A stretch of 24,510 bases of DNA, from contig CAVZPM010000030.1 in NCBI GenBank assembly GCA_963777155.1, positions 1 through 24,510 on the forward strand, in the 5' to 3' direction. Below are positions 1-24,510 of the stretch, one piece after another; position 1 is the stretch's first letter; each line of letters opens with the position of its first letter. The translations under genes were made by a program, and so were the position numbers. The notes beneath the pieces were generated by a model, which saw nothing but the letters and a program-made list of their open reading frames with translations, was not told the DNA's origin and did not search any database. The DNA is from Candidatus Bathyarchaeota archaeon. GTDB taxonomy: Archaea; Thermoproteota; Bathyarchaeia; Bathyarchaeales; Bathycorpusculaceae.

Positions 1-20
1 TAATAGGAAAACACAGAAAA

Positions 21-85
21 GGTTAGCTTAAACGCAGGCGGAGTGTTCCCCTCTCTTCCTTTATTCGCCTGCGTTTGAGTTAGCC
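21..85 (+). other. Long RNA hairpin (22 bp) with CU-rich loop; terminator-like or ncRNA element
   Basis: 21-42 GGTTAGCTTAAACGCAGGCGGA pairs continuously with 64-85 TTCGCCTGCGTTTGAGTTAGCC, using 4 G.U wobbles on the + strand; pyrimidine tract follows at 86-102. Confidence 0.6.
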
Positions 86-264
86 CTTCTCTCTCCCTTC
101 TCAAAATCCTCAGCAAATTTTATGTTTGCATCAAATAAATACTTATTGACAACAGTTTTTCTGTTTAATTCACAGGTTGTTTTAGCCATATTTTCTCAAT
201 CAGGCCATTTCATTAAAAATCTAATAGAAACATTGTTGAATCAATTGGTGACCTGTTCAAGTTG

Positions 265-1173
265 TTATCCGATGAGCACACCGATGGCTAAGCTTAGCAA
301 TGGAACAAGTATCCAAGCTGCTACAACCTTCAGGAAGGGTTTTACTGTCACAAACTTGGTTTTATAGGATACACCGATTCCAAAAACAGCGGTTGAGGTC
401 GCCTGTGTTATGGACAACGGAATGTTGAAGAGAGTGGCTACTTCCAAAAGAAATGTTGAAGTCATTAGTGTTGCGGTCGCATTGGCATAACGCATGAGAA
501 AAAACTCCTGTGAAACTCTACGAGTTGCCCCTTCACTAAGGAAAAAAGAACCAACAAAAATAGCTGCAATGGCTGCTATAAGTGTAATAAAATTAAATCC
601 GCCTACAGCAACTATCAGTCCTAATGTGTTTGCGCCCGTAACGTAGGCTGAAGAAAGGGATAACACGATAAGCAGGATCTTGTATTCTTGAAGACGACGC
701 CAAAAGTTTGCTGGCCAACGTCTGTTTAAGAAGCGGATAAGGTAAAACGCTAAAGCAAATGAGACAAAAGGCACTAGGACCCAGGTCAAAACTACTTCTC
801 CCACAAACAAACCGTTTGCAAGAGATTTTCCTGCAATAGATAAGCCTGCAAGCAGACCCACTATCGACATGCTCAAGGACATAGGTGCCCTAAATTTATA
901 TGCGAAAATAAAGACCACAACTGCAACAAGCATTGCTTCGGCTCTGAGAATTGAAGTGGCGTCGGGCAGAAGGGTATCTACCGAGTTGATCATTGTGGAA
1001 CCTTGAATTAAAAGTCCAGTGGAAAACCCTATTGCACCCAAAAATACACCGAACCGTTTGGTGACAATTCTTGAGCCAACAGCTGGGCCTATGCAGGCAG
1101 ATAAGTTGTTACCCGCAACCAGCATCACCGCTAAGAACACCAAAACAACGAGGGCAACAGACAACAATGTCAA
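265..1173 (-). CDS. Inorganic phosphate transporter, PiT family
   Basis: Multi-TM protein with two PiT signature repeats (AGNNLSACIGPAVGS; GANTLG) and PxSxS/PLSITQA motifs; adjacent to DUF47. Confidence 0.9.
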   Translation of the reverse strand: MTLLSVALVVLVFLAVMLVAGNNLSACIGPAVGSRIVTKRFGVFLGAIGFSTGLLIQGSTMINSVDTLLPDATSILRAEAMLVAVVVFIFAYKFRAPMSLSMSIVGLLAGLSIAGKSLANGLFVGEVVLTWVLVPFVSFALAFYLIRFLNRRWPANFWRRLQEYKILLIVLSLSSAYVTGANTLGLIVAVGGFNFITLIAAIAAIFVGSFFLSEGATRRVSQEFFLMRYANATATLMTSTFLLEVATLFNIPLSITQATSTAVFGIGVSYKTKFVTVKPFLKVVAAWILVPLLSLAIGVLIG

Positions 1174-1179
1174 TCAGAA

Positions 1180-1854
1180 TCACTTAAGAATTGAGGTCAC
1201 TGTGGACACGATTACATCTGAGAGATCCTCGGCTGTGTCTAAAATATCGTCGCATTTGTGCAACATTTCGCTATAATGATAAAATTGCAGAAAATGCAAA
1301 TGCGACGCAGCTTGATATAATTTGTCGAAACCTGTATCTTTTATGTCGTCCCCTTGTTCCTCTAAAGATTCAATTTCCTTTCGTAACTGCAAAATATTGG
1401 AAACGTTGCCGGTGGATAGCATCTGTTGCAGTTTGATAAGCGATTGACTAGTGAGAGCAAGCATGTCTTCAAAGACGCTTCTCCATTCTGTTTCCTGATT
1501 AGCTGCGAAGTTTTTGGTATCAGCTTTAGGCATACGGGACAGCTCTCTGCTTAAGTAAAAGAACAAATCCACTATATTGTCTGCCAAACGTATGCAGTCT
1601 ATTAATCCGTCAATAATGTTGGGACTTACAGCACCAGAAGTGATTTCTTCGTTTAGCATAAACGCTATATCATCTGACTTCTTTTCCAAGGTTCTAACCA
1701 AATGCATGTTCTCCGTTAACAGTTGTTGGTTAGAACTATTCTGGTACATGACCTTCAAAATGACGTTGGCTTGGACCCCTAGGGATATCATCTGAGATAA
1801 TTCACTGAAAATGTTTTTTTCTCCAAGCACTAAGATTCCTTTGAAGTTTTTCAA
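1180..1854 (-). CDS. DUF47 / PhoU-like phosphate transport regulator
   Basis: Helical protein with repeated E..xD motifs (LEKKSDDI, LEEQGDDIK, CDDILDTAED); classic position directly upstream of pit; TTG start. Confidence 0.88.
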   Translation of the reverse strand: MKNFKGILVLGEKNIFSELSQMISLGVQANVILKVMYQNSSNQQLLTENMHLVRTLEKKSDDIAFMLNEEITSGAVSPNIIDGLIDCIRLADNIVDLFFYLSRELSRMPKADTKNFAANQETEWRSVFEDMLALTSQSLIKLQQMLSTGNVSNILQLRKEIESLEEQGDDIKDTGFDKLYQAASHLHFLQFYHYSEMLHKCDDILDTAEDLSDVIVSTVTSILK

Positions 1855-1872
1855 GGAAATTTCCTCAGCATT

Positions 1873-2181
1873 CTAGAATTCTGGAACATCGTCAAAGTTG
1901 TCAGAAGCAACGGTATTTTTTGAGTCGGTCCTTAGGAAATCTTCACCGTCTACAGTTACAATATGTATGTCTTGACCTTTGCGCCATTTGCCAATGGCAG
2001 TTCTAAAAACTGTAGTGTATGTGCACCCCTTCTTTATGTTAGAGATAAGTTCAGTTCTGGAAAGAATGATGTTCTCGCAGACAACACAGCCAAAGTCTGA
2101 GTGGCATTCGACAGAATCGATATGTTTCTGGTCGGGGCAAGTTTTTACTGCTGAGACTAGGTAGTCAGCCCATTTATCCAT
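1873..2181 (-). CDS. DUF3892 domain-containing protein
   Basis: N-terminal WADYLVSAV, WRKGQ and C-terminal FLRTD...DNFDDVPEF match the family pattern. Confidence 0.8.
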   Translation of the reverse strand: MDKWADYLVSAVKTCPDQKHIDSVECHSDFGCVVCENIILSRTELISNIKKGCTYTTVFRTAIGKWRKGQDIHIVTVDGEDFLRTDSKNTVASDNFDDVPEF

Positions 2182-2388
2182 TGTTTCGCCTTCCGCTGTT
2201 CTATTTCGAAGTATTATTTAACACTTATTGCATTCAGCAGCCATACGAGAAAAATATTCAGTACGCAATAATTAAAAGTCATATTTTACAAAATCAGAAG
2301 TACTTTCATAACCATTGACAACTGCTACTTGTATTCCTCTTACAGAATGAAGTCCATAATAAGTTGTCTATCGACTGTAACATAAACT

Positions 2389-2424
2389 AAAAGGGGATAG
2401 ACTGGTTTCTACCAGCATCAATCC
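2389..2424 (-). terminator. Hairpin plus T-tract terminator after atpK
   Basis: Minus strand GGATTGATGCTGGT-AGAA-ACCAGTCTATCC followed by CCTTTT, about 20 nt after the atpK stop. Confidence 0.55.
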
Positions 2425-2446
2425 GGTTCTTACAAAGGATTTTCTT

Positions 2447-2794
<348 letters not shown>

Positions 2795-2828
2795 TCACTC
2801 CATTAACACTGGACACAACAAGCTTAGC

Positions 2829-2843
2829 TATTAACTTTTTTCT
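2829..2843 (-). promoter_or_regulatory. Putative internal BRE/TATA promoter for atpK
   Basis: Minus strand AGAAAAAAGTTAATA about 40 nt upstream of the start; the same AAAGTTAATAG lies upstream of the tRNA gene. Confidence 0.5.
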
Positions 2844-2846
2844 TAA

Positions 2847-3041
2847 TTAACTTCTTTTCTCTTCATTGGAGGAATAGTTCAACAGCCCTTCACTTATCAT
2901 ATTGGCTTTTTCCTTGAGTACATTGATTTCTTCGCGGATTCTATTCAATTCTTTTTCTGTTACCCGCTCAATATCTAGGTTAAATTCTTTGAAGTCTCCA
3001 TCCAATCTGTTTTCATTTGTCAAAGAAAAGGTCTCCAACAC
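2847..3041 (-). CDS. Small charged helical/coiled-coil hypothetical protein in the ATP synthase operon
   Basis: GTG start directly abuts the usp TGA; E/K/R-rich heptad-like segment (EKELNRIREEINVLKEKA); fills the usp-atpK gap. Confidence 0.6.
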   Translation of the reverse strand: MLETFSLTNENRLDGDFKEFNLDIERVTEKELNRIREEINVLKEKANMISEGLLNYSSNEEKRS

Positions 3042-3485
3042 TCATTTTACAACCAGAACAGGGCAATGAGCATATTCAATCACACGTTCGGCTACGCTTC
3101 CAATGAGGATTCTTTCGGCGCCTCTTCGTCCATAAGTTCCCAGAACAATTAAATCCATTTCTAAACCGTCAGAAAGATGCACAATCTGTTCAAACGGCCT
3201 TCCCTTCGCAATCAAAGAAGTTGCTTTAACTCCTTCTTTCTCAGCTAAACCCAGAATATAATTAACGTATCGTTGACCGTCAGCTTTAAGTTCCTTTTCA
3301 ATATCTTCGCGTTCCGTTATTTTCGAAAATCGGTCAATTACAACTTCATCCAGAACATAGACAACCATAATTTGTGCATCATGCGTTTTAGCAATACTTA
3401 TGGCATATTCTGCGGCATGAATGCTATAGTCTGATCCGTCTGTAGGAACCAATATTTTTTTTATGGTTTGAGAACTGAACTTCAT
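3042..3485 (-). CDS. Universal stress protein (UspA family, ATP-binding type)
   Basis: KKILVPTDGS N-terminus, GTYGRRGAERILIGSV (G-2X-G-9X-GS), CPVLVVK C-terminus. Confidence 0.95.
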   Translation of the reverse strand: MKFSSQTIKKILVPTDGSDYSIHAAEYAISIAKTHDAQIMVVYVLDEVVIDRFSKITEREDIEKELKADGQRYVNYILGLAEKEGVKATSLIAKGRPFEQIVHLSDGLEMDLIVLGTYGRRGAERILIGSVAERVIEYAHCPVLVVK

Positions 3486-3486
3486 T

Positions 3487-4116
3487 TTATTTACGCTCCT
3501 TAATTACACGTTTGATTATTTTAGTTCTAACAAATTCTTCTCGATCTTTTTCTTCCAGCACCAGTTCAATCCATTTGGCTGTTCTGCGGTATCGGGGGAT
3601 AAGGACATAGTTTAATGCGTTAACCCGACGCTGGGTTCTGCGTACGTCATTGGCAATCTGAAATGTAGCTCCTTCAGCTCTAGCTAAATCAGCAATTAAA
3701 TTAAGAACCCTATGAAATTGTTTGAATGCTTTGTCTAATTCTACACTGGTGTTGGCGAAGCCATAATCTGGTTTCACATCAGGTTCGCCTTGAAATTCTA
3801 CAGAAGGCACGGTTACTCCCATGATACTTTTATAATCTATTAGGTAGTTAGCTTTGGCGCTTGAACCCAATGCAACGCTGGCAACTGACTCTGAACCTTT
3901 AGCCATATTTGCTTCCCTTAGATTCTGGTAAGCTTTCCCAAGAGCCACCAACAGTTCCTCGCGTGCTCTTTCAGCCTCAAATATACTGTTTCTTAATTCA
4001 CGCAGTAGTATGTCACGTTTGCGTTCAAGGACCTCACGACCAGACTCAGCGAGGTTTAATGTCTTCTTTGTTTGAATCAGGTTTATTCTTGTAGGACTAA
4101 CGTTCTCAGAGGACAA
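3487..4116 (-). CDS. atpD: A1Ao ATP synthase subunit D
   Basis: PTRINL...LERKRDIL, RTQRRVNAL...IP, LEEKDREEFVRTK. Confidence 0.97.
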   Translation of the reverse strand: MSSENVSPTRINLIQTKKTLNLAESGREVLERKRDILLRELRNSIFEAERAREELLVALGKAYQNLREANMAKGSESVASVALGSSAKANYLIDYKSIMGVTVPSVEFQGEPDVKPDYGFANTSVELDKAFKQFHRVLNLIADLARAEGATFQIANDVRRTQRRVNALNYVLIPRYRRTAKWIELVLEEKDREEFVRTKIIKRVIKERK

Positions 4117-4121
4117 TTTTA

Positions 4122-5528
<1,407 letters not shown>

Positions 5529-5533
5529 AATAG

Positions 5534-7303
5534 TTACCTCAATGTTGACTCCAAAATCCCGAAACTTTCATACATCCGCTTCTCTAAATCGTCTAACAAC
5601 TCACTTTTATCGTTGGGTATAGAAGATTTCATACGCATAATTTCCTCAGTGATGGGCATTTCTGTAACTTTGAAAATGGGTGCACCCTTGCTTACCACGT
5701 TGTCTGCCAATCGGTGGTAGTCCACGATTATCTTTATCATCTTGAACTGTTTCTGGGGAGAACTATAAGTGTCGATGGCATCCAACGCATTCTGCTGCAG
5801 GAAAGCAATTCGTATGATTCTGGCGGTTTCCAAGATCAAGCGTTGTTTATCAGGCAAAGCTTCGGGACCGACAAGTTTAACGATGTTTTTCAGGTCATCT
5901 TCAGCCTGCAGTATGCGCATTGCTTCTTCACGGTAGCTGTTCCAGTTTCTATCGATTTGTTTATGCCACCACTCTGCTAGATCTTGGATATAGCCACTGT
6001 AACTTGCCATCCAGTTGATTGATGGATAGTGTCTTGCAGCTGCGAGTTCGGCATCTAGAGCCCAGAAAACTCGGGTGAAACGTTTTGTATGTTGGGTAAC
6101 TGGTTCTGAGAAGTCGCCTCCTGGAGGGGAGACTGCTCCGATGGCGCAGATGGAACCGACACGTTTGTCTGAACCCAAGGTTTCGACGACACCTGTGCGT
6201 TCGTAGAATTCTGCGAGACGAGAGGGTAGGTAACTTGGGAAACCTTCTTCAGCAGGCATTTCTTCGAGTCGCCCTGACACTTCTCGAAGAGCTTCCGCCC
6301 ATCTGCTTGTAGAGTCAGCCATCAATGCGACCGCATAGCCCATATCGCGGAAGTATTCGGCAAGGGTAATCCCTGTGTAAATACTGGCTTCTCGAGCCGA
6401 GACCGGCATGTTGCTTGTGTTAGCAACAAGGACTGTTCGCTCCATGAGCGGGTGACCAGATGTTGGATCCATTAATTTGGGGAAGCTATCTAACACATCG
6501 ACCATTTCGTTTCCTCGTTCTCCGCAGCCCACATAAATAATAATGTTAGCATCTGACCACTTAGCCAGTTGTTGTTGAGTAACGGTTTTTCCGGAGCCGA
6601 AAGGACCGGGGATAGATGCACTTCCACCTTTGGCAATTGGGAAGAAAGTGTCGATGACACGTTGTCCAGTTATTAATGGAGAAGTCGCAAATAGCCTTCG
6701 AGTGTGGGGGCGTGGTTCCCTTACTGGCCACTTCTGAAGCATGGACAAGTCAACTTTTTCTCCGTTTGACTCGATGGACGCGATTGTTTCAGTAATTGTG
6801 TATTCGCCTTTTGATGCAATCTTAATCAGTTTACCTTGAAGATGAACTGGAACTAGTATACGGTGCTCAAAGAGGGCGGTTTCTTGTACTATACCAAGTA
6901 TATCTCCCCCAACAATTTTAGCTCCAATCTTTGCTGTAGGTACAAAAGTCCATTTTTTGGTTCTAGAAAGGGACGTTATTCCAGCTGCTTGTTTGATGAA
7001 GGCACCTGTGAGGTTTTTTAATTCTTCAAGAGGTCTTTGGATGCCGTCAAAAACGTTGCCGACGATTCCTGGAGCTAATTCCACTGAAAGAGGGCTTCCT
7101 GTACCCAACACAGGTTCGTTGAGTCTGAGTCCAGTGGTATTTTGGTAGACTTGAATTGTTGCTTGTTCGCCCTCTAACCGGATGATTTCGCCGATTAAAC
7201 GATCGTTACCAACCTCGACCATTTCATGCATGACTGCTTGAGCCATACCCGTGGCTTCGACGACTGGTCCAGCAACCCTGATTACGCTTCCTTTAACTGG
7301 CAT
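5534..7303 (-). CDS. atpA: A1Ao ATP synthase catalytic subunit A
   Basis: P-loop [43 protein letters not shown]; no intein. Confidence 0.98.
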
Positions 7304-7306
7304 TTC

Positions 7307-7927
7307 CTATACCGCCTCTCCAAACAAGATTTTTGCCAGTTCAACACGTAAAACTGGTTTAAGCTCTTGCAACCGATTATCCAAAGTAACATCTAAGATT
7401 ATTTTGCCGTCTCCCGTTTGGATTATGCATCCCCCAAGATAATTCCCAGTTTTTTCGGATAATTTCAATTCACAATGCAACTTCTTAGATAAACGTTTCA
7501 GCACATCTAGCGTTAACCAGTCTTTATCTTTTGCATTTACTTGTATTGCAAGATCTTTTTGACCAATTCTTTTAGCAGCGCTCTGTATAATCTTAAAAAG
7601 ATAATCATGGTAATCGTCAGTCTCAACAAAATTCTCAAGTTTACTAAAAGCCTTCTCGAAGGCGGCATCGACTAAATCTTCTTTTGTCTGAAGCAGTCGA
7701 TTCCTCATTTCCACCTCAGTTACGGAAACGATTTTTCGCTTTTCAGCTTCTGCTTTCAATTTGGCTTGGGTGATTTTCGCTCTGTAGTTTTGGTCTGCTT
7801 GCTCCTTTGCTGCCTTCAAAGTTGCTTTCGCTTCACCTTCAGCAGCCAAAATTGCGGTTTCTGCTTCTTTTTGCACGTCACCTAAAACATCTTCTGCAAT
7901 CGCTGACAGACCATTTTTGATAGTCAT
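7307..7927 (-). CDS. atpE: A1Ao ATP synthase subunit E
   Basis: Ala/Glu/Lys coiled-coil N-terminus, LGGCII...DVTLDNRL, ends ILFG; GGTGA RBS. Confidence 0.93.
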   Translation of the reverse strand: MTIKNGLSAIAEDVLGDVQKEAETAILAAEGEAKATLKAAKEQADQNYRAKITQAKLKAEAEKRKIVSVTEVEMRNRLLQTKEDLVDAAFEKAFSKLENFVETDDYHDYLFKIIQSAAKRIGQKDLAIQVNAKDKDWLTLDVLKRLSKKLHCELKLSEKTGNYLGGCIIQTGDGKIILDVTLDNRLQELKPVLRVELAKILFGEAV

Positions 7928-7961
7928 ATCAATTCACCGTTACATCTTGATACCTAAAATC

Positions 7962-8249
7962 TTACTGACCAATATCTGATAGTTGAATTTTATTTGCATG
8001 ACCCTTGCTTCCAGGAATCTCTACAATTAATGGAGTTACGCGTTCTTGACGTATTTTGTCAACCTCTTCCCGCATGGAGGGATCAGTGGAGAATGCTTCG
8101 CTAATGATTATCACACCAACGTCGTTTCGTGCAAGCGTTGTATGTAGGGCTTGTCGTGCCTCGTTGTTTGTTGAGACTTCTGAGCCTTCAACACCTACGA
8201 GTTTAAAGCCAGTAATCATGTCACTGTCCCCAATTACGTAGCCGATCAT
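7962..8249 (-). CDS. atpF: A1Ao ATP synthase subunit F (true start likely ATG 8249; C-terminal frameshift, corrected stop at 7940)
   Basis: VIGDSDMITGFKLVGV, DVGVIIISE, PLIVEIP; GGCGAT RBS-like sequence before ATG 8249. Confidence 0.9.
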   Translation of the reverse strand: MIGYVIGDSDMITGFKLVGVEGSEVSTNNEARQALHTTLARNDVGVIIISEAFSTDPSMREEVDKIRQERVTPLIVEIPGSKGHANKIQLSDIGQ

Positions 8250-8267
8250 GCCATCGCCAAATATAAC

Positions 8268-8305
8268 TTTAAATGTTTGCTGGTAAATCAAACATTCTGT
8301 TAAAA
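8268..8305. promoter_or_regulatory. Divergent atpF/atpI promoter region with 8-bp inverted repeat
   Basis: TTTAAAT at 8268-8274 (+), TTTTTAAC at 8305-8298 (-), AATGTTTG-N9-CAAACATT at 8272-8296. Confidence 0.55.
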
Positions 8306-8992
8306 ATGTTCCGACCAGAAAGAATGACCTCTACATCGATAATCTGCGTTAAGAAAGACGTAGAATTGATTTTGGAATCGCTTAGTAGCTTTGGAGAATT
8401 CCACATTGAACAAACTGCTCAAGACAATTCAGGTTTAACTGAGAACAACCAGAGCATCCAGAAGGTTGAAGGGTCACTTGCAGACGTTAATGTATTGATT
8501 GATCAGCTTATTCAAGAAAAATCTAGCCTGCTTGGCATTTTCAAGTTGCCTCAAACCACTAAAAGTCAGGTTACAGCTGAGAATTGGCAGACTCTCTTGG
8601 AAACCACTAGCCAAAGAATTTCAGTTCTTAAAAAAGAAACTGACAATCTAAATGAAGCCCTATCTTGTATGCAAGAAAAAACTGAACAACTCAATCACGT
8701 CAAAGACATGTTGGAACGGCTCAGAATAATGGACGCAGACCTTGCCGCCATGGAAGATCTAAAGCTAATCTATGTTGCTGTGGCAAGTGTGCCGACTAAA
8801 AACTTCTCAGGGTTAGAAACAGCCCTCGAAGGAGTCCCGATTTTTATTAATCGATGCTCTTTAACCAAAGAAGTAACGTTTGTTTGTTTAGCCCTCCCAG
8901 CAAAACATCAATCCAGACGTCGAGAAAATCCTAAGAACGTATCATGCGGAAATCTTTCATATTCCCAAAGAATTGCCACACGACGTTACTGA
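8306..8992 (+). CDS. atpI: A1Ao ATP synthase subunit I/a, N-terminal part (frameshift at about 8913)
   Basis: Typical MFRPERM start at 8306, then FGEFHIE and coiled coil; the reading continues in the +1 frame as DVEKILRTYHAEIFHIPKELP into the 8973 ORF. Confidence 0.85.
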   Translation: MFRPERMTSTSIICVKKDVELILESLSSFGEFHIEQTAQDNSGLTENNQSIQKVEGSLADVNVLIDQLIQEKSSLLGIFKLPQTTKSQVTAENWQTLLETTSQRISVLKKETDNLNEALSCMQEKTEQLNHVKDMLERLRIMDADLAAMEDLKLIYVAVASVPTKNFSGLETALEGVPIFINRCSLTKEVTFVCLALPAKHQSRRRENPKNVSCGNLSYSQRIATRRY

Positions 8993-10310
8993 AGCAATTA
9001 AAGAAGTTGACAAACAACTAAAAGAAAAATCAGATAAAGAAAAAATACTTTACGATTCACTAAAGAAAATAGGTGAAGAAAACAAAGAGAATCTTGCCTC
9101 ATTGAAGGAAACTTCGGAAAACATTCTCACTCTGCTGCAAGCTGAAAGAAAAATACTCAAGTCAGGTCGGCTCGCAACTGTCAAAGGATTCGTGCCACAG
9201 AAGAAAGTTCAAGAACTCAGTGAAAAAGTCACTAAGATGTTGGATGGAAAAGCTTTAGTGTTAGAAAACGAAGTGGCAGAAACTGTAGATCCGCCTACAA
9301 TGATTTCCAACAACAGATTTGTAAGGCCTTTTGAAGAACTCACTAAACTTTACGGTTTACCCCATTATAAGGAACTAGATCCGACCCCCGTTATTGCTAT
9401 GACTTTCCCGATTCTTTTCGGATTAATGTTCGGAGATCTTGGTCACGGATTAGTTCTATTGATAGGTGGATTAACTATTGGGAAATTAATTAAAGTCAAC
9501 CAAGGCATAAAAAACGTATGCTACATTATGGCTGCCTGTGGTATTGCAGCATGCGTCACTGGAGTTTTGTTTGGCGAATTTTTTGGAGCAAAACTGCCGT
9601 GGGGCCCTCTTTGGTTTAGCCCATTCGAGAATGTATTTACATTCCTGATTTTTGCCCTAATAGTCGGCATAGTACAGATAATCAGCGGCATTGTTTTGGA
9701 GGGGGTGAATTTCGCGTTGAAACATAACTTGGCTGATGCCCTCCTAACCTCACTGCCCAAAATTGGGTTCTTCTTGGGAGGAGTTTATCTGATTGCCGTT
9801 TACCAACTAAACTTTGGTGTATGGTTTAGTGGCCCAATATTAGCAGCAATAATCCCATTCATTATCCTAATCGTTGGAAAACCAGCGTACTTGGCTGTAG
9901 CAAAACCGAAAAAACATGCTGGGGGAGAGCATGCTGAAATGGACACCGTTTCAGGAAGATTGTTTGAAGGAGGAGACTTGGTTACACGTTTACTCAGCAA
10001 TACAATATCCTACTCACGAATTCTCGCCTTGCTAATGGCGCATTGGGCACTCATGCTAGTGACTTACACAATTGCGGGTTTAGTTGGAACCGCCTCAATC
10101 TTAACCTTGATCCTTAGCGGCATTATTATAGTCGGTGGAAACATATTCGTTTTGGCGCTAGAAGGCTTAATCGTGTTCATACACACGTTGAGATTGCACT
10201 TCTATGAGTGGTTTAGCAAGTTCTATCAAGGCACAGGATCAGAGTTCAGTCCATTCAAACAGAAATTTATTCATACCGACTTGATTCTTAAGCGAAAAGA
10301 AACCTCATAG
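8973..10310 (+). CDS. atpI: A1Ao ATP synthase subunit I/a, C-terminal membrane part
   Basis: PPTMISN..FVRPFE.L..LYGLP.Y.ELDPT, FGLMFGDLGHG, SYSRILAL (essential Arg), IHTLRLHFYEWFSKFY. Confidence 0.95.
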   Translation: MPHDVTEAIKEVDKQLKEKSDKEKILYDSLKKIGEENKENLASLKETSENILTLLQAERKILKSGRLATVKGFVPQKKVQELSEKVTKMLDGKALVLENEVAETVDPPTMISNNRFVRPFEELTKLYGLPHYKELDPTPVIAMTFPILFGLMFGDLGHGLVLLIGGLTIGKLIKVNQGIKNVCYIMAACGIAACVTGVLFGEFFGAKLPWGPLWFSPFENVFTFLIFALIVGIVQIISGIVLEGVNFALKHNLADALLTSLPKIGFFLGGVYLIAVYQLNFGVWFSGPILAAIIPFIILIVGKPAYLAVAKPKKHAGGEHAEMDTVSGRLFEGGDLVTRLLSNTISYSRILALLMAHWALMLVTYTIAGLVGTASILTLILSGIIIVGGNIFVLALEGLIVFIHTLRLHFYEWFSKFYQGTGSEFSPFKQKFIHTDLILKRKETS

Positions 10311-10332
10311 GGTGCCTAAAAACAATAATAAA

Positions 10333-11385
10333 TTAAATTAGAAGTTGGTTTCGAATTTCTTCAGGTTTAATCGCTGAATCTACACCCAAACTTATAACCG
10401 CAAGGTTGTAAACTTCCACCTCTTTTTGTGTCAAAAAGGCAAGTGGTGAACCTATATTAAATGTCTCACTGATAGCACTTGATTTGGCATGTTGAAACAC
10501 TGCTTTCTTGAAGGCTTTTCCCGCGGTTGCTATCATTTCCTCTGGAGTTTGGGCTTTAGCAAAGTATTTTCCGTAGTAACTGTCAAGAACAATTTTAATT
10601 GCTGCCTCAAAATCTATTGCGGTTACTATAGCCTCCATTGTAGATTTATCAAGGTTGATGTAGTTTTGAGGAACCACCAACCTCAACCAGTTAGGTTCGT
10701 AATTTAATGCTTTCCCCCTCAACACCGTAATCAATCCATAGCCATCGTTTTCTATGCTTGAATAAAAGTCTGCGTAAGATTGCTCGTTTTTGCTGAGGCT
10801 CACATAGCCATCATAAAGCTTTTCGTAAAAGAACTTGTCTAAAAATACATCAAACGATGCTGTTGAAGCGTTTTCTTCATACTTTTTAAGCCCCATATTC
10901 AACAATGAAAAATACTCTGTGCCCTTCAAAGCATGAATTAGTTGGATTGGAGAAGAAGCTTTAGCGGCTTCCTCCATGAATCTGCGCCTTTTAAAGTAAT
11001 CTTCCACCGTAAAGTAAATTTTCATTAATTTCTGTTCAGGACTTAGTTTAGCACTGGTTGCTTTTATAAGCCCCTCTATTTGCTCAATTTCGAAGCGCAG
11101 AAGATAGAGGCTTAGATATTTTCTTGCGTTTTTTGGCGAATACTTTACTATTTTTAGGTAAGTTTCAATGAGGTTTTCGTTGAATGCTCTTTCAAGTTTA
11201 CGGCTTGTAATGGGGAGAGATAATTTGGAAATTTGTTCTTGGTAGCCAGTATCTCTAAGTTGGGCAGCTAATTCAGTGAGATTTGTATTTTCCGCTAGCG
11301 ATTTGAGTTTGGATTCGCAGATAAGTTTGCTTCTTTCTGCGCCGATCTTAGGTAGAACAGAGGCATAACGTGTTGTCTTAGTCAA
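10333..11385 (-). CDS. atpC: A1Ao ATP synthase subunit C (V0 d/AC39 family)
   Basis: RYASVLPKIGAERSKL, L..TGY, FDVFLDKFFY, FLTQKEVEVYNL; 350 aa. Confidence 0.9.
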   Translation of the reverse strand: MTKTTRYASVLPKIGAERSKLICESKLKSLAENTNLTELAAQLRDTGYQEQISKLSLPITSRKLERAFNENLIETYLKIVKYSPKNARKYLSLYLLRFEIEQIEGLIKATSAKLSPEQKLMKIYFTVEDYFKRRRFMEEAAKASSPIQLIHALKGTEYFSLLNMGLKKYEENASTASFDVFLDKFFYEKLYDGYVSLSKNEQSYADFYSSIENDGYGLITVLRGKALNYEPNWLRLVVPQNYINLDKSTMEAIVTAIDFEAAIKIVLDSYYGKYFAKAQTPEEMIATAGKAFKKAVFQHAKSSAISETFNIGSPLAFLTQKEVEVYNLAVISLGVDSAIKPEEIRNQLLI

Positions 11386-11387
11386 GA

Positions 11388-11702
11388 TTATGTGTCCTCA
11401 AGTACAGCATTTACAACCGATGAAACCGCCTTTTCCATATTTTTTTCTGCTTTAAACTTCAGGTTCCTAGCGACTTCCTCATTAGTTTTCAAGTGTTCTT
11501 GTCTTTCCAGAATAGCTTTCTCTATAGCTTTCTCTAAAAGATTCTTTGACTCGGCTTCAGCGTAGGTTTTACTGTTTTCAATAAGTTTTTCAGCATCCTG
11601 CTTTGCGAGAAGAACCATTTTTTTTGCTCTATCTTCAGCATCATTCTGGATTTGCTCCGCTTGGGCTTCGATTTTTTTTAATTCATCCCAAACTTTTTCC
11701 AT
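11388..11702 (-). CDS. atpH: A1Ao ATP synthase subunit H/G (peripheral stalk)
   Basis: 104-aa E/K/A-rich helix (LKKIEAQAEQI...A...A), immediately upstream of atpC. Confidence 0.8.
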   Translation of the reverse strand: MEKVWDELKKIEAQAEQIQNDAEDRAKKMVLLAKQDAEKLIENSKTYAEAESKNLLEKAIEKAILERQEHLKTNEEVARNLKFKAEKNMEKAVSSVVNAVLEDT

Positions 11703-11732
11703 TATTCCACAGGCGTTATAGGTTTAAATGTC

Positions 11733-11765
11733 TCTAAAGTTTCTTGCGGTTTCTAAAGTTTCTTG
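11733..11765. repeat. 14-bp perfect direct repeat upstream of the atpH TATA box
   Basis: TCTAAAGTTTCTTG at 11733-11746 and 11752-11765; TTTAAA at 11723-11728. Confidence 0.75.
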
Positions 11766-11889
11766 TTTAACATTGCAGGTTTGTCAAATAGGCAAAGGTG
11801 TGTCTAGTTGAGCATCATTTATGCGGGTGAATTGGGAAAAGGCATTTAAAAAGGGTCATAGAAGTTATTTAGAAGTTGGCAACTGAATA

Positions 11890-12852
11890 ATGGTTAAGAA
11901 AGAAGACAAGACTAAGAAGCTCCATCTTGAGAAAATAAAGCTGGAATTGAGCTTTGACTACCGTTCTTCACGGTTTTTCTCTCTTCTCTTTCTATCGATC
12001 TACGCTTTGGCTATAGCAATTTTCTGCGTGGAATACAACGTTATTCCAGGACCAGAATTCCTTGTTTTAGGCATCCTGTTTTACACTTCTTACAACCAAC
12101 GAACATGGCGTGCCCTAAAGGATTGGCTCCCATTTGTTACAGTATTCATTTCATATGAAATTATGTACAGCTTTGTTGGAACAATCTCCCTCTACAACCT
12201 CCATTCTGGACCACGCAATTTTGACGTACAATTATTCGGTCAGCTTCCGAGCTTGGTTCTTCAACAGAGTTTTAGGTTTCCAGCCTTAGACTACGCAGGT
12301 GCGGTCTTCTATGGAATTTATTTCTTTGTGCCAACCGTATTCGCGTATATCGTTTGGAGAAAAAGCCCAAAAAACTACTGGAAATACATAGTTGCTTTCG
12401 GCGTATTAACCTACGCAGCTTTGATAACTTTCCTTTTCTACCCTGTGGCGCCTCCATGGTATGAGTTTAACTCAGCTTTCACTTCCTCATACACTGGTCC
12501 TGTAGTCCAAAGAGTCTTAGTTAGCTCGGTTGACGTTAACCTTGGAATCCCAGTCTACAAAACATTGTTTGACTTCTTAGGCGGAAACTTGTTCGCGGCT
12601 TTTCCAAGCATGCATTCAGCAATGCCCTGGCTAGTTTTCATATATGCCTTCAAAATCTGGAGATGGAAATCCCTGCCAGTAGCAATAATCCCTGTTGGAA
12701 CCTGGTTTAGCGCAGTCTATCTTGGCGAGCATTATTTCGTCGATGTCTTAGGAGGTATAGCTTACGCGACTGTGGCGTTTATTGCGGTGGAGACGCTCTT
12801 GCCAATTCTTGCAAAAAGAAGTAGTTTCTTAAAGAAACATATGCCAAGCTAA
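11890..12852 (+). CDS. PAP2-superfamily membrane phosphotransferase, Aur1/inositol-phosphorylceramide synthase-like
   Basis: Multi-TM; YPVAPPW, AAFPSMH, SAVYLGEHYFVDVLGG catalytic His/His/Asp motifs. Confidence 0.87.
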   Translation: MVKKEDKTKKLHLEKIKLELSFDYRSSRFFSLLFLSIYALAIAIFCVEYNVIPGPEFLVLGILFYTSYNQRTWRALKDWLPFVTVFISYEIMYSFVGTISLYNLHSGPRNFDVQLFGQLPSLVLQQSFRFPALDYAGAVFYGIYFFVPTVFAYIVWRKSPKNYWKYIVAFGVLTYAALITFLFYPVAPPWYEFNSAFTSSYTGPVVQRVLVSSVDVNLGIPVYKTLFDFLGGNLFAAFPSMHSAMPWLVFIYAFKIWRWKSLPVAIIPVGTWFSAVYLGEHYFVDVLGGIAYATVAFIAVETLLPILAKRSSFLKKHMPS

Positions 12853-13026
12853 CTCATTTAGGATACCTCCAGTTTTCCTGTTCTAAGAATAAAATTTGCT
12901 TTTGGATTAAACTGATGCATACCTAGACTCTGGCAAAAAAAGTACAGGCGGCATCAAACGAGCAGAGAACTTGGGGCAAATTTAAATTCTACCCCTGCCT
13001 AAGGCACATAACAAACGGTAGTACTC

Positions 13027-14196
13027 ATGAGACGGATTCCCACGCAGCTCATCGGTCCAGTATGCAAAAACCCCCAACTCCTAAAGAGCTTTGCACGAGG
13101 CGGCTACAGGCAGTTTGTAAAATCCAAAATGGATTATCGAAAAGAAAACGGCGGCAGTTCGTCACTTTGGCTTTTAAGCCTAAGAATTACTCACCGCTGC
13201 AATCATAGATGCGCAATCTGTGCCCAGTGGGGCAAAACCGGGTACAACTCAATAGAAGATACCCCAAAAGTCGCAGGCGAAGTTCCAATTGAAACTTACA
13301 AAAAAGTAATCGATGAAGTCGCCCCAAAAAAAGTCCACGTTTACATAACAGGCGGAGAACCCTTCCTCTACGAACCACTGGTTCCTCTTGTTAACTACAT
13401 GAAAGAAAAAGGTCTAACAGTTCAAATTGTTACCAACGGGGTTGGACTTGAAAAAAATGCCCAAACCATAGTAGATAACGGATGGGACATGATTTGTGTC
13501 TCATTCGATGGTCCAAAAGAAATTCATGACAAATGCAGAGGAACCCCAGGAGCACTTGAAACGGCTACCAAAGGAATCATGGCAATCCAGAAACTAAAGA
13601 AGGAGAAAAAAACAAAGAAACCAGGAATCTTTGTCCTAACCACAATCTCAAAAAACAATGAATCAACTCTGTTTGAGACAGCAAAAGAAGCCGAGAAACT
13701 AAACCCAGACGGAATGATCATTTATTATTCTTGGTTCACAAAAGAATCAATCGGGCAAAAACACACAAAAATTGCTAAGGACAAACTAGGTATAGCACCT
13801 TTTGCGTGGAAAGGCTATGTCCGCGATACGTCAATATTGGATATTGAGAAAATCGCCAAGCAAGTTCAAAGAATAAAGTCTGGAAAATTCAAAAACCCCA
13901 TCTTATTTGTGCCTGACCTTAAACCAGAACAAATCAGAACTTACTATACTGAGCCGGAAAACTTTTTTGGGTACAAGAAATGTATTTCACCCTGGTTTCA
14001 ACTGGATATTATGCCAAACGGAGACACTGTCACATGTAGAGACTTCCCGGACTTTGTCACGGGAAACATCAAAGAATCAAGCATCGAAGAAATCTATAAC
14101 GGCGAAAAACACCGAAAGTTCAGACAAGCCCTTAAAAGCTGTGACAACGGAGTCTTCCCGATCTGCTCTCGATGTTGTGGCCTAATGGGATACTAA
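13027..14196 (+). CDS. Radical SAM enzyme with C-terminal SPASM/twitch domain
   Basis: CNHRCAIC, ITGGEPF, VTNG, VSFDG; C-terminal CISPW...PNGDTVTC...GNI...CSRCC. Confidence 0.93.
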   Translation: MRRIPTQLIGPVCKNPQLLKSFARGGYRQFVKSKMDYRKENGGSSSLWLLSLRITHRCNHRCAICAQWGKTGYNSIEDTPKVAGEVPIETYKKVIDEVAPKKVHVYITGGEPFLYEPLVPLVNYMKEKGLTVQIVTNGVGLEKNAQTIVDNGWDMICVSFDGPKEIHDKCRGTPGALETATKGIMAIQKLKKEKKTKKPGIFVLTTISKNNESTLFETAKEAEKLNPDGMIIYYSWFTKESIGQKHTKIAKDKLGIAPFAWKGYVRDTSILDIEKIAKQVQRIKSGKFKNPILFVPDLKPEQIRTYYTEPENFFGYKKCISPWFQLDIMPNGDTVTCRDFPDFVTGNIKESSIEEIYNGEKHRKFRQALKSCDNGVFPICSRCCGLMGY

Positions 14197-14228
14197 ACAT
14201 GGTCGCACGCTAAAGGAGTAAAACACCG

Positions 14229-15038
14229 TTGACCAAACAAACAAGTAACCAGCAATACAAACAACAGACAAGCTCCAATTCGACGATAAAGACACCTATT
14301 GACGTTGCCGTTTTAACATTTAACAGCGAAAGAAAACTGAGGGAATGTATCGATTCAGTTTACAGAAATATACCTGTTAACAACCTGATTGTTGTTGACG
14401 GTTTCTCCACTGATAATACCACAGCAATTATTCAAGAATACAAAGAAAAATATGGTAAAGTTATCTTTGTTCAGGAGAAGGGAACGAGGGGCAGCGCAAG
14501 GCAAACTGCGATTGGATTGGTGAAAACTGACTGGTTTGTGTTTGTGGATAGCGATGTGATTTTGTCAAACAACTGGTTTGCTCATGCTGAAAAACAAGTT
14601 AGCGATAAAGTTGGTGGTGTGTGGGGTATTGAAATATGGTCAGTTCTAAAAGATACCAAAATTATAGGTTTATTTGAGAGAGTTACTCTGAAGATTTTTG
14701 AGAAAAGAGGCGGAACCCACGACCTTCTGGTCCGTACAAAAACAGTGGAAGACATCAAGATCCCCTTTGAGCTACATACCTACGAAGATGGATTCATCAA
14801 AGATTGGATTGAACAGAAAGGTTACAAAGTCTTAGGTGTCTACGAGCCTTGTTGCATCCACTACCGGCCAGAAAACGTGTGGACACTCCAAAAACATATT
14901 GAGTTTGTCGTTAGTGATCTAAAATACGCCGTTCATCGCCCCATGCTGTTACTCTCGTACGGCTTCTACTCAGTTATCGTGGGCTTCCAAATTTTCGCAG
15001 GCAAAAACGACAAACCAAACAAGAAATCAACAAAATAG
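14229..15038 (+). CDS. Glycosyltransferase family 2
   Basis: VLTFNSE, VVDGFSTDNT, ARQTAI, FVDSD (DxD), YED; hydrophobic C-terminus. Confidence 0.92.
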   Translation: MTKQTSNQQYKQQTSSNSTIKTPIDVAVLTFNSERKLRECIDSVYRNIPVNNLIVVDGFSTDNTTAIIQEYKEKYGKVIFVQEKGTRGSARQTAIGLVKTDWFVFVDSDVILSNNWFAHAEKQVSDKVGGVWGIEIWSVLKDTKIIGLFERVTLKIFEKRGGTHDLLVRTKTVEDIKIPFELHTYEDGFIKDWIEQKGYKVLGVYEPCCIHYRPENVWTLQKHIEFVVSDLKYAVHRPMLLLSYGFYSVIVGFQIFAGKNDKPNKKSTK

Positions 15039-15151
15039 AAGAAAACTAAGCAGGTTAGCTGTGGACATATCACTGATGTTGTTGCAAACAAGTAATGTTT
15101 CGGAAATTTCAAGTTCTTTGATATTTTTCAAATTTCACATATAGACCCATT

Positions 15152-15397
15152 TTAACATTCTATTTGTTGAAAACCTGTAAGTTTCAATTTGCTTCCACAT
15201 CTACCACAAGTGATGACAAGTTCAGCAATTTCTCCATTGTAGATCTTGGTATCTATGATTTCATAGTTTTCGCTTGTTTCGTCTTCAGGAGAGATCTTTA
15301 ATCCACACTTTGTGCAATTGAATGATCCATCTTCTTCTATAGAAGAAGAATTAACAAGGTATTCAGATACTGCATTTTTTTGATTTTTCATCTTCAT
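15152..15397 (-). CDS. Small Zn-ribbon protein (2x CxxC)
   Basis: CTKCG...CGRCG; start uncertain (ATG 15397 preferred, ORF open to 15424). Confidence 0.75.
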   Translation of the reverse strand: MKMKNQKNAVSEYLVNSSSIEEDGSFNCTKCGLKISPEDETSENYEIIDTKIYNGEIAELVITCGRCGSKLKLTGFQQIEC

Positions 15398-15708
15398 GAC
15401 TGACCTTTTTCCTTGAATCTTCAATAATTATTTCTATTAATTAATAATTATGAATTGAGAATTAGTTAACAAAATATAGCTGTTATGTATTTTTTCAAGT
15501 GTTTGTTGAGAGAACACATAAGCTGGATATTGTTTTTTGTTGTCTTGTTGTACAGTTCCTTTGAGGTGTTGAAATATGGTTTTCTAAGTAATATTTCACG
15601 TATTGATATGTTCTTGTGTCCGACAGTTAGGCGGCATGGGGTAGTTTGGTATGCTTGCGGTATGTGCGAGGGTTTATCTGGCACTTTACGCATTATGAAG
15701 ACGTAAGA

Positions 15709-15731
15709 AATGTATCTTAAATAGACACATT
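15709..15731. promoter_or_regulatory. Inverted repeat overlapping the TATA box of padR-like gene (putative operator)
   Basis: AATGTATCT-TAAAT-AGACACATT (8 of 9 pairs) centred on CTTAAATA. Confidence 0.55.
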
Positions 15732-15769
15732 GCTTACACGTACAACAAATCAACAGGAGAAACATTAAC

Positions 15770-16135
15770 ATGATGAAAAACTATCAAAAAGAAACACAAA
15801 CAAAACTAACCAAAGGCTTACTAGACATGATAATCCTCGAATACCTACAGCATGAACCCATGCATGGATACCAACTAATCACAAAAATCCGCAAAACTTA
15901 CGGTGTGTACTTTGGGCCAAGCACAGTCTATCCTCTACTAGGAACACTAGAGAAAAAAGGCTATTTAACAAGCTCCTGGAACATGGATGCTGACAGGCCG
16001 CGAAAAGTATACCACATAAGCAATGATGGCAAGAGTGTCCTTAACTTCACCGAGAACCAACTAAACGCCATATGCAAAACCATGGTAACAAACAACAAAA
16101 ACCAAATACAAATAGCCCCCACAATTTTTGCCTAA
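15770..16135 (+). CDS. PadR-family transcriptional regulator
   Basis: KGLLDMIIL...PMHGYQLI...GPSTVYPLL..LEKKGY...RPRKVYHI...G. Confidence 0.93.
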   Translation: MMKNYQKETQTKLTKGLLDMIILEYLQHEPMHGYQLITKIRKTYGVYFGPSTVYPLLGTLEKKGYLTSSWNMDADRPRKVYHISNDGKSVLNFTENQLNAICKTMVTNNKNQIQIAPTIFA

Positions 16136-16436
16136 ATGGTACCCTATATTCCCAAGATCCTTTTTTATTGGGTAACTTTCTAATTTGATCGGTTATATTA
16201 GGTGAGCTATCCACACGGTGTATAAGGTCAAAGTGATGACAAAAAGAATCCCCCAGAGAGCTTTGTTATATTTGTAAATATCTTTACCACCCATGGGTTC
16301 TATTGGAAAAGTATCAAAAAAGGATTAAAAATAGACATCTCCAACTTCTAATTCAAGAGAAGAACTTAGATGCCAGTATCTTATGCATTGCATTTTACAA
16401 AAAAAGTGGAGACTGAAAAAGGGCTGCCAAAGAAAA

Positions 16437-16646
16437 TTATTTTTCTCTTTGAACAACGAAAGCGATTTTGACAACTGCTCTATATTCAACGATCTTGTTG
16501 TTTTCAACTTTTGCTTTGCAGCTTTTTAGGTAAATAGATTTGATGTTTTTGATTGTCAATGCTGCTTCTGCCAACGCGTTCTTGGTCGCTTCTTCCCAGT
16601 TTTTTGGCGAGTTGCCAATCAGCTCGATGACTTTTACAACTGTCAT
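16437..16646 (-). CDS. Dodecin-family protein
   Basis: VVKVIELIGNSPKNWEEA..NA...A...I.EYRAVVKIAF; 69 aa. Confidence 0.9.
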   Translation of the reverse strand: MTVVKVIELIGNSPKNWEEATKNALAEAALTIKNIKSIYLKSCKAKVENNKIVEYRAVVKIAFVVQREK

Positions 16647-16750
16647 TTCTTTGCCTCTCTAAGATACTATATGTGTAACTCTCTATTATTTTTTGCATTG
16701 ATTGCAAAAAGTTTTAAAGAAGTCCTATTCAATATATTAGTGGTGATTTT

Positions 16751-16942
16751 GTGTCAGAGTCAGTTTTTGAGTGGTATAAAGATAAAGCAGGAAAATATCG
16801 TTTTAGATTGAAAGCAGCTAACGGAGAAATAATTGCGGTCAGTGAAGGCTATGCATCAAAAGAGGGTTGTGTAGGCGGTATTGAATCTGTTAAGAAGAAC
16901 GCTGCAATGGCCAAAATAGTGGAAGCAAAAGAGGAAAAGTAA
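16751..16942 (+). CDS. DUF1508/YegP-family protein (single domain)
   Basis: FEWYKDKAGKYRFRLKAANGEIIAVSEGYASKEGC..GIESVKKNA; GGTGA RBS, GTG start. Confidence 0.92.
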   Translation: MSESVFEWYKDKAGKYRFRLKAANGEIIAVSEGYASKEGCVGGIESVKKNAAMAKIVEAKEEK

Positions 16943-17080
16943 GAATCAAAATTTTCCTTACAAAAGACATATGATCTTTGAGGAAAAAACAATTTCGCAA
17001 TCTCTTTTTTTTAACTGACCTTAACTTGTGGGTTAAGCTTAAAAAGAAATCATTCAAATAATAAAAGAGGGAGAATCTAA

Positions 17081-17431
17081 ATGGATTTAGTTGCATTACT
17101 AATACAAATTGTTGTAGGCATAATAGTTGTCGCACCGATACTTTGGCTTGTTGGAAGAGCATTAGTAGGCGGAGCAAAAGCAAAATTCACAGACGCCATC
17201 ATGATAGTTGTTCTAGGAACAATTATAGGCGCTATCGTAGGAGCTTTAGTAGGCAGTTTGATCTCGGCAATAATAATGTTTGTCGTCTGGCTTGCATTGA
17301 TTAAACACTTCTTCGATTGTGGATGGCTAAAAGCATTCGTAATAGCAGTAATCGCTGTCATTGTCTTCATAATCATAGTTGCAATACTTGCAATCATCGG
17401 CATAGGAATAGGGCTATCACTGGGCTTCTAA
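17081..17431 (+). CDS. Small hydrophobic multi-pass membrane protein, unknown function
   Basis: 116 aa, almost entirely hydrophobic; purine-rich RBS; T-tract downstream. Confidence 0.8.
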   Translation: MDLVALLIQIVVGIIVVAPILWLVGRALVGGAKAKFTDAIMIVVLGTIIGAIVGALVGSLISAIIMFVVWLALIKHFFDCGWLKAFVIAVIAVIVFIIIVAILAIIGIGIGLSLGF

Positions 17432-17487
17432 CAATATTCCTCAACTTTTTTTCTTTCATGAATTTTTCTGTTTTTTGAGGAAGTTCA

Positions 17488-18489
17488 ATGTATCTAGACG
17501 ATAAGAAAGATCTCCAAAGAATAATCGATGAACTACCTAAGGCGTTAAGATCACTTCTTGAAGCTGAGTTACTAACTGGAAATGAAATAGTTGAAGTAGG
17601 CCATAGTTTCCCTGCGCCACCAATTGGCGGGTACATAAAACTTGCGAAACCAATATCAACAAATTTAGACATGACCAAAGCTGAACTAATATTTAGTGAG
17701 CGTGATAACTCACTTTACTCTGGAGAGTACACGGATAGCAATAGACGCTTCTTCATACTTACCCCACCTAAACCATCGATGAAAATAAGGATAGGAACTA
17801 AACGTCTCAGACACAAAAAAATCGGTTTTGAGAAAGTAATTCGAAAAACTGATTCAATTAAATCAAACTTGGTTTCACCGCTTCAACGATTCGAAGAGAG
17901 TATGGATATCGATTATGAAAAGTGGCATGACGGTATAGGATACGATATAGATGCAATAAGGTTAGCTTCTCCAACAGAACGCAAAGCAATTGAGAAAATG
18001 TTAATCCAACATAACCCGCGGGACTGGCGAGACATTGAAGCCCTTGCCCAAATAGACACAAAAAACGCCCGAGACACCATGAAAAACGCAATCAAAGACA
18101 CAAACCCAGCTGTCCGAATCGCAGTTACAAGATTCGCTCCAAATCTGGTCACAAACAGTGAACGAACGCAATCTATCGTAAATGCTCTGCAAAATGCTGG
18201 AATATACAGCGGTCTCTCACAAACACTTGACGATTTAGAAGAATATCATCCACCCGAGGTCAAGAAAGCATTATTAAATGGATTATTAAGCCGAGAAGGT
18301 GATGTTGCCGTCCTCTTTGCTGCAATGCTTTTCTATCTGTATGGAAAGGCAAAAGAGCCCTTTGATATGAAACAACGTCCCTTCTTTCTGCGCTTTAACA
18401 CCAAAAACAAAGACGAACGGGTGAAAGCGTTCATAGAATTATGTAACCAGCTAAACATCAATTCTAAAGAATATTTGACCCCAAAATAA
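17488..18489 (+). CDS. Hypothetical two-domain protein with HEAT-like C-terminal helices
   Basis: 333-aa ORF with GAGG RBS; D.NPAVRIA and PEVKKALL HEAT-like segments; basic linker around aa 95-125. Confidence 0.75.
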   Translation: MYLDDKKDLQRIIDELPKALRSLLEAELLTGNEIVEVGHSFPAPPIGGYIKLAKPISTNLDMTKAELIFSERDNSLYSGEYTDSNRRFFILTPPKPSMKIRIGTKRLRHKKIGFEKVIRKTDSIKSNLVSPLQRFEESMDIDYEKWHDGIGYDIDAIRLASPTERKAIEKMLIQHNPRDWRDIEALAQIDTKNARDTMKNAIKDTNPAVRIAVTRFAPNLVTNSERTQSIVNALQNAGIYSGLSQTLDDLEEYHPPEVKKALLNGLLSREGDVAVLFAAMLFYLYGKAKEPFDMKQRPFFLRFNTKNKDERVKAFIELCNQLNINSKEYLTPK

Positions 18490-18560
18490 ACTTGGGACTA
18501 AGAATACTCGGGAGCATAAAGATTAAATTGCAGTATTAAAAATCCATGGCGATAAGAACC

Positions 18561-20315
18561 TTACCCAGCAGTATACGGTTTGCCATCAACAATATTGGAA
18601 GAATCAATATCGTTTAGCAACCCGTTTTGTAAGACAAGGTTGTATGTGTTATTGTTCAAGTTGTTGCCCCTAAAAGTGTTTTCAGATGAGTTGAGCAACA
18701 CTATACCGCGATAATTGTTTTGGATAATGTTGTTTTTGATAAGGTTGCTGGATGAATTGTTTATGAAAATTCCATTAAAGCTGTATGTTATTGTGTTTCT
18801 TATTAGGCTACAGTTGTGAACATTATTCAGAAGGATTCCTCCACCTGCTCCAATTGAGAAGTTGCCACTGTTTTGTATTTTAAAGCCAGTGATGGTTACG
18901 TTGTCGCTGACTATGGTAAGCAAGGGGATGTTTAGCATGTTGTCTCTGATTGTTGCATCTTCATTTTGGCTGATTAACAAGACAGGTTTTGTTATTACTA
19001 TGTTTTCTTGATATGTTCCGGGTTCTACTAAAACGGTTGCTCCTTGATAAGTTGCGAAGGAAGTCATTGAATCCTGGATACTGTTGTAACCTAATCCATT
19101 GTCGATATTTGTTATTGGGAAGTTCATGTTTGTTCCGAAGTCGTTTGGCCAATAAAGGATTTTGTTATATTTGATTTGGATTAAATTCTTGAACTCTGGG
19201 TCACTATAGACGATGTCTAGGCTTGAATTAAATTGGTTAACGAGATTAGTAACGTCTTTGTACATTTTTTGTGTCCAAGTGTCGACCTGGTGATATTGCC
19301 ACACTGAATCGTTTGGGCTTCGGAAACCAAAGCCATATTCCTGTGGCAGTACTACTGCTTGGTCTGTCTTGATGCTGCCGTGTTTGCCAGGATTATGCTG
19401 TACATAATTCCAGAAGCTTTCTAACGCGTCGAAATGTTCCTGCGTCAAGGTGGTGGATGTGTAGTTTTGTGACGAGTCGTAGACAGCAATGTAGCTTGCA
19501 CCTGAATTGTAGGCTAAAACCATGTCATCGTACATTTGAGCACCAGATTCTAAATAAGGCGACTGATTGTAGGTCCAAGTAACTATGGCACCCCAAAGTT
19601 TGTTTTGAACATTTGCTGCTCCTCTTGTCAGCGAGAGTTGCATTTGACGAGAGTTATTCCAACCAAACTGGGTTAGAACTGTATCATATCCAAGTTCATA
19701 GTCAAACCAGTACAATGCATAATCGGATGTAAACAAAGAAGACTCTGAGTTTCGCATGAAATCAGCCGTAGCCGTTACGCCGCCAGCACCGTGAGTCCAC
19801 AACCAGAAATAATAGTTAGAATAATCCAAATAACTTTTTGGCGAATCAGCTAAAACTGGATTAGTTATAATTTCAGTGATATCAAGCTGACTTCCGCCTG
19901 GTTCATCATAATAGTATAAGCCAAGCAATTGATTTCCATAGCGCTCTTTTGCTGATGTAAACCATAAGGACGGAGTGTAACCGATACCTGTGTCATGGTT
20001 AAAATCTTGAAAATAAACTGGCATGAAATACATTCCAGCGTTATAAGCATAATCACATGTCTGGTTGAGCAAGACCTCATTACTGATTATCAAGGGTGAT
20101 GCGATGATAAGCAAGTTAGTATAATTTCTAACTTTATCAATCAATGCTTCGCATTCGCCAAGTGTGCTGTTCCACCCTATCTCAATTCCTACGAAGAAAG
20201 GTTCAGACGAATTTGAGGTTTGGTTTACTGAGATATAAAGAATATCCAAAACTACAAAGAAAGATGCGAGCATAAGCACTATTAACAAAATAGATAGAGT
20301 TTTTTTATGTTTCAA
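18561..20315 (-). CDS. Secreted/membrane-anchored protein with C-terminal right-handed beta-helix (NosD/CASH-like)
   Basis: N-terminal KHKK plus hydrophobic helix; V.PGTYQENIVI.KP, NVTITGFKI, repeated GI.L.NSS.N.I.NN.I; many NxS/T sequons. Confidence 0.85.
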   Translation of the reverse strand: MKHKKTLSILLIVLMLASFFVVLDILYISVNQTSNSSEPFFVGIEIGWNSTLGECEALIDKVRNYTNLLIIASPLIISNEVLLNQTCDYAYNAGMYFMPVYFQDFNHDTGIGYTPSLWFTSAKERYGNQLLGLYYYDEPGGSQLDITEIITNPVLADSPKSYLDYSNYYFWLWTHGAGGVTATADFMRNSESSLFTSDYALYWFDYELGYDTVLTQFGWNNSRQMQLSLTRGAANVQNKLWGAIVTWTYNQSPYLESGAQMYDDMVLAYNSGASYIAVYDSSQNYTSTTLTQEHFDALESFWNYVQHNPGKHGSIKTDQAVVLPQEYGFGFRSPNDSVWQYHQVDTWTQKMYKDVTNLVNQFNSSLDIVYSDPEFKNLIQIKYNKILYWPNDFGTNMNFPITNIDNGLGYNSIQDSMTSFATYQGATVLVEPGTYQENIVITKPVLLISQNEDATIRDNMLNIPLLTIVSDNVTITGFKIQNSGNFSIGAGGGILLNNVHNCSLIRNTITYSFNGIFINNSSSNLIKNNIIQNNYRGIVLLNSSENTFRGNNLNNNTYNLVLQNGLLNDIDSSNIVDGKPYTAG

Positions 20316-20561
20316 CGCCGCTTTTTCCTTGTCAATTTGTTTATTATATCAATTGTTGCAGTTGTTTAATTCTATATCTCATTTTAAACTGGAGGGAAAT
20401 AAATTCAGTGTTGAGTAGTTTCTATTTCAAGGACAGCTGAGCAAATAACAGAGAACATTTACGTGAAGATTACTACAACAAAATGTCCAAGAAATGGTTC
20501 TAGTAATCAAAAGGGAATATATTGTCTTATTTGATAATCCTTGGAGATTATTTGAGTAATA

Positions 20562-20678
20562 TTAGCGTTTAACACATTTTCCCGATGCGGCATCAAAATG
20601 GTTTGTGTCACCGTAATCGCAGGTTTTGCAGTCGTTTTTGATGTCTTGACCAAACGGGCAACCCTTCAAATCAGCCAT
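20562..20678 (-). CDS. 38-aa Cys-rich small protein (below the ORF-track cutoff)
   Basis: MADLKGCPFGQDIKNDCKTCDYGDTNHFDAASGKCVKR*; perfect GAGGTGA RBS at 20689-20683. Confidence 0.65.
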   Translation of the reverse strand: MADLKGCPFGQDIKNDCKTCDYGDTNHFDAASGKCVKR

Positions 20679-20693
20679 ACATTCACCTCAATA

Positions 20694-20769
20694 TGGTAGC
20701 CCGGGAGAGATTCGAACTCTCGTCAAGGACTCCAGAGGCCCCTATGCTTGACCACTACACCACCGGGCT
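20694..20769 (-). tRNA. tRNA-Gln(CUG), no intron, CCA encoded
   Basis: AGCCCGG/CCGGGCT acceptor stem (A1-U72), anticodon loop CT-CTG-GA, GAGAG-TTCGAAT-CTCTC T arm, ACCA end. Confidence 0.96.
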
Positions 20770-20806
20770 GCAGATTTGCAATAAAACATCGTTCCAACTA
20801 TTAACT

Positions 20807-21025
20807 TTAACTTTCCCCAGCTTTCCCATTGTCTCTTTCTTTAAGCGCTTCGCGAACGCAGTAGCATTCTTGACTAATCCTGTTGTAGCTTTCGCAACGC
20901 CAAAGCGTATCAACGATGGGATTTTTGCTTTTTCCATAACGGGTTGAACAAAACACTTTACGGGGATACTCAAAAGAGTTATGGCTGTCGCAGTTCCCGC
21001 AATATTCGCCCGCGTCATTATCCAT
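20807..21025 (-). CDS. Small Cys-rich hypothetical protein
   Basis: CGNC...C...C...CYC; ATG abuts the dys stop; GGAGG RBS. Confidence 0.75.
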   Translation of the reverse strand: MDNDAGEYCGNCDSHNSFEYPRKVFCSTRYGKSKNPIVDTLWRCESYNRISQECYCVREALKERDNGKAGES

Positions 21026-22048
21026 TTATTTTCCTCCCACTAAAAGTTTTTCTCGCTGCAAAAAAGAGTCCCGCTTAAAGTCTTCACCTAGCCGTTCTGT
21101 AACCGAAGCAACCAAAAAAGGAAAAACCATCAATGCCTCACCGATAACCATCACGTGGTCAGCTGAACCCTTCATCTTACCCCAACTCACCGTCTCCTCC
21201 AACGTCGAGCCCGACAACCCGCCTGTCTCAGGGCGATCCAAAGTGATCACTATACCATAATCCAAACCCTTTTTGGATGCTAAAGCCGAAGACTGGATGG
21301 TGTTACGTGGGACACCGCCGCCGATTACTATCATACCGTTCTTTGGGGATTTCGCGCAGATGCCACAGATAGTTGGCACGTCTTTGAAGGCGTCAACCTG
21401 AAGCACGTTCTTCTGGTCTTGCTGGGAAGCGTGAAGCCAATGGATAAAGCCGAATTCTGAATCGCGCACCGCCGGCAAAAAAATTGGAACACTCTCTTCG
21501 TATGCTGCACGCAAGATGGAGTTTTCGTCTGTTAGCCGTTTGCCCAATTCATAGGTGAATTCATCTGAAGCTAAATGTTCACCTTTGCGGTCCTTGGCTA
21601 TGTCAGTGTACATTTCTGAAAACTTGTAGTCTAATCTGACATAATCCTCTTCAGGCACAAAAATGTCGTAGATGCGAAAAAGATGGTACTTGTAGAGTTC
21701 GGTGTCATTTACCGCCCAGCCGCCCTTGTAGTGATGCCCCCCAACTGCTTCTATGGCATCATGAACCATGCAGGCACCCGTGCTTACAATCACGTCGACT
21801 AAGTGTTTTCTGATTAAGTCGGTAACTATAGTACGCATGCCCGCTGGAACCACCGCGCCTGAAAGCGCCAAAAAGATGGTGCAGTCTTTGTCTTTGAGCA
21901 TTTTCTCGTAGATGTCACACGCAGCTGCAAGCCGCCCCGCCCCTAAAGATCCTGAGTTCTTGAACTGTCCGATGAGTTGGTCAACGGTCAGGGCACCATC
22001 TATTTTTATGTGGTTTACGGGTTCTTTGAGGTAATCTTTTCTATCCAT
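21026..22048 (-). CDS. dys: Deoxyhypusine synthase
   Basis: SGAVVPAGMR, VSTGA..VHD..EA, IGGGVPRN, GGLSGSTLEETVSWGK with the active-site Lys. Confidence 0.95.
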   Translation of the reverse strand: MDRKDYLKEPVNHIKIDGALTVDQLIGQFKNSGSLGAGRLAAACDIYEKMLKDKDCTIFLALSGAVVPAGMRTIVTDLIRKHLVDVIVSTGACMVHDAIEAVGGHHYKGGWAVNDTELYKYHLFRIYDIFVPEEDYVRLDYKFSEMYTDIAKDRKGEHLASDEFTYELGKRLTDENSILRAAYEESVPIFLPAVRDSEFGFIHWLHASQQDQKNVLQVDAFKDVPTICGICAKSPKNGMIVIGGGVPRNTIQSSALASKKGLDYGIVITLDRPETGGLSGSTLEETVSWGKMKGSADHVMVIGEALMVFPFLVASVTERLGEDFKRDSFLQREKLLVGGK

Positions 22049-22329
22049 CAGGCTGCGCCTAAATGTTAGTTATTGGTATTATGGAAAAAGGTTTCTCTGT
22101 TCGAAGTGATAAACTTTCAGGAAAGAAAAAAAGAGCAATAGCCCTCAGTACGAGTTTTTCGTGTAATCAAAATAATACACCCATTGTCCAGGTTATCTGC
22201 TTGAATAAAGTCGGTTTCTACACTATTTGTAAAACATTATTTTGATTCATTATTGTGGTAAACTCTATTAGAAACAAGAAATCAAGTAGGTAAATAATAT
22301 TAAATCGTGGGCTAAGGGCACTTGACAGT

Positions 22330-22962
22330 ATGAACAGCAAAACAATCGGCATAATTGTTGCTTTCACCGCTCTAGCAACGGCATTAAACGTAATCAAGAT
22401 ACCAGTACCTTATCTGCTAACCTTCAGCTATACGTTAGGAGACATAGCCCTGATCGTAGCATTTCTTCTTTATGGTCCAAAACCCGGAGTCGCAGTCGCC
22501 TTCCTAAGCACAATAATAACAATGATAATTCTCCCTGGACCCGCCGTTCTATTTGGTCAACCATACTATCTAATTGGAATTTGCACTATGCTCCTGGGCG
22601 TATACGCTGCCTCCATAATCATCTCAAGGAGAAAGGAGCTTCAAGTTAGAGGCAATACAGTAATTTTGCTCACCGCACTCGCAATTTTGACCAGAACAAT
22701 ACTTATGTTTCCTTTAGACTACACCGTCTTCGGTGCCTTAGTATCTGTGGTATCGGGTTTGAGTATGGCTGAGGCCTATACATTAGTTAGAGGGACACTA
22801 CCTATGATTGTTCTGTATAATGTCACAGTGCCTCTTTATGTGGTTCCAACTAGTTATTATTTAGCAAAGAAACTTGCTAAATACCTGAAAATACAGAACA
22901 CTATACTGTTTCATGCAGAAACTTTTCCAGCTGACCAAGCTTACCAGAAAAATGCTCAATAG
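22330..22962 (+). CDS. ECF transporter S component (RibU-like fold, substrate unknown)
   Basis: TIGIIVAFTALATAL..IKIP...LGDI..IVAFLLYGP..G; about 6 TM helices. Confidence 0.75.
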   Translation: MNSKTIGIIVAFTALATALNVIKIPVPYLLTFSYTLGDIALIVAFLLYGPKPGVAVAFLSTIITMIILPGPAVLFGQPYYLIGICTMLLGVYAASIIISRRKELQVRGNTVILLTALAILTRTILMFPLDYTVFGALVSVVSGLSMAEAYTLVRGTLPMIVLYNVTVPLYVVPTSYYLAKKLAKYLKIQNTILFHAETFPADQAYQKNAQ

Positions 22963-23341
22963 ATAAGAAATGTTAGGGTATGCTGAGGCCTTGGCATAAG
23001 GAGAAAAGAGCAAATGCAAAAGCTCTTCTTTAACTATGCTACTTGTTAGTAATAGCCAAAGCCTACTCAGCCCCTCATCTCTGCACTACTGGAACATTTT
23101 CTTTCTGCCCTTAGTTGTCCCTTGACAACGTAACTCTGCTTACAAAGGTTTAACTATAAAAAACTTGCTAGAAAACAAAAAATAATTTGATTTTATTACA
23201 AAATTTCAATCTAAATCTTAATAAAAAATAATGAATCAGAAAAAAACTTTTAAAAGTTTAAAGACAGCTTACCCGACGCTTACTCTCTTTCAGGTTATGG
23301 CAAGCCTTTTATTTCCAGAAAGTTCTGCTTAATTCGGTGAA

Positions 23342-23776
23342 ATGATGCCAACAGTCAAAGATATCATGACAAAAGAGGTCGTAACAATCGACGAAAAAAG
23401 AAGCGTCTTTGAAGCAGCACAACTCATGACCCAAGAAGAGTTAGGATGCCTAATCGTCATAGACAAAGCCTTGCCCGTTGGAATAATAACCGAACGCGAC
23501 ATAGTCAGAAGAATCGTGGCAAAACGCAGCTCCCTCGACCTCAAAGTGTCGGAAGTCATGACTAACACACTCATAACAGTAAGTCCAGATACTTCACTTA
23601 GAGAAGCAGCAAGGGTAATGTTGGCAAACAAGATAAGGAGACTACCGGTTCTCAAAAACGATAAGCTGGTTGGGATAGTGGTTTCCTCAGACTTCGTGCG
23701 AAACGTAGGCAAAAAGACAACAACAGAAGAAATACTGGATGCCTTAGGACGCTACCCAACAGGACCAATAGCATAA
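23342..23776 (+). CDS. Stand-alone CBS-pair protein
   Basis: VKDIMT..V, GIITERDI, VSEVMT, IRRLPV, LVGIV; GGTGA RBS. Confidence 0.93.
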   Translation: MMPTVKDIMTKEVVTIDEKRSVFEAAQLMTQEELGCLIVIDKALPVGIITERDIVRRIVAKRSSLDLKVSEVMTNTLITVSPDTSLREAARVMLANKIRRLPVLKNDKLVGIVVSSDFVRNVGKKTTTEEILDALGRYPTGPIA

Positions 23777-23784
23777 AACAGCCA

Positions 23785-24510
23785 TCAAGTTTTCTTGAAG
23801 TTTTCAAATTGTATTTTGTAGTCGCTTTGTTTCCATAAGAAATCGTAGGAGTTATGCCCTTGATCAAGGTAGTTAATGACATCTACAAAGTCATCGGGGA
23901 CAATTAGAATGAGACAGAAGTATTTGCCGTAATGTCCTCTAAACATGGCAAGTTTACCAAGCGTATCTTCAAGGTTGTCTCTGATTCCATGCGGTTCCAG
24001 CACGACTTTCCTCCCTCTGTGGGTATATTGTGGCAAAAGAAAGTCTGGTTTGTATGTAAACGCTGGGTTATCTTTTGAGAGGTTAAACTCCATAAATTCA
24101 TAGGTGAAAATGACTTGTTTGCTTCGCAGAAAATCGTATACAGCAAGCTCCAAATCTGAAAAAGCCCCTGGCTCAATGCGTTCGCCAATTCGATTATAAT
24201 GGTAAACGACGGTTAAGTACCGCATCAGTGGCTGAAGAAATTCTTCATGTTTCTGAATGAAAAACTTCATCGATTTCTCTAAAGAAGCAGGCGTCAGGTC
24301 TGAGTATTCAAGCCAAACACCCAAGATAAAGAATGGAAAGTCAACCTTCGCAGGGTCATCTGAAAAAAGTTCTCTTGCAAAAGTAGTTAATTTGTCAGCG
24401 TCAGCATCGAATTCTTGGGTGTTAATCCACCAGCTCTCCGGCTTATTTTTGACACTCAATTTAAAGGGCAAGTTTTCGTCACTGCTAAGTCCCAGTGCAG
24501 CATAGACCCT
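23785..24510 (-). CDS. Hypothetical protein with C-terminal PD-(D/E)XK nuclease-like domain (5' partial)
   Basis: ELAVYDFL...FTYE...YKPDFLL...VLEPHG; frame stays open (RVYAALGLSSDEN) to the window edge. Confidence 0.65.
   Translation of the reverse strand, partial: RVYAALGLSSDENLPFKLSVKNKPESWWINTQEFDADADKLTTFARELFSDDPAKVDFPFFILGVWLEYSDLTPASLEKSMKFFIQKHEEFLQPLMRYLTVVYHYNRIGERIEPGAFSDLELAVYDFLRSKQVIFTYEFMEFNLSKDNPAFTYKPDFLLPQYTHRGRKVVLEPHGIRDNLEDTLGKLAMFRGHYGKYFCLILIVPDDFVDVINYLDQGHNSYDFLWKQSDYKIQFENFKKT

Follow-up and report, generated by a model that had tools for sequence, protein, structure and literature searches.

Three genes follow one another on the forward strand of a 24,510-nucleotide stretch of DNA from Candidatus Bathyarchaeota archaeon, hereafter called the window. 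The first gene (PAP2; 11890..12852) codes for a membrane protein of 320 amino acids, an Aur1/IPC-synthase-like member of the PAP2_3 family. The second (rSAM; 13027..14196) codes for a radical SAM protein of 389 amino acids that belongs to an uncharacterised family and carries a C-terminal domain of SPASM/twitch type. The third (GT2; 14229..15038) starts with TTG and codes for a small GT2 glycosyltransferase of 269 amino acids. Open reading frame coordinates confirm the originally predicted co-directional arrangement, with gaps of 174 nt between PAP2 and rSAM and 32 nt between rSAM and GT2. In the shorter gap, the sequence AGGAG (14214..14218, forward strand) can be read as a Shine-Dalgarno-like element, 11 nt before the GT2 start.

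The region ahead of rSAM contains a conserved block (12972..13026, forward strand) with a BRE/TATA-like element, CAAATTTAAAT, at positions 12977-12987, of which TTTAAAT occupies 12981-12987. These approximately 55 nt before the rSAM start, the TATA-like element included, are kept across related loci, with or without a PAP2 gene upstream; beyond the block, the sequence further upstream is unrelated from locus to locus. The original prediction of a separate TATA-like element for rSAM and GT2 stands as far as presence and conservation are concerned, but the motif alone is not rare in the window: with one mismatch allowed, at least one match occurs in 84 of 100 shuffles. The rSAM-GT2 pair travels with its own conserved, TATA-bearing block, a putative promoter. 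One run of an RNA library, accounting for a small share of the stretch, gave a single contig of 227 nt inside PAP2 (11901-12127), which is no proof of transcription; the absence of contigs from rSAM and GT2 carries no meaning.

The PAP2 protein scores 85.7 bits against PF14378 (PAP2_3; cut-off 27), and hydrophobic segments are apparent in a hydropathy scan. Its only PDB sequence matches are chains of yeast AUR1 (E 5e-12), to residues 136-321 of which it aligns, sharing the motifs PPWY, FPS(M/L)HS (FPSxHS) and HYFVD. The Pfam match and these His/His/Asp-bearing motifs place it among PAP2_3 proteins of Aur1/IPC synthase type; together with the Pfam matches of rSAM and GT2 they bear out the family labels given to the three genes earlier. 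A model of the bacterial phosphoinositol dihydroceramide synthase (NF052609) aligns over the full length, but its 79.8 bits lie far under the equivalog cut-off of 480. We know of no ceramide in archaea, so the acceptor of an Aur1-like PAP2 must differ from that of Aur1 itself.

The rSAM protein matches PF04055 (Radical_SAM) with 69.1 bits (cut-off 29.5), and its CX3CX2C motif, with cysteines C58, C62 and C65 invariant in 50 sequences, assigns it to the radical SAM superfamily. PF13186 (SPASM) is matched above its cut-off, with 45.5 bits. A full SPASM domain has a seven-cysteine motif and two clusters, a twitch domain one cluster; in the C-terminal part of the rSAM protein only five cysteines (C319, C337, C380, C383 and C384) are invariant in the 50 sequences, and a PDB profile search matches this region to the twitch domain of BtrN (5.6e-8). 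The best PDB profile match is BlsE (3e-10), and BlsE, SkfB, ChlB and DesII are structural neighbours in a fold search. The sugar and cyclitol radical SAM enzymes BlsE, DesII and BtrN are only 15-23% identical to rSAM. Their substrates are soluble nucleoside- or aminoglycoside-linked sugars, and unlike rSAM they lack comparable coupling to a glycosyltransferase.

Three named families were considered for rSAM and set aside. Its best NCBIfam match, the tungsten-cofactor oxidoreductase radical SAM maturase TIGR04317, reaches 105.9 bits at a cut-off of 380, and the tetraether synthase (Tes) model NF045702 reaches 49.5 bits at a cut-off of 450. HpnJ combines a radical SAM core with a B12-binding domain; the rSAM protein differs from it in having no match to the B12-binding Pfam family PF02310, and the HpnJ model TIGR03471 is absent from its best 25 of 79 NCBIfam matches. 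A mycofactocin system is likewise rejected, with 27 bits for the MftF model (cut-off 280), no MftC among the NCBIfam matches listed, and no MftA precursor or other mft gene found near the pair. A further candidate is the GMGT synthase (Gms/Hbs), described as a SPASM enzyme that resembles AhbD, is extended at its N-terminus by about 100 amino acids and has 7-8 C-terminal cysteines; rSAM gives 68.1 bits against AhbD (cut-off 500) and has an N-terminal extension of only about 45 amino acids and the five conserved C-terminal cysteines. We found no description of the rSAM family in the literature, and the ESM Atlas returned generic radical SAM/SPASM clusters only. At a threshold of E≤1e-30, some 1,250 clusters belong to the family.

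The GT2 protein scores 68.8 bits against PF00535 (Glycos_transf_2; cut-off 23.3). Residue D57 and the DXD motif D107-S108-D109 are invariant in 22 orthologues, as befits the GT2 (GT-A) family, and a hydropathy scan detects one C-terminal hydrophobic segment (residues 239-257). NCBIfam models of AglJ, MftF-like proteins and SunS are matched weakly. Close paralogues occur in 115 of 120 genomes of the genus, so the specificity of GT2 is not readable from its family.

The conserved unit is rSAM with GT2, not a cluster of three genes. GT2 lies directly downstream of rSAM in 53 of 57 Bathyarchaeia loci, the remaining four having no adjoining GT2, and the two genes are adjacent in 12 of 12 loci from the genus. 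Members of the same rSAM family (45-58% identity) adjoin non-homologous glycosyltransferases in other lineages: the partner is MurG/MJ1255-like in Thermoplasmatota, and HpnI-like or diglucosyl-DAG-synthase-like in bacteria. In a set of 20 loci with 45-56% rSAM identity to ours, 17 have a Pfam-confirmed glycosyltransferase as immediate neighbour (10 Glyco_tran_28_C/MJ1255-like, five HpnI-like, one diglucosyl-DAG-synthase-like and one large GT2); two have no glycosyltransferase beside rSAM, and one fell outside the Pfam check. The HpnI-like and large GT2 partners possess hydrophobic membrane segments. The rSAM tree contains three well-supported clades, each with a partner type of its own.

Among distant relatives, the two activities can be joined in a single polypeptide. 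Six of the top 150 matches are long proteins (781-835 amino acids), five of them with an N-terminal GT2 match (three above the Pfam cut-off, two slightly below). These fusions were recovered by exhaustive search; a word search gave none of at least 682 amino acids at E≤1e-30. Their GT2 part is closest to the exopolysaccharide glycosyltransferase EpsD. Other distant relatives have a separate GT2 beside rSAM (loci L142 and L153). Conserved adjacency, the exchange of the partner glycosyltransferase across phyla and the fusions in distant relatives all argue that rSAM and GT2 act together, and on this point the original prediction is upheld.

Beyond the observed gene anatomy, conservation, partner switching, fusions and fold, we infer a sugar substrate, a lipid acceptor and an order of steps. 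With a probability of roughly 55%, we propose that rSAM and GT2 form an operon for the building of a modified glycosyl head group, in which a sugar-modifying radical SAM enzyme and a glycosyltransferase work together, probably on a lipid-linked sugar. The operon would consist of two genes, rSAM first, under their own promoter. The rSAM enzyme, from a clade of SPASM/twitch-type proteins that partner glycosyltransferases, would most likely act on a sugar ring by hydrogen-atom abstraction; epimerisation, oxidation, decarboxylation, deamination and ring contraction are candidate outcomes. GT2, anchored by its C-terminal helix, would transfer the sugar, the acceptor being either a lipid carrier or a membrane lipid such as archaeol or GDGT. 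The rSAM step could follow this transfer, which is the order proposed for Cds and HpnJ, or precede it. The lipid acceptor is plausible since the partner glycosyltransferases have lipid-type relatives, and the sugar-acting enzymes among the nearest solved relatives of rSAM favour a sugar substrate.

Two known systems offer a precedent. Like the proposed unit, the calditol synthase Cds is a radical SAM enzyme coupled to a lipid glycosyltransferase, and a cds mutant reportedly keeps the plain glycolipid. The proposed substrate of Cds (Saci_1489 of Sulfolobus acidocaldarius) is a hexose on an archaeal membrane lipid, which the enzyme would remodel in place; it depends on a lipid glycosyltransferase, because the hexose is attached before remodelling. 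In a 2026 review, Cds is the sole archaeal head-group radical SAM enzyme listed. Searched against 398 genomes of Thermoproteota that lie outside the genus, among which we assume Sulfolobales to be covered, the rSAM family profile yields no match at E≤1e-25, and the S. acidocaldarius genome, one of 14 controls, has no match to PF13186, whereas rSAM has one. These results argue against rSAM being a member of the Cds family, the two being set apart indirectly, by profile and domain searches. In the bacteriohopanetetrol cyclitol ether pathway, the lipid GT2 HpnI works with the radical SAM enzyme HpnJ, which modifies the sugar once it has been transferred. Bacterial partners of the rSAM family align to the HpnI model over their full length (E 3.6e-20 to 3.6e-24), although these reach 72-85 bits at the HpnI cut-off of 310. 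A hopanoid link of these HpnI-like partners was considered and rejected, as a convincing squalene-hopene cyclase match was obtained in only one of five host genomes. On our best reading, the rSAM-GT2 unit would extend the logic of Cds and HpnJ with a distinct enzyme family.

A different destination of the sugar, though rather unlikely in our view, deserves consideration. The rSAM enzyme could alter an NDP-sugar before its transfer, in the manner of DesII, and the glycosyltransferase would then attach this sugar not to a lipid head group but to a polyprenyl carrier, an S-layer protein or a glycan of the cell surface. In 72 loci of the broader rSAM family, a DegT sugar aminotransferase gene is upstream of rSAM in 16, many of these with a GT4 downstream, and a flanking glycosyltransferase is present in 14. 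Such DegT-rSAM-GT4 cassettes resemble the nucleotide-sugar pathways of DesI/DesII, so the sugar may there be altered before transfer and end in a glycan. DesII and BlsE also rank near the top in the fold and sequence searches with rSAM, and the weak AglJ and MftF-like matches of GT2 point in the same direction. A simple hydropathy scan shows no clear transmembrane helix for the six fused proteins: five have no hydrophobic segment, and one (P0291) has a single segment at residues 75-94. Together with their EpsD-like GT2 part, this counts against our main reading. In rSAM's own clade (at least 45% identity), however, no DegT, nucleotidyltransferase or dehydratase gene is conserved beside the pair, the sole exception being an NDP-sugar epimerase/dehydratase-type gene at locus L088. 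The partners in this clade are related to lipid-type HpnI, diglucosyl-DAG synthase and MurG, and four unrelated glycosyltransferase families would have to have adopted the same unusual donor separately. Far less probable is a role in maturation, whether of a glycosylated RiPP, with a SPASM-type rSAM and a SunS- or MftF-like GT2 acting on a peptide, or of a metallocofactor or tetrapyrrole, after the fashion of the tungsten-cofactor maturase, AhbD or NirJ. TIGR04317 as best NCBIfam match of rSAM, followed by WgkB, AhbD and NirJ, is in keeping with such a role, as are the weak SunS and MftF matches of GT2. Whether rSAM stands apart from the maturases, on which the original prediction depended, receives a divided answer: its maturase-type matches fall far under the curated cut-offs (105.9 against 380, 68.6 against 650 and 68.1 against 500 bits), but the peptide maturases SkfB, ChlB and SuiB score level with sugar enzymes in the fold search. 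The surroundings of the pair contain no conserved small open reading frame; the most widespread candidate is present in only nine loci and on the opposite strand, which agrees with the earlier judgement that a RiPP is unlikely. RiPP-recognition, protease, transporter and mycofactocin genes are also absent from the vicinity of the pair, and in other phyla the family is partnered by glycosyltransferases that resemble MurG, HpnI and DGDG synthase.

The original prediction had joined all three genes in one pathway. PAP2 would then either transfer a phospho-head-group, as Aur1 does, or act as a phosphatase and expose a lipid hydroxyl, and together with GT2 and rSAM it would yield one complex polar lipid. 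We now consider this unlikely. Of its expected co-occurrence, the part concerning rSAM and GT2 is borne out, but PAP2 adjoins rSAM in only 12 of the 57 Bathyarchaeia loci, all in one subclade. Elsewhere PAP2 lies at the ATPase operon, next to AhaH/AhaC, irrespective of whether the genome has rSAM. Both genes are found in 49 genomes of the genus, rSAM only in 12 (of which six exceed 90% completeness), PAP2 only in 28 and neither in 31. This corresponds to an odds ratio of 4.5 (Fisher p 2.6e-4), the relatedness of the genomes being ignored, and where both genes are present they are adjacent in 14 genomes and 13-17 kb apart in another eight. In one genome (G023/L077) PAP2 and rSAM both look like pseudogenes, which we rejected as a case of co-loss, since frame breaks affect many genes of that assembly, the ATPase genes included. 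In four loci of halophilic Thermoplasmatota, a PAP2/PAP2_3 gene also occurs one or two genes away from the pair of rSAM and GT28; its product is only about 25% identical to the PAP2 protein of the window, and the four loci, being syntenic, amount to about one observation. The bacterial rSAM loci showed no PAP2 gene. The 2026 review mentions an unidentified phosphatase required upstream of lipid glycosylation, a role that PAP2 might fill, and the genome encodes two inositol-1-phosphate synthase homologues, which would also suit a three-enzyme pathway. The 174-nt gap and the separate conserved block ahead of rSAM speak against it. On our reading, PAP2 is a separate transcription unit whose adjacency to rSAM was acquired in one subclade, and at most an optional accessory.

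The two-gene reading makes the rSAM family a concrete target for heterologous expression and, more broadly, delimits a set of SPASM/twitch enzymes that act on sugars and are as yet unstudied. Bathyarchaeia and other uncultured archaea have polar head groups that serve as biomarkers, and to our knowledge the biosynthesis of these groups is largely unexplained; should the product be a new glycolipid, a lipid signal could be tied to specific wetland archaea. A bolder proposal, possible but short of probable, is that the rSAM clade represents a third, independently evolved route, beside Cds and HpnJ, by which a hexose linked to a lipid is rebuilt as a non-standard head group, perhaps carbocyclic, deoxy, keto or epimerised. 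Gene transfer may have spread this route over Bathyarchaeia of wetlands, Thermoplasmatota of saline habitats and several phyla of bacteria, and the orphan intact polar lipids that lipidomes of peat and sediment contain could stem from it. The genome holds two Tes homologues above the curated cut-off (668 and 464 bits), so GDGT lipids are to be expected in this organism.

Three co-directional genes lie between positions 11890 and 15038, as the original prediction had stated, and both open reading frames and Pfam matches bear them out. The first, PAP2 (11890-12852, 320 amino acids; PAP2_3, 85.7 bits), codes for an Aur1/IPC-synthase-like protein. It is followed by a radical SAM gene (rSAM; 13027-14196, 389 amino acids; Radical_SAM, 69.1 bits, and SPASM, 45.5 bits) and by a small glycosyltransferase gene with a TTG start (GT2; 14229-15038, 269 amino acids; Glycos_transf_2, 68.8 bits). 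The intergenic gaps, calculated from ORF coordinates, are the predicted 174 nt and 32 nt. None of the three proteins reaches the cut-off of any NCBIfam model, the best matches being phosphoinositol dihydroceramide synthase for PAP2 (79.8 bits, cut-off 480), tungsten-cofactor radical SAM maturase for rSAM (105.9 bits, cut-off 380) and HpsE for GT2 (51.2 bits, cut-off 300). The trio is surrounded by A-type ATP synthase subunits, a PadR regulator and others, and Pfam/NCBIfam annotation of the surrounding genes revealed no additional lipid genes. Close homologues are labelled Bathyarchaeia or Bathyarchaeota, and near-identical DNA is found in runs labelled as wetland, soil and freshwater-sediment metagenomes.

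In 12 orthologous loci of the genus, GT2 is located 3' of rSAM without exception and PAP2 5' of rSAM in only four. The same picture emerges from 77 genome-contig loci: among the 57 whose rSAM is at least 70% identical to that of the window, GT2 lies directly downstream in 53 (52 identified by the gap between the genes and one more, L056, with overlapping matches) and PAP2 upstream in 12. About 55 nt 5' of the rSAM start, with CAAATTTAAAT, are kept across loci whose further-upstream sequence differs entirely, and AGGAG precedes the GT2 start. Because of this adjacency, the conserved upstream block and the AGGAG, rSAM and GT2 are, judged from sequence, one unit with its own predicted promoter. 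Small-GT2 paralogues (45-54% identical) are present in 115 of 120 genus genomes, unlinked to rSAM and often two in tandem (for example G444:C43:18843-20288 and G433:C141:14014-15528, given as genome, contig and positions); next to these, the copy linked to rSAM seems to be a duplicate that has specialised.

Homologues that align with rSAM over their full length at 45-58% identity come from Thermoplasmatota and from bacteria with the labels Vulcanimicrobiota, Bacillota, Xenobia and Aminicenantes. A Pfam-confirmed glycosyltransferase directly adjoins rSAM in 17 of 20 such loci outside Bathyarchaeia; in one of the remaining three the contig ends within the neighbouring gene, and two have no glycosyltransferase neighbour. 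The partners are Glyco_tran_28_C proteins in ten loci (best NCBIfam matches MJ1255/VC2487 and MurG), membrane GT2/GT21 proteins aligning end-to-end with HpnI of the hopanoid cyclitol ether pathway in five (72-85 bits, cut-off 310), and a diglucosyl-diacylglycerol-synthase-like protein and a large GT2 with several hydrophobic segments in one each. A maximum-likelihood tree of rSAM separates a bacterial, a Thermoplasmatota and a Bathyarchaeia clade, all three well supported and each associated with its own type of partner. Since non-homologous glycosyltransferases replace the partner across lineages, we see here strong evidence for a functional tie between rSAM and a glycosyl transfer step.

The position of PAP2 is different. 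By sequence, the protein itself is truly related to Aur1: within the PDB only AUR1 chains match its sequence (E 5e-12), and the motifs PPWY, FPSxHS and HYFVD are common to both. A 227-nt contig from a run recorded as metatranscriptomic is 100% identical to PAP2 at 11901-12127, which alone is no proof of transcription. Among the 120 genus genomes, rSAM is present in 61 and PAP2 in 77 (both in 49, rSAM only in 12, PAP2 only in 28, neither in 31), corresponding to an odds ratio of 4.5 (Fisher p 2.6e-4, uncorrected for relatedness). In the 49 genomes with both genes, coordinates place them adjacent in 14 and 13-17 kb apart in eight. Where PAP2 lies away from rSAM it adjoins AhaH/AhaC genes, so the adjacency in the window looks like an rSAM-GT2 unit beside a fixed PAP2 position. 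A PAP2/PAP2_3 gene is also found near the pair in four syntenic halophilic Thermoplasmatota loci, but the proteins share no more than some 25% identity with PAP2 of the window. The link of PAP2 to rSAM-GT2 is suggestive, not obligatory; of the predicted co-occurrence of three genes, the rSAM-GT2 part stands, and the PAP2 part is weakened by its rarity upstream and by the rSAM-only and PAP2-only genomes.

With a threshold of E<=1e-30, an exhaustive profile search gave 1,253 representative clusters. Among the best 150 of them are six proteins of 781-835 amino acids with a C-terminal rSAM/SPASM domain (P0266, P0269, P0279, P0281, P0291 and P0349), five of which have an N-terminal GT2 match (three above the Pfam cut-off, two just below), most similar to EpsD. 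The GT2 part is followed by a linker of about 200 amino acids without Pfam match; a simple hydropathy scan found no hydrophobic segment in five of the six proteins and one in P0291 (residues 75-94). With the fusion alignment as query, 80 loci were retrieved, their relatives being 28-38% identical to the alignment, and the rSAM ORF was delimited in 72. A DegT/DnrJ/EryC1 aminotransferase lies directly 5' of rSAM in 16 of these 72, a flanking glycosyltransferase, mostly GT4, in 14 and a flanking B12-dependent radical SAM gene in four; elsewhere the genes next to rSAM code for glycoside hydrolases or are unrelated. A separate GT2 adjoins rSAM in two further loci, L142 and L153. The DegT-rSAM-GT4 cassette, which appears to be uncharacterised, is found repeatedly under the labels Omnitrophota, Nitrospiraceae, Deferribacteres and Thermodesulfobacteriota, and DegT alone precedes rSAM in Elusimicrobia/Elusimicrobiota and Scalindua loci (loci with cassette or DegT include L109, L111, L122, L123, L136, L151, L160 and L162). 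We take the DegT-rSAM layout to resemble DesI/DesII of desosamine synthesis, and because of it a nucleotide-sugar mechanism is a possible one.

The rSAM family retains C58/C62/C65 and five C-terminal cysteines. Its best PDB profile match is the cytosylglucuronate decarboxylase BlsE (3e-10), and residues 318-384 align with the twitch domain of BtrN. Foldseek searches with the AlphaFold model (mean pLDDT 88.7, pTM 0.90) gave SkfB, BlsE and DesII as best structural matches; sugar enzymes tie with peptide maturases in this ranking, so that the substrate cannot be read from the fold alone. Maturation of a RiPP is unlikely, as had been predicted, because no conserved small ORF flanks the rSAM-GT2 pair: the widest candidate, a 38-amino-acid Cys-rich ORF just 3' of GT2, is present in only nine loci (L029:8078-8194 (-) and eight further ones) and on the opposite strand. 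This ORF is absent from the window, where a 90-amino-acid zinc-ribbon-like ORF is located at 15152-15424 (-). Against maturation of a cofactor by rSAM, the NCBIfam maturase models score far under their cut-offs.

Within the glycosyl-transfer reading, product and acceptor of the unit are matters we infer. The main alternatives concern order and destination: rSAM may act on the sugar either before or after its transfer, and the sugar may be placed on a membrane lipid or, instead, on a carrier or glycan. The window's genome codes for two homologues of tetraether synthase (Tes) over the curated cut-off and two of myo-inositol-1-phosphate synthase (together G000:C1:34413-35834, G000:C38:150860-152299, G000:C1:146757-147074 and G000:C39:609-920), which would make GDGT and inositol lipids plausible substrates. 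The observation behind the original prediction is confirmed, and its interpretation as a lipid head-group pathway is supported in part.

A 2026 review names Tes, Mss, Gms, GrsA/B, Gmm, calditol synthase (Cds), HpnH/J/P/R, Jaw5 and ladderane enzymes as lipid radical SAM enzymes; of these, only Cds and HpnJ act on head groups, both being proposed to contract a lipid-linked hexose. Further ones, from a 2025 preprint, are B12-dependent methylases and a desaturase. The window rSAM differs from Tes (49.5 bits, cut-off 450) and has no B12-binding domain according to Pfam. At a threshold of E<=1e-25, its family profile had no match in 398 Thermoproteota genomes outside the genus. Because the S. acidocaldarius control genome gives no SPASM match, Cds seems, judged by genome searches, to fall into a different subclass. 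The family parallels the logic of Cds and HpnJ, yet appears to be neither of them, and literature searches found no description of it. With Cds set apart in this indirect way, we propose as the novel element a putative glycosyltransferase-coupled, sugar-acting SPASM/twitch family of radical SAM enzymes.

Two other features of the window deserve mention. A 584-amino-acid protein (18561-20315 (-)) has no Pfam/NCBIfam match in its N-terminal 420 residues; the C-terminal part that follows carries NosD/right-handed beta-helix repeats. The two ORFs that make up ATP synthase subunit I (8273-10310 (+)), at 8273-8992 and at 8973-10310, overlap and differ in frame, a break due to a frameshift or else to an error of assembly. 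Among related loci, at least five (L029, L031, L033, L034 and L075) have both halves in a single frame, and many comparable frame breaks are present in several related assemblies.
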